Assembly (NCBI GenBank): GCA_035443885.1
Contig: DAOMNO010000012.1
Location: 815 to 64,814, forward strand
DNA: 64,000 bases
Origin: Phycisphaerales bacterium
Lineage (GTDB): Bacteria > Planctomycetota > Phycisphaerae > Phycisphaerales > SM1A02
Reading direction: 5' to 3'
The translations under genes and the position numbers were made by a program. Of the stretch, positions 1 to 64,000 are shown piece by piece (positions within the stretch are counted from its first letter, which is position 1; each line of letters starts with the position of its first letter). The notes under the pieces are model-generated. The model searched no databases. It was not told the origin of the DNA and was given only the letters and a program-made list of their open reading frames with translations.

Positions 1-174
1 TCACTTAGTGCATTTGCGGGGATTAAGTCTGATTATCTCTTTGACGAAGTATATATGTTTCGCAACAGCGGCAGCCCCACTTTCTACGACGACCTTTACG
101 GCGTTCCTTCACCCGGCGCGCTGGGCGTGTTCTCGCTTGCGGCGTTCGGCTGCCGCCGGCGGAGACGGTCATGA
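1..174 (+). CDS. PEP-CTERM sorting-domain protein, C-terminal fragment (5' end lies outside the window)
   Basis: Frame 1 reads ...FAGIKSDYLFDEVYMFRNSGSPTFYDDLYGVPSPGALGVFSLAAFGCRRRRRS*, with TGA at 172-174. It shows the PEP-CTERM signature: (V)PxPG, a hydrophobic stretch, then an Arg cluster. The tail is paralogous to the ORFs at 42070-42618 and 43089-43661. It is absent from the ORF track because no start codon lies in the window. Confidence 0.7.
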   Translation, partial: SLSAFAGIKSDYLFDEVYMFRNSGSPTFYDDLYGVPSPGALGVFSLAAFGCRRRRRS

Positions 175-271
175 CGGCGTAGGGTGGGCAATTGCTCACC
201 ATGGTTTTTGTTTAGAGTTGGACCATCGCGTATCACCAGTCAATGGCGGACCATGCCCGCCCTACACACCG

Positions 272-296
272 TGCTTCACGCTGCGCGATGAAGCAT
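272..296. repeat. 25-nt exact repeat, copy 1 (tgcttcacgctgcgcgatgaagcat); self-complementary arms tgcttca/tgaagca around a 10-nt loop
   Basis: Read directly from the sequence. An identical 25-mer recurs at 514-538. Both copies lie in the 175-591 stretch, which has no convincing ORF. Confidence 0.9.
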
Positions 297-513
297 GGCA
301 CCCCGCCCTGAAATCGTGGAGCGTGCGTTGCGCGGTGCGTGCAGGTGGTGGGCGGTGCCCACGCTACGACGGTTGATATGTTGACTCGTTCTTCATCATC
401 TCCGCGCTCTCCGCGTGCTCCGTGGTGAATATTGCTTACCCTTTCCGGAAATGCGACAATGATGCGGGGCGTTCGTTGAGTGAATGGTTGAACGGAATCA
501 ACGCGAGTTCTCA

Positions 514-538
514 TGCTTCACGCTGCGCGATGAAGCAT
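514..538. repeat. 25-nt exact repeat, copy 2; here the stem extends to 8 bp (atgcttca/tgaagcat, 513-520 and 531-538)
   Basis: Read directly from the sequence. It ends 54 nt upstream of the ATG at 592. Confidence 0.9.
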
Positions 539-591
539 CACACCCCCCTTGCCGTGCCCGCTGCCAGCCGCCCTGATATCATGCGTGCCCC

Positions 592-1803
592 ATGGCGACG
601 CACGATTCCCACAGCACATTGCGGCTTTCCTCACTGGTCATTCATGGCGGGCAGCGCCCCGACCCCACCACCGGCGCGGTCATGCCGCCGGTGTATCTCA
701 CCTCCACCTACGCGCAGGAGTCGCCCGGCGTTCACAAGGGGTTCGAGTACTCGCGTAGCCACAACCCTACGCGATATGCCTTCGAGCGGTGCATCGCTGC
801 GGTGGAAGGCAGCGGCCTAATCGAATCGCAGGATGTAACCACTGGCGGGTTTGCGTTCTCCTCCGGCCTCGCAGCCACTGCCACCTGTCTCGAACTGCTG
901 GACTCGGGCGATCATCTCATTGCGATGGACGATCTGTACGGCGGCACGTATCGGCTGATGACGCGCGTGCGCGAGCGTTCGATGGGGCTGAAGGTGTCGT
1001 ATGTCGACATGGTGGATGCTGCACGGATTGAAGCGGCCATCACGCCTCGCACGAAGATGATCTGGGTGGAAACGCCTACGAATCCGACACTGAAGATCGT
1101 TGATCTTCGCGCAGTTGCGGCGATCGCGCAGAAGCACAACATCATCACCGTGTGCGACAACACGTTTGCCACGCCGATCTTGCAGCGGCCGCTCTCCATG
1201 GGCTTCGATATCGTCATGCACTCCGCAACGAAATACCTCGGGGGGCATTCCGATGTGATCGGCGGCGTGCTGGTTACGCGGCGTGCGGACCTCGCCGAGA
1301 AGCTGCGCTTCATGCAGAACGCCATCGGCTCCGTCATGAGCGCGTTCGATTCCTATCTCGTGCTTCGCGGGATGAAGACGCTGGCCTTGCGCATGGCACG
1401 GCATTGCGAAAGTGCGCAGCGCATCGCAGAGTGGCTGGAGAACCACCCGAAGATCAGCAGCGTTGTGTATCCCGGCCTTGCCTCGCATCCGCAGCATGAT
1501 GTTGCAGCCCGTCAGATGAAGCTCGCATCAAGCGGGGATGGCTTCGGCGGCATGATTACGATCTTCCTGAAAGGCGGCCTCGCAGAATCCCGCAGATTCC
1601 TCGAGCGTGTGCGACTTTTCGCGCTTGCGGAATCACTGGGCGGTGTGGAATCGCTCATTGAGCACCCTGCCATCATGACGCACGCATCCGTGCCTGCGGA
1701 GACGCGCGCGAAGCTCGGCATCAGCGACACGCTCGTGCGAATCTCCGTAGGCATCGAAGATGTCGAAGATCTGATTGCGGACCTCTCTCAAGCTCTTGAG
1801 TGA
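592..1803 (+). CDS. PLP-dependent trans-sulfuration enzyme (cystathionine gamma-synthase / beta-lyase / gamma-lyase family)
   Basis: 403-aa ORF. The N-terminal VIHGGQRPDPTTGAVMPPVYLTSTY, the motif YSRSHNPTR and the PLP-lysine motif SATKYLGGHSDV are typical of the Cys/Met metabolism PLP family. Exact substrate specificity cannot be assigned from the sequence. Confidence 0.9.
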   Translation: MATHDSHSTLRLSSLVIHGGQRPDPTTGAVMPPVYLTSTYAQESPGVHKGFEYSRSHNPTRYAFERCIAAVEGSGLIESQDVTTGGFAFSSGLAATATCLELLDSGDHLIAMDDLYGGTYRLMTRVRERSMGLKVSYVDMVDAARIEAAITPRTKMIWVETPTNPTLKIVDLRAVAAIAQKHNIITVCDNTFATPILQRPLSMGFDIVMHSATKYLGGHSDVIGGVLVTRRADLAEKLRFMQNAIGSVMSAFDSYLVLRGMKTLALRMARHCESAQRIAEWLENHPKISSVVYPGLASHPQHDVAARQMKLASSGDGFGGMITIFLKGGLAESRRFLERVRLFALAESLGGVESLIEHPAIMTHASVPAETRAKLGISDTLVRISVGIEDVEDLIADLSQALE

Positions 1804-1823
1804 GCCTTTGCAAGTAGTCAAAC

Positions 1824-3224
1824 ATGAACAGTCTCACGATCGACTTCGCCAACTGCTTTTCCGATCGCGTCGGCTCGAATGGGCTGAGCCGCGATGCGTT
1901 TGAGAAGGCGGCCGCTTCGCTGGCGGAACTGACGGCACAACTTGAAGCGACGCGAGGCACCGGCTGGGAGCGATGGCGCAACCTGCCCTTCGCCCCCGTG
2001 CGAAACGAGCATGTGAACGCGGTAACCATGCTCGTTGACAAACATCGTGAGCGAACAGAGAACCTGGTCGTGCTGGGCATCGGCGGCAGCGCGCTGGGCA
2101 ACATCGCTTTGCAGGCCGCGCTCAACCCTGTTACGTACAACCTCATCCCACGTGAGAAACGAGGCGGGCCGCGTTTGTTCGTGCTGGACAATGTCGATCC
2201 GCATCTCGTCGGGCAGACTTTGGAAGAAGTGCGGCGAATCGATCCCGGCTTTGAGCGCACAATCATCAACGTCGTCAGCAAATCAGGTGAAACCGCGGAG
2301 ACGGCGGCACAGTTCATCATCGCAAGGTCGATGCTGAAGAACGCGCTCGGCGCGAAGTATGCGGAGCACATCGTGGCGGTAACAGACCCCAAAGCTGGCA
2401 CGATGCGGAAGATTTGCGACGCGGAAGGTTATGCCACGCTCCCCGTGCCTGAAGGCGTTGGCGGCCGCTTCAGCGTGCTTTCACCTGTTGGCCTGTTCAG
2501 CGCAGCCATGTGCGGCATCGACATTCACGCGCTACTCGACGGGGCAGCGGCAATGGATCAGCGATGCAGCGATACGAATGCGAAGAACAATCCCGCAGCG
2601 ACGCTGGCGTGGCTGCTCATGCAGTTCACAGCGAAGGGCAAGCGCAATCACGTCCTCATGCCTTACGCGAATAATCTTTATCTACTTGCAGACTGGTTCC
2701 GTCAGCTCTGGGCAGAATCGCTCGGCAAGCGATTCGATCGCGAAGGCAAGGAAGTGTTCGCAGGAGCGACACCGATCAAAGCGCTCGGCACGACCGACCA
2801 GCACAGCCAGGTCCAGCTCTATCGTGAAGGACCGAACGACAAAGTGTTCGGCTTCGTCGAAGTGGAGTCGTTTGAGCACGATGTCGCCATTCCGAACGAT
2901 CTTGATGTGGAACAGCTCAAGTATCTGCAAGGGTCAACGCTTGGCATGCTGCTGAACGCCGAGAAGCGGGCCACGGAGTATGCGTTCATCGAAAGCGAGC
3001 GGCCGAACTTCACAATCCGGTTCCCACGTGTGAACGCAAGGCATGTTGGCGAGTTCCTTCAGCTCTGGATGGTTACAACAGCGTATGCAGGGCTGATGCT
3101 GAACATTGATGCCTATGACCAGCCTGCGGTGGAGACGGGCAAAGTGGCGACATTCGGCCTGATGGGGCGCGCGGGCTATGAAGAATGGAAGCATCGCGTG
3201 GAAAACGCCCTTAGGCGCCGGTAA
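1824..3224 (+). CDS. pgi: glucose-6-phosphate isomerase
   Basis: 466-aa ORF with the SIS-domain motifs VVLGIGGSALG and VSKSGETAET and PGI-like length and architecture. Confidence 0.88.
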   Translation: MNSLTIDFANCFSDRVGSNGLSRDAFEKAAASLAELTAQLEATRGTGWERWRNLPFAPVRNEHVNAVTMLVDKHRERTENLVVLGIGGSALGNIALQAALNPVTYNLIPREKRGGPRLFVLDNVDPHLVGQTLEEVRRIDPGFERTIINVVSKSGETAETAAQFIIARSMLKNALGAKYAEHIVAVTDPKAGTMRKICDAEGYATLPVPEGVGGRFSVLSPVGLFSAAMCGIDIHALLDGAAAMDQRCSDTNAKNNPAATLAWLLMQFTAKGKRNHVLMPYANNLYLLADWFRQLWAESLGKRFDREGKEVFAGATPIKALGTTDQHSQVQLYREGPNDKVFGFVEVESFEHDVAIPNDLDVEQLKYLQGSTLGMLLNAEKRATEYAFIESERPNFTIRFPRVNARHVGEFLQLWMVTTAYAGLMLNIDAYDQPAVETGKVATFGLMGRAGYEEWKHRVENALRRR

Positions 3225-3271
3225 GGGTGCTGGCGCGTTGATTTGCCGACTTGCCTCTCTATGATTTCGCC

Positions 3272-3493
3272 ATGCCCATGTACGAATACATCTCGGAAGA
3301 CGGCGAGACGATTGAGTTGCTGCGCCCAATGAAAGATGCTGATGCGCCGGTGGACGATCCGAAGGGCAAGGGCCGCAAGTTCACGCGCAAGCTGAGTACG
3401 TTCATGACGGGTTCGTCCACCGCTGGCGGTTCCGGTCACGTACATGGCGGCGGGTGTGGGTGCGGCAACCCTCATGGCCCGTGCAGCAACTAA
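3272..3493 (+). CDS. FmdB-family-like small protein lacking the usual CxxC pairs, with a Gly/Cys/His-rich tail
   Basis: MPMYEYISEDGETIELL... matches the MPxYEY(C)xx(C)GxxFE start of FmdB-type zinc-ribbon proteins, but both CxxC pairs are replaced. The tail is HVHGGGCGCGNPHGPCSN. An alternative in-frame ATG lies at 3251 (MPLYDFA MPMYEY). Confidence 0.55.
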   Translation: MPMYEYISEDGETIELLRPMKDADAPVDDPKGKGRKFTRKLSTFMTGSSTAGGSGHVHGGGCGCGNPHGPCSN

Positions 3494-3528
3494 CTGCGCG
3501 AACGCATCAAATTAGCATCAATAAAAAA

Positions 3529-3556
3529 CAGCGGCGATCCTTTGGGATCGCCGCTG
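3529..3556. terminator. bidirectional rho-independent-type hairpin between convergent genes
   Basis: cagcggcgatcc-tttg-ggatcgccgctg gives a perfect 12-bp stem, preceded by an A-run (aaaaaa). It lies between the + strand ORF ending at 3493 and the minus-strand flagellin ending at 3592. Confidence 0.6.
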
Positions 3557-3591
3557 CGTGCGGTTAAGGGAGCTGTCGCGCGAGCCTGGTC

Positions 3592-5055
3592 TTAGCCGAG
3601 CAGCGCCAGCACGGACTGCGGCTGAGCGTTGGCGATGGCCAGCGCCTGCGTGGCAGCCTGTGAGAGAATCTGCTGCCGCGTGAGCATTGCCGTCTCCTGA
3701 GCGAAGTCGGTGTCACGAATAACGGATTCAGCAGCCGAGGTGTTCTCGAGCGCGACGCCGAGATTGTTCATCGTGGCGGCCACGGTGTTCTTCTGGAACG
3801 CGCCGAGTCGGCCACGCAGACCGGAGACCTGCTTGATGGCTGCGTCCACGATGTTCTGAGCAGCGCTGAGGTCGCCGTTGACGACGTTGGCTGTGCCGCC
3901 TGCCTTCACGCTGGAAAGCACGCCGACGACGCCGTTGCCGAGGTTGCCAGTGGTTACTGCACCGATACCGAGCGTGGTCTTGCCAGCGAGGCTGACCTTG
4001 GGCGACAGGTTGAAGTTGGCACCACCGCCGGTGATGTTGAACGTGGTGGACTGGTTCGTGTTGTTGAGGGCGCTGAGGCCATCAATCGACACCGCCAGGC
4101 TGAGGCCATCGCTGGACACACGGGCGGAGAGGCCGTCCGTAATGGCCTGCTGTCCGTTGATAAGGATCGTGGCATTGCGGCCATGATCGGTCAGGCTGGT
4201 GGTGCCAGCGCCACCGCTGGCGGCTTCGAACATGAGGCCCGCCGAGCTGCCGTGAACGATTTGAGAGCGAACGAACTCGTTGGCGCCGAACTCGGTGGAG
4301 CGAAGCTGCACGCGAACCGCGCTGGCGGTCGTGGAAGCCCGCACACCAGTGGCCTCGGTGAAGGTGTTGATGGCGGCGATCACGTTCGCCTGCGTCGTGC
4401 CTTCCGCGAAGGTGAACTGCTGCGAGCCTTTATTGCCGACAACTTCGATGGTGATTGAGCCGTTGCCGCCGTTGTCAATGGCTGAACTGGTGTAGAAGAA
4501 CACCTGACCGCGCTGCGCCGACTGCGTGACCTGAACAGTCACAGCCATCGCGCCGCCCGAGTCGCTGAGCTTGGCGGACTGGATATCGACGTTGGTCAGC
4601 GAAGCGGCCACGCCAGTCGTGGTGTAGTCGAAGTTACCGTTCAGCAGCTTGGTGCCGTTGAAGCTGGTCGAGTTGGCGATGCGATCGATGGTGGAGAGGA
4701 TCGAGTCGATCTGAAGCTGGTTCGCTTCCTTCTCCTGAGCGGAGACGCCTGCTTCGTTCGCGCTCTCGCCGATCAGCGACTGAAGCTCAAGAAGAAGGTT
4801 GTTGATTTCCTGGAGACCACCTTCAGCGACGTTCACCACCTGCTCGGCACGCTGGGCGTTGCCGATGGCGGCTGAAATCGCAGCTTTCTCAGCGCGAAGG
4901 TTTTCGCTGGCGATCAAGCCGGCGGGGTTGTCGGCGCCTCGATTGATGCGAAGGCCGGTGCTGAGCCGTTCGAGACTCGTCACAAGCCCTCGGCTCTGAT
5001 TTCCCAGCACGCGCTGGGCGAGCATGGACGAAACGTTTGTGTTGATGCGACTCAT
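3592..5055 (-). CDS. fliC: flagellin (paralog 1)
   Basis: MSRINTNVSSMLAQR...LSTGLRINRGADNPAGLIASENLR at the N-terminus and ...LTRQQILSQAATQALAIANAQPQSVLALLG at the C-terminus are the conserved flagellin D0/D1 ends. The start is moved to ATG 5055, which has GGAGGA 4 nt upstream. The track ORF extends to 5073. Confidence 0.95.
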   Translation of the reverse strand: MSRINTNVSSMLAQRVLGNQSRGLVTSLERLSTGLRINRGADNPAGLIASENLRAEKAAISAAIGNAQRAEQVVNVAEGGLQEINNLLLELQSLIGESANEAGVSAQEKEANQLQIDSILSTIDRIANSTSFNGTKLLNGNFDYTTTGVAASLTNVDIQSAKLSDSGGAMAVTVQVTQSAQRGQVFFYTSSAIDNGGNGSITIEVVGNKGSQQFTFAEGTTQANVIAAINTFTEATGVRASTTASAVRVQLRSTEFGANEFVRSQIVHGSSAGLMFEAASGGAGTTSLTDHGRNATILINGQQAITDGLSARVSSDGLSLAVSIDGLSALNNTNQSTTFNITGGGANFNLSPKVSLAGKTTLGIGAVTTGNLGNGVVGVLSSVKAGGTANVVNGDLSAAQNIVDAAIKQVSGLRGRLGAFQKNTVAATMNNLGVALENTSAAESVIRDTDFAQETAMLTRQQILSQAATQALAIANAQPQSVLALLG

Positions 5056-5272
5056 GATGTCCTCCGTGAACACGCGCTGGCCAGTTTGCCTGACCTTGCA
5101 CTCCCTTACGAATCTGCCGTGGGATCACCCTGATCCGGGGCTGCGGGCCGCACTGCCCCGCACTCGCCTTTGCACGTAACGGATTGCATCCTGTTGAGCC
5201 TCTCAACGTCGTGGATGAATCCGCTCCCCTTGGCGATCGCCTCACACGGCGGACCTTGGGGATCGATCAGAG

Positions 5273-5300
5273 CTATCGTCGCGCAGAAAGGGGCACTTAA
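5273..5300 (-). promoter_or_regulatory. candidate sigma-28 (FliA)-type promoter for flagellin paralog 1
   Basis: The minus strand reads TTAAGTGC-N12-GACGATAG, against the enterobacterial consensus TAAAGTTT-N11-GCCGATAA. It would give a leader of about 215 nt. This is a weak, unvalidated match. Confidence 0.25.
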
Positions 5301-5411
5301 CCGGACCACGCATTCTGGAAAGAAATCTCTCGACGTTCTGGGAGCTTGGGTCGCGGCGCCGACAACCACAACGCGAATGATTTCCCAGAAAAACCCACGT
5401 CAATACGCAAA

Positions 5412-5438
5412 GCAACCTCCTGAAAATCAGGAGGTTGC
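5412..5438 (-). terminator. rho-independent terminator downstream of flagellin paralog 2
   Basis: gcaacctcctga-aaa-tcaggaggttgc gives perfect 12-nt arms. On the minus strand it is followed by TTTGCGTATT. It lies 65 nt after the stop at 5503. Confidence 0.55.
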
Positions 5439-5502
5439 GCGTTCATCACATATTCGCTTATAGGCCTGCACCCCACCGATGCAGGCTCTTGTTCACATAG
5501 GA

Positions 5503-6990
5503 CTATCCGAGAAGAGCAAGCACATTTTGCGCGTTGACGTTGGCTGTTGCCAGCACTGAAGTGCCTGCCTGGGTCAGAATCTGAGCCCGCGTGAGAGCCG
5601 CCGTCTCCTTTGCGAAGTCCGCATCGCGGATTCTGGATTCGCTTGATGTGATGTTCTCAAGTCCGATCTGCAAGGCGCGGATGTTCGGCTGGATCGTGTT
5701 ACGCTCGAACGCGCCCAATCGGCCTCGAATGATCGAGATATCGTTGATGGCGGATTCGAGCACTCTGGTCGCGTTGGCGGACTGCCCCTTCACGATGGCG
5801 TTGTCACCGCCCGCCTTGAGCGAGTCAAGGAAGTAGCGGACGCCGTCAATCGACGTGCCCCCAAGCTGGCTGGCCGCGACCGACTGCACACCAAACCCGA
5901 TCTGCTGGTTTGAGTTGATCGTTGGCCCAAGCTGGAAGGTCGAGCCGCCGCCGGTGATGTGGAATGATGAAGTAAGGCTGCCAACAGTCGTATTGAACGC
6001 CGTGGATAGCGTGAATTCCGCGCTCAAGCCGGGCGAGTTGATGGAAACATCCAGCCCCTTGCCTCGTGCGAGCGCGCCGTTGACAACCGCCGTTACATCG
6101 CGTCCTTCGCCTCGTGTTACCGCTGTGGCCGTTCCCTTGGCGGGATACAGCGTGAACAACTCGCCACCGGAGCCGATCTTGCGGACGGAGACGAACTGAT
6201 CGGCACCGTAGGCGGTGGAGTTGAACCTCATGCCGCTGTTGCCACCGCTGGTTACGTTGAAGAACGACGCGCTGACGCCAGTGGACTCCTTATAGGTGTT
6301 CACCGCTGCGATGATTGATGCGTATGTCGTGCCAGAGGCAAACGTCAACGTCTGCACACCGAGGTTACCCGCCACTTCAATCGTAACCGTGCTGGCGAGT
6401 GCGCCGGTCTGCGCGCCGTTGATGCCTGAAAGGAAGAGCGAGCCTGTTCGGGCCGACGCCACCACTTGCACGCCGACGGGCACGGTCGCATTGTTGCCGA
6501 ACTGCGCACTGAACACTTTGGCGCGGGTCAACTCTGCGTTGTTCACACCTGATGTGATGTAATCCATCGACCCGTTGAGCAACTGCATGCCTGCAAAGGT
6601 CGCCGTGTTCGAGATGCGCGTGATGGATTCGATCGCGCTGTCGATCTGAAGCTGGTTCGCTTCGATCTCTTCCGCGCTCAATGCGCCGGTGTTGGCCGCC
6701 TCGACGACCAGTGACTTGATCGAGTTGAGCAGGTCGGCCACTTCCGCAAGGTATGCCTCTGTCGTTGAGATGACGAGACTGGCTCGCTCAGAGTTGTGAA
6801 TCGCCTGGTCAAGCCCCTGCACTTCGCTGCGCAGCCGCTCGGAAACAATCAAACCGGCGGGGTCATCCGCACCGCGGTTGATCCGAAGTCCGGTGGAAAG
6901 CCTTTGCAGGCGAACGGCAAGGTCGTTGTGCGACCGGCTGAGATTGCTTTGTGCGATAAGTGATGCGACGTTGGTATTGATCCTAGCCAT
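5503..6990 (-). CDS. fliC: flagellin (paralog 2)
   Basis: MARINTNVASLIAQSNL...LSTGLRINRGADDPAGLIVSERLR at the N-terminus and ...LTRAQILTQAGTSVLATANVNAQNVLALLG at the C-terminus. AAGGAGGA lies upstream of the ATG. Confidence 0.95.
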   Translation of the reverse strand: MARINTNVASLIAQSNLSRSHNDLAVRLQRLSTGLRINRGADDPAGLIVSERLRSEVQGLDQAIHNSERASLVISTTEAYLAEVADLLNSIKSLVVEAANTGALSAEEIEANQLQIDSAIESITRISNTATFAGMQLLNGSMDYITSGVNNAELTRAKVFSAQFGNNATVPVGVQVVASARTGSLFLSGINGAQTGALASTVTIEVAGNLGVQTLTFASGTTYASIIAAVNTYKESTGVSASFFNVTSGGNSGMRFNSTAYGADQFVSVRKIGSGGELFTLYPAKGTATAVTRGEGRDVTAVVNGALARGKGLDVSINSPGLSAEFTLSTAFNTTVGSLTSSFHITGGGSTFQLGPTINSNQQIGFGVQSVAASQLGGTSIDGVRYFLDSLKAGGDNAIVKGQSANATRVLESAINDISIIRGRLGAFERNTIQPNIRALQIGLENITSSESRIRDADFAKETAALTRAQILTQAGTSVLATANVNAQNVLALLG

Positions 6991-7119
6991 GGCAATCCTC
7001 CTTGATTGAGGCTAGCGGCCCTGCGATGCGCCTCGACGATCCGTCATCGACGGCGAAAACATTCCTTGGTAACAAGCGTGCTCCTTCGCACGCGGTGATC
7101 CGTTCTTGCTTCTCACGGC

Positions 7120-7419
7120 CTACGCCGTCTCTCGTACATTCTGAGGGCCGTGCCCGCTCAACTTAGCTGCGATCTGAATCGCACCCGCAGCGCCCGCGGC
7201 ACGCTTGGCCGCCAGCGAGGGAATCTGCCCTCCTGTCAGCCGTGCTGCCTGCTCGTTCTCGCGGCGAATCGCCTCATACACTTCCTTGCGATGCACCGCC
7301 ACATGTGACGGTGCCTTGATGCCGATCCTGACTTTGTCGCCGCGAATGTCAACGACAGTCAGCTCGATGTCATCCCCAATAATGATCGTCTCGTCTCGCA
7401 GACGTGAAAGCACCAGCAT
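7120..7419 (-). CDS. csrA: carbon storage regulator CsrA (flagellar-cluster type with C-terminal extension)
   Basis: [51 protein letters not shown] is a near-canonical CsrA core. AGGAAGGAG lies upstream of the ATG. It sits next to fliW. Confidence 0.9.
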
Positions 7420-7561
7420 GTCCGGCTCCTTCCTGGGTCCGGCTCCGACGCGGGGACAGCCGCGACGGAGGTCTCAAGTCAGAAGTCAGGCGCACGGGCG
7501 TGACCCGCGTAACCGACCTCTCCATTCGAGGCGTCCCTGCCTCGATCCATCTCCCTGCACG

Positions 7562-8008
7562 CTAAGCCGAAGCCGCGTGCACCAGTTCGGCAAGCTGAAC
7601 GATCTCATGCCGAGTGGTCCACCGTTTCTCGGCCAGCACAAGCTGCATAGCGCGCTGGTTGGTGAGGTTCACCACCAACGGTCCCTGCAGATTGGCGGTC
7701 AAGCTGCGGTCGTACTTGTTCACGATGACCAAGACCTGTGCGTCCTCAGGACGGTCAAGGCCGAGTTCGGTCATCTGCTCGCGCCGAATCGTGGCTTCGT
7801 AGCCTTCAACCCAGAGCGATGGGTCCGTTACCACGAACGCCAGATCGGGCGCTTCAACAGACTGAAGCCAGAAGAAGACGCCGTCATCATCCGGCTGAAG
7901 CAGCGCGAAGCGCCGAAAGCTGGAGAAGCCCAGCAAGCCCGTGGGGAAAGTGATGATGCGACTCTCATCAACATCCACCGTACCGAATCTCGTCGTCTGC
8001 ACGTTCAT
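7562..8008 (-). CDS. fliW: flagellar assembly factor FliW
   Basis: TTRFGTVDVDESRIITFPTGLLGFSSFRRFALL...FFWLQSVEAPDLAFVVTDP...LTANLQGPLVVN matches the FliW family pattern. The start is moved to the internal ATG at 8008 (MNVQTTRFG). The track ORF extends to 8146. Confidence 0.85.
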   Translation of the reverse strand: MNVQTTRFGTVDVDESRIITFPTGLLGFSSFRRFALLQPDDDGVFFWLQSVEAPDLAFVVTDPSLWVEGYEATIRREQMTELGLDRPEDAQVLVIVNKYDRSLTANLQGPLVVNLTNQRAMQLVLAEKRWTTRHEIVQLAELVHAASA

Positions 8009-8146
8009 GTGAACGCTCCCGCGGCCTTCCATTCCTTGGTTCTGCGGATCCCTCGACTCCAAGGGACCGTGCCATCCATGTTCAGACGCCTGCATGGCCG
8101 GGATGCATGCGCCTCGTACCGAAGGGCGGTCGAACCGCCCCATCAA

Positions 8147-10132
8147 CTACCTCAGAAAATCAAGCAGGCTCAGACTCGTTACGCGGCTTGCGGTCTGCAA
8201 CCCCGCCTGCAACTGCTGTTGCAGGGTGGCGAAGCGAAGCGCCGCTTCCGTGTAGTCAAGATCCTGTACCTGGCTTCGCAAACTCATATCCTGAATCAAG
8301 AGGTCTTCTTCGCGGGCCATCGCATCCGCAATCCGGCGCGTCCGCGCGCCGACTTCCGCCCGCGTCAGAGCCAGACGATCAATGCCTGACTCAAGCTTCT
8401 TCGTTGCAAAAGAAATGCCACGCTCGTCATTGGCATACAGTGCGTCCCGAAGGGCCATTAGATGGGTGATAACGCTATCCACGGCAACTGTTGCGCGATC
8501 TTCACCCGCGAGGATTGCGCTCGTCGTTGATCCCAGAATGCCAAGGTCTTCCGCTGCAAAGCTGCCGTTGAGAGCTTCCACGGTGGTCGTGCCGCCCATG
8601 GGGAGCGTGTTGTCCACCAGCGCCAGCCCGTTGCCGTGGGTGGCAAGGCGGGCCTCGAAATCTGCTGGGTCGATGCCTGCAAGGTCCGCTGCCTGGTTGA
8701 TCTTGTCCAGCACGTCCTGCACGGTAATCGCGCCCGTCAGGTCCACCTCGAATGAGCGGCCGTCCTTCAGCGTAACGCGGAAGTCGATATCTGCCGCCGG
8801 GTTGGGCAGGCCAGTTACGGGGTCAACGCTTCCAGTGCGAATCTGCACGCCGCGCCCGTTGTTGAACGACTCCAGAAGCGTGGAACCGCCCATTGAGCGA
8901 ATGCCAAGCTGCGTCGCGGTGGTTCCGCCGTTCACTTCACCGACGCTCATCGAAGCGCCGGAAAGATGGTTGACGAAGTTCAACCGATCGCCCGCCTCGT
9001 TGATCTCGACCGACACGCCGATCTGCAACGAAGCGACCATGCTCATCACATCCTGCACGGTCTCCGCGCCGGAGAGATCAAGCTCGCGCACCTGATTGCC
9101 GTTGGCAATGCGGATGGTGCCCAGCGGCACGGTTACGCCGCCGAGGTTTGCCAGAGGCGTCATCTTCGTGAGTCGCGGATTGACATCCTGCCCAGAAGTC
9201 GCCACTCCGCCGGGGAATGTCGTGTGAATGCCGAGGTCGGCTGCGGTGGATTCGCCGACGAGATCAGTCATGGTGATGTCGATGCCCGCACCGGGCGTAA
9301 TTCGCAGTCCATTGCCCGCAGGGTTGATATCCACGACAGCGTCTGGGTCAACGGCTTGAATCGCCGTATTCAGTCGATCAATCACGTCCTGCACGCGGAA
9401 TGCATCTGTGAGATCGACGGTCAGTTCCGTGCCATCGACCGTAACATTGATCGACGAGAGCGAGACACCCAGCCCGCGTGCGCCGTTCAAATCCTGCAAT
9501 CGCGTCTGCCCCGTCATCACAGGGTTCAAGTCGCGCTCGCCGACCACTCGCGCGCTGACCGCGCCAAAGGCATGCCTGCCGGAAACCGTGATGGGCGTGG
9601 ACATGCCGAAGCCGAGATCAGTGAACAACCCTTCACCAAAGCCTTGATAGAGCCACCCGCCGTGCAATCCCACCATGGGCGGCTTGGATGTCAGTCCCCC
9701 ACCGAACAGATACGTCTGCTGGTATTTTCGATTCGCCACACCCACCATTTCATTAATCATCGAATCGATGACGACAGCCTGCAACGCTCGCGTGTCCGCA
9801 TCGCTGCCTGCGCCGATCTGGCTGAGGCCGATCGACTTTGCTTCGAGCATCATCTCCGTGGCATGGGCGAGAGCGGCTTCCACATTGTTGAGCACCGCTT
9901 CGCCGTGCGTGAGATTCCGAATGCGCTGCGTTCTGCGCTCGATCGCGTCGTCCAATACGCTGATAGTGCTGGCCCCGACAGGGTTATCCGAAGCGCGATT
10001 GATGGCGCGGCCTGTAGCAAGTTGAATCTGCGTGTTCAGCAGACTCTGACCTGTTCGATGCAGCGTGCCCAGCATGATCTGCGAAGCAAGCATGTTCGGT
10101 ACGCGGCTGAGGTTGGATGGAATCGTGGACAT
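8147..10132 (-). CDS. flgL: flagellar hook-associated protein 3 FlgL (expanded, 661 aa)
   Basis: The flagellin-like N-terminus is ...QLATGRAINRASDNPVGAS and the C-terminus is ...DLDYTEAALRFATLQQQLQAGLQTASRVTSLSLLDFLR. It lies directly downstream of flgK. The central region has three repeats of the form xVDLTGAxTVQDVxDxIN...LGI. Confidence 0.85.
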   Translation of the reverse strand: MSTIPSNLSRVPNMLASQIMLGTLHRTGQSLLNTQIQLATGRAINRASDNPVGASTISVLDDAIERRTQRIRNLTHGEAVLNNVEAALAHATEMMLEAKSIGLSQIGAGSDADTRALQAVVIDSMINEMVGVANRKYQQTYLFGGGLTSKPPMVGLHGGWLYQGFGEGLFTDLGFGMSTPITVSGRHAFGAVSARVVGERDLNPVMTGQTRLQDLNGARGLGVSLSSINVTVDGTELTVDLTDAFRVQDVIDRLNTAIQAVDPDAVVDINPAGNGLRITPGAGIDITMTDLVGESTAADLGIHTTFPGGVATSGQDVNPRLTKMTPLANLGGVTVPLGTIRIANGNQVRELDLSGAETVQDVMSMVASLQIGVSVEINEAGDRLNFVNHLSGASMSVGEVNGGTTATQLGIRSMGGSTLLESFNNGRGVQIRTGSVDPVTGLPNPAADIDFRVTLKDGRSFEVDLTGAITVQDVLDKINQAADLAGIDPADFEARLATHGNGLALVDNTLPMGGTTTVEALNGSFAAEDLGILGSTTSAILAGEDRATVAVDSVITHLMALRDALYANDERGISFATKKLESGIDRLALTRAEVGARTRRIADAMAREEDLLIQDMSLRSQVQDLDYTEAALRFATLQQQLQAGLQTASRVTSLSLLDFLR

Positions 10133-10265
10133 GGAGAAAAGTGCTGGGTGCGTTGTACGGAAACCGGCGATTCAGATGCTGAACTTTCGATGGCTCACAT
10201 GGTCATGTGTTTTTTCATTTCGTCTTGCAACTGAACATGGCCCACAAATCTCTAAAGACTCTTTT

Positions 10266-11972
10266 TCACACCAATGCAATCAAGGTCTGCATGGTTTCGT
10301 CGATGACGCCGATGAAGCGTGCCGCAGCCTGGAACTGCCTCTGGAACGTGAGCAGGTTGATCGCTTCTTCGTCAAGCGATACGCCTGATACAGATTGAAT
10401 CTGCGCGCCGAGGCTCTCTCGCACGAGTCGTGACGTATCTGCCGATGCGTTCGCCGCGCCGGTCTTCACGGCGAGATTGCTCGCGGCGTTGCGCCAGAAC
10501 TCGCGCAGGCTCTTGCCGCCAAGTTCGCTGAAGGCGACATCCTGCAGGTTGGCGAGCAGAATTGCGGTATCGGTGGAGCCTTCCACGTGCCCGCCACCCG
10601 CCGCAAGCAAGCCGGGATCATCGATCAGCCGTTGATTCACGCCGATCGTGGATGCATTGTGGCCCGTGAAGAATGTATTGATGCCCAGTGCAGCCAGCGC
10701 ACCGCTGGTGTCATCGGAAAAACTGAACTCATATCCAGCATCCGCCGTCAGCTTGAGTACGTTGCCGCCGCCTTCGACCCCCACTGCCGCCGTAACGTGC
10801 GGCACGCCAACCACTGTGTTGATCTCCGCCACCAGGTCATTGAGCGACATGGTGTTGCCGTTCACGCTGATCTCATGGGTTGTGCGAACACCGGTCTCTT
10901 TGTTGGTTACGTGAATGTAGAAGCTGCCGTTCTGAATCTTGAATGGCAGTTTCGATTCGGGCGAGTTGAGATTGACCGATGGGCTGTGTGCCTTATACGT
11001 GCCGCTGACGCTCTCAAAGCCTTTCAGCCCCTGTCCCTGCGAGTGAACACGGTTCACCTGAAAGATGAGCTGCGAGGTGAAATCGTCAAGAGCCTTGATC
11101 ATCGGCTCGACCGTTTGCGCCCGCTGATTGAGCAGCGATCCGATTGAGCCTGCATTTGCAGATAGGTGGGTGCCGTCGGCTGCAACGCGAAGTGATAGCA
11201 CCGCTTTCCCGTTCACCATGTCAGATTGAATCTTGATCCCGCGCGATTCACCGCCAAGGACGATGGGAATCGATCCGACGAGTACATCCGCCGCGCCGTT
11301 CGGCTGTTCGACCACCGTGATATCAAGATATTGGGCCAGTTCATCAAGCAGCAGATCACGATGATCGCGTAACGAGGCCGCCCCACCGCCGCCGGAACTC
11401 TCGGCCGCCGCGATCTGCGTGTTAAGCTGCGTAACCTGCCCCAGAATGTCGTTGACCTTCGTCACACTCACATCCAGCGACTGGTTGATCTGTGTGAGCA
11501 CGGTGTTGTAATCGTTGCGCATCGCAGCGAGGCGCGTCGCAAGCGACTGACCTTTCTGAATCACCACGCCTCGGACTGCGTTGTCCGACGGACTGTTCGC
11601 CAGTTCGGAAAAACTGTTGAAGAACGAGCTGAGCATCGTGGAAACGTCGTTGTCCGTCAGCTCATTCTGCAGCGTCTCCATTGCGGTCAGAAACTGCTGA
11701 TCGACATACGATGCGTGCTCCCGGCTGATCGCAGCTCGATAGCGAATCTGCAGTGCGCCGTCGATCTCCCTGCGGATCGACTTCAGACTCACACCCTGGC
11801 CGATGAACTGCCCTGCGCCCAGGTGATGCCCCTGTGAAGGCGCAAGATGAATCGTGCGGCGATGGAACCCGCGCGTCGCAGCGTTCGCCATGTTGTCGCC
11901 CGCGACCTGCAGCGCGGTCTGGCTCGTCAGAAGCGCGGTTCGACCGATATGGAGTGCACTGTTGATGCTCAT
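10266..11972 (-). CDS. flgK: flagellar hook-associated protein 1 FlgK
   Basis: MSINSALHIGRTALLTSQTALQVAGDNMANAATRGFHRR at the N-terminus and ...VSLDEEAINLLTFQRQFQAAARFIGVIDETMQTLIAL at the C-terminus are the conserved flagellar basal-body rod/hook terminal domains typical of FlgK. Confidence 0.9.
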   Translation of the reverse strand: MSINSALHIGRTALLTSQTALQVAGDNMANAATRGFHRRTIHLAPSQGHHLGAGQFIGQGVSLKSIRREIDGALQIRYRAAISREHASYVDQQFLTAMETLQNELTDNDVSTMLSSFFNSFSELANSPSDNAVRGVVIQKGQSLATRLAAMRNDYNTVLTQINQSLDVSVTKVNDILGQVTQLNTQIAAAESSGGGGAASLRDHRDLLLDELAQYLDITVVEQPNGAADVLVGSIPIVLGGESRGIKIQSDMVNGKAVLSLRVAADGTHLSANAGSIGSLLNQRAQTVEPMIKALDDFTSQLIFQVNRVHSQGQGLKGFESVSGTYKAHSPSVNLNSPESKLPFKIQNGSFYIHVTNKETGVRTTHEISVNGNTMSLNDLVAEINTVVGVPHVTAAVGVEGGGNVLKLTADAGYEFSFSDDTSGALAALGINTFFTGHNASTIGVNQRLIDDPGLLAAGGGHVEGSTDTAILLANLQDVAFSELGGKSLREFWRNAASNLAVKTGAANASADTSRLVRESLGAQIQSVSGVSLDEEAINLLTFQRQFQAAARFIGVIDETMQTLIALV

Positions 11973-12068
11973 GGTGTTGTGCGGCGCGCTGAGTCGTGAT
12001 TGATCGAAGAAACCTGCTGAACCACTGGTTTCGCAAACGGGCGTCGCCCGATGCGTACTGAACCTGAC

Positions 12069-12605
12069 TTACGATCTGAGATCGACGCTGTATTGGAGCT
12101 GCGCACCCATCGCCGGTGCGCCTTGTCTGCCGTACACCCCCGCCCGGCTGAGCGCGGAATGAACCGTCTGCATCACGCCGCTCATGTGGCGAGCGAGACT
12201 CTCAGCCGCAGCGCGAACGGTAGAGCTGCGATTGCGAACTTCCGTCGCCACCTCGCGCAGCTCCGTTGCAATCGCCTCAAGTTTCACGCGCGATTCGCCT
12301 TGCGCGACGTTCAGAATCGCGCTCAGCGGCACTGGCGACGTGCCGGTTGCCATACCTGCCGGCCCCTTCGGTCCGTCCACGATCCGTCTCGCCAGCTCGA
12401 TCCGCTGCGCTTCCATCTCGCTGACAGAAAGCATGATCTGACGCTCTTCATCGCAGATGGCCCCCACTGCGTCGATCCGTGCCGTGCGCACGGCTTCACG
12501 CTTGCGGTCCAGACAAACCAGCAACTTGCGATGGGCGTCCGTCTGCGCGCGAAGGATGTGCTCCATTGCTGCGATCAACTGCGCTTTGTCGTTCATGTTC
12601 TTCAT
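12069..12605 (-). CDS. FlgN-like flagellar export chaperone (tentative)
   Basis: The predicted protein looks helical and its position immediately upstream of flgK-flgL mirrors flgN. The N-terminus is L..ME.IL..Q....R.LL..L..KREAV. Its ATG (12605-12603) overlaps the upstream stop as TGATG. Residue-level similarity cannot be verified without a search. Confidence 0.4.
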   Translation of the reverse strand: MKNMNDKAQLIAAMEHILRAQTDAHRKLLVCLDRKREAVRTARIDAVGAICDEERQIMLSVSEMEAQRIELARRIVDGPKGPAGMATGTSPVPLSAILNVAQGESRVKLEAIATELREVATEVRNRSSTVRAAAESLARHMSGVMQTVHSALSRAGVYGRQGAPAMGAQLQYSVDLRS

Positions 12606-12991
12606 CACGTTCTGTCCTTCCGTGCCGCCATGGCTGCGTACCGCTCAACAATCGCATCCACCAGCGTCAATCGCGACGCTTGCGTAACGCGGTCCGCCAC
12701 CTGCTGATCGAAGAGCGGCCCGAATCGCTTCTCCACTGCGCCGGGTGAGAACGGTCCCGCTGCCATCGACGACTCACGCATCGCTCCGAGCATCGGCGCG
12801 ATGAACGCGCTGGAAACAAGCTGCTCCGCAGCTTCGCGCAGATCAGCCGGCTTTACAGCGGCCTGCGCTTTCGCATCCTCCAGTGTGGACCGGAAAGGCG
12901 CGTACGAAGGGTGCATCGCACGTTCCGGATCGGTTGTTCCGAATGCTGCGCCAGGCAGCCCGCGCGAAGTTGTCAACGCATGGCTGATCAA
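12605..12991 (-). CDS. rod-binding protein (FlgJ N-terminal domain-like)
   Basis: AEQLVSSAFIAPMLGAMRESS...FGPLFDQQVADRV...LTLVDAIVERY follows the Rod_binding pattern F..mL..MR......f...lDqq.a.....gL.d.i. The track start is a TTG overlapping the flgI stop (TTGA). An internal ATG at 12916 is an alternative start. Confidence 0.6.
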   Translation of the reverse strand: MISHALTTSRGLPGAAFGTTDPERAMHPSYAPFRSTLEDAKAQAAVKPADLREAAEQLVSSAFIAPMLGAMRESSMAAGPFSPGAVEKRFGPLFDQQVADRVTQASRLTLVDAIVERYAAMAARKDRT

Positions 12992-14109
12992 TTCACCACC
13001 ACCTGCGCGTGCAGCGCGCCTGTTTTCTTCAGCTCATGAATGATCGCAATCTGATCGCGAACGGGTACTGCAAGCTGGTCAAGCGCACGCAGTAAGTCCA
13101 GCAACTGTGTTGAGTTGCGATTGCGCTGCCCGGTCGTGTCAAGGCCGGTCCAGCGCCTCGTTTCAATCAGCGGGTTGAACTCATCCGGCACCGGCTCAGG
13201 CGTGATGCTCGTAATCGACAGCCCCTGGTGCGTGATGCCCACCGGCCCGATGACCACATTGCCTGTAACGAGAATGATGCCCTGTTTCTCGTTGATGACA
13301 ACACGCGCTTCCGTCTGAATCAGCGAAGGATCGATCGGAATCGTCATCAGCGCTGCGATGAACGCTGCGGGACGATCGCGATCCGCAGGCGGCACGACGA
13401 TCAGAATGTTCTTCGCGTCTTCAACGCGAGCGATGTCGCTGTAGCCATCGAGCACAAACTCATCGTTGATCGCCGCTGCGATCGTGCTCGCGACCGGATA
13501 TCCCGCGTACTGGTCCTTCAACACGAGTGTCATGGTGCCCGCCCGCGTGATGGGGTTCGTGCGAATATCCGCCAGCATCTGCCCGCCTTGACGAATCACG
13601 CCCGCACGGGGATTGCGGCCGTTCATCGCGCTGCCTTCAATCACCACCGGACCGCTGGCATAGGCAAGCGGAACCAGATCAGGCGAGTCAGGCATCGGCG
13701 GTCTCAACATGGACACCACCAGACGCCCGCCCGCAAGGCTCTTCGCATTGAACATCGCCTCGACATGCACATCCAGCCGATCGCCTTCGCGCACGCCTGT
13801 TGCGGGCACTTCCATCGTTACCTGCACCAAGGCGTAGGAATCCGCCCGCGCCAGCTCATCAATGCTCCCGATCGGGTTGCCGAGGTTGCGCAGGAGTTCC
13901 GCATACGGCCTGGCCGCGACGAGTGAGTCCTTCGACTTGTCGCCCGTACCGTCAAGCCCAATCACGATGCCCATGCCTGTGAGGATGTTTCGTTCGTGGC
14001 CTTTGATGCGCACAAGGTCCTGTACGCTGGTTGCGGATGCAGTATTTGCGCCCAGCGCAAGAACCGCAGCGCTCAGACTGATGAGGAACATCGTTTTCAC
14101 CGCGTGCAT
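12988..14109 (-). CDS. flgI: flagellar P-ring protein FlgI
   Basis: It has a signal peptide, followed by VQDLVRIKGHERNILTGMGIVIGLDGTGDKSKDS, which matches RIKDI..v.G.R.NqL.GYGLVVGL.GTGD. The length of 373 aa also fits. Confidence 0.9.
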   Translation of the reverse strand: MHAVKTMFLISLSAAVLALGANTASATSVQDLVRIKGHERNILTGMGIVIGLDGTGDKSKDSLVAARPYAELLRNLGNPIGSIDELARADSYALVQVTMEVPATGVREGDRLDVHVEAMFNAKSLAGGRLVVSMLRPPMPDSPDLVPLAYASGPVVIEGSAMNGRNPRAGVIRQGGQMLADIRTNPITRAGTMTLVLKDQYAGYPVASTIAAAINDEFVLDGYSDIARVEDAKNILIVVPPADRDRPAAFIAALMTIPIDPSLIQTEARVVINEKQGIILVTGNVVIGPVGITHQGLSITSITPEPVPDEFNPLIETRRWTGLDTTGQRNRNSTQLLDLLRALDQLAVPVRDQIAIIHELKKTGALHAQVVVN

Positions 14110-14197
14110 TGGACCTCCTGTCCGGGCGAACCATCTCGCCGCCTTTCAGGAAGCAAACCACGGGCCAGCACAGTCCGAGTCGGCTATTGTGTTCATC

Positions 14198-14779
14198 ATG
14201 GCCAACCCCCCGTCTATCCTCGCGTTCGCGGGCAGTACCCGTGAAGGTTCCTTCAATAAGAAACTCATCCGCGTCGCAGCACGCCTTGCGGAAGCCGCCG
14301 GTGCGAAGGTTACGTTGCTTGATCTTCGCGATCTCGCGTTGCCGCTTTACGACGGCGACCTTGAACAGCAATCCGGCCTGCCGGACGGCGCGTTGCGGCT
14401 CAAGAAGCTGATGAAAGAGCACGACGCTTTTCTCATCGCCTCGGCTGAATACAACAGTTCCGTCAGTGCAGTACTCAAGAACGCCATTGACTGGGCTTCC
14501 CGCCCACAGGGTGACGACCGCCCGCTTCAGGCATTCGCGGGCAAGGTCGCAGGTCTGATGGCAGCATCCACCGGTGCACTGGGCGGCTTGCGCGGCCTGG
14601 TTCACCTCCGCGCCATCTTGGGTAATATCAACGTGCTTGTCGTACCCGAACAGTTCGCTCTGGCCAAAGCCAATGAAGCCTTCAACGAAGATGGTTCGCT
14701 GAAGGACGACGCGCCGAAGCAAGCCGTCGAAAAGATCGTTCGGCGTGTCGTCGATCTTGCTGCACGCCTCAAGTCCTGA
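14198..14779 (+). CDS. NAD(P)H-dependent FMN reductase family oxidoreductase
   Basis: MANPPSILAFAGSTREGSFNKKL...LIASAEYNSSVSAVLKNAIDWASRP is typical of the FMN_red family. The start is moved to the internal ATG at 14198. The upstream part of the track ORF overlaps flgI on the opposite strand. Confidence 0.85.
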   Translation: MANPPSILAFAGSTREGSFNKKLIRVAARLAEAAGAKVTLLDLRDLALPLYDGDLEQQSGLPDGALRLKKLMKEHDAFLIASAEYNSSVSAVLKNAIDWASRPQGDDRPLQAFAGKVAGLMAASTGALGGLRGLVHLRAILGNINVLVVPEQFALAKANEAFNEDGSLKDDAPKQAVEKIVRRVVDLAARLKS

Positions 14780-14825
14780 TCCTCTACTTCCCCCGGCCCA
14801 CCGCACCAAACTACGGAGATTCACC

Positions 14826-15248
14826 ATGGCCTCACCGCTTCGCACAATGCTGATCGGCGGACACAAACCGGCTTCAGTTGCAGCCGACCTCGGCCTTACC
14901 CTGCTGCGTATCGCTGCCGGTCTATTGATGGCGCCACACGGCTGGGGAAAGATTCCCCCATCCGGCCAGTTTCTTGATGGTGTTTCCGAAATGGGGTTTC
15001 CCATGCCGATCGTCTTTGCATGGGGCGCAGCACTCTCAGAGTTTGTCGGCGGTTTGCTGCTCGCGGCAGGCCTGTTCACACGGCCCGCAGCGTTCATGAT
15101 GGCGGGCACCATGGTTGTGGCGGCTTTCGTCGCCCATGCGGGCGATCCCATCAGCGTGCGAGAAATGGCTCTGTTGTATCTCTTCATCGCCATCGCATTC
15201 ATGTTCAATGGTTCAGGCCGATTCGGGCTGGATCGATTCCTGAGGTAG
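14826..15248 (+). CDS. DoxX family membrane protein
   Basis: DLGLTLLRIAAGLLMAPHGWGKI...EFVGGLLLAAGLFTRPAAFMMAGTMVVA with four predicted TM helices. GGAGA lies upstream of ATG 14826. Confidence 0.75.
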   Translation: MASPLRTMLIGGHKPASVAADLGLTLLRIAAGLLMAPHGWGKIPPSGQFLDGVSEMGFPMPIVFAWGAALSEFVGGLLLAAGLFTRPAAFMMAGTMVVAAFVAHAGDPISVREMALLYLFIAIAFMFNGSGRFGLDRFLR

Positions 15249-15250
15249 CC

Positions 15251-16156
15251 GTGAGCATTCGATCCATCATCTCTGGTTGGATTGTGCTGCTTTTCGCCGC
15301 ACCGGTTGCTCTCGCGCAGCATGGTGCGCCACCCGCGCGGCCGGATGTCAAACCCGGCGAACTGACGCCATGGACCAGATTGCTCGTGGAAGCCATCGAG
15401 ACCGCGCACGGCGCCGAGCAACTTCGCGAACCAAAACGCACCCTGGCATTTGACCTCACCTTCACGATGCAAGGGCATCCTTCATTTACGGGCACAGTGC
15501 ATCTGGAGCCTTCGGCTGGCTCACGTGGCCGCGCTCGGCTTGTGAGCGCAAGCGGGATGGTCTTGCTTGATGATGGCACGCGCTTCTGGATGTCACGCGA
15601 TTGTGAGGCGGATGTTTCTGCACAATCGAAATCTGAAGCGATCTTTCTGCTCAAAGCGCTGCCTCACTTCGCTGGTATGCCTTTCCGCCTGCGCGATGCT
15701 CAGGTTGTGCTCGTGCCATCCGGTCGCCGGGAAGTCGCGGACGTGAGCTATCACGCAGCGACCATGACGTTTCCGGGCATGGATGACTGGTTCGGCGTCT
15801 TTGCTCACATGTTCCAGGATCGCGTCATGCTGATTCCGTGGTTCATCACCACGCCTGAAACGGTTGAGCCGGAAGTCGGCCTGCCGCCCGCTTACGTCGT
15901 TGAGTTCAGTAACTTTGAGGAGACGAACGACGTTACGCTGGCGCGAACGTGGACGATCCGCCGCTGGCACCGCGTGGACGGGCCGACCGACAATCCGATC
16001 GGCTCCGCGAGTGTGAAGAACGTTCGCGTAATGGAGTTGGATGAGGCCATCTTCACCAAGCCCGAAGGTGCGGTTGAGTTGATGACGATGCCGCCCATCA
16101 AGGCAGAATCTGCAGATTCGAGCGACGAGCAAGCGGAAGACGCCCCGACACCATAG
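15251..16156 (+). CDS. hypothetical secreted protein
   Basis: A GTG start at 15251 gives VSIRSIISGWIVLLFAAPVALAQ, which is signal-peptide-like. The C-terminus is acidic. No domain was recognised. The track ORF start at 15020 overlaps DoxX in another frame. Confidence 0.5.
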   Translation: MSIRSIISGWIVLLFAAPVALAQHGAPPARPDVKPGELTPWTRLLVEAIETAHGAEQLREPKRTLAFDLTFTMQGHPSFTGTVHLEPSAGSRGRARLVSASGMVLLDDGTRFWMSRDCEADVSAQSKSEAIFLLKALPHFAGMPFRLRDAQVVLVPSGRREVADVSYHAATMTFPGMDDWFGVFAHMFQDRVMLIPWFITTPETVEPEVGLPPAYVVEFSNFEETNDVTLARTWTIRRWHRVDGPTDNPIGSASVKNVRVMELDEAIFTKPEGAVELMTMPPIKAESADSSDEQAEDAPTP

Positions 16157-16257
16157 AATGTATTGCTGCGTCTCCCGCCGTCAGGCGATGTTGCACTTCG
16201 CTCACGTGCAGCCTGCATGGGGAAAACGCTGCTCTCCGCTGTTCATCGCTGTTTCCC

Positions 16258-17377
16258 ATGCATTACGAATCTCACCAGCAAATCATCAACGACATCGAGG
16301 CGCGGATCTTAACAATCCGTGACTCTCTTTAACTACGACAAAAAGATCGCCCAACGGGACGCGCTGCAGGAGCAGATGAATACGGACGGCTTCTGGAACA
16401 GCCAAGAAAAAGCCCAGAAGGTCATCGCGGAGTTCAAACTGCTCAAAGCCCAGACCGATCGCCTTGGCGAGGTCATCGACCAGTTCGAGAACGCGAAAGT
16501 CGCGTATGAACTGGCACGTGAAGAGAACGACAAGGACCTGCTCGTCGAAGCGGATGAACAGCTCTATCAGATCGCGCAGCAGATGGAGCGAGTCGAGCTG
16601 GAGTCACTCCTCTCTGGCAAGCACGATCATCGGAACTGCTTCGTCACCATTCAGGCTGGCGACGGTGGCACCGAAGCAGACGACTGGGCCTCAATGCTCG
16701 AACGCATGTATCTCTATTACTGGGAGCACATGGGTTGGAAGGTCGAGGAAATCTCGAAAGTGCATGGCACGGAAGTCGGCATTTCACAAGTGACGTACCA
16801 CATCAAAGGTCCGCTGGCGTTCGGCTACATGAACTGCGAACGCGGCACACATCGCCTCGCTCGCGTCAGTCCGTTCAATGCGCAGGGCAAGCGGCAGACG
16901 AGCTTCGCCACCGTGGATGTGGTGCCAGAGTTTGAAGACAGCGATGTCGAGATCGACGAGAATGATCTCGAAGTCACGGCGTTCGCGCGTTCGTCCGGCC
17001 CCGGCGGGCAGAACGTCAACAAAGTGGCTTCCGCCATCCGACTCGTACACAAGCCCACCGGCATCATGGTTGTCTCTTCGACGTATCGCGACCAGGGGCA
17101 GAACAAAAAATCTGCGATGAACATCCTCAAGGCAAAGCTGGAGCAGATTGAGGAAGAGCGCAGACAGGCGGAGCTCGACGCGGCGACCGGCGGCAAGGTT
17201 GATCGCGGCTGGGGCACACAGATTCGCAGTTACGTCTTCTACGACAACCGCGTCAAAGATCATCGAACCGGCCACGAAGTGGGCAACCCGCAATCCGTAC
17301 TGGATGGCGATCTCGAAGGCTTCATCTACGCGGAGCTGCAGCGACGTCGTGCTGCACGAGAAGCCGTGGGAGCATAA
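16258..17377 (+). CDS. prfB: peptide chain release factor 2, expressed via programmed +1 ribosomal frameshift
   Basis: ORF0 from ATG 16258 encodes MHYESHQQIINDIEARILTIRDSL and ends at CTT TAA C (16327-16333). The +1 frame continues NYDKKIAQRDALQEQMNTDGFWNSQEKAQKV... through the GGQ motif (SGPGGQNVNKV). Together these align with E. coli RF2 across its CUU UGA C shift site. Confidence 0.9.
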
Positions 17378-17426
17378 GGCAGGTAACCTGCGGAGAAACC
17401 ACGGGGCAACATAGAATGATCGCCGC

Positions 17427-18491
17427 ATGAACCTGCGCATCGCATTCCTCTGGCTGCTCATCGGCTCACTCATGGTGGCGGCGGCGATGGGCATCACGGT
17501 GCTGCTGCTGCCGCAGTTCTTCGGCATGCAGGATGAAGTCCTCGGCTCGGCCGCGCTCATCAGCGGCTTCAGCCTGATCGGCTTCATCTGCGCCATCGGC
17601 CTTGATCGCAAGCGACTCGTGCCGATCATGTGGGCCGGCATCATCGCATCAATCGCTGCTGCAAGCATCTGGCTCATCGTCATCTGGACGGGCTGGACCA
17701 TCTGGGGCCCGCGCGGATTCACCTATGAGCTGGCAGCTCGCATTGGCTGGACGGCGACAACGATCGCCGTCTGGGCCGCACTCACTGGCATGTTGCTGCT
17801 CCGGTCCATGCAGCGCAGAATCGCGCAGCGAATCCTGCAGAGCGGTGCGATACTCACCGCCGTCGTTGCTATCCTCAGCGTCGGCGGTATCTGGCTTGAG
17901 CCTGACGACTGGTTCTGGCTCGGCGTGTTCGGCAGTTACGCCGCCATGCTGGTGTGGACACTGTGGTTCACGCTCATTGTCAGAATGCGGGTAACGCGAT
18001 CAATCTCTCGCGTGGTGCAAGGATTGACGTGCTTTGCGGGCAGTGCTGCAACGCTCTGGCTTGTGATGCTATCGTGGAACATTTCACTGGCAGATGATGA
18101 CCTCATACGTCGTTTCGCGGGTGTCATGTTCATTCTCACGGCGGCGGGCAGTATTATCGTGATGATCCTGCCTCGGCTTGATCGCACTGCCGATGCGAAA
18201 GGACGCGAATCGCTGCCGAATCGGCTCGGCATGGAAATCGTCTGCCCGCGATGCAAGTGCCGACAGGAACTGCCCGGCGGACACAGCCGATGCCGCGAAT
18301 GCGGTTTGCGATTCCTCATTGAGATTGAAGAGCCTCGCTGCGCGTGCGGTTACCTGTTGCACATGCTGCAGGGCGATTCGTGCCCTGAATGTGGCCGTGT
18401 CATCCCGCTCACCGACCGCTGGGCAATGCGTGCAATCGGCCATGAAAGACACACCTCGAATGCTGCGGGCGCATCATCCGCATCAGCGTAA
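17427..18491 (+). CDS. polytopic membrane protein with two C-terminal zinc-ribbon motifs
   Basis: About 8 hydrophobic helices are followed by CPRCKC...CRECG and CACG...CPECG. No family was recognised. Confidence 0.55.
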   Translation: MNLRIAFLWLLIGSLMVAAAMGITVLLLPQFFGMQDEVLGSAALISGFSLIGFICAIGLDRKRLVPIMWAGIIASIAAASIWLIVIWTGWTIWGPRGFTYELAARIGWTATTIAVWAALTGMLLLRSMQRRIAQRILQSGAILTAVVAILSVGGIWLEPDDWFWLGVFGSYAAMLVWTLWFTLIVRMRVTRSISRVVQGLTCFAGSAATLWLVMLSWNISLADDDLIRRFAGVMFILTAAGSIIVMILPRLDRTADAKGRESLPNRLGMEIVCPRCKCRQELPGGHSRCRECGLRFLIEIEEPRCACGYLLHMLQGDSCPECGRVIPLTDRWAMRAIGHERHTSNAAGASSASA

Positions 18492-18512
18492 CGCCTGCTT
18501 AGTAACGCCCGT

Positions 18513-19409
18513 TCACTCGATTGGCTCATCCAGATGCTCCGCATGATCGCGGATACGGATGGCCTCGGCAGAGACGGCGTCATAAATGCTCGCCAGAAGC
18601 CCCACCAGCGGAAAGCGACCTCGCATTGGCGAAGGACCGAGACGGCGGAGCAATGCATGCGCGACATGCTGCGGTGGCGGAGCGTGCTCCAGTTCCGCGA
18701 GCTGCGGGCCGCACCGCCAGAAGTCTTCCAGACATGCTTCCAACGGCGGCGGCTCAACCTGCGATTCAGGAATCATCGGGTCCGCGTGTGCGGATGTCGC
18801 ACCATGCGTATGAATCGCCCTCGCTTGGCGCAGCCGCTCGAGCAGTTGCTCCGCCGACATGCCATAAAGCGTGAACAACAGCAGCGGATCACTCGACAAA
18901 CGCTCGGTCATCAAATGCCCCACCGCAGCGATGTGCTTACAGGGTTTCGTTTCGCTGCATGAACACGTCAACGCAACCGCGCCATGTTGCTGAGGGAGCA
19001 GCTCCATACCAAGCGAAGCGAACAGAGACTCAAGCGACGCAGGCAGCTCGTGGGCGAGCAACCTCGCGGCGTGAATCGCTTCTTCGGCCATCGCGGCCAC
19101 CGCGCGTTCCCACTGCGCGGCATCCAGCGTGCGCAGCGTGAACCGCACTGCATAGGGTTTCGGAGCGCGGCCCTGCACGCTGGCCGCCACGGTGCCCGCT
19201 TCGACTTCAAGCTTCGTGGTTTGGCCTGCGCGAGCATAGACCAACCCTTCGTGCATAGCCTCAGCAGTCACCGCATTTTCGAGGAGCGAAGCCCATCGCT
19301 TTGAAGCCCAGTTTGTCGGTGCCGGCACTTCGCGCGAAACGAGCTTCACGCCATACTTCACGCGGCGCGGCTGCTCCGGCACGGGGGTACTGCCGTTCAC
19401 TCGCGTCAT
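18513..19409 (-). CDS. SWIM zinc-finger protein (partner of the SNF2 helicase)
   Basis: ALTCSCSETKPCKHIAAVGHL fits the CxC-x(n)-CxH SWIM pattern. The start is moved to ATG 19409, which overlaps the helicase stop as ATGA (19409-19406). Confidence 0.75.
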   Translation of the reverse strand: MTRVNGSTPVPEQPRRVKYGVKLVSREVPAPTNWASKRWASLLENAVTAEAMHEGLVYARAGQTTKLEVEAGTVAASVQGRAPKPYAVRFTLRTLDAAQWERAVAAMAEEAIHAARLLAHELPASLESLFASLGMELLPQQHGAVALTCSCSETKPCKHIAAVGHLMTERLSSDPLLLFTLYGMSAEQLLERLRQARAIHTHGATSAHADPMIPESQVEPPPLEACLEDFWRCGPQLAELEHAPPPQHVAHALLRRLGPSPMRGRFPLVGLLASIYDAVSAEAIRIRDHAEHLDEPIE

Positions 19410-22400
19410 ACTTCCACCTCCACCCCACTGCCGCGCAGCGTAAGCAGTTCCTGAAGCTGCCCGGTTGATAGCTCGGTCAGCCACTGCTCACCCGCGCCGA
19501 TGATGTGCTGAGCGAGTTCGGTCTTTTGTTCAATCATCTGGTCGATGCGTTCCTCCAGCGTGCCGACGCACACAAACTTATGCACATGCACGGAGCGTGT
19601 CTGCCCGATGCGGAACGCACGGTCGGTAGCCTGGTTCTCCACGGCCGGGTTCCACCAGCGATCGAAGTGGAATACATGGTTCGCCGCTGTCAGGTTCAAA
19701 CCAACTCCACCCGCCTTCAGTGAGAGCACGAAGATCGGTGCTTCACCTCGATCAGACTGGAAGCGGTCGATCATCTGCTGCCTCTTATTTTGAGGCGTGC
19801 CGCCATGCAGAAACAGCGTTTCACAGTTGAGGTCGTGCTGGAGCATCGTGGTGAGCAGATGCCCCATGCGGCGGAACTGTGTGAAAACGAGAGCGCGTTC
19901 GCCGCTGGCGAGCACTTCTTCCAGCAGTTCGATGAGCCGCCGGGTCTTGCCTGAGCGTCGCGACATCGCCGCCGCAGCGGCCAGCTCAATGGGCGAAGGC
20001 GCGTCTTCCGCATCCCCGCTGATCGCCGCATTCGCATTCGCTTCCTTCAGCAGTTGTGCCGGGTGATTGCAAATCTGCTTGAGCTTCACCAGCGTTGCCA
20101 AGACAAGCCCTCGCCGCTGAATGCCCTCAGCGCGATCAACTGCCTCAAGCATGCGATTCACCGTTGCTTCATACAACGAAGCCTGCTCCGTCGTAAGCGT
20201 GGCGTACTCCTTCGATTCCACCAGTGTGGGCAAATCGGAAATCACCGTCGGGTCTGTCTTCAATCGCCGGAGCACGAAGGGGCGCACAAGATTGCGCAGC
20301 GCTTCAGCACGGCGTTGATCGCGATGCCTTTCGATGGGAACGGCAAATCGCGAGCGGAACTCCGCTGCCCCGCCGAGATAGCCCGGATTGCAGAACTCCA
20401 TAATCGACCACAGTTCGGAAAGTCGATTCTCAACTGGCGTTCCAGTGAGCGCAAGCCTGCGCCCGGCACGCAGCGCGCGAATTGCTGCCGTCTGCTTTGT
20501 AGGCGGGTTCTTAATGTACTGCGCTTCATCCAGCGCGACGCGATGCCAGCTTACTCGTGAGAGCGTGTCGCGATCGCGGCTGACCAGCGCGTACGTCGTA
20601 ATTACCACATCTGACTCATTCGCCAGCGACTCAAACACTTCATTCATCGGCCGATCCGGACCGTGATGCACATGCACGCGCAACATCGGCGAAAAACGGC
20701 TGAGTTCGCGCACCCAGTTGCTCATTACCGATGTCGGCGCGATCAGCAGCGTCGGTCCGACATGATCGTCATGCTCGCGTTCGTGCAGCAGTAGCGCGAT
20801 GAGCTGAATCGTCTTGCCAAGCCCCATGTCGTCCGCGAGGCATGCGCCAAGACCAAAGCGATCCAGAAAGGCCATCCAGCTCAGGCCTTTTTGCTGATAA
20901 GGACGCAACGTCCCTTGGAAACTCGGTGGTTGCGCGATCTGCTCCATCGCACGATCCTGCGATGCAGCACCAAGAATATCCGCAGCCCACCCAGTCGCGT
21001 CGAGGCCCGATACAGGCAGGCCGGACGCTTCGGCATCGGTCCCATACGCGAGGTGAATCGCATCAAGCAGCGTCATCTCGCCGCCCGGCTTGTCGGCCAG
21101 CAATCTCGACGCCCGCTCCATGTCGTCCGCGCGAATCTCCACCCATTTCCCATGCACACGCACCAGCGGTGTGCCCTGTGCCGCAAGACGCTGAAACTCT
21201 TCCATCGTGAGCGGCTGATCGCCAACTGCAATCTGCCAACGGTACTGCACAATCGCGTGCAGGCCGAGCGTCGCGACCTCAGACGCAGAGCTTGGCGTGC
21301 GCTCGCCTGCATTCAGTGGCTGCGAATCGATCTGCAATCGCGCGCCAAGTCGGCTCGAAGGTTCGTTCCACCACTGCGGCGCGATCGTGCGCACGCCGGA
21401 TTCTTCCAGCACAGGTCGATGATCGCGAAGAAACTCGTATGCCTGCGCGGTTGTCAGGTTGATGCCCGTCGGGGCGGCTTCTGAAAGTGCGGCTTCCAGT
21501 CGAGGGTACACACGCGCTGCGCGGCCAAGCTCCGCAAGCAGAAGTTCCTGTGGCTGATCGACGCGATGCTGCCCGAACAACTGGCCGCCCGCAGGAAGAT
21601 TCCACACCTGCTCCGCGTCCACCAAGTAGGTCGAGTCGTCCGCTGCCTGCAGGTGAATCGACAGCCGCCACAGCATGTCGTCTGGAACCGGCTCATTGTC
21701 CGGCAGAAAGAGCGATTCGATCGGCTCATTCAATCGCAGGCAGAGTCGTAGCGGCTTGCCCGTTCCGGTTTCATCTAACCGACCAACCCACAGCCTGGCG
21801 TCACGCAAGAGGTCCACGCCCTCCCCGTTTGCGCGCACTTCATCCGTCGAGCCAAGCAAGCCGGACAGCCACACCACATGCGGATCGCGCGAACCGACAA
21901 GGTCTTCAATCGCTTCCGCAAAGTTTTCGCGCTCCAGCGCGAGGCGCACCGTCGCATCGGCGAGGGTATTCATCGCTTCGCTGAGAATCGGCCACGGGCG
22001 ACCCTGATTCGCATCGTCCACTGCACGCGCCACGGCGGGCATTGCCGCCAAGAGCGCACCGACTCGCGATCGGATATCACGATCGTGGAACCACGGCTGC
22101 CACGCAGCACGCAGCGCATCGCCTCGCGTTTGAATGAGCGTGGGAATGAATCGCTGATCTGCCAACAGTTCGAGTACAAAGCGTGCCGCAACGATCCAGT
22201 AACGGAGCGACTGGCCATGCTGAAGGTCGTGCTCATTCGCGCGATCTTCCAGCGCGAGGAGCGCGGCAATGGTGTGCTGCGGAGCAATTGACACCGCAGG
22301 CACGCGGTAGCGTTCGAGCGATTCACCGCCCAACCGCTCCATGATGCCAAGCGCTGCCGCCAGCCGAAGGCTCGGCTCAGGCCGCCCCCGCTCAGTCGGC

Positions 22401-22624
22401 AACCGCAGGATGATCTCGCACGGTGTCGCGACATCCGGCTCAATCACTTCCGTGCTCACCAGCAACGAGAGTAACTGATCCGGCTCGACCGCAAACCCGT
22501 GGCGGATCGGCTCCGTTCTGGGTGATGGCGACGAATCAGCCGCGGCGAGCGCCATGTAGGCCGACAACGCTTCACCCCACAGCCTGATGCGTCCGTTGCT
22601 CCAGTTCGCGTGCAAGATCAGCAT
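19406..22624 (-). CDS. SNF2/RAD54-family DEAD-like helicase with a bacterial SNF2-associated N-terminal region
   Basis: LRPYQQKGLSWMAFL, LADDMGLGKTIQ (motif I), DEAQYIKN (motif II) and the C-terminal helicase motifs LSLKAGGVGLNLTAANHVFHFDRWWNPAVENQATDRAFRIGQ. The likely start is MLILHANWSNG at 22624. The track ORF extends to 22717, abutting the tRNA. Confidence 0.9.
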   Translation of the reverse strand: MLILHANWSNGRIRLWGEALSAYMALAAADSSPSPRTEPIRHGFAVEPDQLLSLLVSTEVIEPDVATPCEIILRLPTERGRPEPSLRLAAALGIMERLGGESLERYRVPAVSIAPQHTIAALLALEDRANEHDLQHGQSLRYWIVAARFVLELLADQRFIPTLIQTRGDALRAAWQPWFHDRDIRSRVGALLAAMPAVARAVDDANQGRPWPILSEAMNTLADATVRLALERENFAEAIEDLVGSRDPHVVWLSGLLGSTDEVRANGEGVDLLRDARLWVGRLDETGTGKPLRLCLRLNEPIESLFLPDNEPVPDDMLWRLSIHLQAADDSTYLVDAEQVWNLPAGGQLFGQHRVDQPQELLLAELGRAARVYPRLEAALSEAAPTGINLTTAQAYEFLRDHRPVLEESGVRTIAPQWWNEPSSRLGARLQIDSQPLNAGERTPSSASEVATLGLHAIVQYRWQIAVGDQPLTMEEFQRLAAQGTPLVRVHGKWVEIRADDMERASRLLADKPGGEMTLLDAIHLAYGTDAEASGLPVSGLDATGWAADILGAASQDRAMEQIAQPPSFQGTLRPYQQKGLSWMAFLDRFGLGACLADDMGLGKTIQLIALLLHEREHDDHVGPTLLIAPTSVMSNWVRELSRFSPMLRVHVHHGPDRPMNEVFESLANESDVVITTYALVSRDRDTLSRVSWHRVALDEAQYIKNPPTKQTAAIRALRAGRRLALTGTPVENRLSELWSIMEFCNPGYLGGAAEFRSRFAVPIERHRDQRRAEALRNLVRPFVLRRLKTDPTVISDLPTLVESKEYATLTTEQASLYEATVNRMLEAVDRAEGIQRRGLVLATLVKLKQICNHPAQLLKEANANAAISGDAEDAPSPIELAAAAAMSRRSGKTRRLIELLEEVLASGERALVFTQFRRMGHLLTTMLQHDLNCETLFLHGGTPQNKRQQMIDRFQSDRGEAPIFVLSLKAGGVGLNLTAANHVFHFDRWWNPAVENQATDRAFRIGQTRSVHVHKFVCVGTLEERIDQMIEQKTELAQHIIGAGEQWLTELSTGQLQELLTLRGSGVEVEV

Positions 22625-22721
22625 GTGGTGCGATGGCTCCGGCCGATTCAGCCTGTGTCCGTCATGTTCTCCCCTGCACGAGACGAGCTGTCCGAGCAGG
22701 TCATCCGCAGAATGCAACCAA

Positions 22722-22794
22722 TGATCGCGCTGGGACTCGAACCCAGGACCTACCGCTTAAAAGGCGGTTGCTCTACCGACTGAGCTACGCGATC
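22722..22794 (-). tRNA. tRNA-Lys (anticodon UUU)
   Basis: The minus strand folds by hand as GATCGCG TA GCTC AGTCGGTA GAGC A ACCGC CTTTTAA GCGGT AGGTC CTGGG TTCGAGT CCCAG CGCGATC A. This is a full 73-nt cloverleaf with all stems Watson-Crick paired. CCA is not encoded. Confidence 0.9.
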
Positions 22795-22847
22795 GCGAAT
22801 CGAATAGTGTAGCAATTTTCCGGATCAGCGGCGATTGCTGGCCACAG

Positions 22848-22875
22848 CAAAAACCGGTTTGCTCGGGCAAACCGG
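22848..22875 (-). terminator. rho-independent terminator after the DUF1573 operon
   Basis: ccggtttgc-tcgg-gcaaaccgg gives a 9-bp stem. On the minus strand it is followed by TTTTTG. It lies 50 nt downstream of the stop at 22925. Confidence 0.5.
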
Positions 22876-22924
22876 CCACAATGCCGCATGGCCTCGGCGT
22901 CAAGAAAGATTGTGCGGCCGCATT

Positions 22925-23656
22925 CTACCCGGCACTAACGCCATCCCCGCGATTGCCGCAATCTTCCTGATCGCGCGGCTCAAAGTTGACCATGAAGGCA
23001 ACTTGCGACCCATCGTCCAGACCGATTACGATTTCCATGGGAAATCCGCCGGAATACTGCGAGAAATCCAGTGAACCGGACGCCAGTTGCCTTGTCGGGC
23101 GGAGCGGCAGCGCTGAATGGCGTTCGATGTATACCCATCCGTCAAACTTCACTGCGACATGGTCGGGTTGAATGACCTTCGGCGCGCCGTCGTATCCATC
23201 GCCGCGATTATCGATGAGGTAAAACTGTAGCGGAAGGCGCGATGCCTTATCTGGAAATGATGACAATGGAACGACTCGAAACTCGCGAGTGACGATGCCC
23301 TGAGCGCGCAAGACAAGTTGATACACATCACCCGTGGACAGGATGAGCGATGCCGCCTGCTCCTGAACACCTGGCGCATTCATGTCCATGGCCAGCGTCA
23401 CCACAACGCTCTTCCCAGGCTCAATGTGAGTGGCTGAGATTTCAAAGTCAACGCAGCCGCATGTTTTGCGAACGTCCAGTATTTCAATCGCGACTCGTCT
23501 GTGATTGGCGACGACAAAGCGATGTACGAGTTTTGGCAGCCCGGGGCGAAGTTCTACCTCCCCAAAGTCGTGGATGGCAATCGAATGCCTTCCGCCCGCT
23601 GACGAATCAGATGTCGTCTCAACACTAGAAGGAGAGCATGCCTCAATCCGAGGCAT
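22925..23656 (-). CDS. DUF1573 domain protein (5' end possibly frameshifted)
   Basis: IAIHDFGEVELRPGLPKLVHRFVVANHRRVAIEILDVRKTCGCV matches the DUF1573 pattern hDFG.v..g......F.v.N.g...l.I..v...CGC. As annotated it has no signal peptide; see the finding on 23554-23691. Confidence 0.65.
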   Translation of the reverse strand: MPRIEACSPSSVETTSDSSAGGRHSIAIHDFGEVELRPGLPKLVHRFVVANHRRVAIEILDVRKTCGCVDFEISATHIEPGKSVVVTLAMDMNAPGVQEQAASLILSTGDVYQLVLRAQGIVTREFRVVPLSSFPDKASRLPLQFYLIDNRGDGYDGAPKVIQPDHVAVKFDGWVYIERHSALPLRPTRQLASGSLDFSQYSGGFPMEIVIGLDDGSQVAFMVNFEPRDQEDCGNRGDGVSAG

Positions 23657-23687
23657 AACACAACACAGCAGATGGATTGCAACAACG

Positions 23688-24779
23688 TCATCGGGTCTCC
23701 CCAGTGAAATCGGCTTCGGTCACGAATCGCCGGTTCACCCCATCCCATACCGGACGCAATTCCGCTCCAACAAGCCAATGCTGAAGGTTGTCCCCAACAT
23801 CACCGACAAGAGGAACTGCCGTATGGACTGATCGACCGTCCAAGTTGAGGCGATTCTCGCCAACTCTGTAGCCAATGTAGAATCGCGCATCTGACACAGA
23901 CATGCCTTCCCCGGGTGTCGGTCGAAAATCGCACGGATCGAACTGATACGGTTCAGCAGAAGCCAGCCTGATCCGCTCAAGCACCCAATAAGGCGATTCT
24001 CCGTTGATCTGCATGCTCGCTTCGCCGCCTAGTGAAATTCTGCGCCCCGCGATCACTTCCGTTGGATCAAACCGCACGCGAATAATAATCACAACATCCG
24101 CATCTTCTGCCTTGAGACTTGGAGTGCGGCCGATCGCTTCAGCCTCAATCAGCTCAACGCGATCCCCAATCCGCTTCGCACGCAGACGATGGCGGACTTC
24201 GGGATATCCCGGTCGAGGCCATGACCACTCCGTGGACCCATCATCAAGCAGAGCAGGCGATGGCCTCGACGCGGCCAGCATGTCCGCATGGCTTGTCATT
24301 TCAGGGAACTGCCACACCCGCCATCCCTGCCACGATAAATGAAAGTCATGCGTGTGAGCAACGTCTGGTCGAACATCGATTTGCATCGTGCTTGAATCAC
24401 CCTGAACATGGACTGTTCTGAACTCGGCTCCGTTCCACGACGAGACACGGACATCTTTCATCTGCGCGTCGTTTGATTCTGCACGTTCAACGAATTCACG
24501 TCGAATGCGGTATGCACTGCCAAGATAAACCGTTTCGTAACGCACTTGTTGCCCGAAGTACTGAGGTTCGGTTGCGGAGGCCGGGATATCGAACGCACTT
24601 TCGCCAAACACATCCACATGAAGGTGAAGCAGGAGACCGCGGAGCTGCTCATCCCGATCCTTCAGTGCCGCCAACATCTCATCTGTGGAAATGATCCCAC
24701 CATGGCCAAGCGCAGCAATCCCCTTCATCGACATCGCAGCCATTACAAACCTGAGCCAGAAAGGTGAAACAACTCGCAT
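23688..24779 (-). CDS. hypothetical protein (363 aa)
   Basis: Long ORF that appears, by eye, to have G/C-rich third codon positions, co-oriented with and abutting the DUF1573 gene. No motif was recognised. Confidence 0.5.
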   Translation of the reverse strand: MRVVSPFWLRFVMAAMSMKGIAALGHGGIISTDEMLAALKDRDEQLRGLLLHLHVDVFGESAFDIPASATEPQYFGQQVRYETVYLGSAYRIRREFVERAESNDAQMKDVRVSSWNGAEFRTVHVQGDSSTMQIDVRPDVAHTHDFHLSWQGWRVWQFPEMTSHADMLAASRPSPALLDDGSTEWSWPRPGYPEVRHRLRAKRIGDRVELIEAEAIGRTPSLKAEDADVVIIIRVRFDPTEVIAGRRISLGGEASMQINGESPYWVLERIRLASAEPYQFDPCDFRPTPGEGMSVSDARFYIGYRVGENRLNLDGRSVHTAVPLVGDVGDNLQHWLVGAELRPVWDGVNRRFVTEADFTGETR

Positions 24780-24954
24780 GTTTGCCCTTCAACTTACAGT
24801 TGACATCGCTTCGGCCAGCAATTTGGCGCATTCACTGGAACTCTTCATGATTTTTATCCTCACGGGGTTCCGGATGAACGTTGCCACCATGTGGCAATCG
24901 GCGATTAATGTACCCCCCCGACCCGTCAAGTCGCTACACAAGGAAAAGTTCTAC

Positions 24955-24997
24955 GAAAAACAGCGGGCCGCTCCCACCGGGCGGCCCGCTGTTTTTC
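24955..24997. terminator. bidirectional rho-independent terminator (downstream of xerC-type gene)
   Basis: aaaaa-cagcgggccgc-tcccaccgg-gcggcccgctg-ttttt gives an 11-bp GC-rich stem flanked by A5 and T5. It lies 35 nt after the recombinase stop at 25032. Confidence 0.65.
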
Positions 24998-25031
24998 ATG
25001 CGTTTGTGATGGATCGACTGGCAATCCGCGA

Positions 25032-26093
25032 TCAGGACGCCTCAGCGCGCGGGTGCGCCTGGTCATAGGCCTGACGCTTACGCTGCGTGGAGAGATGTGT
25101 GTACACCTGCGTCGTCGAAAGCGATTGGTGGCCCAGCAGTTCCTGCACCGAGCGCAAGTCCGCGCCGTTATCCAGCAGGTGCGTCGCAAAGCTGTGGCGG
25201 AGCGTGTGCGGGCTGATGTCTGGATCAAGACCGGCCTGCGTCAGGTACTTGCTCACCTTTCTGCGGACTGAACGAGTTGAAAGGCGGCCGCCGTGCTTGT
25301 TGATGAACAGCGGTTTACCAGGATCAGAAACGACGCCGCTTTCATTCTCATGCCGATGCAACATGCCGACGTAGTGAACGATCGCAGCCATTGCGTGCGA
25401 GCCGAGTGGCACGATACGTTCCTTGCGCCCCTTGCCTCGCACAATCAGCGCCTGGCCGGTCTCGTCCACTTCACCCCGATTGATGCCGACGAGTTCGCTC
25501 ACGCGGATGCCGGTCGAATACAGCGTTTCAAGAATCGCGCGATCACGTGCGCCCAGAAGGTCTCGATCATCCGGGGCGGCAAGCAGACGCTCGACCTGCT
25601 CCACGTCGATCGCTTTCGGCAGGCGCTTGTTCTGGCGCGGCGTGCGGATCAACAGCATCGGGTTTGCCTTCACGATGTTCTGCTTGTCCATCCAGCGGTA
25701 GAACGACCGAAGCGTGGCGATCTTCCGCGCCATCGTCGCAGCAGAATATTCGTGCGATTCGAGTGAATGCAGGAAGCTGCGAATGAGGTTCACGTCGGCG
25801 TCGATGATCGCATCGGTTGCCGTTACCACCAGCGTGCCAGCGACGGATTTCTCCGCACCGCTTGCGTGCTGACGCTGCCGGGCGCGGAACGCTTCCAGCT
25901 CCTGCTGAGGCGTGGCGTTGACGCTGCGCTCTTCGGTCAGAAACTCGACAAACTGGCGCAGATCGACGCCGTAACAACGTGATGTGTACGGGCTGAAGTG
26001 CCGCTCATCGAGCAGATAACTCAGGAACTGCTCAATGACGGGCAGCACCGGCTGGTTTGAATTGGTGTCGTTCTTCGCGTTGTGGCTCATCAT
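25032..26093 (-). CDS. tyrosine recombinase, XerC/XerD type
   Basis: The C-terminus HTLRHSFATHLLDNGADLRSVQELLGHQSLSTTQVYTHLS carries the R..H..R..Y catalytic signature, and the N-terminus has a SAM-like domain (IEQFLSYLLDERHFSPYTSRCYGVDLRQF). The start is moved to ATGATG at 26093/26090. The 450-aa track ORF has an implausible Arg/Pro-rich N-terminal extension. Confidence 0.85.
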   Translation of the reverse strand: MMSHNAKNDTNSNQPVLPVIEQFLSYLLDERHFSPYTSRCYGVDLRQFVEFLTEERSVNATPQQELEAFRARQRQHASGAEKSVAGTLVVTATDAIIDADVNLIRSFLHSLESHEYSAATMARKIATLRSFYRWMDKQNIVKANPMLLIRTPRQNKRLPKAIDVEQVERLLAAPDDRDLLGARDRAILETLYSTGIRVSELVGINRGEVDETGQALIVRGKGRKERIVPLGSHAMAAIVHYVGMLHRHENESGVVSDPGKPLFINKHGGRLSTRSVRRKVSKYLTQAGLDPDISPHTLRHSFATHLLDNGADLRSVQELLGHQSLSTTQVYTHLSTQRKRQAYDQAHPRAEAS

Positions 26094-26104
26094 TGCCTCT
26101 GCTT

Positions 26105-26341
26105 TCAGTGAAGTCCGATGACGGTATCGCTCGACTGGAATCGCTCGAGCTGGTGACGAATGACCGCTGCGTCCGCGCGATCCAGGCCCGACCACGGCGC
26201 ACGCGAAAGCGCATCGACGTGGTACAGCAGTGCGGCTTCGTCGCCGCGACCCCATGAAAACGCCCATCGCCGACCGCTCTTGATGAGCACGAGGCGGCTG
26301 AGGCCGTTTGCGTCTGTCTGAATGGGGATATTCTGGGCCAT
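26105..26341 (-). CDS. small hypothetical protein (78 aa)
   Basis: MAQNIPIQTDANGLSRLVLIKSGRRWAFSWGRGDEAALLYHVDAL... has G/C at most third codon positions when read codon by codon. It sits between the lipoprotein gene and xerC. No motif was recognised. Confidence 0.35.
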   Translation of the reverse strand: MAQNIPIQTDANGLSRLVLIKSGRRWAFSWGRGDEAALLYHVDALSRAPWSGLDRADAAVIRHQLERFQSSDTVIGLH

Positions 26342-26380
26342 AAGTGGTTCTCGGCGGACGCCGATGACCACCATCGGCCA

Positions 26381-27145
26381 TCAACGTCTCGGACTTTCCT
26401 GAACTATCGGACTCAATCGCATTTGCTCATTTTTGAGCAGATCATGCAGCAGTTTGAAGCTCACAAATTGTGCGTACATGTCCATGCGAACGAGGTAGAT
26501 GTCTTTGCCGTAGGCACTTCGAGGCTCCGATCGCCCCTGTGCGTAGCTGTTCAGCCACGCCAGCGTTTCATGGTTTGAGGCGTCGAAAATGCCCGCAGCC
26601 TGTGATCGCACCGTGGGGGATGCGAACCCGCCGGGCGAGTATGCGTCGCTTGCGGATCGACTGAGCGCACGGGTGTCGAAGGCCCCCGCCGAGCGACCGG
26701 ACTCGCTCGTGTGCAGTTCGATCGCGGCACCGAGCGTCATCGGGCGGTACGGGTTGTACGCCGTAACCGTGCCCACAATCAGCCCGTCAACACCGAGGAG
26801 ATTAAGGAGCGCAGCCGCATCTGCCTGTGATTGCACTGCTGGCATCTCCAACTGGCGCATCGCTGCGATCACACGGTTCACCGGAATCGAATTCAGCCCG
26901 TGCGCTTCCTGAATCTGATAGGCAAAGGCGTCTGCGATTCGCGCAGTATCCACCAGTGATGTGCCCGATTCATTCAGAAACGGCGCGACGGCCCAAACCT
27001 GGTCTCGCTCATATGGCGCCTTGAGCATGACCGGCTGCACCAGCCGCTCCTGCGCGCAGCCCATCAGCGCGACGACGAACCACAGTGCCAGCATCGCTGC
27101 ACACTGCAAAGACCTGCTTCCGTACATGGACGGCACACTTGTCAT
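26381..27145 (-). CDS. putative lipoprotein (LpoB/TolB-N-terminal-like fold suspected)
   Basis: The signal peptide has a lipobox (...VVALMGC). The pattern VAPFLNESGTSLVDTARIADAFAYQIQ...LLNLLGVDGLIVGTVTAY resembles small periplasmic lipoproteins of the LpoB/CsgG-like class. The family assignment is tentative. Confidence 0.5.
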   Translation of the reverse strand: MTSVPSMYGSRSLQCAAMLALWFVVALMGCAQERLVQPVMLKAPYERDQVWAVAPFLNESGTSLVDTARIADAFAYQIQEAHGLNSIPVNRVIAAMRQLEMPAVQSQADAAALLNLLGVDGLIVGTVTAYNPYRPMTLGAAIELHTSESGRSAGAFDTRALSRSASDAYSPGGFASPTVRSQAAGIFDASNHETLAWLNSYAQGRSEPRSAYGKDIYLVRMDMYAQFVSFKLLHDLLKNEQMRLSPIVQESPRR

Positions 27146-27284
27146 GGCATCATGCCCATTGTGAAGCGAACTCCGTTCGCTCGTGAATCCTCCTCACAGT
27201 CGAATATCGGCTTGCGGGAGGGAATGTCTTTCGATACCTGCCGGGCCGCGTTGTTTGCGCAACCCGTTTCATGCAGCACGCTGC

Positions 27285-28508
27285 TTATGGCGTGTGCCGA
27301 TCATCTGCTCCAACAAACTCTCGCCCTGCGGGACGCATCAGCTCCAGTGAACGATCCATCGACGCGGCCCAGATGTTGTCCGTGCCGGATCGATTGGAGA
27401 CAAAGTAAATCCGACCATCAGTGGACCAAACCGGCTGAAAGTTGCCGAACTGGCTGTCTGTCAGCTTCAGGCGGCCCGTTCCGTCCACATTGATGACCCA
27501 CACATCTGACTGGTCCGGTCTCGCGGAAGTATCAGAATCGGGATCAAGCACTGTGACGAACACGATTCGTCTGCCATCGGGGGACCATGACGGGTTGATT
27601 GTTGCTGCATTGGCTGCGGAGACGATCTCTGTGGGATTCCGCGCTTCGCCGTTGACAAAGTCAATGGTCCAGATGCCGTGCAGGCGGCTGCCGCGCTGTC
27701 GCGGCCTCTGGAACAGAATCTTGTTGCTGGCGACATCGGGGGACCAGCGCGGGAACATGCCATAGTCGAGAAAGTGTCGCACGCCGGGGCTATCGACCTT
27801 TGCAACCCAGATTTCCCACCTGCCGGACTGCGAAGACAGCTTGCAATACGCGATCATGGTTCCATCAGGGGACCAAGTCGGATGAATCTCGTTATCTGCG
27901 TCATTGGTAACCTGAACGGGCGGGGCGCCATCAATCGTCGTAATATAGATGTCCCATTTGCCCGCGCGGTTTGACGCGAACGCGATTCGCTGGCCGGACG
28001 GATCAAACGCAGGCATCGCGTCATCGCCGGGGTCCGATGTCAGTTGGGTAACCGTCGAGCCGTTGACGGCTTTTATATAAAGATCTGATGCTTCGCGATG
28101 CATGGTGGATGCAAACGCGATGCGCGTGCCGGTACGATCGACCGCGGGGTCAAAGCACGAGCCTTCCGTGGCAAAACTCACCTGTGAAAGACTGCCTCGC
28201 CCTTCCGGCTGAGAAAGGTTCTGGCCATCGGTCGGCGAGAATTCGCCATACAACCGCACCAGAGCCGCGCCGTTCGCGGTGGGAGTTGAGGACACCGGTA
28301 CCGACTGCGTCGGCTCAGCCGACTGATTGATTCGCGAAGCTTGATGTGTTCGCTGCGTATTGGATGACGATGCGCTCGGCTGCGCGTTGCTCGGCGAGGT
28401 TGAAGCGCATCCCGTCAGTGCCACCGGTGCAAACCATGCAGCAGCAAAGAGACCGGCAGACATCTTGATTCGACGGACGTTGCAGAGACTCGGTTGAACC
28501 TGTGGCAC
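27285..28508 (-). CDS. TolB-like beta-propeller protein (PD40/WD40-like repeats), probable lipoprotein
   Basis: Repeated motifs such as DPAVDRTGTRIAFAS, PAFDPSGQRIAFASNRAGKWDIY, PTWSPDGTMIAY, PSWSPDGRRIVFV and PVWSTDGRIYFVSNRSG. The N-terminus ...FAPVALTGC is lipobox-like. The start could be 28508 or 28463. Confidence 0.75.
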   Translation of the reverse strand: MPQVQPSLCNVRRIKMSAGLFAAAWFAPVALTGCASTSPSNAQPSASSSNTQRTHQASRINQSAEPTQSVPVSSTPTANGAALVRLYGEFSPTDGQNLSQPEGRGSLSQVSFATEGSCFDPAVDRTGTRIAFASTMHREASDLYIKAVNGSTVTQLTSDPGDDAMPAFDPSGQRIAFASNRAGKWDIYITTIDGAPPVQVTNDADNEIHPTWSPDGTMIAYCKLSSQSGRWEIWVAKVDSPGVRHFLDYGMFPRWSPDVASNKILFQRPRQRGSRLHGIWTIDFVNGEARNPTEIVSAANAATINPSWSPDGRRIVFVTVLDPDSDTSARPDQSDVWVINVDGTGRLKLTDSQFGNFQPVWSTDGRIYFVSNRSGTDNIWAASMDRSLELMRPAGREFVGADDRHTP

Positions 28509-28834
28509 GGGAAAGCTCCACGCCGCGACCGTCTATCCCCAAGGACGAATGTCGCGCGAGATTCTGATGGCCGCTGCGGCTCCGCCGAACCTGGCTCACC
28601 ATGCAGAACACAACGATTCAGGGCGGCACCCGCCCCGCTGCCGATCACATGACCGGCAAGCCCCTTATCGGACGATCTCCGCCATCCGCTTGAGTGCTGC
28701 TGAGCGCGCACAGACGAATATCTCTTTTTGCGCCACTTGGGCAAAATCCTGTTGTGAGCATGATTTATCGTGGTATCTTCCACAGGCTGCCGCCAGAAGG
28801 GACGCCCCGATCGGCGTGGCACCATTGGAGAAAG

Positions 28835-30562
28835 ATGCAGATGTCGTCACAGTTGAACCCCACCCCGGTCCGGCTTCTCGCTGCCGTCGCAATGTCGCTC
28901 ACCCTCAGCCAGGTTTGCCTCGCGCAGCAATTCATCAACGAAACGGCCACGCGCTTCCCCGCTCAGCCTACACTGGAATGGACGAACCAGCTCACCATCG
29001 GCGATCTCGATAACGATGGCGACCTCGACATCGTCTTCGCCAATGGCGGCAACTTCAGTTCCGCAGGCACGCCGCAGTTCGTGCGCGTGTTCATCAACGA
29101 TGGTACGGGTGTGTTCACCGATGAATCCGCCACTCGCATGGGTGGACATACCGGCTTATATCGAGGCGTTGAACTCGGCGATGTGGAGAACGATGGTGAT
29201 CTCGATATCCTCCTTGTGCCCGACTTCGGCGGCCGCGTTCGACTTTTCCGCAACGATGGCAACGGCTTCTTTAGCGATGCCACCCTGCTTTCGCTGCCCA
29301 CGCTTCTTGTAAGCAGTTCACGTGGTCAGTTCGGCGATATCGACAACGACGGCGACCTTGATATCTATGTCGTCAACGGTGGCGCCACCAACCGCTTCGG
29401 CTGCGGAAACAGCCGCATCCTCATCAACAACGGCGTCGGCATCTATACGGATGAATCCGCCCTGCGCCACCCACCGGGAACCATCTGCGGCCCAATGGAT
29501 GCCATCTTCGGCGATGTGAACAACAACTTCAACATCGACATTCGCGTGGCGGCCCTCGGCAACAACAACTCCAAGCTCTACATCAACGACGGCGCTGGCT
29601 TCTTCACCAACGCCTCCGCCACCGTTCCCGCCGACTCAACCTGCTATTCCTATGACTTCGGCGACATCAACGGCAACGGCATGATCGACATGTTCGGCGC
29701 AAACGCACTGCCCGGCAACAGCTCCGACATGCTCATTCGCAACAACGGCGACGGCACGTGGACCAACGTCAGCGGTCAGATTTCGCCCAACCCGAACGTC
29801 GATGACAACGATTCCAAGTTCTTCGACTATGACAACGACGGCGATCTCGACCTCATCGTCGCACGCATTGGCGGAACGCCGGAGCGCATCTACAACAATG
29901 ACGGCAACGGCAACTTCACTCAGGTCAACGGCCTCATTTCCAACGTCATCGACTCAACAATGGATATCATGGTCGCTGACCTCACCGGCAACGGAAAACT
30001 CGACATCGTTACCGGGCAGGGCGAATCCGGCGCGAACTACCAGAACAAGATTTACATCAACTACGGCCCGGCGGACACCATCCCGCCCACCATCGGGCGC
30101 ACGGAGCAGCAGGAAGATACGCTCGACAACGACGGGCCGTACATCATCCGTGCCTCAATCACGGATGGCATGAGCTCCGACCGGAACTTCTTCGATAAAG
30201 GCATCTTCCTCAACTACTCGCACAACGGCGGCAAGACGCAGCAGGTGCCCATGCGTTACAGCGGCGGCACGATCTACCGTGCTGCACTCCCCGGCCAGCC
30301 CAACGGCATCGTCGAGTACTACGTTACCGCAATCGACTATGCAGGCAATCTCGGCACTGGCCCCACGCTTTCGTTCCGCGTCGGCCCCAAGACCACGCTC
30401 GGCGACCTGAACAACGACGGCCATGTCGATGTGCTCGACCTGTTGATTCTGCTCGGCGCATGGGGTGATTGCCCGCCGAAGCAACCCTGCCCTGCCGACC
30501 TTAACAACAGCGGCACCGTCGATGTACAAGACCTGCTGATCCTGCTCGGCAATTGGGGATAA
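28835..30562 (+). CDS. secreted FG-GAP/VCBS-repeat protein with a C-terminal double dockerin-like repeat
   Basis: The signal peptide is MQMSSQLNPTPVRLLAAVAMSLTLSQVCLAQ. Ca-binding FG-GAP loops recur (DLDNDGDLDIVFANGG, VENDGDLDILLV, DIDNDGDLDIYVVNGG, DYDNDGDLDLIVA). The tail is GDLNNDGHVDVLDLLILLGAWGDC...CPADLNNSGTVDVQDLLILLGNWG. The start is moved to ATG 28835, which has GGAGAAAG upstream. Confidence 0.8.
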   Translation: MQMSSQLNPTPVRLLAAVAMSLTLSQVCLAQQFINETATRFPAQPTLEWTNQLTIGDLDNDGDLDIVFANGGNFSSAGTPQFVRVFINDGTGVFTDESATRMGGHTGLYRGVELGDVENDGDLDILLVPDFGGRVRLFRNDGNGFFSDATLLSLPTLLVSSSRGQFGDIDNDGDLDIYVVNGGATNRFGCGNSRILINNGVGIYTDESALRHPPGTICGPMDAIFGDVNNNFNIDIRVAALGNNNSKLYINDGAGFFTNASATVPADSTCYSYDFGDINGNGMIDMFGANALPGNSSDMLIRNNGDGTWTNVSGQISPNPNVDDNDSKFFDYDNDGDLDLIVARIGGTPERIYNNDGNGNFTQVNGLISNVIDSTMDIMVADLTGNGKLDIVTGQGESGANYQNKIYINYGPADTIPPTIGRTEQQEDTLDNDGPYIIRASITDGMSSDRNFFDKGIFLNYSHNGGKTQQVPMRYSGGTIYRAALPGQPNGIVEYYVTAIDYAGNLGTGPTLSFRVGPKTTLGDLNNDGHVDVLDLLILLGAWGDCPPKQPCPADLNNSGTVDVQDLLILLGNWG

Positions 30563-30591
30563 GGTTCTCCGTCCCATCTCATTGTCTTCTT

Positions 30592-30633
30592 CTTCAAGCG
30601 GGAATGATTCCAGTGAATCACTCCCGCTTGAAG
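30592..30633 (+). terminator. long hairpin downstream of the FG-GAP gene
   Basis: cttcaagcgggaatgattc-cagt-gaatcactcccgcttgaag gives a 19-bp stem with one mismatch. The following T-tract is poor, so its role as an intrinsic terminator is uncertain. Confidence 0.45.
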
Positions 30634-30764
30634 CTTTGCGCCACTTCTTCATACCATCCCAGTATGGCACGCCGGCGCAATTCGATTTGATCCCAATGTA
30701 CTTGCCCGCGTGTTCCGTGATGTCTGCTCAACGACACAACATGCGACCGTGAGGCCTTCAACCC

Positions 30765-31205
30765 GTGCACCAGCCTGCCGACAACATGCCGTTCCACTCT
30801 CGCGTGCGAACAGTCATGATGGCAGGCATCTGCTATTTTGCATTGGTCTATGCTGCGGGATTTGTGCTCGGCATCATCCGAACGTTCGCCGTTACACCCC
30901 ACCTGGGCGAGCGATGGGCTGAACTGTTGGAAATGCCGATCATGCTGGTCGTCATTGTGCTGGCGTCGCGACTCGTCATTCATCGTTTTTCGTGCGGCGC
31001 AGCCTTGATGAATCGCGTTTTCATCGGGGCGATCTCGCTTGCATTCTTGGCGGCCGCAGAGGTTGCGGGCATCTGGTTGCTGCGCGGTCAATCCATCGGC
31101 GAATCCATAGCGGAACGCGATCCCATCTCAGGGATCGCGTTCCTGCTCATGATGCTCGTGTATGCACTCGCTCCGCTTTTCGTGCGACGATCGCTTCCCT
31201 CATAA
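30765..31205 (+). CDS. hypothetical membrane protein (about 4 TM helices)
   Basis: It has clearly hydrophobic helices (VMMAGICYFALVYAAGFVLGII, MPIMLVVIVLASRLVI, VFIGAISLAFLAAAEVAGIWLL, IAFLLMMLVYALAPLFV). It is preferred over the overlapping minus-strand ORF 30618-31091. Confidence 0.5.
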   Translation: MHQPADNMPFHSRVRTVMMAGICYFALVYAAGFVLGIIRTFAVTPHLGERWAELLEMPIMLVVIVLASRLVIHRFSCGAALMNRVFIGAISLAFLAAAEVAGIWLLRGQSIGESIAERDPISGIAFLLMMLVYALAPLFVRRSLPS

Positions 31206-31209
31206 GCGA

Positions 31210-32058
31210 TCAATCCTCATCCGTGGCGGGTCCGAGCGGATCCCATGTCAGTGTCGTTGTGTTCCAATCGCCATTCGGCTCACCGGGGTCGCGCGTGCCC
31301 TGCACATTCGTCGTCGCGATCTCGTTGAGCACATGGCCCACGTGCGCATCGGCGAAGAGCATATGCCCGCCGCGGAAGTGCCTCGCTGCGAACCGCTTCC
31401 AGTCCGACCGATGGCGATTGAGCAAGCGATCGTAATGCGGATCGTCCGAATACAGCTCCGACTTGTCGGTCCGCATCTCAACCATGAAGATCGTCTTTTC
31501 CGGCTGGCGCATCATGTTCATGCGCATGCGCGCTCGATACTGCGCTTCCGTGCTCGACATGCCGTTGGATTCCATGCGCAGCTGCAGGGTGTTGTTGAGC
31601 TGTGAGTTGGGCACGTAGCAGAAGAAGAACTCGCGCCCCTGCCCGACGTATGGTGCATCAAGCGGCGCGACCGCAGCGGGGTCGATGAAAATGCTCGTGC
31701 TGTCCGGTGGCATCGGCACATGCGATCCATTCGCCACCGCTTGGTCATGCAGTTCACGATACGGCTTCTCACCGACGAACTGCGGCAGCGCGTTCGCCCA
31801 CCAGTCCGTCGTGCTGAAGTTGATCGCCATCTGATTCGCGTTCTTACGCCCTTCATAAGGAAACGTCTCTTTATAGAGATTGGCGTACATCGTCATGGCC
31901 AAGCCCCACTGACGAAGGTTCGACATGCTTTTCGTCGCGCGTCCGCTGGCGCGGACCGACATGAGCGCGGGCATGAGCAGGCCCATCAGCAGCGCGATGA
32001 TGGCCAGCACGACCAGAATTTCCACGATCGTGAACGCACGTGTGCGAGAACGTCGCAT
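31210..32058 (-). CDS. prepilin-type N-terminal methylation-motif protein with DUF1559 (H-X9-DG-like) domain
   Basis: The N-terminus RAFTIVEILVVLAIIALLMGLLMPAL is a type II pseudopilin-like leader plus hydrophobic helix. The C-terminus ARHFRGGHMLFADAHVGHV is H-X9-DA, a variant of the H-X9-DG motif. Confidence 0.8.
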   Translation of the reverse strand: MRRSRTRAFTIVEILVVLAIIALLMGLLMPALMSVRASGRATKSMSNLRQWGLAMTMYANLYKETFPYEGRKNANQMAINFSTTDWWANALPQFVGEKPYRELHDQAVANGSHVPMPPDSTSIFIDPAAVAPLDAPYVGQGREFFFCYVPNSQLNNTLQLRMESNGMSSTEAQYRARMRMNMMRQPEKTIFMVEMRTDKSELYSDDPHYDRLLNRHRSDWKRFAARHFRGGHMLFADAHVGHVLNEIATTNVQGTRDPGEPNGDWNTTTLTWDPLGPATDED

Positions 32059-32106
32059 GAGTGTTGCTCCGGAGAAGGCAGAGGAGAAATCAAGCAGAAA
32101 GAGGAG

Positions 32107-32128
32107 CGGAGTCGATTTCTCGACTCCG
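32107..32128 (-). terminator. hairpin between the LTD-like gene and the DUF1559 gene
   Basis: cggagtcga-tttc-tcgactccg gives a 9-bp stem. On the minus strand it is followed by CTCCTCTTTCTGCTTGATTTC. Confidence 0.35.
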
Positions 32129-32150
32129 TCCCGTGTGTCATTTCAAGGCT

Positions 32151-33899
32151 TCAGCACGGCCCCCACGAGCTGAGCAGGATGAGCAGGTCTTGCACGTCCA
32201 CCGTGCCGCTGTCATTGAGGTCCGCCGGGCAGTTGCCCTTGCCGCACGGTCCCCACGAACTGAGCAGGATGAGCAGGTCCTGCACGTCCACCGCACCGCT
32301 GTTGTTGAGGTCCGCTGGGCAGGCCGGTACGACCGGTGCGCAAGCAAGAAGATTGTTGAAGTTCTGCATTGCAAACGTCGGCGTGACGGAGCACAACCGC
32401 CACGTATTCGGAGCGCCGAACGTGCTGGTAACGCCGTCCGTGTAGTTGGCAAACACCTGCACATTGCCGGAAGGGTCTTGCGTAAGAATGCAGACTTCGC
32501 GGCTGCTGACACCGCGCCCACCGTAGCCGGCAGCACCCTCACCGGACGGACCAAAGACGACAGTGTTCTGCGCATCGCGAATCGTCAGCCTCCAGTCCTC
32601 ATGACCGACGGACATGCGACCGAAGACTTTCGGCTCTTCTGAGTGATACGTCGATGCGACAAAGTTCGTATCCGCAGTGTGGATGTTGATCCAGTTGCCG
32701 CCGGGAAGCGTATAGCTCACGTCGGAATCAAGGCCGCCGCTGAAGGTGTTGCGTTCAATGAACGTGATGATGGTGCCGGGCTGCAGGTTAGCGAACGCAG
32801 CGTTGTTGTTCAGCGTGACGGAGCCAAACTTGTTTTCACCAAGCTCTTCCCAGTGAAGGCTCCAGCCGCGCATATCAACGTTCTCACCCGTCACGACGAG
32901 TTCGAACCAGTTTCCGCCGTTACCCTGTACGCGGCCGAAGAACATATCCGCAGCCTGACCACCGTTCTCGTCCGCGTTTTCGTCGCCTCCGTTGAGCCAG
33001 TTGGCGTTGGCGACTGCGTTGTACTCATTGAGGATCACGCGATTACACGGGCACTCGACCCATGAACGCAGTGCGGTGAAGTCCTGATATCGTTCGCAGC
33101 GCACTTCGGGGAACGCGCTGATGAGATCGCTCCATCGGTTCGGCTTACCAAAGGTGGATGAGTCGCCGTCGTCGTAATGCGTGATGTTGACGGTGGAGAC
33201 GGGATTAAGCTCAAGACGGCCGACTTCGCGGCTATTGATGCCACCACCCTGCCAGCCAGCAATGCCTTCCCCGATCGGTCCATGCAGCAGTGTACCCTGC
33301 GCGTTGAGGATGCGACCCTGCCAATTGTCATTGCCGACTGCGAAGTAGCCGGGGTCTTCACCCGCACGATTGTGCACCGTCGTGAGGTACTGCGCGTCGT
33401 AGCTGTTGATGTTGATCCACCAGTCCCCCGCGCATGGATCGAAGCTGACATCAGTATCCAGACCGCCCTGTGCGGTTGTCTTCTCGATGATCGTGATGAT
33501 CGTTCCCGCGCGAAGGTTGGCCCAAAGCGGGTCTTGCGTGAAGGTGATGATGCCTTGACGGATCGTGCCCGGCGCGAGCCAGATGACAGTTCCGTCGCCA
33601 TCAGGGTTGCCGGTCTCGGCCCAGCGCAGCTCCCAGCCGCGTACGTCGAGATTGTCGATGGTAACGACGAGTTCGATCCAGTTGCCACCGTTACCCATCA
33701 CGCGGCCAAAGAACGTATCGTCGCCGCCTTCACACGCAAAACCGCCCGGTCCTTCACAGGCAGGCGTATCGGGGTTGCCAATCCACTTCTGACTGCCGAC
33801 GCAGTTCCATTCGTTGATAATCAGACCGCCCGCTTGCGCCATCGCTGCGGATGCAACGGTGAGCGATACGACGGCGGGGACCGCGAAATGCGAAATCAT
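32151..33899 (-). CDS. secreted protein with two lamin-tail-domain-like modules and a C-terminal double dockerin-like repeat
   Basis: It has a signal peptide and an internal duplication: IINEWNCV...FFGRVMGNGGNWIELVVT..LDVRGWELRWAE versus ILNEYNAV...FFGRVQGNGGNWFELVVTGENVDMRGWSLHWEE. The tail is CPADLNNSGAVDVQDLLILLSSWGPC...CPADLNDSGTVDVQDLLILLSSWGPC. AAGGAGAG lies upstream of the ATG. Confidence 0.7.
   Translation of the reverse strand: MISHFAVPAVVSLTVASAAMAQAGGLIINEWNCVGSQKWIGNPDTPACEGPGGFACEGGDDTFFGRVMGNGGNWIELVVTIDNLDVRGWELRWAETGNPDGDGTVIWLAPGTIRQGIITFTQDPLWANLRAGTIITIIEKTTAQGGLDTDVSFDPCAGDWWININSYDAQYLTTVHNRAGEDPGYFAVGNDNWQGRILNAQGTLLHGPIGEGIAGWQGGGINSREVGRLELNPVSTVNITHYDDGDSSTFGKPNRWSDLISAFPEVRCERYQDFTALRSWVECPCNRVILNEYNAVANANWLNGGDENADENGGQAADMFFGRVQGNGGNWFELVVTGENVDMRGWSLHWEELGENKFGSVTLNNNAAFANLQPGTIITFIERNTFSGGLDSDVSYTLPGGNWINIHTADTNFVASTYHSEEPKVFGRMSVGHEDWRLTIRDAQNTVVFGPSGEGAAGYGGRGVSSREVCILTQDPSGNVQVFANYTDGVTSTFGAPNTWRLCSVTPTFAMQNFNNLLACAPVVPACPADLNNSGAVDVQDLLILLSSWGPCGKGNCPADLNDSGTVDVQDLLILLSSWGPC
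32154..32321. repeat. tandem 78-nt coding repeats (period 90 nt) specifying the two dockerin-like units
   Basis: Copies at 32154-32231 and 32244-32321 differ at only about 10 positions (gcacgg[c/t]ccccacga[g/a]ctgagcaggatgagcaggtc[t/c]tgcacgtccacc...). Confidence 0.85.
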
Positions 33900-34067
33900 G
33901 ATCCTGCTCTCCTTGGGGTGTTGCGAAGCGCGAGTATTGAAACCTCTGCGCGCTCAACTTCTGTAATGTCCGCGCTAAGATGCGGCGCGATTGCCTCTCA
34001 ACAAAGCACCGACGGACCAAAGGCCCGCCGGCGCACGCTCATCTCCATCCTCCATCTGATCAACTGG

Positions 34068-34856
34068 TTACGCGATGCGGCGGCGGCGAATACCGACAAG
34101 ACCAGCCACGCCGAGCAGAGCCAGCGCGCCTGGTGCGGGCACGATGCCGACCGCATAGAAGTTGTCGATCGCAAGACCGTTGTCCTGGCCGGTCAGGTCT
34201 TGAATATCCCAGCGAAGGACGATCGACTGACCGGGAGCCCATTTCAGACCGGTGATGACATCATTGATTGCCGTCTGATTGGCTGCATTGTTTCCGTCCA
34301 GCGCGACGTTACCGCCGGCCAGATTCGGTGTTGCGAAATCGAGGCCGGTGAACGTGGTAGTTGCATCCTCAAGCGAAGTGCCCATGCCGTAGCTGAAGCG
34401 GAGCACGTTGAAGATGTTGGCATCACCCGTGCGCCACTGCTCGCCGATGAATGAGATATCGAGAGCCACGAACGTCTGGCTGGACGTATTGGTCAGCACG
34501 ACACCGAACGAAGAAATCTGATTGCTCGTGGGCAGCGCGCCGAGTGCGCGATCCGTAGAGCCATCGGCACCGAAGAACACCACCCCGCGGCCAGCAGCAC
34601 CGGACAAGCTGCCGTTGTGGGCCTTGAACTCAGTATTGCCGCTGCTGCCGGTGAAGTTGGCGCCGTACCAGCCTTCCATGCCGGTTGAGCCGAGGATACC
34701 GTTGATCGCGTGAGGGCCGCGACCATTGAGCGTGGTTGAGCCGCTCTGACCCAGACCGTCAAAATCCTGGAAGTACGAACCCGTGAAACTCACGCTGCCG
34801 AATGCAGCGCTGACCACGCCGAGGCTGAGCGAGGCAGCCAACAACTGATTCTTCAT
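34068..34856 (-). CDS. PEP-CTERM sorting-domain protein
   Basis: The signal peptide is MKNQLLAASLSLGVVSAAFG and the C-terminus is VPAPGALALLGVAGLVGIRRRRIA. AAGGAGA lies upstream of ATG 34856. Confidence 0.8.
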   Translation of the reverse strand: MKNQLLAASLSLGVVSAAFGSVSFTGSYFQDFDGLGQSGSTTLNGRGPHAINGILGSTGMEGWYGANFTGSSGNTEFKAHNGSLSGAAGRGVVFFGADGSTDRALGALPTSNQISSFGVVLTNTSSQTFVALDISFIGEQWRTGDANIFNVLRFSYGMGTSLEDATTTFTGLDFATPNLAGGNVALDGNNAANQTAINDVITGLKWAPGQSIVLRWDIQDLTGQDNGLAIDNFYAVGIVPAPGALALLGVAGLVGIRRRRIA

Positions 34857-34997
34857 AACCTTTCTCCTTGTGAATGCTGTCCAATCCCAAATCCAGATCA
34901 ATGACGTTTCTTTCCACTCCTGACGCCATCGCCTGATATTCGCCGCATCACGAGACGCGGCCCTTCAACTCCGACCATTCAAGCCATCCCGCGCGAA

Positions 34998-36419
34998 TTA
35001 CCGGTGAGCGGCTTGTGAATCCTCAGTCAAACTTGTCACACTCGCGCGAAGCTGAGATCGCTGCACTGCGCCAAACGCTGGGATGCGCAGCACTTCTGCC
35101 TCTTTCGCAAGGTCGAACACGATGATTGTGTCGGGGTCGCGCTCGCCCGCAGCAATCAGCAGCAACCCATTCCGTGTCGGATCAACAGCATGGCAGCGAA
35201 ACGCACGCATTCCCATGGGAATCGCGCGCACACTGAAATGCCCCTCAATCGCATCAGCATCAGACGAGCCTGAACCACCAACCTCGAACACATACAGCTC
35301 AGAGCCAGGCTGCCATGTCTTATCCCGCTCCGTTTCACCTCGCCGCTTCAACTTTCCGGATGGCGTGCCGACTACCTTGCCGAGCACCTGCACGTGTGTA
35401 AGCGTGTCGAGGCCGTGTCGAACAGGCGTTCTCGCGATAACCGTTCGGCGGCTCAAGTCCACGAGCGCTGCGCCACCCTCCGGGCCTGCGTTCGCGACCA
35501 GCACGAACTCACGATCGCTCGCAGCAAACTTCACCATGCGGTCGGGAAACGAGTTGCCCCAAGATTCATCCACCGCAACAGGCAATGTTACGTAGTTCTG
35601 CCAGCGGCCCTGCAGCACTGCATCGAGGTCGGCCAGTGCGACCGCGCCATACAAATCAAGGGTGAGAAAAATGGTGTTCGTCGCGGGCGAAGCAAGAACA
35701 ACCTCAGGCCCCGGTCCCTGCTCTGCAAGGTTCTTGGCAGCGTCGTAATGCAGCTCGGGCCGATCTCGCGGAAGTTGCAAATCGTGGGCAATCATCAACG
35801 TCCCCGCTTTGCAGATATCTGCGACAACAAGGCGGTTCCCCTTATGTTTGCCGCTGCTGCTGTCCTTCTGAAACGTCATCAACACTTGAGCGGAACCATC
35901 TCGATCCGCCGACAGAATCAGGATGTCCTCAACGCGATGACCGGAAGGCTTGAGCGCCTGCCTCGCGCTCCAGCGTGAGAGAATCTTGCACTCTGCCAGA
36001 TCGAAAACGCACACGACCCCCTTGTCACCGCCGACAATCGCACGCTCCCCGAACGTGCGAACCTCATCCGGTTCTGCGTTCAGATCAAGCCGCACCACGC
36101 GCGGCGGCGAAACGCTCTGATCAACAACAATGATGTTCCCCGCTGCGTCAACAACATTCGTCACGATGACGCGTTGCCCACTTTCGCTCACGGCGAGCTT
36201 GTACGGCGTACTGCACTGCTCATCACGAAACAACACAACGTGCTCGATCACGCGGCCATCACGATCATCTACAACAAGTTTCGCGACCCCACCAGTGGTG
36301 CCGTCAATAAAGCTGTAGTAAAGGTCCACAGCGGCGGCTAGGCTGCTGAACAGCAACAGTGCACAAAGTGCAACGAACACACGGATGGCTGCGAGACTCT
36401 TCAAGAAGCGAAAGCGCAT
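34998..36419 (-). CDS. hypothetical secreted protein (beta-propeller-like, tentative)
   Basis: The signal peptide is MRFRFLKSLAAIRVFVALCALLLFSSLAAA. The sequence is rich in beta-strand-like repeats. No motif could be assigned confidently. Confidence 0.5.
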   Translation of the reverse strand: MRFRFLKSLAAIRVFVALCALLLFSSLAAAVDLYYSFIDGTTGGVAKLVVDDRDGRVIEHVVLFRDEQCSTPYKLAVSESGQRVIVTNVVDAAGNIIVVDQSVSPPRVVRLDLNAEPDEVRTFGERAIVGGDKGVVCVFDLAECKILSRWSARQALKPSGHRVEDILILSADRDGSAQVLMTFQKDSSSGKHKGNRLVVADICKAGTLMIAHDLQLPRDRPELHYDAAKNLAEQGPGPEVVLASPATNTIFLTLDLYGAVALADLDAVLQGRWQNYVTLPVAVDESWGNSFPDRMVKFAASDREFVLVANAGPEGGAALVDLSRRTVIARTPVRHGLDTLTHVQVLGKVVGTPSGKLKRRGETERDKTWQPGSELYVFEVGGSGSSDADAIEGHFSVRAIPMGMRAFRCHAVDPTRNGLLLIAAGERDPDTIIVFDLAKEAEVLRIPAFGAVQRSQLRASVTSLTEDSQAAHR

Positions 36420-36538
36420 GGCGACACTCCACAATCAGCGAGACCCGCGAGCGGTCCCGCTGAAACGGCGGCCATGTTGATGCTCAGCCGTAACCGCCAA
36501 GCTCAGATCATGTAAACATTCCGTTAGACATACTTGCC

Positions 36539-37780
36539 GTGTTTGCCATGCTGCATCGCTCACCATTCACATTGGATTGCTTGACACAATCTTCACAAAT
36601 CTGTCTTAATCTGATTTTGATGAACGCAGCGGGTGTGATCTCGCAACCAGCTTCGGCCGGCGTTTCGGAGTGCGCCGAAAGGGCTACCGCGCAGACAGCC
36701 GTCAGTGCTGATGCATTCTTGAAATGCCTCGGCCTCGTCAAGCGATTCGGCGAGACGCGCGTGGTGAACGACATCACCTTTTCCATTACGAAGGGGCAAT
36801 GTCTTGCATTGCTTGGTCCATCCGGCTGCGGCAAGAGCACTCTGCTCAACATGGTCGCAGGCATCATCCCACCAGACGATGGCGAAATACACTGCGATGG
36901 GCAAATCATTGACTCACCATCTAATGGCGTATCGGTCCCCATGCGTCTGCGCCGCTTTGCGATGGTTTTTCAGGATTTCAGCCTGTGGCCTCACATGACC
37001 GTGCACCGCAATGTCGAGTTCGGCCTGCGCATGATAAATGTCAAACGGGCGGATCGTGAAGCACGAGTCGCCGAGGCCCTCGCGCGCGTCCGCATGGATG
37101 CATTCGCTGATCGATACCCCGGTCAACTTTCCGGCGGGCAGCAGCAGCGAGTCGCCATTGCACGCGCACTCGCTGTGCAGCCCCGCGTGCTGCTGCTTGA
37201 TGAGCCGCTCAGCGCGCTCGATGCGCGTCTGCGCGATGAGCTTCGCGATGAACTTACTGAACTCATCCGCACGCTAAAAATGACGACTATCTTCGTAACG
37301 CACGATCAGGCTGAAGCTCTCACGATGGCCGACGCGGTCGCCGTGATGAATCATGGCCGCCTTGAGCAGATCGGCTCCCCACTGGAGATCTATCACTCGC
37401 CTCGCTCAGCGTTCGTGGCGGAATTCATCGGCTCCAGCAATATTTTCGAAGCAAGCGCTGCGGGAGAAACGCTCTGCCTCGGAACGGATGAGCGTTGGCC
37501 TGCTGCGCCGATCCATGCCGACATCTGCGGCACATGTCTGCTCAGGCGCGAACATGTCATCATCACACCGTACCACGTAGCCGATCACTTGCTGGAATCG
37601 GACTGGATCGCCCTGCACGGCGCGTGTGAACGCACGGCGTTTACCGGCGAACGATTCGATGTCGCCGCCCGCACGGAAGGCGGCCTCATCCTGCGAGGTG
37701 TATCACACACATCCTTGCAGGTGGGCGAATCGGTGCGAATCGCTTTCCGCGCTGAGCATCTTCGGATGATCTCTGCATGA
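36539..37780 (+). CDS. ABC transporter ATP-binding protein (FbpC/PotA-like, with C-terminal regulatory domain)
   Basis: Walker [15 protein letters not shown], signature [15 protein letters not shown] and Walker [12 protein letters not shown]. The start is uncertain: in-frame candidates are 36539, 36620 (ATG) and 36719 (TTG, giving [11 protein letters not shown]). Confidence 0.9.
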
Positions 37781-38814
37781 CCCGATCGCTCGTGGCCTTA
37801 TTGGTGATGCTGGCTCTCTTTGCAATGGCTGCGGTCAGTTGCGCCCCGAGCGAGGCTGACGAACGCAAACTGGTTGTTTACACCGCAGGCCCGCGAGGTG
37901 TTGCGGAAGTGATCTGCGACGCCTTCACTGCTGAAACCGGCATTGCCATCGAACTCTTCTCCGCCACCACCGGCCAGGTGCTCGCCAAACTCGAAGCGGA
38001 GAAGTACAACCCGCGCGCTGATATTGTCATTCTGGCCAGCGGCTTCGCTGCGGAGTGGCTCAAACGCGAAAACCGACTGCTGCCCTATCATCCGAGTTGG
38101 CTCGATGAAACGCATACCGCATGGCATGACCCGGACGATGCGTACTTCGCCACAAGCGCCGCAGCGGTCGGCATTGCCGTGCGCCGCGATGCACATCGCC
38201 CCGACCTTGAATGGTGCGATTTTTTCAACGATTCCGCATCCAGCAAAGGTCGATTCGCCGGCCGTGCGATCATGCCCGCGCCGTCGCGCTCCGGCTCCAG
38301 CAGTGATTTCGTACTCACCTACATGCTCAGCCGTGATGAAGACCGCGTCTGGCAGGACTTCATCACGGCCAAGCGCAACGGACTTGAAATTGCCGGTGCG
38401 AACAGTCAGGCCATAACCAACCTGCTGATCGGATCACATGATGCAATCGTCGGCGCGGCGGATTATCTCGTCTATCGTGAAATCGCACGCGGCGAGCCGA
38501 TCGTCATGCACTTTCCGCCATCTGGCGCGCCGGTCATCACGCGGCCAATCGCGATTCTCAAATCCACACGCCGTGCTGAGACTGCGATGCGCTTCATCGA
38601 TCATTACTTCAGCGAAGCATCGCAGGCTCGCCTTGCCGCAGTTCATCTTCTGCCTGCAAGAACATCCACGCCGCTGAGCGCAGCCCGCGCGGATCAACCC
38701 CTGCCACCGACAATCGGCGTGAACATAGACGACGTGCTCAGGCATCAGCGACGCATTCTTCGCCGCTTTCAATATGAGATTGAGCGTGCTTCATCGCGCG
38801 AGAGAACACGATGA
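37777..38814 (+). CDS. ABC transporter periplasmic substrate-binding protein (Fe(3+)/family-1 solute-binding type)
   Basis: A signal peptide is followed by KLVVYTAGPRGVAEVICDAFTAETGIAIELFSATTGQVLAKLEAEKYNPRADIVILAS, typical of FbpA/AfuA-like binding proteins. It overlaps both flanking genes by 4 nt. Confidence 0.75.
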   Translation: MTRSLVALLVMLALFAMAAVSCAPSEADERKLVVYTAGPRGVAEVICDAFTAETGIAIELFSATTGQVLAKLEAEKYNPRADIVILASGFAAEWLKRENRLLPYHPSWLDETHTAWHDPDDAYFATSAAAVGIAVRRDAHRPDLEWCDFFNDSASSKGRFAGRAIMPAPSRSGSSSDFVLTYMLSRDEDRVWQDFITAKRNGLEIAGANSQAITNLLIGSHDAIVGAADYLVYREIARGEPIVMHFPPSGAPVITRPIAILKSTRRAETAMRFIDHYFSEASQARLAAVHLLPARTSTPLSAARADQPLPPTIGVNIDDVLRHQRRILRRFQYEIERASSRERTR

Positions 38815-40496
38815 AGGCTCAACCATCACACGCATTCAACCGCTGGATGTCGCTCCTCGCGCTGGCGTTCGTCATTGTGATGATCGCATATCCGGTCGCG
38901 CTGCTGCTCATCCAAAGCGTCATCCCGGAGATTCTCGCAGGTGATTTCCGTCCTTCACTTGACGCATACATCCGCATCTTCACCAGCGATGGCGTTGCTG
39001 AAATGCTCTGGAACTCGCTCCGCTGGGCCATTGCGACAACGCTCATCGCGTGGCTGATCGGCCTGCCATGCGGCTGGATTCTCGCCCGCGTCAACTTGGC
39101 CGGCAAGACCTTCATCCGTCTGCTGTTTCTCGTCCCCATCATGATGCCGCCCTATGTGTTCGCCCTCAGCTACACGCTGCTCATGCTGCCGGGCGGCCTT
39201 GGCGATTCCGCGCTCGGCGGCGTGCCAGAATCATGGCGCGACCTCTTTTTTTCCTTCTGGGGCGTCGCTTTCGTGATGGCAATCTGCTGCTTTGGTTACG
39301 TTACGCTGGCGATTGAAGCTGCGCTCCGCGCCATGCCGCTGCGACTGGAGCACGCTGCATTCATGCTCGGCGCATCGCCCATCGTCGTCTTTCGCAGCGT
39401 CATCTTCCCGCTGCTCATCCCCGCGCTGCTCAACACGGGCGTGCTCGTCTTTCTGGACGCCATCTCGAACTTTGGTGTGCCTGCCATCCTCGGCCCGCGT
39501 GCGAACCTCCCGCTCCTGCCCGCAGAAATTTATGCCCTCGTAACGAGCTGGCCGCTTGACTTTCCCCTGGCCACCTCGCTTTCAAGCCTGCTGCTCATCG
39601 CTGCCGTCATCACGCTGTTCATCAATCAGCGGCTGCTGGCTCGCAGTGCGATGCACACATCGGCACGCACCCAGTCATCTCGCCCTGAAGACAACCGCAC
39701 ATCGCCGCTCATTCGCATGACTGCATGGTGCATCTTGAGTCTTGTTTTCCTCTTCGCACTGGGGCTGCCGTGCTTTGCCGTCGTGCTTGGCAGCCTTGTC
39801 GAACGCTGGAACGATGGCGCGCCGACGCTCACCTTTCAGCACTATCGCGAATTGCTTACACCAGGCTCGCGCGGCATGAGCGCACTGTGGACAAGCCTGT
39901 GGCTGAGCTTGGCCGCTGCAACAATCTGCACGATCGTCGGCGGGTTGATCGCGTACATCATCGTTCGCGGGCGCGGCCTCACTGTACACCTGCTGGATGC
40001 CACCGCCATTCTGCCGCGTGTGCTGCCGAAGATTGTCGTCGCTGTCGCGCTCATCATGGCGTGGAACGCACCGTGGATGGGCGCGATGCGCGCGGATGTG
40101 TATGGCACAGTGTGGATGCTGCTTGTCGCGTATGTCGCACTGTATCTTTCCGATTCACTCCGTTTCAGTGACGCAGGCATGAGGCGCATCAGCGTGAAGC
40201 TCGAACACGCTGCGGAGTCCATCGGCGCCACACGCTGGCAGAGCCTGCAACATATCACACTTCCCCTGCTCTGGCCCAGCCTGCTGGCAGGATGGCTCAC
40301 CACGTTCGTCGCATGTATGCGCGATCTCGTCGCTTCGGTCATTCTGCTGCCGCCCGGCGTGGAAACAGCTGGCAGCTTTATCTTCAACCAGTTTGAGCAA
40401 GGCGACATCGCCGCCGCGATGGCCATGGCCACGCTTATCGTTCTGCTCGGCGGCACGGTGCTTGCGGTCGCCATGCGCCTTGCTCCGCGCGGCTAG
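38811..40496 (+). CDS. ABC transporter permease, fused double-domain (FbpB-like)
   Basis: 561 aa with about 12 TM helices in two repeated permease halves, as in Fe(3+)/thiamine-type importers. Confidence 0.85.
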   Translation: MKAQPSHAFNRWMSLLALAFVIVMIAYPVALLLIQSVIPEILAGDFRPSLDAYIRIFTSDGVAEMLWNSLRWAIATTLIAWLIGLPCGWILARVNLAGKTFIRLLFLVPIMMPPYVFALSYTLLMLPGGLGDSALGGVPESWRDLFFSFWGVAFVMAICCFGYVTLAIEAALRAMPLRLEHAAFMLGASPIVVFRSVIFPLLIPALLNTGVLVFLDAISNFGVPAILGPRANLPLLPAEIYALVTSWPLDFPLATSLSSLLLIAAVITLFINQRLLARSAMHTSARTQSSRPEDNRTSPLIRMTAWCILSLVFLFALGLPCFAVVLGSLVERWNDGAPTLTFQHYRELLTPGSRGMSALWTSLWLSLAAATICTIVGGLIAYIIVRGRGLTVHLLDATAILPRVLPKIVVAVALIMAWNAPWMGAMRADVYGTVWMLLVAYVALYLSDSLRFSDAGMRRISVKLEHAAESIGATRWQSLQHITLPLLWPSLLAGWLTTFVACMRDLVASVILLPPGVETAGSFIFNQFEQGDIAAAMAMATLIVLLGGTVLAVAMRLAPRG

Positions 40497-40535
40497 CGCA
40501 ACCTCGCGATATTTCTGTCACGTTACGATAAGCGT

Positions 40536-41429
40536 ATGACGACCGTTGCGTTTCTCATCGCAGCCAACATGCTCAAGGACCACCCTCAGGCTCGCAGTGA
40601 TTACTGGGAGCTGGATCGCGAGTATGAACCGATGCACGCAGCCTGCGCCGCGCGCGGAATACGCCTGCAACAAGTCATCTGGGACGATTCTTCACTCGAC
40701 CCCACGTCATACGACGCCTTTGTCATCGGCACCACGTGGGATTACCCCGAACGACCTGCCGACTTCATGCGCACGCTTGCCTCTCTGAGCGCACACAAGC
40801 CGCTGTTCAACCCGCTCGCGGTCGTGCAATGGAACCTTTCGAAGGCATACTTGCGCGATCTCGCTTCACGAGGCGCTGCCACCATTCCAACACTCTGGCG
40901 CGCGAGAGCCGACGCGATGACTATTGCCGCCGCCTTCGACGAACTCGGCACGGATGAAGTCGTCATCAAGCCTGAAGTTGGTGCCGGCGCGTGGCGTCAG
41001 GCTCGATTGAAGCGAGGCGAACCGCTCCCCCCTGCCAATACGCTTCCGCCCGATCGGTGCATGATTCAACCGTTCCTGCCTGCGATTCTCGATGAGGGCG
41101 AGTATTCCTTCATCTTCTTCAACGGCAACTTCTCGCACTGTGCCCGCAAGATGGCGGCGAATGGCGATTACCGCATTCAGGCCATGTTCGGCGGCCACGA
41201 AGTAACGCACGACCCTGCCGAAACCGAAATTGCCCTCGCGCGACGCACGTTGGATGCCATCGACGAGCCGCTGCTCTACGCGCGGGTGGACATGATTCGC
41301 AATAGCACTGGCAATCTTGCCGTCATGGAAGTGGAGTTGATCGAGCCGTATCTGTACCCGGATCAGGGGCGAATGATGGGCGAGCACTTCGCCGCTGCGC
41401 TGGAAGCGATGCTGAACCGCAGTACCTAA
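40536..41429 (+). CDS. ATP-grasp fold protein (RimK/glutathione-synthetase-like, tentative)
   Basis: VVIKPEVGAGAWRQARL, IQPFLP.I.DEGEYSFIFFNG.FSH, GDYRIQ and ARVDMIRNSTGNLAVMEVELIEPYLY follow the ATP-grasp pattern. Confidence 0.55.
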   Translation: MTTVAFLIAANMLKDHPQARSDYWELDREYEPMHAACAARGIRLQQVIWDDSSLDPTSYDAFVIGTTWDYPERPADFMRTLASLSAHKPLFNPLAVVQWNLSKAYLRDLASRGAATIPTLWRARADAMTIAAAFDELGTDEVVIKPEVGAGAWRQARLKRGEPLPPANTLPPDRCMIQPFLPAILDEGEYSFIFFNGNFSHCARKMAANGDYRIQAMFGGHEVTHDPAETEIALARRTLDAIDEPLLYARVDMIRNSTGNLAVMEVELIEPYLYPDQGRMMGEHFAAALEAMLNRST

Positions 41430-41471
41430 TGCACGTTCCGCGCTCCAACCAGCTCTCGTTTATACTGGGCC

Positions 41472-42065
41472 ATGCCCATGACGCCTGAGACGACCATGAT
41501 ATCGCAACGCGCGCGCCATCCTCAGTTGGCGCAGTTCCTGAACGAGCACGCCATCATGCGCGGCACGTTCACGCTGGCCAGCGGCAGAACCAGCTCCTAT
41601 TACTGCGACACCAAACAGGCAAGCTTTTCGGGCGAAGGCGCGCTGCTCATCGCGGACGCGATTGCGAAGGAAGTCGAAGGCCTGGCGTTCGACGCGATCG
41701 GCGGCATGGACATGGGCGCGACGCCGATCGTCGCGGCCGTCGCGCTTCGCCTGCACCAGCTCGGCCGCGATGTGCCTGCGTTCGTTGTGCGGAAGGATGT
41801 CAAAGGTCACGGCACGAAGAAAGAGATCGAAGGCATCCTGCCAAGTGAGCCGTCGCGCCTCGTCATTGTGGACGACGTCGTCACCTCAGGCGGCTCAATC
41901 ATCAAGTCCATCGAAGCGACTCGCGCACGCGGCCACGAAGTCGTGCTGGCCATCAGCGTGCTCGACCGCGACACGGGCGGGCGACAGAACCTCGAAGCGC
42001 TCGGCGTGAGATATCAGCCGCTGGTGACGATTGCGGAGCTTGGCATCAGCAACGATCAGCCGTAA
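41472..42065 (+). CDS. pyrE: orotate phosphoribosyltransferase
   Basis: GTFTLASGRTSSYYCD, GGMDMGATPIVAAVAL and the PRPP-binding loop LVIVDDVVTSGGS. Confidence 0.85.
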   Translation: MPMTPETTMISQRARHPQLAQFLNEHAIMRGTFTLASGRTSSYYCDTKQASFSGEGALLIADAIAKEVEGLAFDAIGGMDMGATPIVAAVALRLHQLGRDVPAFVVRKDVKGHGTKKEIEGILPSEPSRLVIVDDVVTSGGSIIKSIEATRARGHEVVLAISVLDRDTGGRQNLEALGVRYQPLVTIAELGISNDQP

Positions 42066-42069
42066 GCCA

Positions 42070-42618
42070 TCATCTCCGCCGGCGGCAGCCGAACGCTGCG
42101 AGCGCGAACACGCCCAGCGCGCCGGGCGCGGGGATCGGCAGACCGAAGTGCAGATCGTCATATACGACGAGCTGAGAGCCAATAATTCGATATAAATATA
42201 CTTCATCGAACGGCTCATCAGAAACTAATCCGGCGAACATAGAGGGATGGTCCCAAAATTGGACGCTTGTAAATGTTAACATGCCTTTGTAATACAGATT
42301 AAATACAACGCTGCCAATGAAATCAACAGCAACGGCATGTCGAGGCGTATCAAAGTAGAAACGCGAGCCAGGCTGTGCGAGTAGACCGAAGAACTCACCA
42401 TCATTCCAAGCCCAGTTACCCGGCGCGAACGTAATGCCGTGGGAATCGTAATACTGAGTATTGATCGGAATGCCATGCACGGGACCCACGAAATCAATCG
42501 TGCTATGCGACGGTACCGCCGCTTCCCACGCGGCCTTGTTCGTGTATTGAATAACACTTGCCTGCGCTGAACTGGCCATCATGATGAAGCTGATAAGAAC
42601 AAAGATGAGCGATCGCAT
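42070..42618 (-). CDS. PEP-CTERM sorting-domain protein (paralog B)
   Basis: The signal peptide is MRSLIFVLISFIMMASSAQA, followed by SVIQYTNKAAWEAAVPSHSTIDFVG. The C-terminus is LPIPAPGALGVFALAAFGCRRRR. GC content is visibly lower than in the flanks. Confidence 0.8.
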   Translation of the reverse strand: MRSLIFVLISFIMMASSAQASVIQYTNKAAWEAAVPSHSTIDFVGPVHGIPINTQYYDSHGITFAPGNWAWNDGEFFGLLAQPGSRFYFDTPRHAVAVDFIGSVVFNLYYKGMLTFTSVQFWDHPSMFAGLVSDEPFDEVYLYRIIGSQLVVYDDLHFGLPIPAPGALGVFALAAFGCRRRR

Positions 42619-42684
42619 GTCTGGGTTCCTTTCGCAAGCGAAGCGATGGACTGCGCCGGTAGGCGCAGCCCATCATGATGTCAA

Positions 42685-43098
42685 TCAGTTATCGAACGGG
42701 TCATAGCCCGGGCACACCGGGCAATTCTGACACTGGGTGATGTAGTTGTTGAACCAGCACGTCCAGTTGTCCTTGGTGAGCTGCGAAGCGTTGCCGGTCA
42801 TGATGTTGTAATAATCCTGCCACTGCTGTTGGGTGAGACCCGCATCAGTAAGTTCATCGGAGAGCGACTTGACGGTCGTCACCACGCCGGGGCAAGGCCC
42901 CCACGCGCCAAGCAGAATCAAGAGGTCCTGCACATCGACGACACCGCTGTCGTTGAGGTCCGGCGAGCCGAAACACGGCGTACCAGAATACGAGCCCCAT
43001 GCCCCAAGCAGAACAAGCAGGTCCTGCACATCGACCCGGAAATCGCCGTTGAGGTCAGCCGGGCAGTAGGAAGCCGGTTCGGGGATCATCAGGAACAT
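42685..43098 (-). CDS. orphan double dockerin-like repeat plus Cys-rich C-terminal module (137 aa, no signal peptide); possibly a truncated gene copy
   Basis: MFLMIPEPASYCPADLNGDFRVDVQDLLVLLGAWG...SPDLNDSGVVDVQDLLILLGAWGPCPG...TQQQWQDYYNIM...WTCWFNNYITQCQNCPVCPGYDPFDN is colinear with the last ~130 residues of the 43727-45466 protein. Its ATG overlaps the last 10 nt of the upstream gene. Confidence 0.5.
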   Translation of the reverse strand: MFLMIPEPASYCPADLNGDFRVDVQDLLVLLGAWGSYSGTPCFGSPDLNDSGVVDVQDLLILLGAWGPCPGVVTTVKSLSDELTDAGLTQQQWQDYYNIMTGNASQLTKDNWTCWFNNYITQCQNCPVCPGYDPFDN

Positions 43099-43661
43099 CT
43101 CCGCCGGCGGCAGCCGAACGCAGCAAGCGCGAACACACCCAGCGCGCCGGGCGCGGGAACAGGTAACCCAAAATGAATATCATCGATATACACATGGCTA
43201 AGAGGTAAGGGCCGGAATAGTTTCGCATGTGTGAATGACTCGGTCGAAAGCAGGCCGAGGAACAATCCTGTGCTGCCAACAATGTAGTGGCTTGTATACA
43301 GCAGCGTATCATTTGAATAGAGTTGAATTTGTAATCCACCCGGAAAATCAGCGGCAAGTGCATGTTGTGGCACGCTAAACGTGATCCAAATATCATTATT
43401 ACTGCCCCTGATGCCTTCTCCGTCGTTTGCCATTCCAGACGAATGAAAATACCCCAACTGCTGCCCGGTGAAGGTTACGCCGAGGTCGGTTGAGTGCATC
43501 GGGAGAATCGGGAATCCGTCTTGTCCACCCACAAAGTCAATCGTCGTGTACGCGCCTACCGCATTCTGCCATGCGGATTTGTTCGTGTATTGAACGACAG
43601 CGCCATCTGCTGCGGCGCAGCAACCCAGAAGAATCGCGATGCTTACAAGAGTAACTTTCAT
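43089..43661 (-). CDS. PEP-CTERM sorting-domain protein (paralog A)
   Basis: The signal peptide is MKVTLVSIAILLGCCAAADGA, followed by VVQYTNKSAWQNAVGAYTTIDFVGG. The C-terminus is LPVPAPGALGVFALAAFGCRRRRCS. The start is moved to ATG 43661, which has GGAGA upstream. Confidence 0.8.
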   Translation of the reverse strand: MKVTLVSIAILLGCCAAADGAVVQYTNKSAWQNAVGAYTTIDFVGGQDGFPILPMHSTDLGVTFTGQQLGYFHSSGMANDGEGIRGSNNDIWITFSVPQHALAADFPGGLQIQLYSNDTLLYTSHYIVGSTGLFLGLLSTESFTHAKLFRPLPLSHVYIDDIHFGLPVPAPGALGVFALAAFGCRRRRCS

Positions 43662-43726
43662 GTCATCATCTCCATTGCTGAAACCCCGGACGACCCGTTG
43701 GCCGTCCGGGGCATATGCTTGATATC

Positions 43727-45466
43727 TCAGTTGGCGAACGGGTCCGTCCCAATGCACTGCGGACAGTTCACGCACTGCATCACGCGGTTCTTGAAGTAGC
43801 AACTCCAGCGAGCTTTCTGTCGATCGCTGCCATTCATCATGACTTCAAGGAACTCGTTGAACTGCTGCTGGGTGATTCCGGCTTCGGTCAGCAAATCGCT
43901 CAGCGACAACACGGCTGTGTCGAAACCCGGACACGGGCCCCAGTTCGCCAGTAGAATCAGCAAATCCTGCACGTCCACAGCGCCAGTGTCATTGAGGTCT
44001 GCACAGCCGCCAGATGGCCCCCACGCCGCGAGCAGAATCAGCAGGTCAAGCACATCCACGACGAAATCGCCGTTGAGGTCGCCTGCGCAGTAGGATGCCG
44101 GAATCAGCAGAAACGCGCGACGAATGCTCAACCATTCGATTTCTTTCTCGTTCTCGTCAATCGCCTCAATGTGGCGAAGCCCTTCTCCCACAATCCAGCC
44201 GTTGTTGTTGATGTCGTAGGCGTGAGTCAGTCGAATCCACTCCTCGCCGTGATCGCACGCGATGAGGTCGTTCAGATCGAACGCTTCCCACTGGGAATCG
44301 GCATAGCGCCAGAGAACTGCAGCATTGGTCTCATCGCTACGTCCGACAACGTATAGTTCATCATCATCGAACGGGTCGGCAATGGCATAAGCCCGCATGT
44401 CGTCGTTGGATGCGTTTGGCAGTGTCGGCAGTTCGATCGGAGTTGCCGTCAGTGAATCCCAGAATGTGCCGCGTTCGCGACACTGCTGACCTACGGTTTT
44501 ATACGAACTTCCGACAATGTTCTCACTGATGTTGGCATCGTACGCAACGGTCTTGGATGCCGATCCGGGGTTCAGCGATTCCAGATTGGCAGCCACGCTG
44601 GTCCCCCATGCTGAACCGGTTTGTGTATCCAGCACGTTGCAGTTGTGACATGTGCCGCAGAACGACTCGTCGCTGCTCACGCCGATCGTCAATCCGGTAT
44701 CACCGATGCCGAGCGCTTCACTTCGACAATCTTCCGGGAACATGGCGTTGCACTGTGTCGGCGCCAGCGTGTCAAATGGAAAAGACGACAGATCAATCGT
44801 CATCTTGAAGCCACGGTAGGCAGACCAGACGGGAGTGGTGTTCTCGAACAGATACCCGCCGACCAGCGTGGGATATGGAGTGTCGTTGTTGATCGCTTGT
44901 CCGTCACTCGGTTCGCCGCCGAGCTGATTCCCAAGACCCAAGCTGATATCACCCTGCGAAGAGAGCCTCCAAAGCCATGCTTCAGTCGGGCTTGTCGTTA
45001 CATTGCCGACAAGATAACCGCTGTCGTTGATGCCTCGCGCATCCATGTGAATAGGCCCGGAGGGTTCGGCAGGAGACGGCAACTGTGAGATCCCTGCGCT
45101 TCTGCCATAGGCAGGATGGAGGAGCCAGACAAACCCGCGTTCGCGCGTGCCGACGCCTGAAGTATAAATCCTACACCAGCCTGCAACTTCTCCATGATCA
45201 TTGATGCCGTAGGCCGCTGCTTCAGGCGGAGTGACGTCACGGAAATCAGGTGATGGATTCCCAAGATCAATGATTCGATACCTCGGCGTCATAGGCGGAT
45301 CAGCGCTGGCTGGCGTTGCGGCGGTCATCACCCATGCCACCATCGGCGCGAGCGACCAGACGCAGCAGAGCGTGCCGGAGCCGATGCGCCACAGCCTTGA
45401 TATGCGCCAAACGCTGCAATCATGTGTGTGTGTGTGTGTGTGTTTCTGTCTCACGATCGTTGGCAT
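43727..45466 (-). CDS. secreted HAF-type repeat protein with a double dockerin-like repeat and Cys-rich C-terminal module
   Basis: Start ATG 45466 has AAGGAG 7 nt upstream. The signal peptide is ...LWRIGSGTLCCVWSLAPMVAWVMTAATPASA. Repeats of the form GINDHGEVAG, ARGINDSGYLVG and DINNNGWIVGEG are HAF-family-like. The tail runs CAGDLNGDFVVDVLDLLILLAAWG...CADLNDTGAVDVQDLLILLANWGPCPG, then ...WSCYFKNRVMQCVNCPQCIGTDPFAN. Confidence 0.8.
   Translation of the reverse strand: MPTIVRQKHTHTHTHDCSVWRISRLWRIGSGTLCCVWSLAPMVAWVMTAATPASADPPMTPRYRIIDLGNPSPDFRDVTPPEAAAYGINDHGEVAGWCRIYTSGVGTRERGFVWLLHPAYGRSAGISQLPSPAEPSGPIHMDARGINDSGYLVGNVTTSPTEAWLWRLSSQGDISLGLGNQLGGEPSDGQAINNDTPYPTLVGGYLFENTTPVWSAYRGFKMTIDLSSFPFDTLAPTQCNAMFPEDCRSEALGIGDTGLTIGVSSDESFCGTCHNCNVLDTQTGSAWGTSVAANLESLNPGSASKTVAYDANISENIVGSSYKTVGQQCRERGTFWDSLTATPIELPTLPNASNDDMRAYAIADPFDDDELYVVGRSDETNAAVLWRYADSQWEAFDLNDLIACDHGEEWIRLTHAYDINNNGWIVGEGLRHIEAIDENEKEIEWLSIRRAFLLIPASYCAGDLNGDFVVDVLDLLILLAAWGPSGGCADLNDTGAVDVQDLLILLANWGPCPGFDTAVLSLSDLLTEAGITQQQFNEFLEVMMNGSDRQKARWSCYFKNRVMQCVNCPQCIGTDPFAN
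45423..45442. repeat. (TG)10/(CA)10 dinucleotide microsatellite inside the 5' coding region of the HAF-repeat gene
   Basis: Read directly: ca-tgtgtgtgtgtgtgtgtgtg-tttc. On the sense strand it is AAA (CA)10 T GAT, encoding K-HTHTHTH-D at codons 8-16. Confidence 0.95.
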
Positions 45467-45903
45467 AGCAGAACTCCTTTGGAGTTGCCCGGCCATCCGT
45501 GATCGAAACCGGGAAGTCATCGCAACAAGCGCGTTCAACCAATCAGCGCAGCAGCATGATGCCGAACGACAGCGCGGGCGTTGAACGCCCCGGCTGAAGT
45601 GCTGAAACTGACTGACAAACGTGCTCATCATTCAAACCCCCCGGCCCCCCCGATACCGCCACAGGCAGCCGGAAGTGGAGGATTGGCGACGATCCCGGAA
45701 CCTCCGCCCCGTGCGGAAGCCCGGCGTCGCTGTTTCAGCGTACAGCAAGAATGGCCGTTTGCAAGCAGAATCTCTCGGTTTTGGCGAGGTCTGCGCAGTG
45801 TGACAGAGGCGCGAGGGCCATAGTTGTCTGGCGTGGAGCAAGGGCATTCCACAGGTCAGTACACGGCAAATCGCCGATCCTTGCGCGCGGACATGCTGCA
45901 AAA

Positions 45904-45929
45904 TGAAAAAACCCGGCTCGTACCGGGTT
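45904..45929 (-). terminator. rho-independent terminator ending the ribosomal/rpoA/rplQ operon
   Basis: aacccgg-ctcgta-ccgggtt gives a 7-bp stem. On the minus strand it is followed by TTTTTTC. It lies 50 nt after the rplQ stop. Confidence 0.6.
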
Positions 45930-45977
45930 TGTCAATCGCACTTTGGCACTGGGCAGCGTACGCCGCAATTGAGTGGC

Positions 45978-46649
45978 TCAGGCCTTCTCTTCGCCGCCCT
46001 CTTCAGCGGGGGCTTCAGCGACAGGCTCCGCCTCGGCGACAGCCGTGGCTGCGGCGGGCTTGGCATCATCCGGCCCGAAGCCCTTGCGAAGCCGAGCCGC
46101 GTATGCCGTGCGGCTGTCGGCTCGCTTGCGGCGGGTGGATGCGTTGCCGCCGATCTCCGGCCCTTCCTCCGTACCTATAAGTTGCAGCAGCACGAGGTCG
46201 GTGCCGTCACCCAGACGATGGCGGCCCGTGCGGACGATGCGGGTGTAACCGCCGTCGCGATCAGCGAACTTCGGCGCGACCTTCGTCATGATGTGCTGCA
46301 CGAGGCGCGGGGCCTTGCGCACTTCGCCGTAGCGATTGAACTCGATCTCGCTGGCATCGGGCAGGTCAAAGTGAGCATTGTCCTTCTTCGCATCCGGCAC
46401 GTTGGGATCAGCCACCCATGCGTAGATCTTGCGGTCGTTGATCTTCGATTCGATCTGACGGCGCGCGGTGAAGGTGCCCTTCTTCGCCAGCGTGATGATC
46501 TTCTCCACAAACGGCTGCACGGCCTTCGCCTTGGGCAGTGTGGTTTCGATCTGACCGTGCTCAAAGAGACCGGCGGCGAGGTTGCGCAGCATGGCGCGGC
46601 GATGCTCGCTTTTGCGGTTCAGTTGCTTTCCGTAGATTCGATGACGCAT
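45978..46649 (-). CDS. rplQ: 50S ribosomal protein L17 with a ~95-aa C-terminal extension
   Basis: MRHRIYGKQLNRKSEHRRAMLRNLAAGLFEHGQIETTLPKAKAVQPFVEKIITLAKKG. The start is moved to ATG 46649, which has AGGAG upstream. Confidence 0.9.
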   Translation of the reverse strand: MRHRIYGKQLNRKSEHRRAMLRNLAAGLFEHGQIETTLPKAKAVQPFVEKIITLAKKGTFTARRQIESKINDRKIYAWVADPNVPDAKKDNAHFDLPDASEIEFNRYGEVRKAPRLVQHIMTKVAPKFADRDGGYTRIVRTGRHRLGDGTDLVLLQLIGTEEGPEIGGNASTRRKRADSRTAYAARLRKGFGPDDAKPAAATAVAEAEPVAEAPAEEGGEEKA

Positions 46650-46708
46650 GTGGAAACTCCTGAGAAAAACCCGACGAACGCCTTCACGTTCGACGGGCAT
46701 GGTTCATA

Positions 46709-47725
46709 TCAAACATTCGCGGGTGGCTGATAGCCTTCCGGCAGTTGCATACCAAGTGAGAGACCAAGCTCGGAAAGCTTGCGCTTCACTTCGCGCAACG
46801 ATGTCTTGCCGAAGCTGCGCACCGCGAGCAGGTCCGGCTCATTGCGGGTGACGAGTTCCGCCACGGTCTTGACCTTGGCGGATTCCAGGCAGTTGCTCGC
46901 GCGGACCGTAAGATCCAGCTCCGCGACCGACATGTTGAGCTTGCGGATGAGGTCTTCATCCACACTGGCGGCGGCGGACGCTTCATGGGAAACAGTCTGG
47001 CTGCCGATCTCGAAATACTGCACGAAGGGATTGAGATGCTTGCGAAGAATCTTTGCAGATTCGACCAGTGCAAGGTCGGGCGACACCGTTCCATCCGTCC
47101 AGATGTCGATGATGAGTTTGTCGTAGTTCGTCTTCTGACCGACGCGAGTATTTTCCACACGGTAGCGCACGCGCTGCACGGGGCTGAAGACGGCATCGAT
47201 CGGAATCTCGCCGATCACCTGATCTTCACGCTTGGAATACTGCTCCGAAGCAGGCTGGTAGCCGCGACCGTTGGACACGGTGAGTTCGGCTTCAAAGTCG
47301 ATCTCATCCGTCAGGGTGGCGATGACGTGCGTGGGATTGTGAATCGTGATCGAGGTATCGCCTTCGATCAGGTCCGCCGTCACTTCGCCGGGGCCGGTGG
47401 CTGCGATGCGCATCGTCTTCGGCTCATCGCTATCAAGGCTGATGATTAAGCCCTTGATGTTGAGAACGATATCGGTGACATCTTCCAGCACGCCGGGCAT
47501 GGTGGTGAACTCGTGCTCGACGCCCTGAATGCGAACCTTTGTAACGGCTGCGCCTTCAATAGACGAAAGGAGAATGCGACGAAGGCTGTTGCCGATCGTC
47601 GTGCCGAAGCCGCGTTCAAACGGCTCAATGATGAAGCGGCCGAAGGTCTGCGACCTCGACTTGTCATCAACAACAACCTGTGCAGGCAGCTCTAAGCCGC
47701 GCCAACGAACATGCATGACTGACAC
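46709..47725 (-). CDS. rpoA: DNA-directed RNA polymerase subunit alpha
   Basis: FIIEPFERGFGTTIGNSLRRILLSSIEGAAVT, plus the C-terminal domain ELDLTVRASNCLESAKVKTVAELV. Confidence 0.95.
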   Translation of the reverse strand: MSVMHVRWRGLELPAQVVVDDKSRSQTFGRFIIEPFERGFGTTIGNSLRRILLSSIEGAAVTKVRIQGVEHEFTTMPGVLEDVTDIVLNIKGLIISLDSDEPKTMRIAATGPGEVTADLIEGDTSITIHNPTHVIATLTDEIDFEAELTVSNGRGYQPASEQYSKREDQVIGEIPIDAVFSPVQRVRYRVENTRVGQKTNYDKLIIDIWTDGTVSPDLALVESAKILRKHLNPFVQYFEIGSQTVSHEASAAASVDEDLIRKLNMSVAELDLTVRASNCLESAKVKTVAELVTRNEPDLLAVRSFGKTSLREVKRKLSELGLSLGMQLPEGYQPPANV

Positions 47726-47867
47726 TCCAACTTCAGCAGACCTGACACTTCAGGAACCCGCCGGTTCTCGGTGGTCGATCGAATCCTGCTGAGCGATTCG
47801 ACGCCCCTTCTGTCCGGTCGGGGAAACGATCTTCTTGCCCCGTCACAATCAATCCGTACACAAAGCT

Positions 47868-48242
47868 TTACACGCGGCGCTGCTTGGGGGGACGGCAGCC
47901 GTTGTGCGGAATCGGCGTGTGGTCTTCCACCGCGGTGATGTTCAGCCCGTTGTTCTGCAAGGCGCTGATGGCGGACTCGCGACCGGAGCCGGGGCCGTTC
48001 ACATGAACCTCGATCTCACGCATGCCCATGCGCTTCGCCTTGGCGGCGCACTTCTCTGCGGCGCGCGTGGCGGCGAATGGCGTGGACTTTCGCGCGCCCT
48101 TGAAGCCGACGGTGCCCGCTGAATCCCAGCACAGCGTCTCGCCGTTGACATCGGTGATCGTAACGATCGTATTGTTGAACGTCGCCTTGATGTGGGCGAT
48201 GCCCTTGACCACGTTCTTTCGAATCTTCTTCTTCTTAGCCAT
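47868..48242 (-). CDS. rpsK: 30S ribosomal protein S11
   Basis: [45 protein letters not shown]. Confidence 0.95.
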
Positions 48243-48285
48243 GTGAGAGTGTTCTGCGTTCTAAGGTTTTGTGGAATGCGCGGTA

Positions 48286-48663
48286 TTAGCCCTTCACGCC
48301 CTTCTTGCCGGCAACCGTCTTCTTCTTGCCCTTGCGGGTGCGGGCGTTGCAACGCGTGCGCTGGCCGCGAACCGGCAGACCGCGACGATGACGGTCGCCC
48401 CGATAGGAACGAATGTCCTTCAGTCGCTGGATGTGCTGCTGCGTCTGGCGACGGAGCGCACCCTCGACAATGTAGTTCGCGTCGATGAGCGTCGCGATCG
48501 AGCTGACCTCCTGGTCGTTCAGATCCTTGGCGCGACGATCGGGGTCGATACCGGTCTCCTTCAGAATCTGATCCGCGAACAGCGGTCCGATGCCGTAGAT
48601 GTACTGGAGCGCGTAGCGGATCTTCTTATTTTCGGGGAGGTCAATACCTGCAATACGTGGCAT
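48286..48663 (-). CDS. rpsM: 30S ribosomal protein S13
   Basis: [26 protein letters not shown]...[19 protein letters not shown]. Confidence 0.95.
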
Positions 48664-48699
48664 GTTCCAACTCCAAATGTGGCCGTGGAATACGACCGC

Positions 48700-48816
48700 T
48701 CAACCCTGCCGCTGCTTGAGGCGGGGATTCTTCTTGTTAATGACGAAGCGTTTGCCCTTTCGAATCACGATCTGGCAATCCTTCGTTTGTCTTTTGATGC
48801 TGCTTCTGATCTTCAT
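48700..48816 (-). CDS. rpmJ: 50S ribosomal protein L36 (Cys-poor, non-zinc-ribbon type)
   Basis: Hand translation of the minus strand gives [38 protein letters not shown] (38 aa). It is too short for the ORF track. It sits in the canonical infA-rpmJ-rpsM position. Confidence 0.9.
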
Positions 48817-48846
48817 GATGAACCTCAGTTCTTTGTGCTGAGTGCT

Positions 48847-49062
48847 TTAGTGCCTGTACGTGATTCGCCCTTTGCTCATGTCGTAGGGGCTGAGTTCGAC
48901 CTTGACCTTGTCGCCCGGAAGAATCCTGATGTAGAACTTTCTCATCTTGCCGCTGACGTAGGCGAGAATCTGCTGGTTGTTTTCCAGTCGGACCTTGAAA
49001 CGCGCATCGGGAAGAGCTTCGACGACTTCCGCTTCAAGGGTGATCTTTTCCTCTTTCGCCAT
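48847..49062 (-). CDS. infA: translation initiation factor IF-1
   Basis: [71 protein letters not shown]. The start is moved to ATG 49062. Confidence 0.9.
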
Positions 49063-49336
49063 ACGTTTGCCTGTTATCCTTACGCCGAGCACGAACGAAC
49101 TGCTTCTCTGGTGTGCGCTACGCAGCCGGAAGCGCTGAGCCGGACCATCCTGCTCAGGCCGAGCCGCTGTGATGTTCTTCCGAGACGGGCCGGCATCCCA
49201 CAGGGGAAAATCCGCTGCGAATCGCTCCCTTGAGGCAGGGTGCGCTCACCGGTCCTGTCGAAACTGGACTTGGACCCCAAGTATAGCCCCTCAGCGGAAG
49301 CTGACAACCGGTTCATCGTGTGGCACACCTGCGCGG

Positions 49337-50758
49337 TCATCGCCTTGAACTCCGAATACGCGGTGCGGCACGGCCCTGCTCGCCGGTTGAGAGGAAGCCG
49401 GAGTAGTTCCGCATGAGCAGGTTGGCCTCGATCCGCTGAATGAGGTCCAGACCGACGCTCACGACGATCAGCAGACCAGTGCCGCCGAGGAAGCTGGCCA
49501 CGAGGAACGGGATATCCATCTGCCGGGCGACGATGGCGGGGATGACCGCAATGACCGCCAGGAAGCCAGCACCGACGTAGGTAACTCGCTCCACCACGGT
49601 TTCAAGGTACTCCGCCGTTCGCGGACCAGGTCGCAGGCCGGGGATGAAGCTGCCGCTGTCACGAAGCTGTCGCGCCATATCTTCCGGGCTGAAGACGACG
49701 GTCGTCCAGAAGTAGCTGAAGAAGTAGATGAGTACGATCTCGAAGAGAATATAGATGTACTCACCCATCTGGAAGTTCTGATTGAGGAACGTCGTTGTCG
49801 TGATCCACCACTCCGCCGAACCTCCCGCGGTCGCCTGCGTGTTGAGGTAGCCGAAGAACGCAGAGGGGAAGATCATCAGCGAGCTGGCGAAGATGATGGG
49901 CATCACGCCCGCATGATTGATGCGGAGCGGCAGGTAGTGCTTCCCACCGCCGTACACCTTGCGGCCTCGCGTGTGCTTGGCCTGCTGAATCGGAATACGC
50001 CGCGTGGCCACGGTGATCAGAATCGCACCTGCTACGACGAGAATAAACGCACCGAGCAGGAAGATAACGCCCATCGGACCGATCGTGCCCGCATCATCAG
50101 ACTGAATGCTGGGCCGGAAGTTGGTCGCCACCCAGTGCACGGCATTGGGCATCTGCGCGATGATGCCCGCGGTCAGAATCAACGAAACGCCATTGCCGAT
50201 GCCATACTTGTCAATCTGCTCGCCGAGCCACATGAGGAAGAGGCTGCCTGCGGTGAGCGACGTAACGCCCGCGATGAAGAACACCGCGATCGAACCTGCG
50301 CCGAGGAATTCCGGCTTGACGAGTTGCTGGCTGACCAGGAACTGCATCCACATGAACGCCTGGATCACGCACATGCCGACCGTGGCGTACCGCGTCCACT
50401 CGGTGATCTTCGCCTGACCGGACGCGCCTTCCTTTTTCAGCTCCTGCAAGCGAGGAATCGCCGTCTGAAGGAGCTGGAAAATAATCGACGCCGTGATGTA
50501 CGGCATGATGCCGAGGCCGAAGATGGTGGAATGGCTGAATGAGCCGCCGGAGAAAATCTGGGCGTACTCAAGGAAGCGGCCGAAGCCGCCTTCGGATGAT
50601 TCCGCGGCTTTGCGAGCGGATTCCGCCATCTGCGTCTGATCGACACCCGGAATGGGAACCCAGAAGCCGATGCGATAGACCGTGATCACGCCGAGCGTGA
50701 ACATGATGCGGTTTCGCAGTTCGGGGATTCTGAAGATGTTGATGAGTGCTTGAAGCAT
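49337..50758 (-). CDS. secY: preprotein translocase subunit SecY
   Basis: 473 aa with 10 TM helices. IPELRNRIMFTLGVITVYRIG..IPIPGVD and FSGGSFSHSTIFGLGIMPYITASII are typical SecY motifs. Confidence 0.95.
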   Translation of the reverse strand: MLQALINIFRIPELRNRIMFTLGVITVYRIGFWVPIPGVDQTQMAESARKAAESSEGGFGRFLEYAQIFSGGSFSHSTIFGLGIMPYITASIIFQLLQTAIPRLQELKKEGASGQAKITEWTRYATVGMCVIQAFMWMQFLVSQQLVKPEFLGAGSIAVFFIAGVTSLTAGSLFLMWLGEQIDKYGIGNGVSLILTAGIIAQMPNAVHWVATNFRPSIQSDDAGTIGPMGVIFLLGAFILVVAGAILITVATRRIPIQQAKHTRGRKVYGGGKHYLPLRINHAGVMPIIFASSLMIFPSAFFGYLNTQATAGGSAEWWITTTTFLNQNFQMGEYIYILFEIVLIYFFSYFWTTVVFSPEDMARQLRDSGSFIPGLRPGPRTAEYLETVVERVTYVGAGFLAVIAVIPAIVARQMDIPFLVASFLGGTGLLIVVSVGLDLIQRIEANLLMRNYSGFLSTGEQGRAAPRIRSSRR

Positions 50759-50816
50759 GTCTCTCGTCGTTCAGGTGTCGGCGTGCGGCGCGGGCGGTGA
50801 TGTCGCGCCGATTCCG

Positions 50817-51344
50817 TTACTCGCCGGCTTTGGTCTCCGCCTTCTTGGCGCTGCCCTTCTTGCGGGCCTTGGCGTCTGTGCGCGTCCACTTGGTGCGGAC
50901 GATTTCCGTCGCGGTGCCACCCGCAGCTTCAATCTTCGCCTTGGCCGACGCAGAAAACTTACCTGCGGTGACCTTGAACTTCTTGGTCAGCGTGCCTTCG
51001 CCGAGCACCTTCAGCGGCAGCGATGCATCGCGCACGATGCCCGCGGCGGCGAGTGTCTCGACCGTGACTTCAGCACCATCTGCAAGGCGGGCTTCCAGCG
51101 TCTTCAGGTTGACGACGTGGAAAAGCCGCTCGAAGTCGAAGTTGCTGAAGCCACGCTTCGGAATGCGGCGCACAAACGGCATCTGGCCGCCTTCAAAGTA
51201 GGCGCGGCGACTGTTGCCAGAACGCGAACCAGCGCCCTTGTGGCCGCGCCCCGCCGTCTTGCCGGTACCGCTGCTCTCGCCGCGACCAATGCGCTTCCGA
51301 GCGGGGTATTTGCCGACCTTTTCTGTAATCTCATGAATCATCAT
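50817..51344 (-). CDS. rplO: 50S ribosomal protein L15 (Lys-rich C-terminal tail)
   Basis: ARKRIGRGESSGTGKTAGRGHKGAGSRSG. Confidence 0.9.
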   Translation of the reverse strand: MMIHEITEKVGKYPARKRIGRGESSGTGKTAGRGHKGAGSRSGNSRRAYFEGGQMPFVRRIPKRGFSNFDFERLFHVVNLKTLEARLADGAEVTVETLAAAGIVRDASLPLKVLGEGTLTKKFKVTAGKFSASAKAKIEAAGGTATEIVRTKWTRTDAKARKKGSAKKAETKAGE

Positions 51345-51407
51345 GGTGATGAATACTCCAGCTTGATTGGTCCCGGATGATCAGTAAATCGTTGGGTTCG
51401 TTGCGGT

Positions 51408-52127
51408 TCAGGACTGGCCTTCGCCGCCTTCTGCTGTCGTGTCGCCTGCTGGAGCGCCATCCTGACGCCTGCCGCGCCCACCGCCACGACCGCCTGACGC
51501 GCCGCCGCGACCACCACGGCCACCGCGACCGCCCTTGGCATCTTGTCCCACGACATTCACCGGAGCCACGGCCTTCTCACCCGAACCGGAAGCAGGCATG
51601 AACGCCTTGCCGCGCTCGATGGATTCTTCGACTTCGGTCATGCCCAATTGCACGCCGCGAAGCTGTTCGATGAGTTCCTTGGATCGAAGCTGCTCCAGAC
51701 CGTTGATAACGGCCTTCACAAGGTTCTTGGGATTCGTGGACCCGAAGCTCTTGGTCAGGCAGTCCTGAATGCCCATCATTTCAAGCGGGGCGCGCGTGGC
51801 AGCACCGGCAATGACGCCCGTACCCGGCGAAGCGGGCAGGATGCGAACCGTGCACGCGCCGAATCGACCGGTTACCGCGTGGGGAATGGTGCGGCCGACC
51901 ATCGGAAACTGCGACATCTTCCGCTTGGCGACCTTCTGAGCCTTCTCAATCGCCTGCGGCACCTGATTGGCTTTGCCGTAACCGATGCCGACCTGGCCGT
52001 GTCGATCGCCGACGACGACCAGCGCGCTGAAGCTGAAGCGACGACCGCCCTTGACGGTTGCAGCGGTGCGATACACACCGACCGTGGTCGATTCGAGTGA
52101 TGATGTTGCGTCGAGCATTTCTGCCAT
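51408..52127 (-). CDS. rpsE: 30S ribosomal protein S5 with an RGG-repeat C-terminal extension
   Basis: VYRTAATVKGGRRFSFSALVVVGDRHGQVGIGYGKANQVPQAIEKA... forms the S5 core. The tail is AKGGRGGRGGRGGASGGRGGGRGRRQDG.... Confidence 0.9.
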   Translation of the reverse strand: MAEMLDATSSLESTTVGVYRTAATVKGGRRFSFSALVVVGDRHGQVGIGYGKANQVPQAIEKAQKVAKRKMSQFPMVGRTIPHAVTGRFGACTVRILPASPGTGVIAGAATRAPLEMMGIQDCLTKSFGSTNPKNLVKAVINGLEQLRSKELIEQLRGVQLGMTEVEESIERGKAFMPASGSGEKAVAPVNVVGQDAKGGRGGRGGRGGASGGRGGGRGRRQDGAPAGDTTAEGGEGQS

Positions 52128-52188
52128 TGGGTTGTCTCAGAAAAAGTGCTGCCTGCCGAGCGTGGCTTCGCGTGCGCGAAGCGACCTG

Positions 52189-52551
52189 TTAGAACTTCAA
52201 GCCCCCTTCGCGAGCTGCATCAGCCAGCGACTTGATGCGGCCGTGATACCGATATCCGTTGCGATCGAACACCACCGTCTCAATGCCGGCGGCTTTGGCT
52301 CGCTCCGCAATCGTCTTGCCAACCAACTGCGCCGCGGCCACGTTGCCGCCCTTCGCCACCTTGCTCGTCTTGTCCACAGTGGACGCGGAGACGATGGTGC
52401 GACCGGCAAGGTCGTCCACGATCTGAACGTAAATGTGCGCTGCGCTGCGGAACACCGTCAGGCGCGGGCGATGCGGCGTGCCGAGCACGCGCTTGCGGAT
52501 GCCGGTCTTGCGACGATTGCGTTGAGCGGACTTGCGTGTAATGCGATTCAT
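52189..52551 (-). CDS. rplR: 50S ribosomal protein L18
   Basis: [20 protein letters not shown]...[27 protein letters not shown]. Confidence 0.9.
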
Positions 52552-52576
52552 GACGATACCTCGCGGCTGACCTCAA

Positions 52577-53134
52577 TCAGGCGCCGAAGACCTTGCCCTG
52601 CTTGCGAATGATGATTTCGTCGGTGTACTTGATGCCTTTGCCGTTGTAAGGCTCAGGCGGACGCTTGGAACGAATCTCAGCGGCGAACTGGCCGACAGCC
52701 TGCTTATCTGCACCAGTAACCGTAATGAACTGGCCATCGATTGCGAACTGAACGCCAGCGGGAACTTTCATATCCACAGGCAGACAGTAGCCAACGTTGA
52801 GCTGCAGGTTCTTGCCGACGGTCTTCGCGTTCCAACCCACGCCGACAACTTCGAGCTTCTTCTCATAGCCCTTCGTAACGCCGTCGATCATGCACTGAAT
52901 GCGCGCCCTCGTCGTGCCCCAGTAGGCGCGGCTGGCGCGATCTTCCATGCGCGACTCCGGAATCGTGCAGGTAACGGCCTTCTCGGCTTCATCCCACTTC
53001 ACGTTGACCTCGGGACGATGGACATAAGACAGCTTGCCCTTGGAACCCTCCACATTGATGGTGCGGGTCTTCGGGTCGATCGAGATTTTGACGCCGGACG
53101 GAACGGCGACTGCTTTCTTTCCAATACGGGACAT
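52577..53134 (-). CDS. rplF: 50S ribosomal protein L6
   Basis: MSRIGKKAVAVPSGVKISID...PEPYNGKGIKYTDEIIIRKQGK. Confidence 0.9.
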   Translation of the reverse strand: MSRIGKKAVAVPSGVKISIDPKTRTINVEGSKGKLSYVHRPEVNVKWDEAEKAVTCTIPESRMEDRASRAYWGTTRARIQCMIDGVTKGYEKKLEVVGVGWNAKTVGKNLQLNVGYCLPVDMKVPAGVQFAIDGQFITVTGADKQAVGQFAAEIRSKRPPEPYNGKGIKYTDEIIIRKQGKVFGA

Positions 53135-53184
53135 GGCTGTGTTCCAGAAGTTGCTGGAGAGTCAAACTGGGAAATCTTGCTGCC

Positions 53185-53583
53185 TTACGTAACGATGGCG
53201 ACCACTTCACCGCCAACGCGCTTCTCGCGACACGCACGATCGCTAAAGACGCCCGCGCTGGTGGACACGATGGCGATGCCCATGCCCTGAAGCGGCTTTG
53301 GCAGGCCGTCCACGCCGCTATACACACGGCGGCCAGGCTTGGAGACGCGATCAATGGTGTTGAGCACGCGCTCGCCGCGCGGGCCGTAGTTCAGGTTCAC
53401 CTGAAGCACACCCTGCCTGCCGTCGTCGATGATCTCGAAGGACTTGAGGTAGCCCTCGTCCACGAGCACCTGCGCGACGCCACGGTTGAGCTTGTTGTTC
53501 AAGCACTTCACCGTGCGGGCGTTGTTGCGGGCCGCATTGCGGATGCGGGTGAGCATATCGGCTGTGAGGTCTTGCTGGGACAT
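53185..53583 (-). CDS. rpsH: 30S ribosomal protein S8
   Basis: DLTADMLTRIRNAARNNARTV...GMGIAIVSTSAGVFSDRACREKRVGGEVVAIV. Confidence 0.9.
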   Translation of the reverse strand: MSQQDLTADMLTRIRNAARNNARTVKCLNNKLNRGVAQVLVDEGYLKSFEIIDDGRQGVLQVNLNYGPRGERVLNTIDRVSKPGRRVYSGVDGLPKPLQGMGIAIVSTSAGVFSDRACREKRVGGEVVAIVT

Positions 53584-53638
53584 AGGAAGTTCTGTGGTCT
53601 GAGTTCTGAGTGCTGAATCGCCGCGAAGTCTTGCGGGG

Positions 53639-53824
53639 TTACCAACTGGCCTTTCGCATGCCGGGAATCATGCCCTGCAGCGCGAGTTCGCGAAGCACGA
53701 TGCGGCTGACACCGAACTTGCGGTACACGCCGCGAGCGCGGCCCGTAATCTGGCACCGGTTCACTTTCCTCGTGGAGAACTTGGGGGTGCGCTTCATCTT
53801 GGCGAACTTGGCTTTGCTGGCCAT
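53639..53824 (-). CDS. rpsN: 30S ribosomal protein S14, short (61 aa) form lacking the zinc-binding cysteines
   Basis: [61 protein letters not shown] has the type-Z length and ends, but keeps only one of the four Cys residues. Confidence 0.9.
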
Positions 53825-53894
53825 TTACTTCATCCTCTTTCAATCGCAGCATCTGCGGCGAAAAACAATCCTGTTGCGAAAACCCGAATGCAGG

Positions 53895-54473
53895 TCAGTT
53901 GCCTTCCTTCACGAACGGCATGCCGAGCTGCTCAAGCAGATACCGGCTCATCTTCGGGTTCGAATTCTCGATGACCACGTTGATGTGCATGCCGTGGCTG
54001 AACGTAACGTTCGCCATGTTGATTTCCGGCCACACGGCCTGTTCCGTGAGACCGAGCGAGTAGCTGCCACCCTTGTCGAACGCCTTGTCCTTCACCCCGC
54101 GGAAGTCCTTGATACGCGGGATCGCGAGATTCATCAGGCGATCAAGGAAGTGCCACATGCGATCGCGACGGAGCGTAACCATGAACGCGCTCGGCGCACC
54201 TTCACGAACCTTGAAGTTCGCGACCGACTTGCGGGCGTTGATCATCACCGGGCGCTGACCGGAAATGGTGGACAGCGTGGACATCACCGTCTCGCGAATC
54301 TCCGGCTTGAGCTTCTGGTTCTCAAGGTACCGGCCAACACCGCAGTTGATCACAACCTTCGTGATCTTCGGAAGCTGGTGCACGTTGCGCAGGCCGAACT
54401 CCTTCATCACCTTGGGAGCGACAGTTTCCTCGTAGAGGCTCTGGAGTCGGGGTTTTTGTTTCTGGGCGACCAT
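53895..54473 (-). CDS. rplE: 50S ribosomal protein L5
   Basis: PRLQSLYEETVAPKVMKEFGLRNVHQLPKITKVVINCGVG...RGMHINVV. Confidence 0.9.
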   Translation of the reverse strand: MVAQKQKPRLQSLYEETVAPKVMKEFGLRNVHQLPKITKVVINCGVGRYLENQKLKPEIRETVMSTLSTISGQRPVMINARKSVANFKVREGAPSAFMVTLRRDRMWHFLDRLMNLAIPRIKDFRGVKDKAFDKGGSYSLGLTEQAVWPEINMANVTFSHGMHINVVIENSNPKMSRYLLEQLGMPFVKEGN

Positions 54474-54495
54474 GATCTCGTTCCTGCTCGAATGG

Positions 54496-54915
54496 TTACT
54501 TGGCGGCCTTGGCCTTCTTCGTTGTCGTCTTCTTCTTCACCGGTGCAGTGGCGGGCTTGGCGGCCTTCACCGGCTTGCCTTCACCGCGCGGGCCGTGCAG
54601 CGTGTGTAGCGTCTTGCCGTTGCGGACAGCGACACGCGCCTTCGTGCCGTCCGCAGCCGTCTCAAAGCGGACGCGCGTCGGCTTGCCGTCCACGACGGGG
54701 CTGACATTGCTGATGTGGATCGGCATCTCGCGACGGATGATGCCGCCCTTGGGGTTCGCCTGCGAGGGCTTCAGGTGCTTCACGCGAACGTTGATGCCCT
54801 GCACGACGACCCGATCCTTGTCGCCGAGGATGCGAAGCACTTCGCCGGTCGCGCCGCGCTCGTTGCCTGCGGTCACGATGACCTGATCACCTTTACGAAT
54901 ATGCTTCGGCATCAC
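54496..54915 (-). CDS. rplX: 50S ribosomal protein L24 (Lys/Ala-rich tail)
   Basis: [67 protein letters not shown]. Confidence 0.9.
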
Positions 54916-55298
54916 ACCACCTCCGCGGCGAGAGAGACGATCTTCATGTAGTTCTTCTCACGCAGTTCGCGAGCGACCGCGCCGAAGATGCGAGTGCCCT
55001 TCGGGTTGCCATCCTCGTTGATAAGGACGCACGCGTTGGAGTCGAAGCGAACATACGAGCCGTCGTCGCGACGGGTTGGGTACTTCGTGCGAACGATGAC
55101 GGCCTTGACTTTGTCGCCGGCTTTCACGTCCGCATTGGGCAGAGCCTTCTTGACGGCGCACATGACGCGATCGCCCACGCCGACGGATCGACGGGTGAAT
55201 CGGCCTCGCGCGCCGGAACCGCCGGGCACGCCGATGATCATCACCTCGCGGGCGCCGCTGTTGTCGGCCACACTCAATCTTGATTCATTCTGCAACAT
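54912..55298 (-). CDS. rplN: 50S ribosomal protein L14
   Basis: [22 protein letters not shown]...[29 protein letters not shown]...[28 protein letters not shown]. Confidence 0.9.
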
Positions 55299-55352
55299 GG
55301 CAAATCACTTTCGTTCGCGCCTCGCGCGAAACGCTGTTCCTTCCTGACTCGT

Positions 55353-55640
55353 TCAGACCAACTGCTCCGTTGCCTTATGAACGATGCGCAGCAGCACCCA
55401 CGACTTGGTCTTGGAGATCGGCCTGCACTCGGCGATCTCCACCCGGTCGCCCACCTTCGAGGCGTTCTGCTCGTCGTGGACGTGCAGAACGGTGCGGCGG
55501 CGGATGTACTTTCCGTACTTCGGGTGCTTCACGGAGTAGCTGATCGAGACCTTGCGGGTCTTGTTGCGAGCGTCAGACTCGACGACGCCAATGCGCCTCG
55601 GCGACTTTTCCGGCACGTTGATTTCTTTGGTGTGTGACAC
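55353..55640 (-). CDS. rpsQ: 30S ribosomal protein S17
   Basis: [67 protein letters not shown]. Confidence 0.9.
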
Positions 55641-55661
55641 GGTCGTTCTCGTGGTATCGGG

Positions 55662-55859
55662 TTAGCTGGCCTGGGCGGCGCGACGGCTGCGCTCGGTGAG
55701 CACACGGGCAAGGTCGCGCCGAACCTTCCCAAACTGCGAGGTATCCTGAATCTTCTCCGTCACTGCCTGCGTGCGCAGTTCGAAGAGCCGCTGCCGCAGA
55801 CGCGCGGCCTCGATGCTGATTTCCTCGTCGTTGAGCTTTCGTACTTCTCGGGACTTCAT
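55662..55859 (-). CDS. rpmC: 50S ribosomal protein L29
   Basis: MKSREVRKLNDEEISIEAARLRQRLFELRTQAVTEKIQDTSQFGKVRRDLARVLTE. Confidence 0.85.
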   Translation of the reverse strand: MKSREVRKLNDEEISIEAARLRQRLFELRTQAVTEKIQDTSQFGKVRRDLARVLTERSRRAAQAS

Positions 55860-55919
55860 GGTTGTTCTCAGGTGTAAGGTCTGAGTGGTTGTTTCAAACT
55901 TCGTCTTCTCGATCTTCGA

Positions 55920-56339
55920 TTACACGGCCAGACGACGGCCCACGAATCGGCAACGAACCGGCATCTTGTGCGCCACACGCGCCAAAGCCTGCTTCGCCGT
56001 ATCTTCCGGCACACCCGTGATCTCAAAGAGCATGGTGCCGGGCTTGATGCGTGCTGCCCAGTAATCCGTATCCGCCTTGCCCTTACCCATTCGCGTTTCC
56101 AGCGGCTTCTTTGAAATCGGCTTATCCGGGAACACGCGGATGAACACCTTGCCCTGACGGCGAAGGAAGTGCTGGGCCGCAATTCGGCCCGCTTCGAGCT
56201 GACGCGCGGTGAGCCAGTGAGGCTCAAGCGCCTGCAGGCCGTAATCACCGTACGCGACATAGTTGCCGCGCGTGGCGTTGCCCTTGAGCTTGCCGCGCAT
56301 CTGCTTGCGGAACTTGATTCGCTTTGGCATCCGTGGCAT
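55920..56339 (-). CDS. rplP: 50S ribosomal protein L16
   Basis: MPKRIKFRKQMRGKLKGNATRGN.V.YGDYGLQALEPHWLTARQLEAGRIA. Confidence 0.9.
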   Translation of the reverse strand: MPRMPKRIKFRKQMRGKLKGNATRGNYVAYGDYGLQALEPHWLTARQLEAGRIAAQHFLRRQGKVFIRVFPDKPISKKPLETRMGKGKADTDYWAARIKPGTMLFEITGVPEDTAKQALARVAHKMPVRCRFVGRRLAV

Positions 56340-56423
56340 GGTTCTTCAATCCTCGGTCGTGTCTGTCGGTCTCAGTTCAAGTCGTTCAAGTTTCGCCAGG
56401 GTTGATCGCCCTGACGCCCATTC

Positions 56424-57128
56424 TTAGCGGCGGCCTCGTGCGCGAGCGCGAGCGCCAGCAGCGCGGGAGTCGATCTGCTCTTCCTCTGCGGTGCTGTACA
56501 TGCCCTTATAGACCCACACCTTGATGCCCAGCGTGCCATATGTCGTGTGCGCGGGGACGCAGGAGTAGTCCACGTTGGCCTGAAGCGTGGAGAGCGGAAT
56601 CGAGCCGAGACGCTGGCTGAAGGTGCGGGACATTTCCGCACCGCCCAGGCGGCCGGACACCTGAATGCGCACACCCTTCGCGCCGTTCTGCATCGCACCT
56701 TCGCATCGCTGCTTCAACAGGCGACGGAAGTTCGCTCGCTTCTTCATCTGCTCCGCGATCGCTTCCGCAATCAATCGAGCATCCGTATCCGGGTTGTTGA
56801 TCTCGATGATCTTTACCGAGACCTTGCGACCGGTGAGAGCTTGCAGATCGGCCGTCAGCTTCTCGATCTCCTGGCCCTTCGGCCCGATGACGAGACCTGG
56901 CCGCGCCGTCTTCACGATGACCGTCAGCTCTTCGCGGGTGCGCTCGATGTGAATATCCGAGACGGCTGCGAATGGAGGCGTGCGGTTCAGTCGCTTATCG
57001 ACGTACTGGCGGATGCGATAATCCTCGACCAGCAGCTCGGCGAAGAGAGCCTTCGGCGCATACCAGCGAGACTTGTGTCCCTCAGTGACGCCGACGCGGA
57101 AACCAAATGGATGGGTCTTCTGTCCCAT
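56424..57128 (-). CDS. rpsC: 30S ribosomal protein S3
   Basis: MGQKTHPFGFRVGVTEGHKSRWYA...IERTREELTVIVKTARPGLVIGPKGQEIEKL. Confidence 0.95.
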   Translation of the reverse strand: MGQKTHPFGFRVGVTEGHKSRWYAPKALFAELLVEDYRIRQYVDKRLNRTPPFAAVSDIHIERTREELTVIVKTARPGLVIGPKGQEIEKLTADLQALTGRKVSVKIIEINNPDTDARLIAEAIAEQMKKRANFRRLLKQRCEGAMQNGAKGVRIQVSGRLGGAEMSRTFSQRLGSIPLSTLQANVDYSCVPAHTTYGTLGIKVWVYKGMYSTAEEEQIDSRAAGARARARGRR

Positions 57129-57133
57129 TGAAA

Positions 57134-57466
57134 TCAGCTCCTCTGATCCACGACCACGTGGAGGTGGCTGGTGCGCTTGTTGATTGGATGCGCCCGGCCG
57201 CGATCCTTCGGCTGGAAGCGCTTGATGGTCGGCCCTTCATCGACGAAGGACTCCTTGACGTACAACTCCTCAATGCGAGCGTCGCGCTCCTCAGCATTGG
57301 CGATCGCGCTCTTCAGCACGGCCTTGAGGTACCACGCGGCACGCTTCTTTGAGAGTTGAAGCTGCGTCATGGCGTCGTCCACGCTCATGCCGCGAATGAG
57401 GTCCGCCACCAGACGGGCCTTCCGCGGAGCGATGCGGGCGAAACGATGTGTTGCTTGATATGCCAT
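57134..57466 (-). CDS. rplV: 50S ribosomal protein L22
   Basis: [40 protein letters not shown]...[25 protein letters not shown]. Confidence 0.9.
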
Positions 57467-57503
57467 GGCAAATAACTTCCGAATGCAGCGAACGGCAAAC
57501 TTC

Positions 57504-57791
57504 TTACTTCTTGGCGACGGCCACGCCTTCCTTCTTGTTCGTGTGGCCGCGGAACATGCGGGTCGGGCTGAACTCGCCCAGCTTGTGGCCCACCATGTCT
57601 TCCGTCACAAACACGTCAATGAACGCGCGACCGTTATGCACTTGGAACGTGAACCCGACGAACTCCGGCACGATGGTGCAGGCGCGCGCCCAGGTCTTGA
57701 TGGGCTTCTTCGAAGTGCTGCCGCTCTGACGCTCCACCTTGCGATAGAGCTTCTCATTGACGAACGGGCCTTTTTTCAGTGATCGGGACAT
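57504..57791 (-). CDS. rpsS: 30S ribosomal protein S19
   Basis: [15 protein letters not shown]...[48 protein letters not shown]. Confidence 0.95.
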
Positions 57792-57840
57792 AAGTCAGTT
57801 CCGAAATCCGTGTGCTGTTTCAAATACCAGAGAATCCGTG

Positions 57841-58695
57841 TCAGAGCTTGAGCTGACCGTAACGCTTGCTCTTACGACGACGCAGAATGCGTGCGTCTGT
57901 CCAGCGGCCACGCGGTCGCGTGCGTCCGCCCTTCGACTTCGTGCCCGAAGCACTGGCCGGTTCGCGACCGCTCTTCGAACGACCTTCACCGCCGCCCAGC
58001 GGGTGGCAACTGTGATCCTTCGCCACGCCGCGTGTCTTCGGCCCGCGACCGCGCCAACGATTGCGGCCAGCCTTGCCGAGCTTGACGTTCTGGTGATCCG
58101 TGTTGCCGACCTGACCGATCGTTGCGCGACAGTCAAGGCTCACCTGACGGATTTCACCCGAAGGGAGTACGAGTGTCGCCCAGCGACCTTCCTTGTTGGT
58201 CAGTCGCGCACCGGAACCAGCACTGCGGCAGAGACCGCCACGCTTGCCCGGCTCGAACTCGATGTTGTGAACGGTCAGACCGGTCGGAATGAAGCGAAGC
58301 GGCATGCAGTTGCCGTCCTTCGGCTCAACCGCATGTGAACCGCTCATCAGTTCTTCGCCAACCTTGATGCCCTTTGGAGCCAGGATGTAACGCAAGTCGC
58401 CGTCCGCATAGCGAACGAGCGCGATGTGGCACGTGCGGTTGGGGTCGTACTCGATCGTCTCAACCGTGGCGATCACGTCATCCTTCGTGCGACCGAAGTC
58501 GATCAGACGATAACGACGCTTGTGGCCGCCGGAGCGAGCGCGAACGGTGATCTTGCCCTGCGCGTTGCGACCGCCGGTCTTCTTCAGCGGCTTGAGCAGG
58601 CTCTTCTCCGGCGTCGAGCTGGTCACCTCCGAGTGGAGATTGACCGATGCGTTGCGCCGGCCGTTGCTTGTTGGTCTGTAAATGCGAATAGCCAT
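57841..58695 (-). CDS. rplB: 50S ribosomal protein L2
   Basis: MAIRIYRPTSNGRR...GGRNAQGKITVRARSGGHKRRYRLIDF...HPLGGGEGRSKSG. Confidence 0.95.
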   Translation of the reverse strand: MAIRIYRPTSNGRRNASVNLHSEVTSSTPEKSLLKPLKKTGGRNAQGKITVRARSGGHKRRYRLIDFGRTKDDVIATVETIEYDPNRTCHIALVRYADGDLRYILAPKGIKVGEELMSGSHAVEPKDGNCMPLRFIPTGLTVHNIEFEPGKRGGLCRSAGSGARLTNKEGRWATLVLPSGEIRQVSLDCRATIGQVGNTDHQNVKLGKAGRNRWRGRGPKTRGVAKDHSCHPLGGGEGRSKSGREPASASGTKSKGGRTRPRGRWTDARILRRRKSKRYGQLKL

Positions 58696-58748
58696 GGGAG
58701 TCTTTCGTTACGGGCCGGCGAAGTTCTCGCCGACGCGCTTCAGAGTCA

Positions 58749-59027
58749 TCAGAACAGTTCGATCTTGTCCTCCGGATGGACCTTCACGATGGCCTGCTTG
58801 ATATCACTATCGTTGTAGAAGCCGAAACGATTGCGATGGTTCTTGCCCTTGTGGATCTTCGTCGCCACGCTGAGCACACGAACCTTGTACAGCTCTTCCA
58901 CCGCCTTCTTGATTTCCGCTTTGGTGGCACGAGGATCGACCTTGAATGCCACGCGATTCAGTTCCGCGGCGGCATAGGTGTTCTTCTCCGTCACCAGAGG
59001 CTTCTTAATGATCTGTGTGGCAAGCAT
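58749..59027 (-). CDS. rplW: 50S ribosomal protein L23
   Basis: IKKPLVTEKNTYAAAELNRVAFKVDPRATKAEIKKAVEELYKVRVLSV. Confidence 0.9.
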   Translation of the reverse strand: MLATQIIKKPLVTEKNTYAAAELNRVAFKVDPRATKAEIKKAVEELYKVRVLSVATKIHKGKNHRNRFGFYNDSDIKQAIVKVHPEDKIELF

Positions 59028-59695
59028 CAGGCCGCCTCCTTCGTCGCTTCAAGAGCCTCGTGATTCCAAGCCTCGCCGTTCAGGAACGCTTCGAGCGAAG
59101 CGCGATCGACGACGAGATAACGATGATTGAGAAGTTCAAACACGTTGAGCTGCTCGATGCGGATGGTGCTCACGTTGTCGAGATTGCGAGCGGAAAGGGC
59201 CGCGTTGCGGTTCGCCGGGTCCAGCGCGATCAGACACGTGCGGTCGATCTTCAGCGCGTCGAGGAGAGTCTGCATGTCGCGTGCCTTCGGGGCGGCGAAA
59301 TCCAGACGATCCACGCACTTCACTTCGTTGTCCACCAGCTTGGCAAGCAGTGCGTTGCGATTGGCGAGACGGCGCATCTTCTTTGGCATGCTCTTGCGGA
59401 AGTCCTCGTGCGTGCGAGTCTTCGCAAACGCCACGCCACCGCCCTTGCGGTGCGGCACGCGCTTCGGGCCCATACGGGCGTTGCCCGTGCCCTTCTGGCG
59501 GTACATTTTCTTCGTTGAACCTTCGACCATGCCGCGGCTCTTGGTCCGCGAAGAACCCTGCCTGCGGTTGGCGTGGAACATGACGTACGCCTGCTTAAGC
59601 AGAGCGGGGCGCACCTCAGTACCGAGGAGCGCCTCGTCGATGGCGAGCGTATCGACCTGCTCGCCCTTGTTGTTGTAGATAGGGATATCGATCAT
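59027..59695 (-). CDS. rplD: 50S ribosomal protein L4
   Basis: RQGSSRTKSRGMVEGSTKKMYRQKGTGNARMGPKRVPHRKGGGVAF. Confidence 0.9.
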   Translation of the reverse strand: MIDIPIYNNKGEQVDTLAIDEALLGTEVRPALLKQAYVMFHANRRQGSSRTKSRGMVEGSTKKMYRQKGTGNARMGPKRVPHRKGGGVAFAKTRTHEDFRKSMPKKMRRLANRNALLAKLVDNEVKCVDRLDFAAPKARDMQTLLDALKIDRTCLIALDPANRNAALSARNLDNVSTIRIEQLNVFELLNHRYLVVDRASLEAFLNGEAWNHEALEATKEAA

Positions 59696-59869
59696 TGTTC
59701 TTCACACCTGACGGCTTGTGCCGTCTGTTAGCGCCTCACCCTCCGCATCCGGTTTCGATTCCGGCGGGCAGGGTTACGACTCGGTCGTCTTCAGTCGAAC
59801 TGTCGCGATCGCGTGGTTCGGGTTGGGCGTTCGCCCGCCGCCGCCTTCGCAATCAGCCGGTTGAACGGG

Positions 59870-60556
59870 TCAGCCGGCCTTCACCAGTCTTTGCTTCCTC
59901 CGATTGAGGCGAATCGCCTCACGAACATACACATAGCCCTCATTCGGACCCGGAACCGGACCCTTCACAAGGATGAGATTCTTCTCCGGATTTACGGCGA
60001 TCACATCCAGACTTCGCGCGGTGACGCGCTCGTCGCCCATGTGACCGGCCATCCGCTTGCCCTTCTTCACCTTCGGGCCGGTGCCTCGGTTCGTCGCGTG
60101 GCTGGCAATCGAGCCTGCGGAGCGGTGCTTACGCTCAACGCCGTGGCTGGCTTCAAGACCCGCGAAGTTATGACGCTTCATCGGCCCCTGAAAACCCTTG
60201 CCCTTGCTCGTGCCGACCACATCGACATACTTGATCCCGTCAAAGACTGAAACGTCGAGCGTCTGCCCAAGCTCAAAGCTGCTGACGCCATTGTCATCCT
60301 CAAAGCGAACTTCCTGATGGAACCGCTTGGGAGCCTGGCCGGCCTTGGCATCGTGGCCGATGAGCGGCATCGTGCTGCGACGGGGCTTGATGTCCTCAAA
60401 CGCAAGCTGCACCGCGCTGTAGCCGTCGGTCTCAGATGTCTTGATCTGCGTGACGGCGCACGGCCCGGCCTGAATCACAGTGACGGGGACATTCGTCCCG
60501 TCTTCCATGAAGTAGCGGGTCATGCCGATCTTTCGTCCAAGCAGTGCAGCAGGCAT
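59870..60556 (-). CDS. rplC: 50S ribosomal protein L3
   Basis: [36 protein letters not shown]...[23 protein letters not shown]. Confidence 0.95.
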
Positions 60557-60662
60557 TTTCGTTCGCTCCAGTCTTCGTCAGGGGTTGCCCGGAACGGCAA
60601 CATGACGGGGGTTTGCTTCAACAAACAAGCGGCCGATTGGCCGCCAAAATACAACTCCAGGC

Positions 60663-60971
60663 TTACGCCTTGATCTTGACGAAAACGCCCGCGGGAACGA
60701 CAAGCCTGTTCAGGGCTTCGACGGTGCGGGCGTTGGGGTCCGAGATATCGATGATGCGCTTGTGCGTGCGGATCTCGAATTGCTCACGAGACTTCTTGTC
60801 GATGAACGGACTGCGATTGACCGTGTAAATCTCACGGCGCGTGGGCAGCGGAACCGGCCCCGCAACACGGGCGCCAGTGCGCTTGGCGTGATCCACGATC
60901 TCGCGCGCTGAGGCGTCGAGAGCCTGGTGGTCATACGCCTCCATTCGAATTCGAATCTTGCCGCCATTCAT
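60663..60971 (-). CDS. rpsJ: 30S ribosomal protein S10
   Basis: [72 protein letters not shown]. The start is moved to ATG 60971 (MNGGKIRIR). Confidence 0.9.
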
Positions 60972-61083
60972 AAGTGCGTCAATTCCTGCAATTCGCCGAG
61001 TCGGCGACATCCTTGTCCCGCAGTCGGACACGCGCCGACAGGGGCTTCGCTCAGCTCATATAGCCAGCGAGTGCGAATCGGTG

Positions 61084-61111
61084 ATGATACGGGTTCCCGC
61101 GTTTCTGTCAA
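61084..61111 (-). promoter_or_regulatory. candidate sigma-70 promoter of the S10-spc-alpha ribosomal operon
   Basis: The minus strand reads TTGACA-N16-TATCAT, with an A-rich stretch (AAAAAA) further upstream. It lies about 110 nt upstream of the rpsJ ATG. Confidence 0.45.
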
Positions 61112-61192
61112 CCTGAGGGGAAACCAAGGATCGCACCTTTTTTGATCTCACTGCCCCACTCTCTGCGAAACCCTGAGGATACAGTGTGCGTT

Positions 61193-62710
61193 ATGACCTG
61201 CGACCTCCTCCATCGCCGTCTGATGCCGCTCGCCCTCGCTGCGATCGGCACCTTTCTTTGTGCCCCTGACACCGCACTCGGCAACGCAGCCACGGAGAAA
61301 GCCGCCTCAACCACCCAAGACCTGCGGCCCAACGTGCCGCCGGACTTCAACGCGCGGCAGAGGGGCCTTGATCCGAACCCGCTGATCGTCGAAGCCCTTG
61401 GCCTCGCCATGCACCCGCCTGCGACCTCGGAAACGACAATCAACCGCATCGAAGGCTCTACATTCGTGTCAATCAATGACGTTTCGGCACGTCCATCCTG
61501 GGGCATAACCGTCCAACTCCTTGCCCCGACTGGAGATGCGAATACGCCGCAGGCTCAGGTCGATCAGCATCTTTCTCAGCTTGCGATCTCCGGCAGGCCG
61601 CATAGGGTCATCCTGAACGAAGCCACGCGCTATGGCGGGGTGGACGGCAGGCTTTTTTATGTTGAAGAGTCCCCGCCGGGTGTCGAGCCACATATCACAG
61701 GCTTCCTCATCCTTCCCCTCGGCGACAGTCTGATGCTGGTGTTCTCCATTCTGGCGTTGCCTTCCGAGCTTCCGTCGCTTCAGGCCACGTTCCGCAACAG
61801 CTTTGAAACCATTCGCCTGCGCAGCGCCGCGGAACTCTCCTTGCAGCGAAGGACTCGCATTGATGCGGGCCGAGACTTCCTCGCTTCCATCACTCCTGAA
61901 CGCCTGCGCCAACTCGTCGGGCTTGAACTCTGGACGAGGCTCTATCGCACTGGCGCCACACCGCGCGACGAAACCGAGATTGGTTACTCCCGACTCGATG
62001 TGCAAGTTGCCAAGCGCGGCGCGCTCAACCCTGAACGTGCCGAGAAAGACTACACGCCCTCGGAAAACATAGAAGGCCTCATGGTGCGGATTCAGGGCCG
62101 CATCATTGGCAATCTCGAACGCGGCGTGTTCTACGACACGCTCGCGATGTATTGGGTCGCATGGGATCAATCGGAAGAAGCATGGACCGTGCGCGGCACA
62201 CAACGGCAGGGCCGCGCGGAGCGAAGCGAAGCAGAAACCGGTGCGAGACTCCCCGCGCGCGATGGCGAGCCGGTTCCCTCACTTACCGTCGTCCATAGTT
62301 CACAAAACATCATGGACGGCGAACGCAGCGAGTGGACTGTGCCTGAGGTGTATCTGTCGCAGGCTCTCAGCCCGCTGCTTGGTCGCCTCCTGCCTCGCGA
62401 CATCAGGGAACCGCGGGAGTATGCGTACTACTACTATCACTCCAGCGACCGCACGCCGCAGCTTTCGCAGCGCATCGACCGCTGGGCGCCGGAGTCGTCC
62501 GGCAACTGGTCGCTGACGACTCGCTTCAGCATGGAAGCCCCGCCGATTACCACGCTGTACTCCTCAAGCGGCCAGTTGATCCGCAGCACTCGTGCAGATG
62601 GCGCGATCGTCGAGCCGATTACACTTGACGCGCTTCGCCGCCTGTGGGAACGCAAGGGACTGCCGATTACCGATCGAGATGATCGCCAACGGGGACGCCA
62701 GCCACGATGA
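61193..62710 (+). CDS. hypothetical secreted protein
   Basis: MTCDLLHRRLMPLALAAIGTFLCAPDTALG is signal-peptide-like. No motif was recognised. The track start at 61142 is a TTG. Confidence 0.5.
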   Translation: MTCDLLHRRLMPLALAAIGTFLCAPDTALGNAATEKAASTTQDLRPNVPPDFNARQRGLDPNPLIVEALGLAMHPPATSETTINRIEGSTFVSINDVSARPSWGITVQLLAPTGDANTPQAQVDQHLSQLAISGRPHRVILNEATRYGGVDGRLFYVEESPPGVEPHITGFLILPLGDSLMLVFSILALPSELPSLQATFRNSFETIRLRSAAELSLQRRTRIDAGRDFLASITPERLRQLVGLELWTRLYRTGATPRDETEIGYSRLDVQVAKRGALNPERAEKDYTPSENIEGLMVRIQGRIIGNLERGVFYDTLAMYWVAWDQSEEAWTVRGTQRQGRAERSEAETGARLPARDGEPVPSLTVVHSSQNIMDGERSEWTVPEVYLSQALSPLLGRLLPRDIREPREYAYYYYHSSDRTPQLSQRIDRWAPESSGNWSLTTRFSMEAPPITTLYSSSGQLIRSTRADGAIVEPITLDALRRLWERKGLPITDRDDRQRGRQPR

Positions 62711-63435
62711 AACACACCCTGCTGCTCTGCTGCCTGATCGGATTTATTTTGATATCGGGCTGTGCTGCGACGACGCTGCCCGAAGCGAGAACGTTCACCA
62801 CGATTGAGACGGTCGAGCCGCAGGAGCCGTTCAAATCGAGCGACATGTTCATCGCTTCGCAGGGAGATTGGCACTACGAAGTCGATGCAGGCGATGCGGG
62901 CAACGGCACGATTGTGCTGCGTCGCGCGCATGATGAAGAATACGATGCGATGTTCTCCGACAATGAAAACGACCGTCGCATTCAATACTGGGTGGTGGAT
63001 AAGGACGGCGCGCTGCTCCTCGCCGCAGTCGTGGAGCATGATGAGCAGGCGGTGAGCATTTTCGATCCGCCGCTGATGATCGCACCGGCCCAGCTTGCAG
63101 CGGGTGAAAGCCGCACTGCGGAATCCAAGATGCGCGTTGTCGATTCCAAGAACCCGCGCCACCAGCGGGAACGCGGCACGGGCGTCAGCACCATCGAATA
63201 CGTTGGCGATGAACGCGTGGATACGCCGCTGGGGGATCTGGTCGCCAAACGATTGAAGACCCGTTTTGAGGCCAAACTCGGCCTTGCCACCGCTGTGCAT
63301 GAAAACACCATCTGGGTCGTTCCCGACATTGGCGTCATTGCAGAAGAATCCACACAGCAGATCACTGCGCTGGGTCTGTTCAACAAGTCCAGCAACCGCC
63401 GCATCGTGCTGATTGAAGCCCCCGCCATCCAGTAA
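62707..63435 (+). CDS. hypothetical lipoprotein
   Basis: [19 protein letters not shown] carries a lipobox. Its start overlaps the upstream stop as ATGA. Confidence 0.55.
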
Positions 63436-63520
63436 ATCGCACGCCGAATCAAGCGAAGACCGCCAGCGTAAAAATCACGGCTCCTGCTATGATTCTCCGT
63501 TCCCATTCATGGAGCATGAG

Positions 63521-64000
63521 ATGACGACGATGACTGCATCAAGCGCCAAAGCCGGTTCGCAGGTCGAGCAGCTTCTCGGAGCGGAAGCCCAGGACCTGCT
63601 CACCTACAAAGCGAAGGTAGACAAATCCGTTCTGCATCTGCCGGGGCCGGATTTCGTTGACCGCGTGTGGGCTGGAAGCGATCGCAACCCGCAAGTGCTG
63701 CGCAACATGCAGGCGATCTACAACCACGGCCGCCTTGCCGGGACGGGTTACGTCTCCATTCTCCCCGTCGATCAGGGCATCGAACACTCCGGCGGCGCGA
63801 GCTTCGCCAAGAACCCCATTTACTTCGACGGGGAGAACATCATCAAGCTGGCGATCGAAGGCGGTTGCAACGCCGTTGCGACGACGTTCGGCGTGCTTGG
63901 CTCCGTCAGCCGCAAATACGCCCACAAGGTTCCGTTCATCGTCAAGATCAACCACAACGAACTGCTGACCTATCCCAATCAGTTCGATCAGATTCTCTTC
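63521..64000 (+). CDS. fbaB: class I fructose-bisphosphate aldolase (FbaB/DhnA type), 5' part (3' end outside the window)
   Basis: Hand translation gives [147 protein letters not shown]. This is colinear with E. coli FbaB ([37 protein letters not shown]...). It is missing from the track because it runs off the window. GGAG lies 6 nt upstream, and an alternative in-frame ATG lies at 63509. Confidence 0.85.

Follow-up and report, generated by a model that had tools for sequence, protein, structure and literature searches.

In Neisseria, the opa genes carry a CTCTT pentamer repeat within the region coding for the leader peptide. A genome contains several of these paralogs, whose leaders are conserved but differ in repeat number, so that they switch independently and generate combinatorial variation of the surface. 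In Helicobacter pylori, the part of oipA (hopH) that codes for the signal peptide contains a CT dinucleotide repeat (PMC10564699). A recognised sign of phase variation is that simple-sequence repeats (SSRs) are enriched near N-termini (PMC3315296). The window described here, i.e., the whole stretch of 64,000 nucleotides analysed from a Phycisphaerales bacterium, contains a gene (gene A, 43727–45466, minus strand) whose 5' end holds a perfect (CA)10 tract (45423–45442, minus strand). This tract is probably a translational contingency switch operating by slippage, to which we assign a probability of roughly 0.75. The earlier note on this DNA had proposed such a phase switch, and the analysis supports it, with the start context, the n-region position, the frames, the uniqueness of the tract, and its place at the head of a module all holding.

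On the sense (minus) strand, the region reads AAGGAG TTCTGCT ATG CCA ACG ATC GTG AGA CAG AAA (CA)10 T GAT TGC. The Shine–Dalgarno-like AAGGAG (45474–45479, minus strand) is located 7 nt before the ATG start codon (45464–45466, minus strand), and the ATG is situated 24 nt upstream of the tract. Beginning eight codons past this start, the tract encodes HTHTHTH at codons 9–15, in the n-region of the putative signal peptide, and its repeat unit is not a multiple of three. In the window, TRF detected (CA)10 as the sole period-2 array, with 100% matches, and a separate SSR scan found no other dinucleotide tract of at least 10 nt, in agreement with the position and the uniqueness claimed earlier. In 200 composition-matched simulations under a first-order Markov model of the window, the maximum dinucleotide tract length was 8–16 nt, and a length of 20 nt was reached in 0/200. 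A search of Rfam gave no family match within or close to the leader. An invertible element (inverton) was considered and rejected, with no inverted repeats on the flanks of the upstream region.

The length of the tract determines the reading frame, and simulated alleles reproduce the hand arithmetic of the earlier note, in which 10 units were ON and 9 and 11 units were OFF. With 10 units, the 579-aa protein is encoded; with 9 units, a 14-aa peptide ends at the TGA directly 3' of the tract (45420–45422, minus strand), which is also in frame at 12 or 6 units; and with 11 units, a 46-aa peptide results. The other OFF frame (8, 11, or 14 units) is closed by a TGA 31 codons past the tract (45328–45330, minus strand). 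Full-length products of 577–581 aa are obtained at 7, 10, and 13 units, and every other count yields a peptide of 12–48 aa. The gain or loss of a single unit at (CA)10 results in a frameshift and an early stop, and all related loci behave likewise in the allele simulation.

Following the leader, the gene A protein comprises a β-propeller (DUF3466/HAF-like, residues about 60–456), a dockerin-like pair (about 460–510), and a helical, Cys-rich C-terminal domain. The gene had been described earlier as a HAF-repeat/dockerin gene, and this description stands in part: DUF3466 (PF11949) matches at 31.5 bits, above the Pfam cut-off of 25.1, whereas the HAF-repeat model TIGR02913, at 21 bits, falls short of its cut-off of 22.65. 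The domain is named only dockerin-like because the GC-type dockerin model NF041540 (20.8 bits, cut-off 29) and Dockerin_1, PF00404 (19.8 bits, cut-off 22.9), also score below their cut-offs. The predicted fold is a β-propeller and not a β-barrel outer membrane protein (OMP), and the fold search returned generic β-propeller matches only (TM ≤0.41), which leaves the protein without a specific biochemical assignment. In the Pfam and NCBIfam scans, the matching models were confined to DUF3466, HAF-repeat, and dockerin, and neither a Hop nor an Opa family was among them.

Gene A heads a duplicated module at 42.07–45.47 kb, as stated in the earlier note, and the duplication is confirmed. The partner gene B1 (43089–43661, minus strand; 190 aa) starts 65 nt past gene A with no terminator-like site in between, so the two genes are probably co-transcribed. 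They are followed by a truncated copy of gene A (42685–43098, minus strand; 137 aa), reduced to the dockerin-like pair and the C-terminal domain, and by B2 (42070–42618, minus strand; 182 aa), a paralog of B1. The B1 product has a signal peptide and a tail, VPAPGALGVFALAAFGCRRRR; in both B1 and B2, the tail is composed of VPAPGA, a hydrophobic stretch, and RRRR, and is PEP-CTERM-like, with no NCBIfam or Pfam match to a PEP-CTERM model at E ≤ 0.01. Homologous partner genes are situated 3' of gene A in four related loci (L002, L003, L150, and L085), and L003 also matches the window in its arrangement with the truncated gene A copy; in L086 and L087, a partner gene is seen at the same place in the ORF listing, read without pairwise comparison. 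A terminator-like hairpin with a T-run 3' of rplQ (45909–45930, minus strand) sets gene A apart from the ribosomal-protein operon, and the promoter of gene A is therefore expected within 45467–45908; a sigma-70 promoter scan of the sense strand upstream of gene A found nothing.

At least four copies of the gene (A–D) exist in this Phycisphaerales species, and the paralogs have a leader in common, ATGCCAACGATCGTGAGACAGAAA(CA)nTGATTGCAG. Paralog B contains 16 units and is in frame (ON). Paralog C contains 18 units and is out of frame (OFF), with a TGA immediately past its tract, as a result of which the PGAP call is a shortened protein that begins at an internal Met. Paralog D is a 79-aa remnant with an HTHTHTH leader. 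From the ATG onward, the leaders of A, B, and C are nearly identical in nucleotides, whereas the mature proteins are only 41–50% identical, with saturated synonymous sites. The paralog P0003 is named a GC-type dockerin protein by NCBI.

In homologs from other metagenomes, at 30–40% identity, (CA)8 or (CA)9 is found, both out of frame. In the case of L004, A(CA)8 directly follows the ATG with its Shine–Dalgarno-like motif (GGAGGA-N10) and is OFF, and 9 units would be needed for ON; in L086, (CA)9 occupies the same position behind AAGGAG-N8 and is OFF, and 8 or 11 units would be needed. In one clade, the repeat unit at this site is a heptamer: L087, which starts behind AAGGGGG-N6, carries (AGTCACC)4 and is OFF, and five units would turn it ON. 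Its 88% identical ortholog L156, behind AAGGGG-N6, carries AGCCACC(AGTCACC)8, i.e., nine units of which one is imperfect, and is likewise OFF, by the other of the two closed frames. Furthermore, in one cluster of at least 90% identity (P0080/P0067), a 571-aa member has an LSLSLSLS leader, and two others, of 522 and 343 aa, have internal Met starts; a (CT)n tract, read from the peptide, is probable there. The comparison of orthologs proposed earlier is thus favourable, with repeats at the same place, unit numbers (10, 16, and 18 CA in the paralogs, 8 and 9 in the orthologs, and 4 versus 9 heptamers) whose differences are not multiples of three, and the states ON, ON, OFF, OFF, OFF, OFF, and OFF across these seven loci. 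Loci for other dockerin/HAF proteins, about 0.65 Mb in all, contain no further dinucleotide tract of at least 12 nt, and the negative control for SSRs consisted of 80 mostly unrelated dockerin genes from a dockerin-motif-keyed genome protein scan. Searches with the exact leader patterns gave no match in GTDB representative genomes or JGI metagenome contigs. The contig of P0005 was set aside as uninformative: it lacks a leader, and the gene immediately upstream is a different one.

A preponderance of OFF states could also arise if the CA run were kept as an enhancer of translation initiation that also leaves the initiation region unstructured and the out-of-frame copies were recently inactivated genes. 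In E. coli, CA repeats close to the start codon have been documented as enhancers (Martin-Farmer and Janssen 1999, as cited in PMC9031893); the tract lies 4–24 nt past the ATG in every CA-bearing locus; and the consensus repeat number is constant in seven assemblies of the near-clonal L004 lineage, which differ by 0–5 nt in 1578 and all have eight units (7/7). However, the heptamer (AGTCACC)n and the probable (CT)n at the same position are left unexplained, as are the perfect long tracts of up to 18 units. The OFF genes retain intact ORFs of 509–568 codons, and between L004 and L086, both OFF, pN is 0.26 and pS is 0.74; with intact ORFs and pN well below pS, they are not decayed pseudogenes, and that five independent OFF genes are preserved in this way is likewise left unexplained. 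We regard this explanation as unlikely. Enhancement and switching can coexist at one tract.

It is very improbable that low-coverage short-read metagenomes and a leader repeated within the genome produced the differences in repeat number and frame as artefacts of assembly or sequencing. The leader does disturb assembly: L002 and L003 start exactly within it, coverage is just 2.6–4.5x on some contigs, and L001, from the second MAG, has a gap of 17 N at the tract. Heterogeneity among reads was rejected as the reading of this gap, the multi-copy leader being what breaks the assembly. Nevertheless, at 16–36 nt, the tracts fit within a single 141-nt k-mer of the MEGAHIT (k141) contigs, and (CA)8 recurs under both SPAdes-style (NODE_) and MEGAHIT-style (k141_) contig names in the seven assemblies. 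Tracts of this length are also believed to be shorter than typical SPAdes final k-mers, the k-mer size being unrecorded for the NODE contigs. The two MAGs of the window species concur, with the 16 units of paralog B reproduced in the second MAG as deduced from its protein, and with paralog C called from an internal Met in both. In addition, the heptamer counts are five units apart between two long JGI contigs, and the window is itself a contiguous stretch.

The 55-codon leader of gene A (45302–45466, minus strand) is a putative signal peptide according to hydropathy and charge count. It consists of a basic n-region holding the repeat, as the earlier note had placed it, an h-region, LCCVWSLAPMVAWVMTAA, and a c-region, PASA, followed by DPP; the cleavage site is placed by the ASA/DPP motif common to homologs and would lie at this junction. 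In the AlphaFold model, residues 1–57 are disordered. The AAGGAG-N7-ATG context read earlier is present in the sequence, and PGAP chose the same ATG (HRQ76224.1, 579 aa, in the NCBI annotation of the source MAG). With a start downstream of the tract instead, such as the SLAPMVAW Met, the repeat would fall in a 5' untranslated region and translation would be independent of repeat length. In-frame ATG and GTG codons at codons 42–46 are compatible with such a start, and internal starts are used by the annotators of OFF alleles. But the hydrophobic maximum, LCCVWSLAPMV (residues 33–43), and all five basic residues of the n-region are situated upstream of the internal Met by hydropathy and charge count and would be lost, and no Shine–Dalgarno-like motif precedes this Met in the sequence as read by eye. 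In L087, none of the codons ATG, GTG, and TTG occurs in the mature frame from the upstream stop to the h-region. Three repeat-free orthologs (P0066, P0068, and P0069) encode long in-frame leaders of like build with basic n-regions, which supports translation through the leader region. Given the location of the hydrophobic peak and basic residues and the like leaders of the repeat-free orthologs, a downstream start is very improbable. Selection of the tract for its encoded His-Thr peptide, e.g., for metal binding or as an export signal, is scarcely credible: (CA)n gives alternating His and Thr in all three frames, so in-frame copies always bear an HT run, but the peptide belongs to a presumably cleaved leader, relatives carry SHQSPVT, LS repeats, or no repeat there, and the downstream protein is untranslated in 5/9 of the alleles described.

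Under the switch reading, the tract would be placed in a dispensable n-region of a cleaved signal peptide, and slipped-strand mispairing at replication would add or remove CA units. At 7, 10, 13... units, the ATG would be in frame with the mature protein (ON), and at other counts, a stop within 12–48 codons would leave no exported protein (OFF); by polarity, the OFF state would probably also lower the expression of the co-transcribed partner gene. Since each copy has its own repeat number, a cell could show different combinations of β-propeller/dockerin surface proteins. The switching rate within populations would be elevated and reversible; on the other side stand, at consensus level, the eight units common to all seven L004-lineage assemblies and the agreement of the two MAGs of the window species at paralogs B and C. 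The selective agent may be recognition by phages or grazers, or attachment. The tracts here have 8–18 CA units, and oipA switches at 5–11 CT units (PMC10564699), in another organism and with another repeat unit. As for the broader picture, we give an even chance to an uncultivated, apparently free-living Phycisphaerales clade having phase-variable two-gene surface modules, each pairing a β-propeller/dockerin protein with a PEP-CTERM-like partner, with the leader homogenised among copies, with CA, AGTCACC, and probably CT recruited independently, and with stochastic switching as an adaptation outside host–pathogen settings, most plausibly against phages or grazers.

This would be a known mechanism in a new phylum and gene family; literature searches found no such report for Planctomycetota or for HAF/dockerin proteins. 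The signature is found in environmental MAGs: the genes form a family with a common leader, their unit numbers vary, their frames are mixed, and more than one kind of repeat unit occurs at the one site. If switching is confirmed, contingency-locus bet-hedging extends to uncultivated bacteria of aquatic or engineered ecosystems, which would point to phage, grazer, or attachment pressure as the driver in place of immunity, and the frequent truncated or "partial" calls of these genes and the assembly breaks there would be explained. The switching of such a free-living clade, if real, would be directly measurable in existing metagenomic reads.

Among the described systems, oipA and the related hop genes (sabA, babB, and hopZ) share with gene A a dinucleotide repeat in the 5' signal-peptide region of a gene for a surface protein, and oipA also shares the ON/OFF control by frame, the membership of a multigene family, and the occurrence of both states among strains (PMC10564699). 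However, oipA encodes a β-barrel OMP with a CT repeat and gene A an unrelated β-propeller/dockerin protein with a CA repeat; the host of oipA is a human gastric pathogen, whereas that of gene A is an uncultivated Phycisphaerales from environmental metagenomes; and switching is proven for oipA and inferred for gene A. The downstream CA-repeat enhancers of E. coli likewise place a CA multimer just 3' of the start codon (PMC9031893), but they are engineered or short, are studied for initiation efficiency, and leave out-of-frame alleles and other repeat units unaccounted for. The opa genes resemble the gene A family in having multiple paralogs with a conserved leader in which the repeat number varies from copy to copy, but differ in the pentamer unit, the unrelated proteins, and a host-restricted setting driven by immune evasion. 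The likeness of gene A to the Hop/Opa systems is one of mechanism alone.

Judged from their sequences, the (CA)10 locus in the leader of gene A (43727–45466, minus strand) and its relatives carry the usual signature of simple-sequence contingency loci, from which we infer switching within populations. The sense (minus) strand reads AAGGAG-TTCTGCT-ATG CCA ACG ATC GTG AGA CAG AAA (CA)10 T GAT TGC, with the tract situated at 45423–45442. Tandem Repeats Finder returns it as the sole period-2 array of the 64-kb window (100% matches), and an exhaustive SSR scan of the window yields no second dinucleotide tract of at least 10 nt, in agreement with the earlier note, which had seen no other such tract. 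First-order Markov simulation of the window (59.4% G+C), run 200 times, gave longest dinucleotide tracts of 8–16 nt and never one of 20; therefore, the tract is real and chance from composition is rejected. Alleles with 6–14 units were rebuilt and translated from ATG 45466. Products of 577–581 aa (ON) result from 7, 10, or 13 units; 6, 9, or 12 units give 12–16 aa, ended by a TGA adjoining the tract, and 8, 11, or 14 units give 44–48 aa, ended by a stop 31 codons past the tract, exactly as had been worked out by hand for a change of one unit.

The protein HRQ76224.1 (PK098_09935, from a Phycisphaerales MAG) is identical to the 579-aa window protein, with ATG 45466, already chosen in the earlier note, as its annotated start. 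The leader contains five Lys/Arg, followed by a hydrophobic maximum at residues 33–43 (LCCVWSLAPMV), PASA, and DPP; initiation at codon 42, an internal Met, would leave out the basic stretch and the greater part of the hydrophobic core. The product matches DUF3466 with 31.5 bits (Pfam cut-off 25.1) and matches the HAF-repeat and dockerin models at scores below their cut-offs. An AlphaFold model (mean pLDDT 77.5, pTM 0.78) comprises a disordered stretch (residues 1–57), a beta-rich domain (about 60–456), a dockerin-like pair (about 460–510), and a helical Cys-rich end C-terminal to that pair, and a fold search returns generic beta-propellers alone (for example, CylK, sialidases, and polysaccharide lyases; TM ≤0.41). 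The product is thus predicted to be a secreted beta-propeller/dockerin-like protein, and the assignment goes no further. In a second secreted protein, encoded at 32151–33899 (minus strand), the N-terminal domain is duplicated internally, and the C-terminus bears two dockerin-like repeats, which correspond to a 90-nt tandem duplication (32154–32322); no SSR is found at the 5' end of its gene.

Upstream of gene A, a terminator-like hairpin after rplQ (45930–45909) separates it from the ribosomal operon. The sense strand gave no promoter match, the upstream region has no flanking inverted repeats, and neither that region nor the leader matches an Rfam family. On the sense strand, a G7 run (45645–45651), one of only three homopolymers of at least 7 nt in the window, lies some 180 nt before ATG 45466 and is followed after four bases by a G6 run (45635–45640); both run lengths recur in the orthologous contig L001. 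These runs could form an additional slippage site near the promoter, or be of no significance.

The same species contains several copies of the leader. In its second MAG, GCA_035444725.1, L001 (DAOMPJ010000107.1) carries 17 N (6637–6653) in place of 36 nt including the tract, and PGAP calls a truncated 451-aa protein because of what looks like an assembly break. The contigs of paralogs B (L002) and C (L003) both begin at the same base inside the shared leader. Paralog B reads TGCCAACGATCGTGAGACAGAAA(CA)16TGATTGCAG, in frame, and is complete in the PK098 MAG (599 aa) with the same HT count. Paralog C has (CA)18; reading from its ATG meets TGA as soon as the tract ends. The mature protein lies in the +1 frame, so that PGAP starts it at an internal Met in both MAGs. 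Compared with A and B, paralog C also has an 18-nt insertion (L003 71–88, CACATCATGCACATTATT) a few codons past the tract, which lengthens the n-region. A fourth copy survives as P0028, a remnant of 79 aa that begins MPTIVRQEHTHTHTHD. The leaders of A, B, and C are nearly identical in nucleotides and the mature parts share only 41–50% protein identity (pS about 0.7); therefore, the 5' cassette evolves in concert. Such a multi-copy cassette accounts for the short-read assembly break, and the N gap of L001 was rejected as a sign of unit-number heterogeneity.

The exact leader patterns are absent from GTDB representative genomes and JGI metagenome contigs, and more distant relatives were recovered by protein-guided searches. 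L004 (ENA), whose product is 35% identical to that of gene A, reads GGAGGA-N10-ATG A(CA)8 and is OFF; at 9 units a clean signal peptide, MTHTHTHICSLALLLALAVGAVMNLATLASA/DPP, is predicted. L086 (JGI) reads AAGGAG-N8-ATGAAGAACGGAT(CA)9, likewise OFF, and would be ON at 8 or 11 units. L087 (JGI, 617–644) has a heptamer, AAGGGGG-N6-ATG(AGTCACC)4, which is OFF and would be ON at 5 units, and its mature frame lacks ATG, GTG, or TTG ahead of the hydrophobic core. L156 (JGI, 2856–2918), from a separate sample and 88% identical to L087 in nucleotides, has ATG AGCCACC(AGTCACC)8, that is, nine heptamer units (the first imperfect) versus four, and is OFF in a different frame. The comparison of orthologous loci proposed in the earlier note thus yields post-ATG repeats of differing unit number at all four loci. 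Furthermore, P0080 (571 aa), P0067 (522 aa), and P0079 (343 aa), all from JGI, form one cluster at ≥90% identity; the P0080 leader contains LSLSLSLS, probably encoded by (CT)n as read from the peptide, and P0067 and P0079, together found on seven contigs, begin at an internal Met. The orthologs P0066, P0068, and P0069 have no perfect repeat and have in-frame leaders with basic n-regions, that of P0068 (MVNSIRQSHARRHTAQ...) being similar to the window leader (MPTIVRQKHTHTHTHD...). In Phycisphaerales DLM2.Bin64, a composite homopolymer T11G9 (L011 2522–2541) precedes a dockerin-domain match by about 270 nt and may be a further slippage-prone site near a surface-protein gene.

Apart from the tracts described above, no dinucleotide tract of at least 12 nt occurs in 80 control loci of other Phycisphaerales/Planctomycetota dockerin genes (about 0.42 Mb) or in a further, more distant set of 62 HAF loci (about 0.23 Mb). 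The OFF genes retain ORFs of 509–568 codons, and pN is well below pS in every pair (0.26 versus 0.74 for L004 and L086, both OFF); they are not old pseudogenes. Within one population, the unit number is stable at consensus level: n = 8 in 7/7 ENA assemblies of the L004 lineage, which differ by 0–5 nt over 1578 nt and bear SPAdes-style (NODE_) and MEGAHIT-style (k141_) names (coverage 2.6–4.5x where stated), and the two window-species MAGs are concordant at paralogs B and C. A stable consensus is compatible with typical phase-variation rates, at which the majority allele persists.

The duplicated surface-protein module described earlier at 42.07–45.47 kb is recovered in the order A, B1 (43089–43661), truncated A (dockerin-like pair and C-terminal domain), and B2 (42070–42618), and L003 has the same order. 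A partner of 180–200 aa follows gene A after 30–91 nt in the window, L002, L003, L150, and L085, and L086 and L087 also have candidate partner ORFs downstream. Each partner combines a signal peptide and a V(V/I)QYTNKAAW motif with a tail of the form FGLPxPAPGALGVFALAAFGCRRRR, which resembles PEP-CTERM; there is no HMM match in Pfam or NCBIfam. Since no terminator-like site was found between A and B1, B1 may also be expressed less when A is in an OFF frame.

The signature comprises six features: a perfect, non-triplet repeat directly after the start; its placement in a dispensable leader; a multigene family of surface proteins with a homogenised 5' cassette; unit-number differences that are non-multiples of three; mixed ON and OFF frames, with about 4/10 in frame, close to the one-third that mutational equilibrium would give; and three repeat units at one site (CA, AGTCACC, and probably CT). 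N-terminal SSR enrichment has been interpreted as tuning for phase variation (PMC3315296). Translational enhancement, known for CA repeats downstream of starts (PMC9031893), is a role of the tract that would compete with switching or be added to it; the heptamer, the OFF alleles, and the variable unit numbers cannot be explained in this way. The mechanism itself is already known, and as far as our literature searches reach, the phylum, lifestyle, and gene family are new. The opa genes of Neisseria form a second mechanistic parallel; closest in mechanism are oipA and other hop genes of H. pylori, which carry a CT repeat in their signal-peptide region (PMC10564699).
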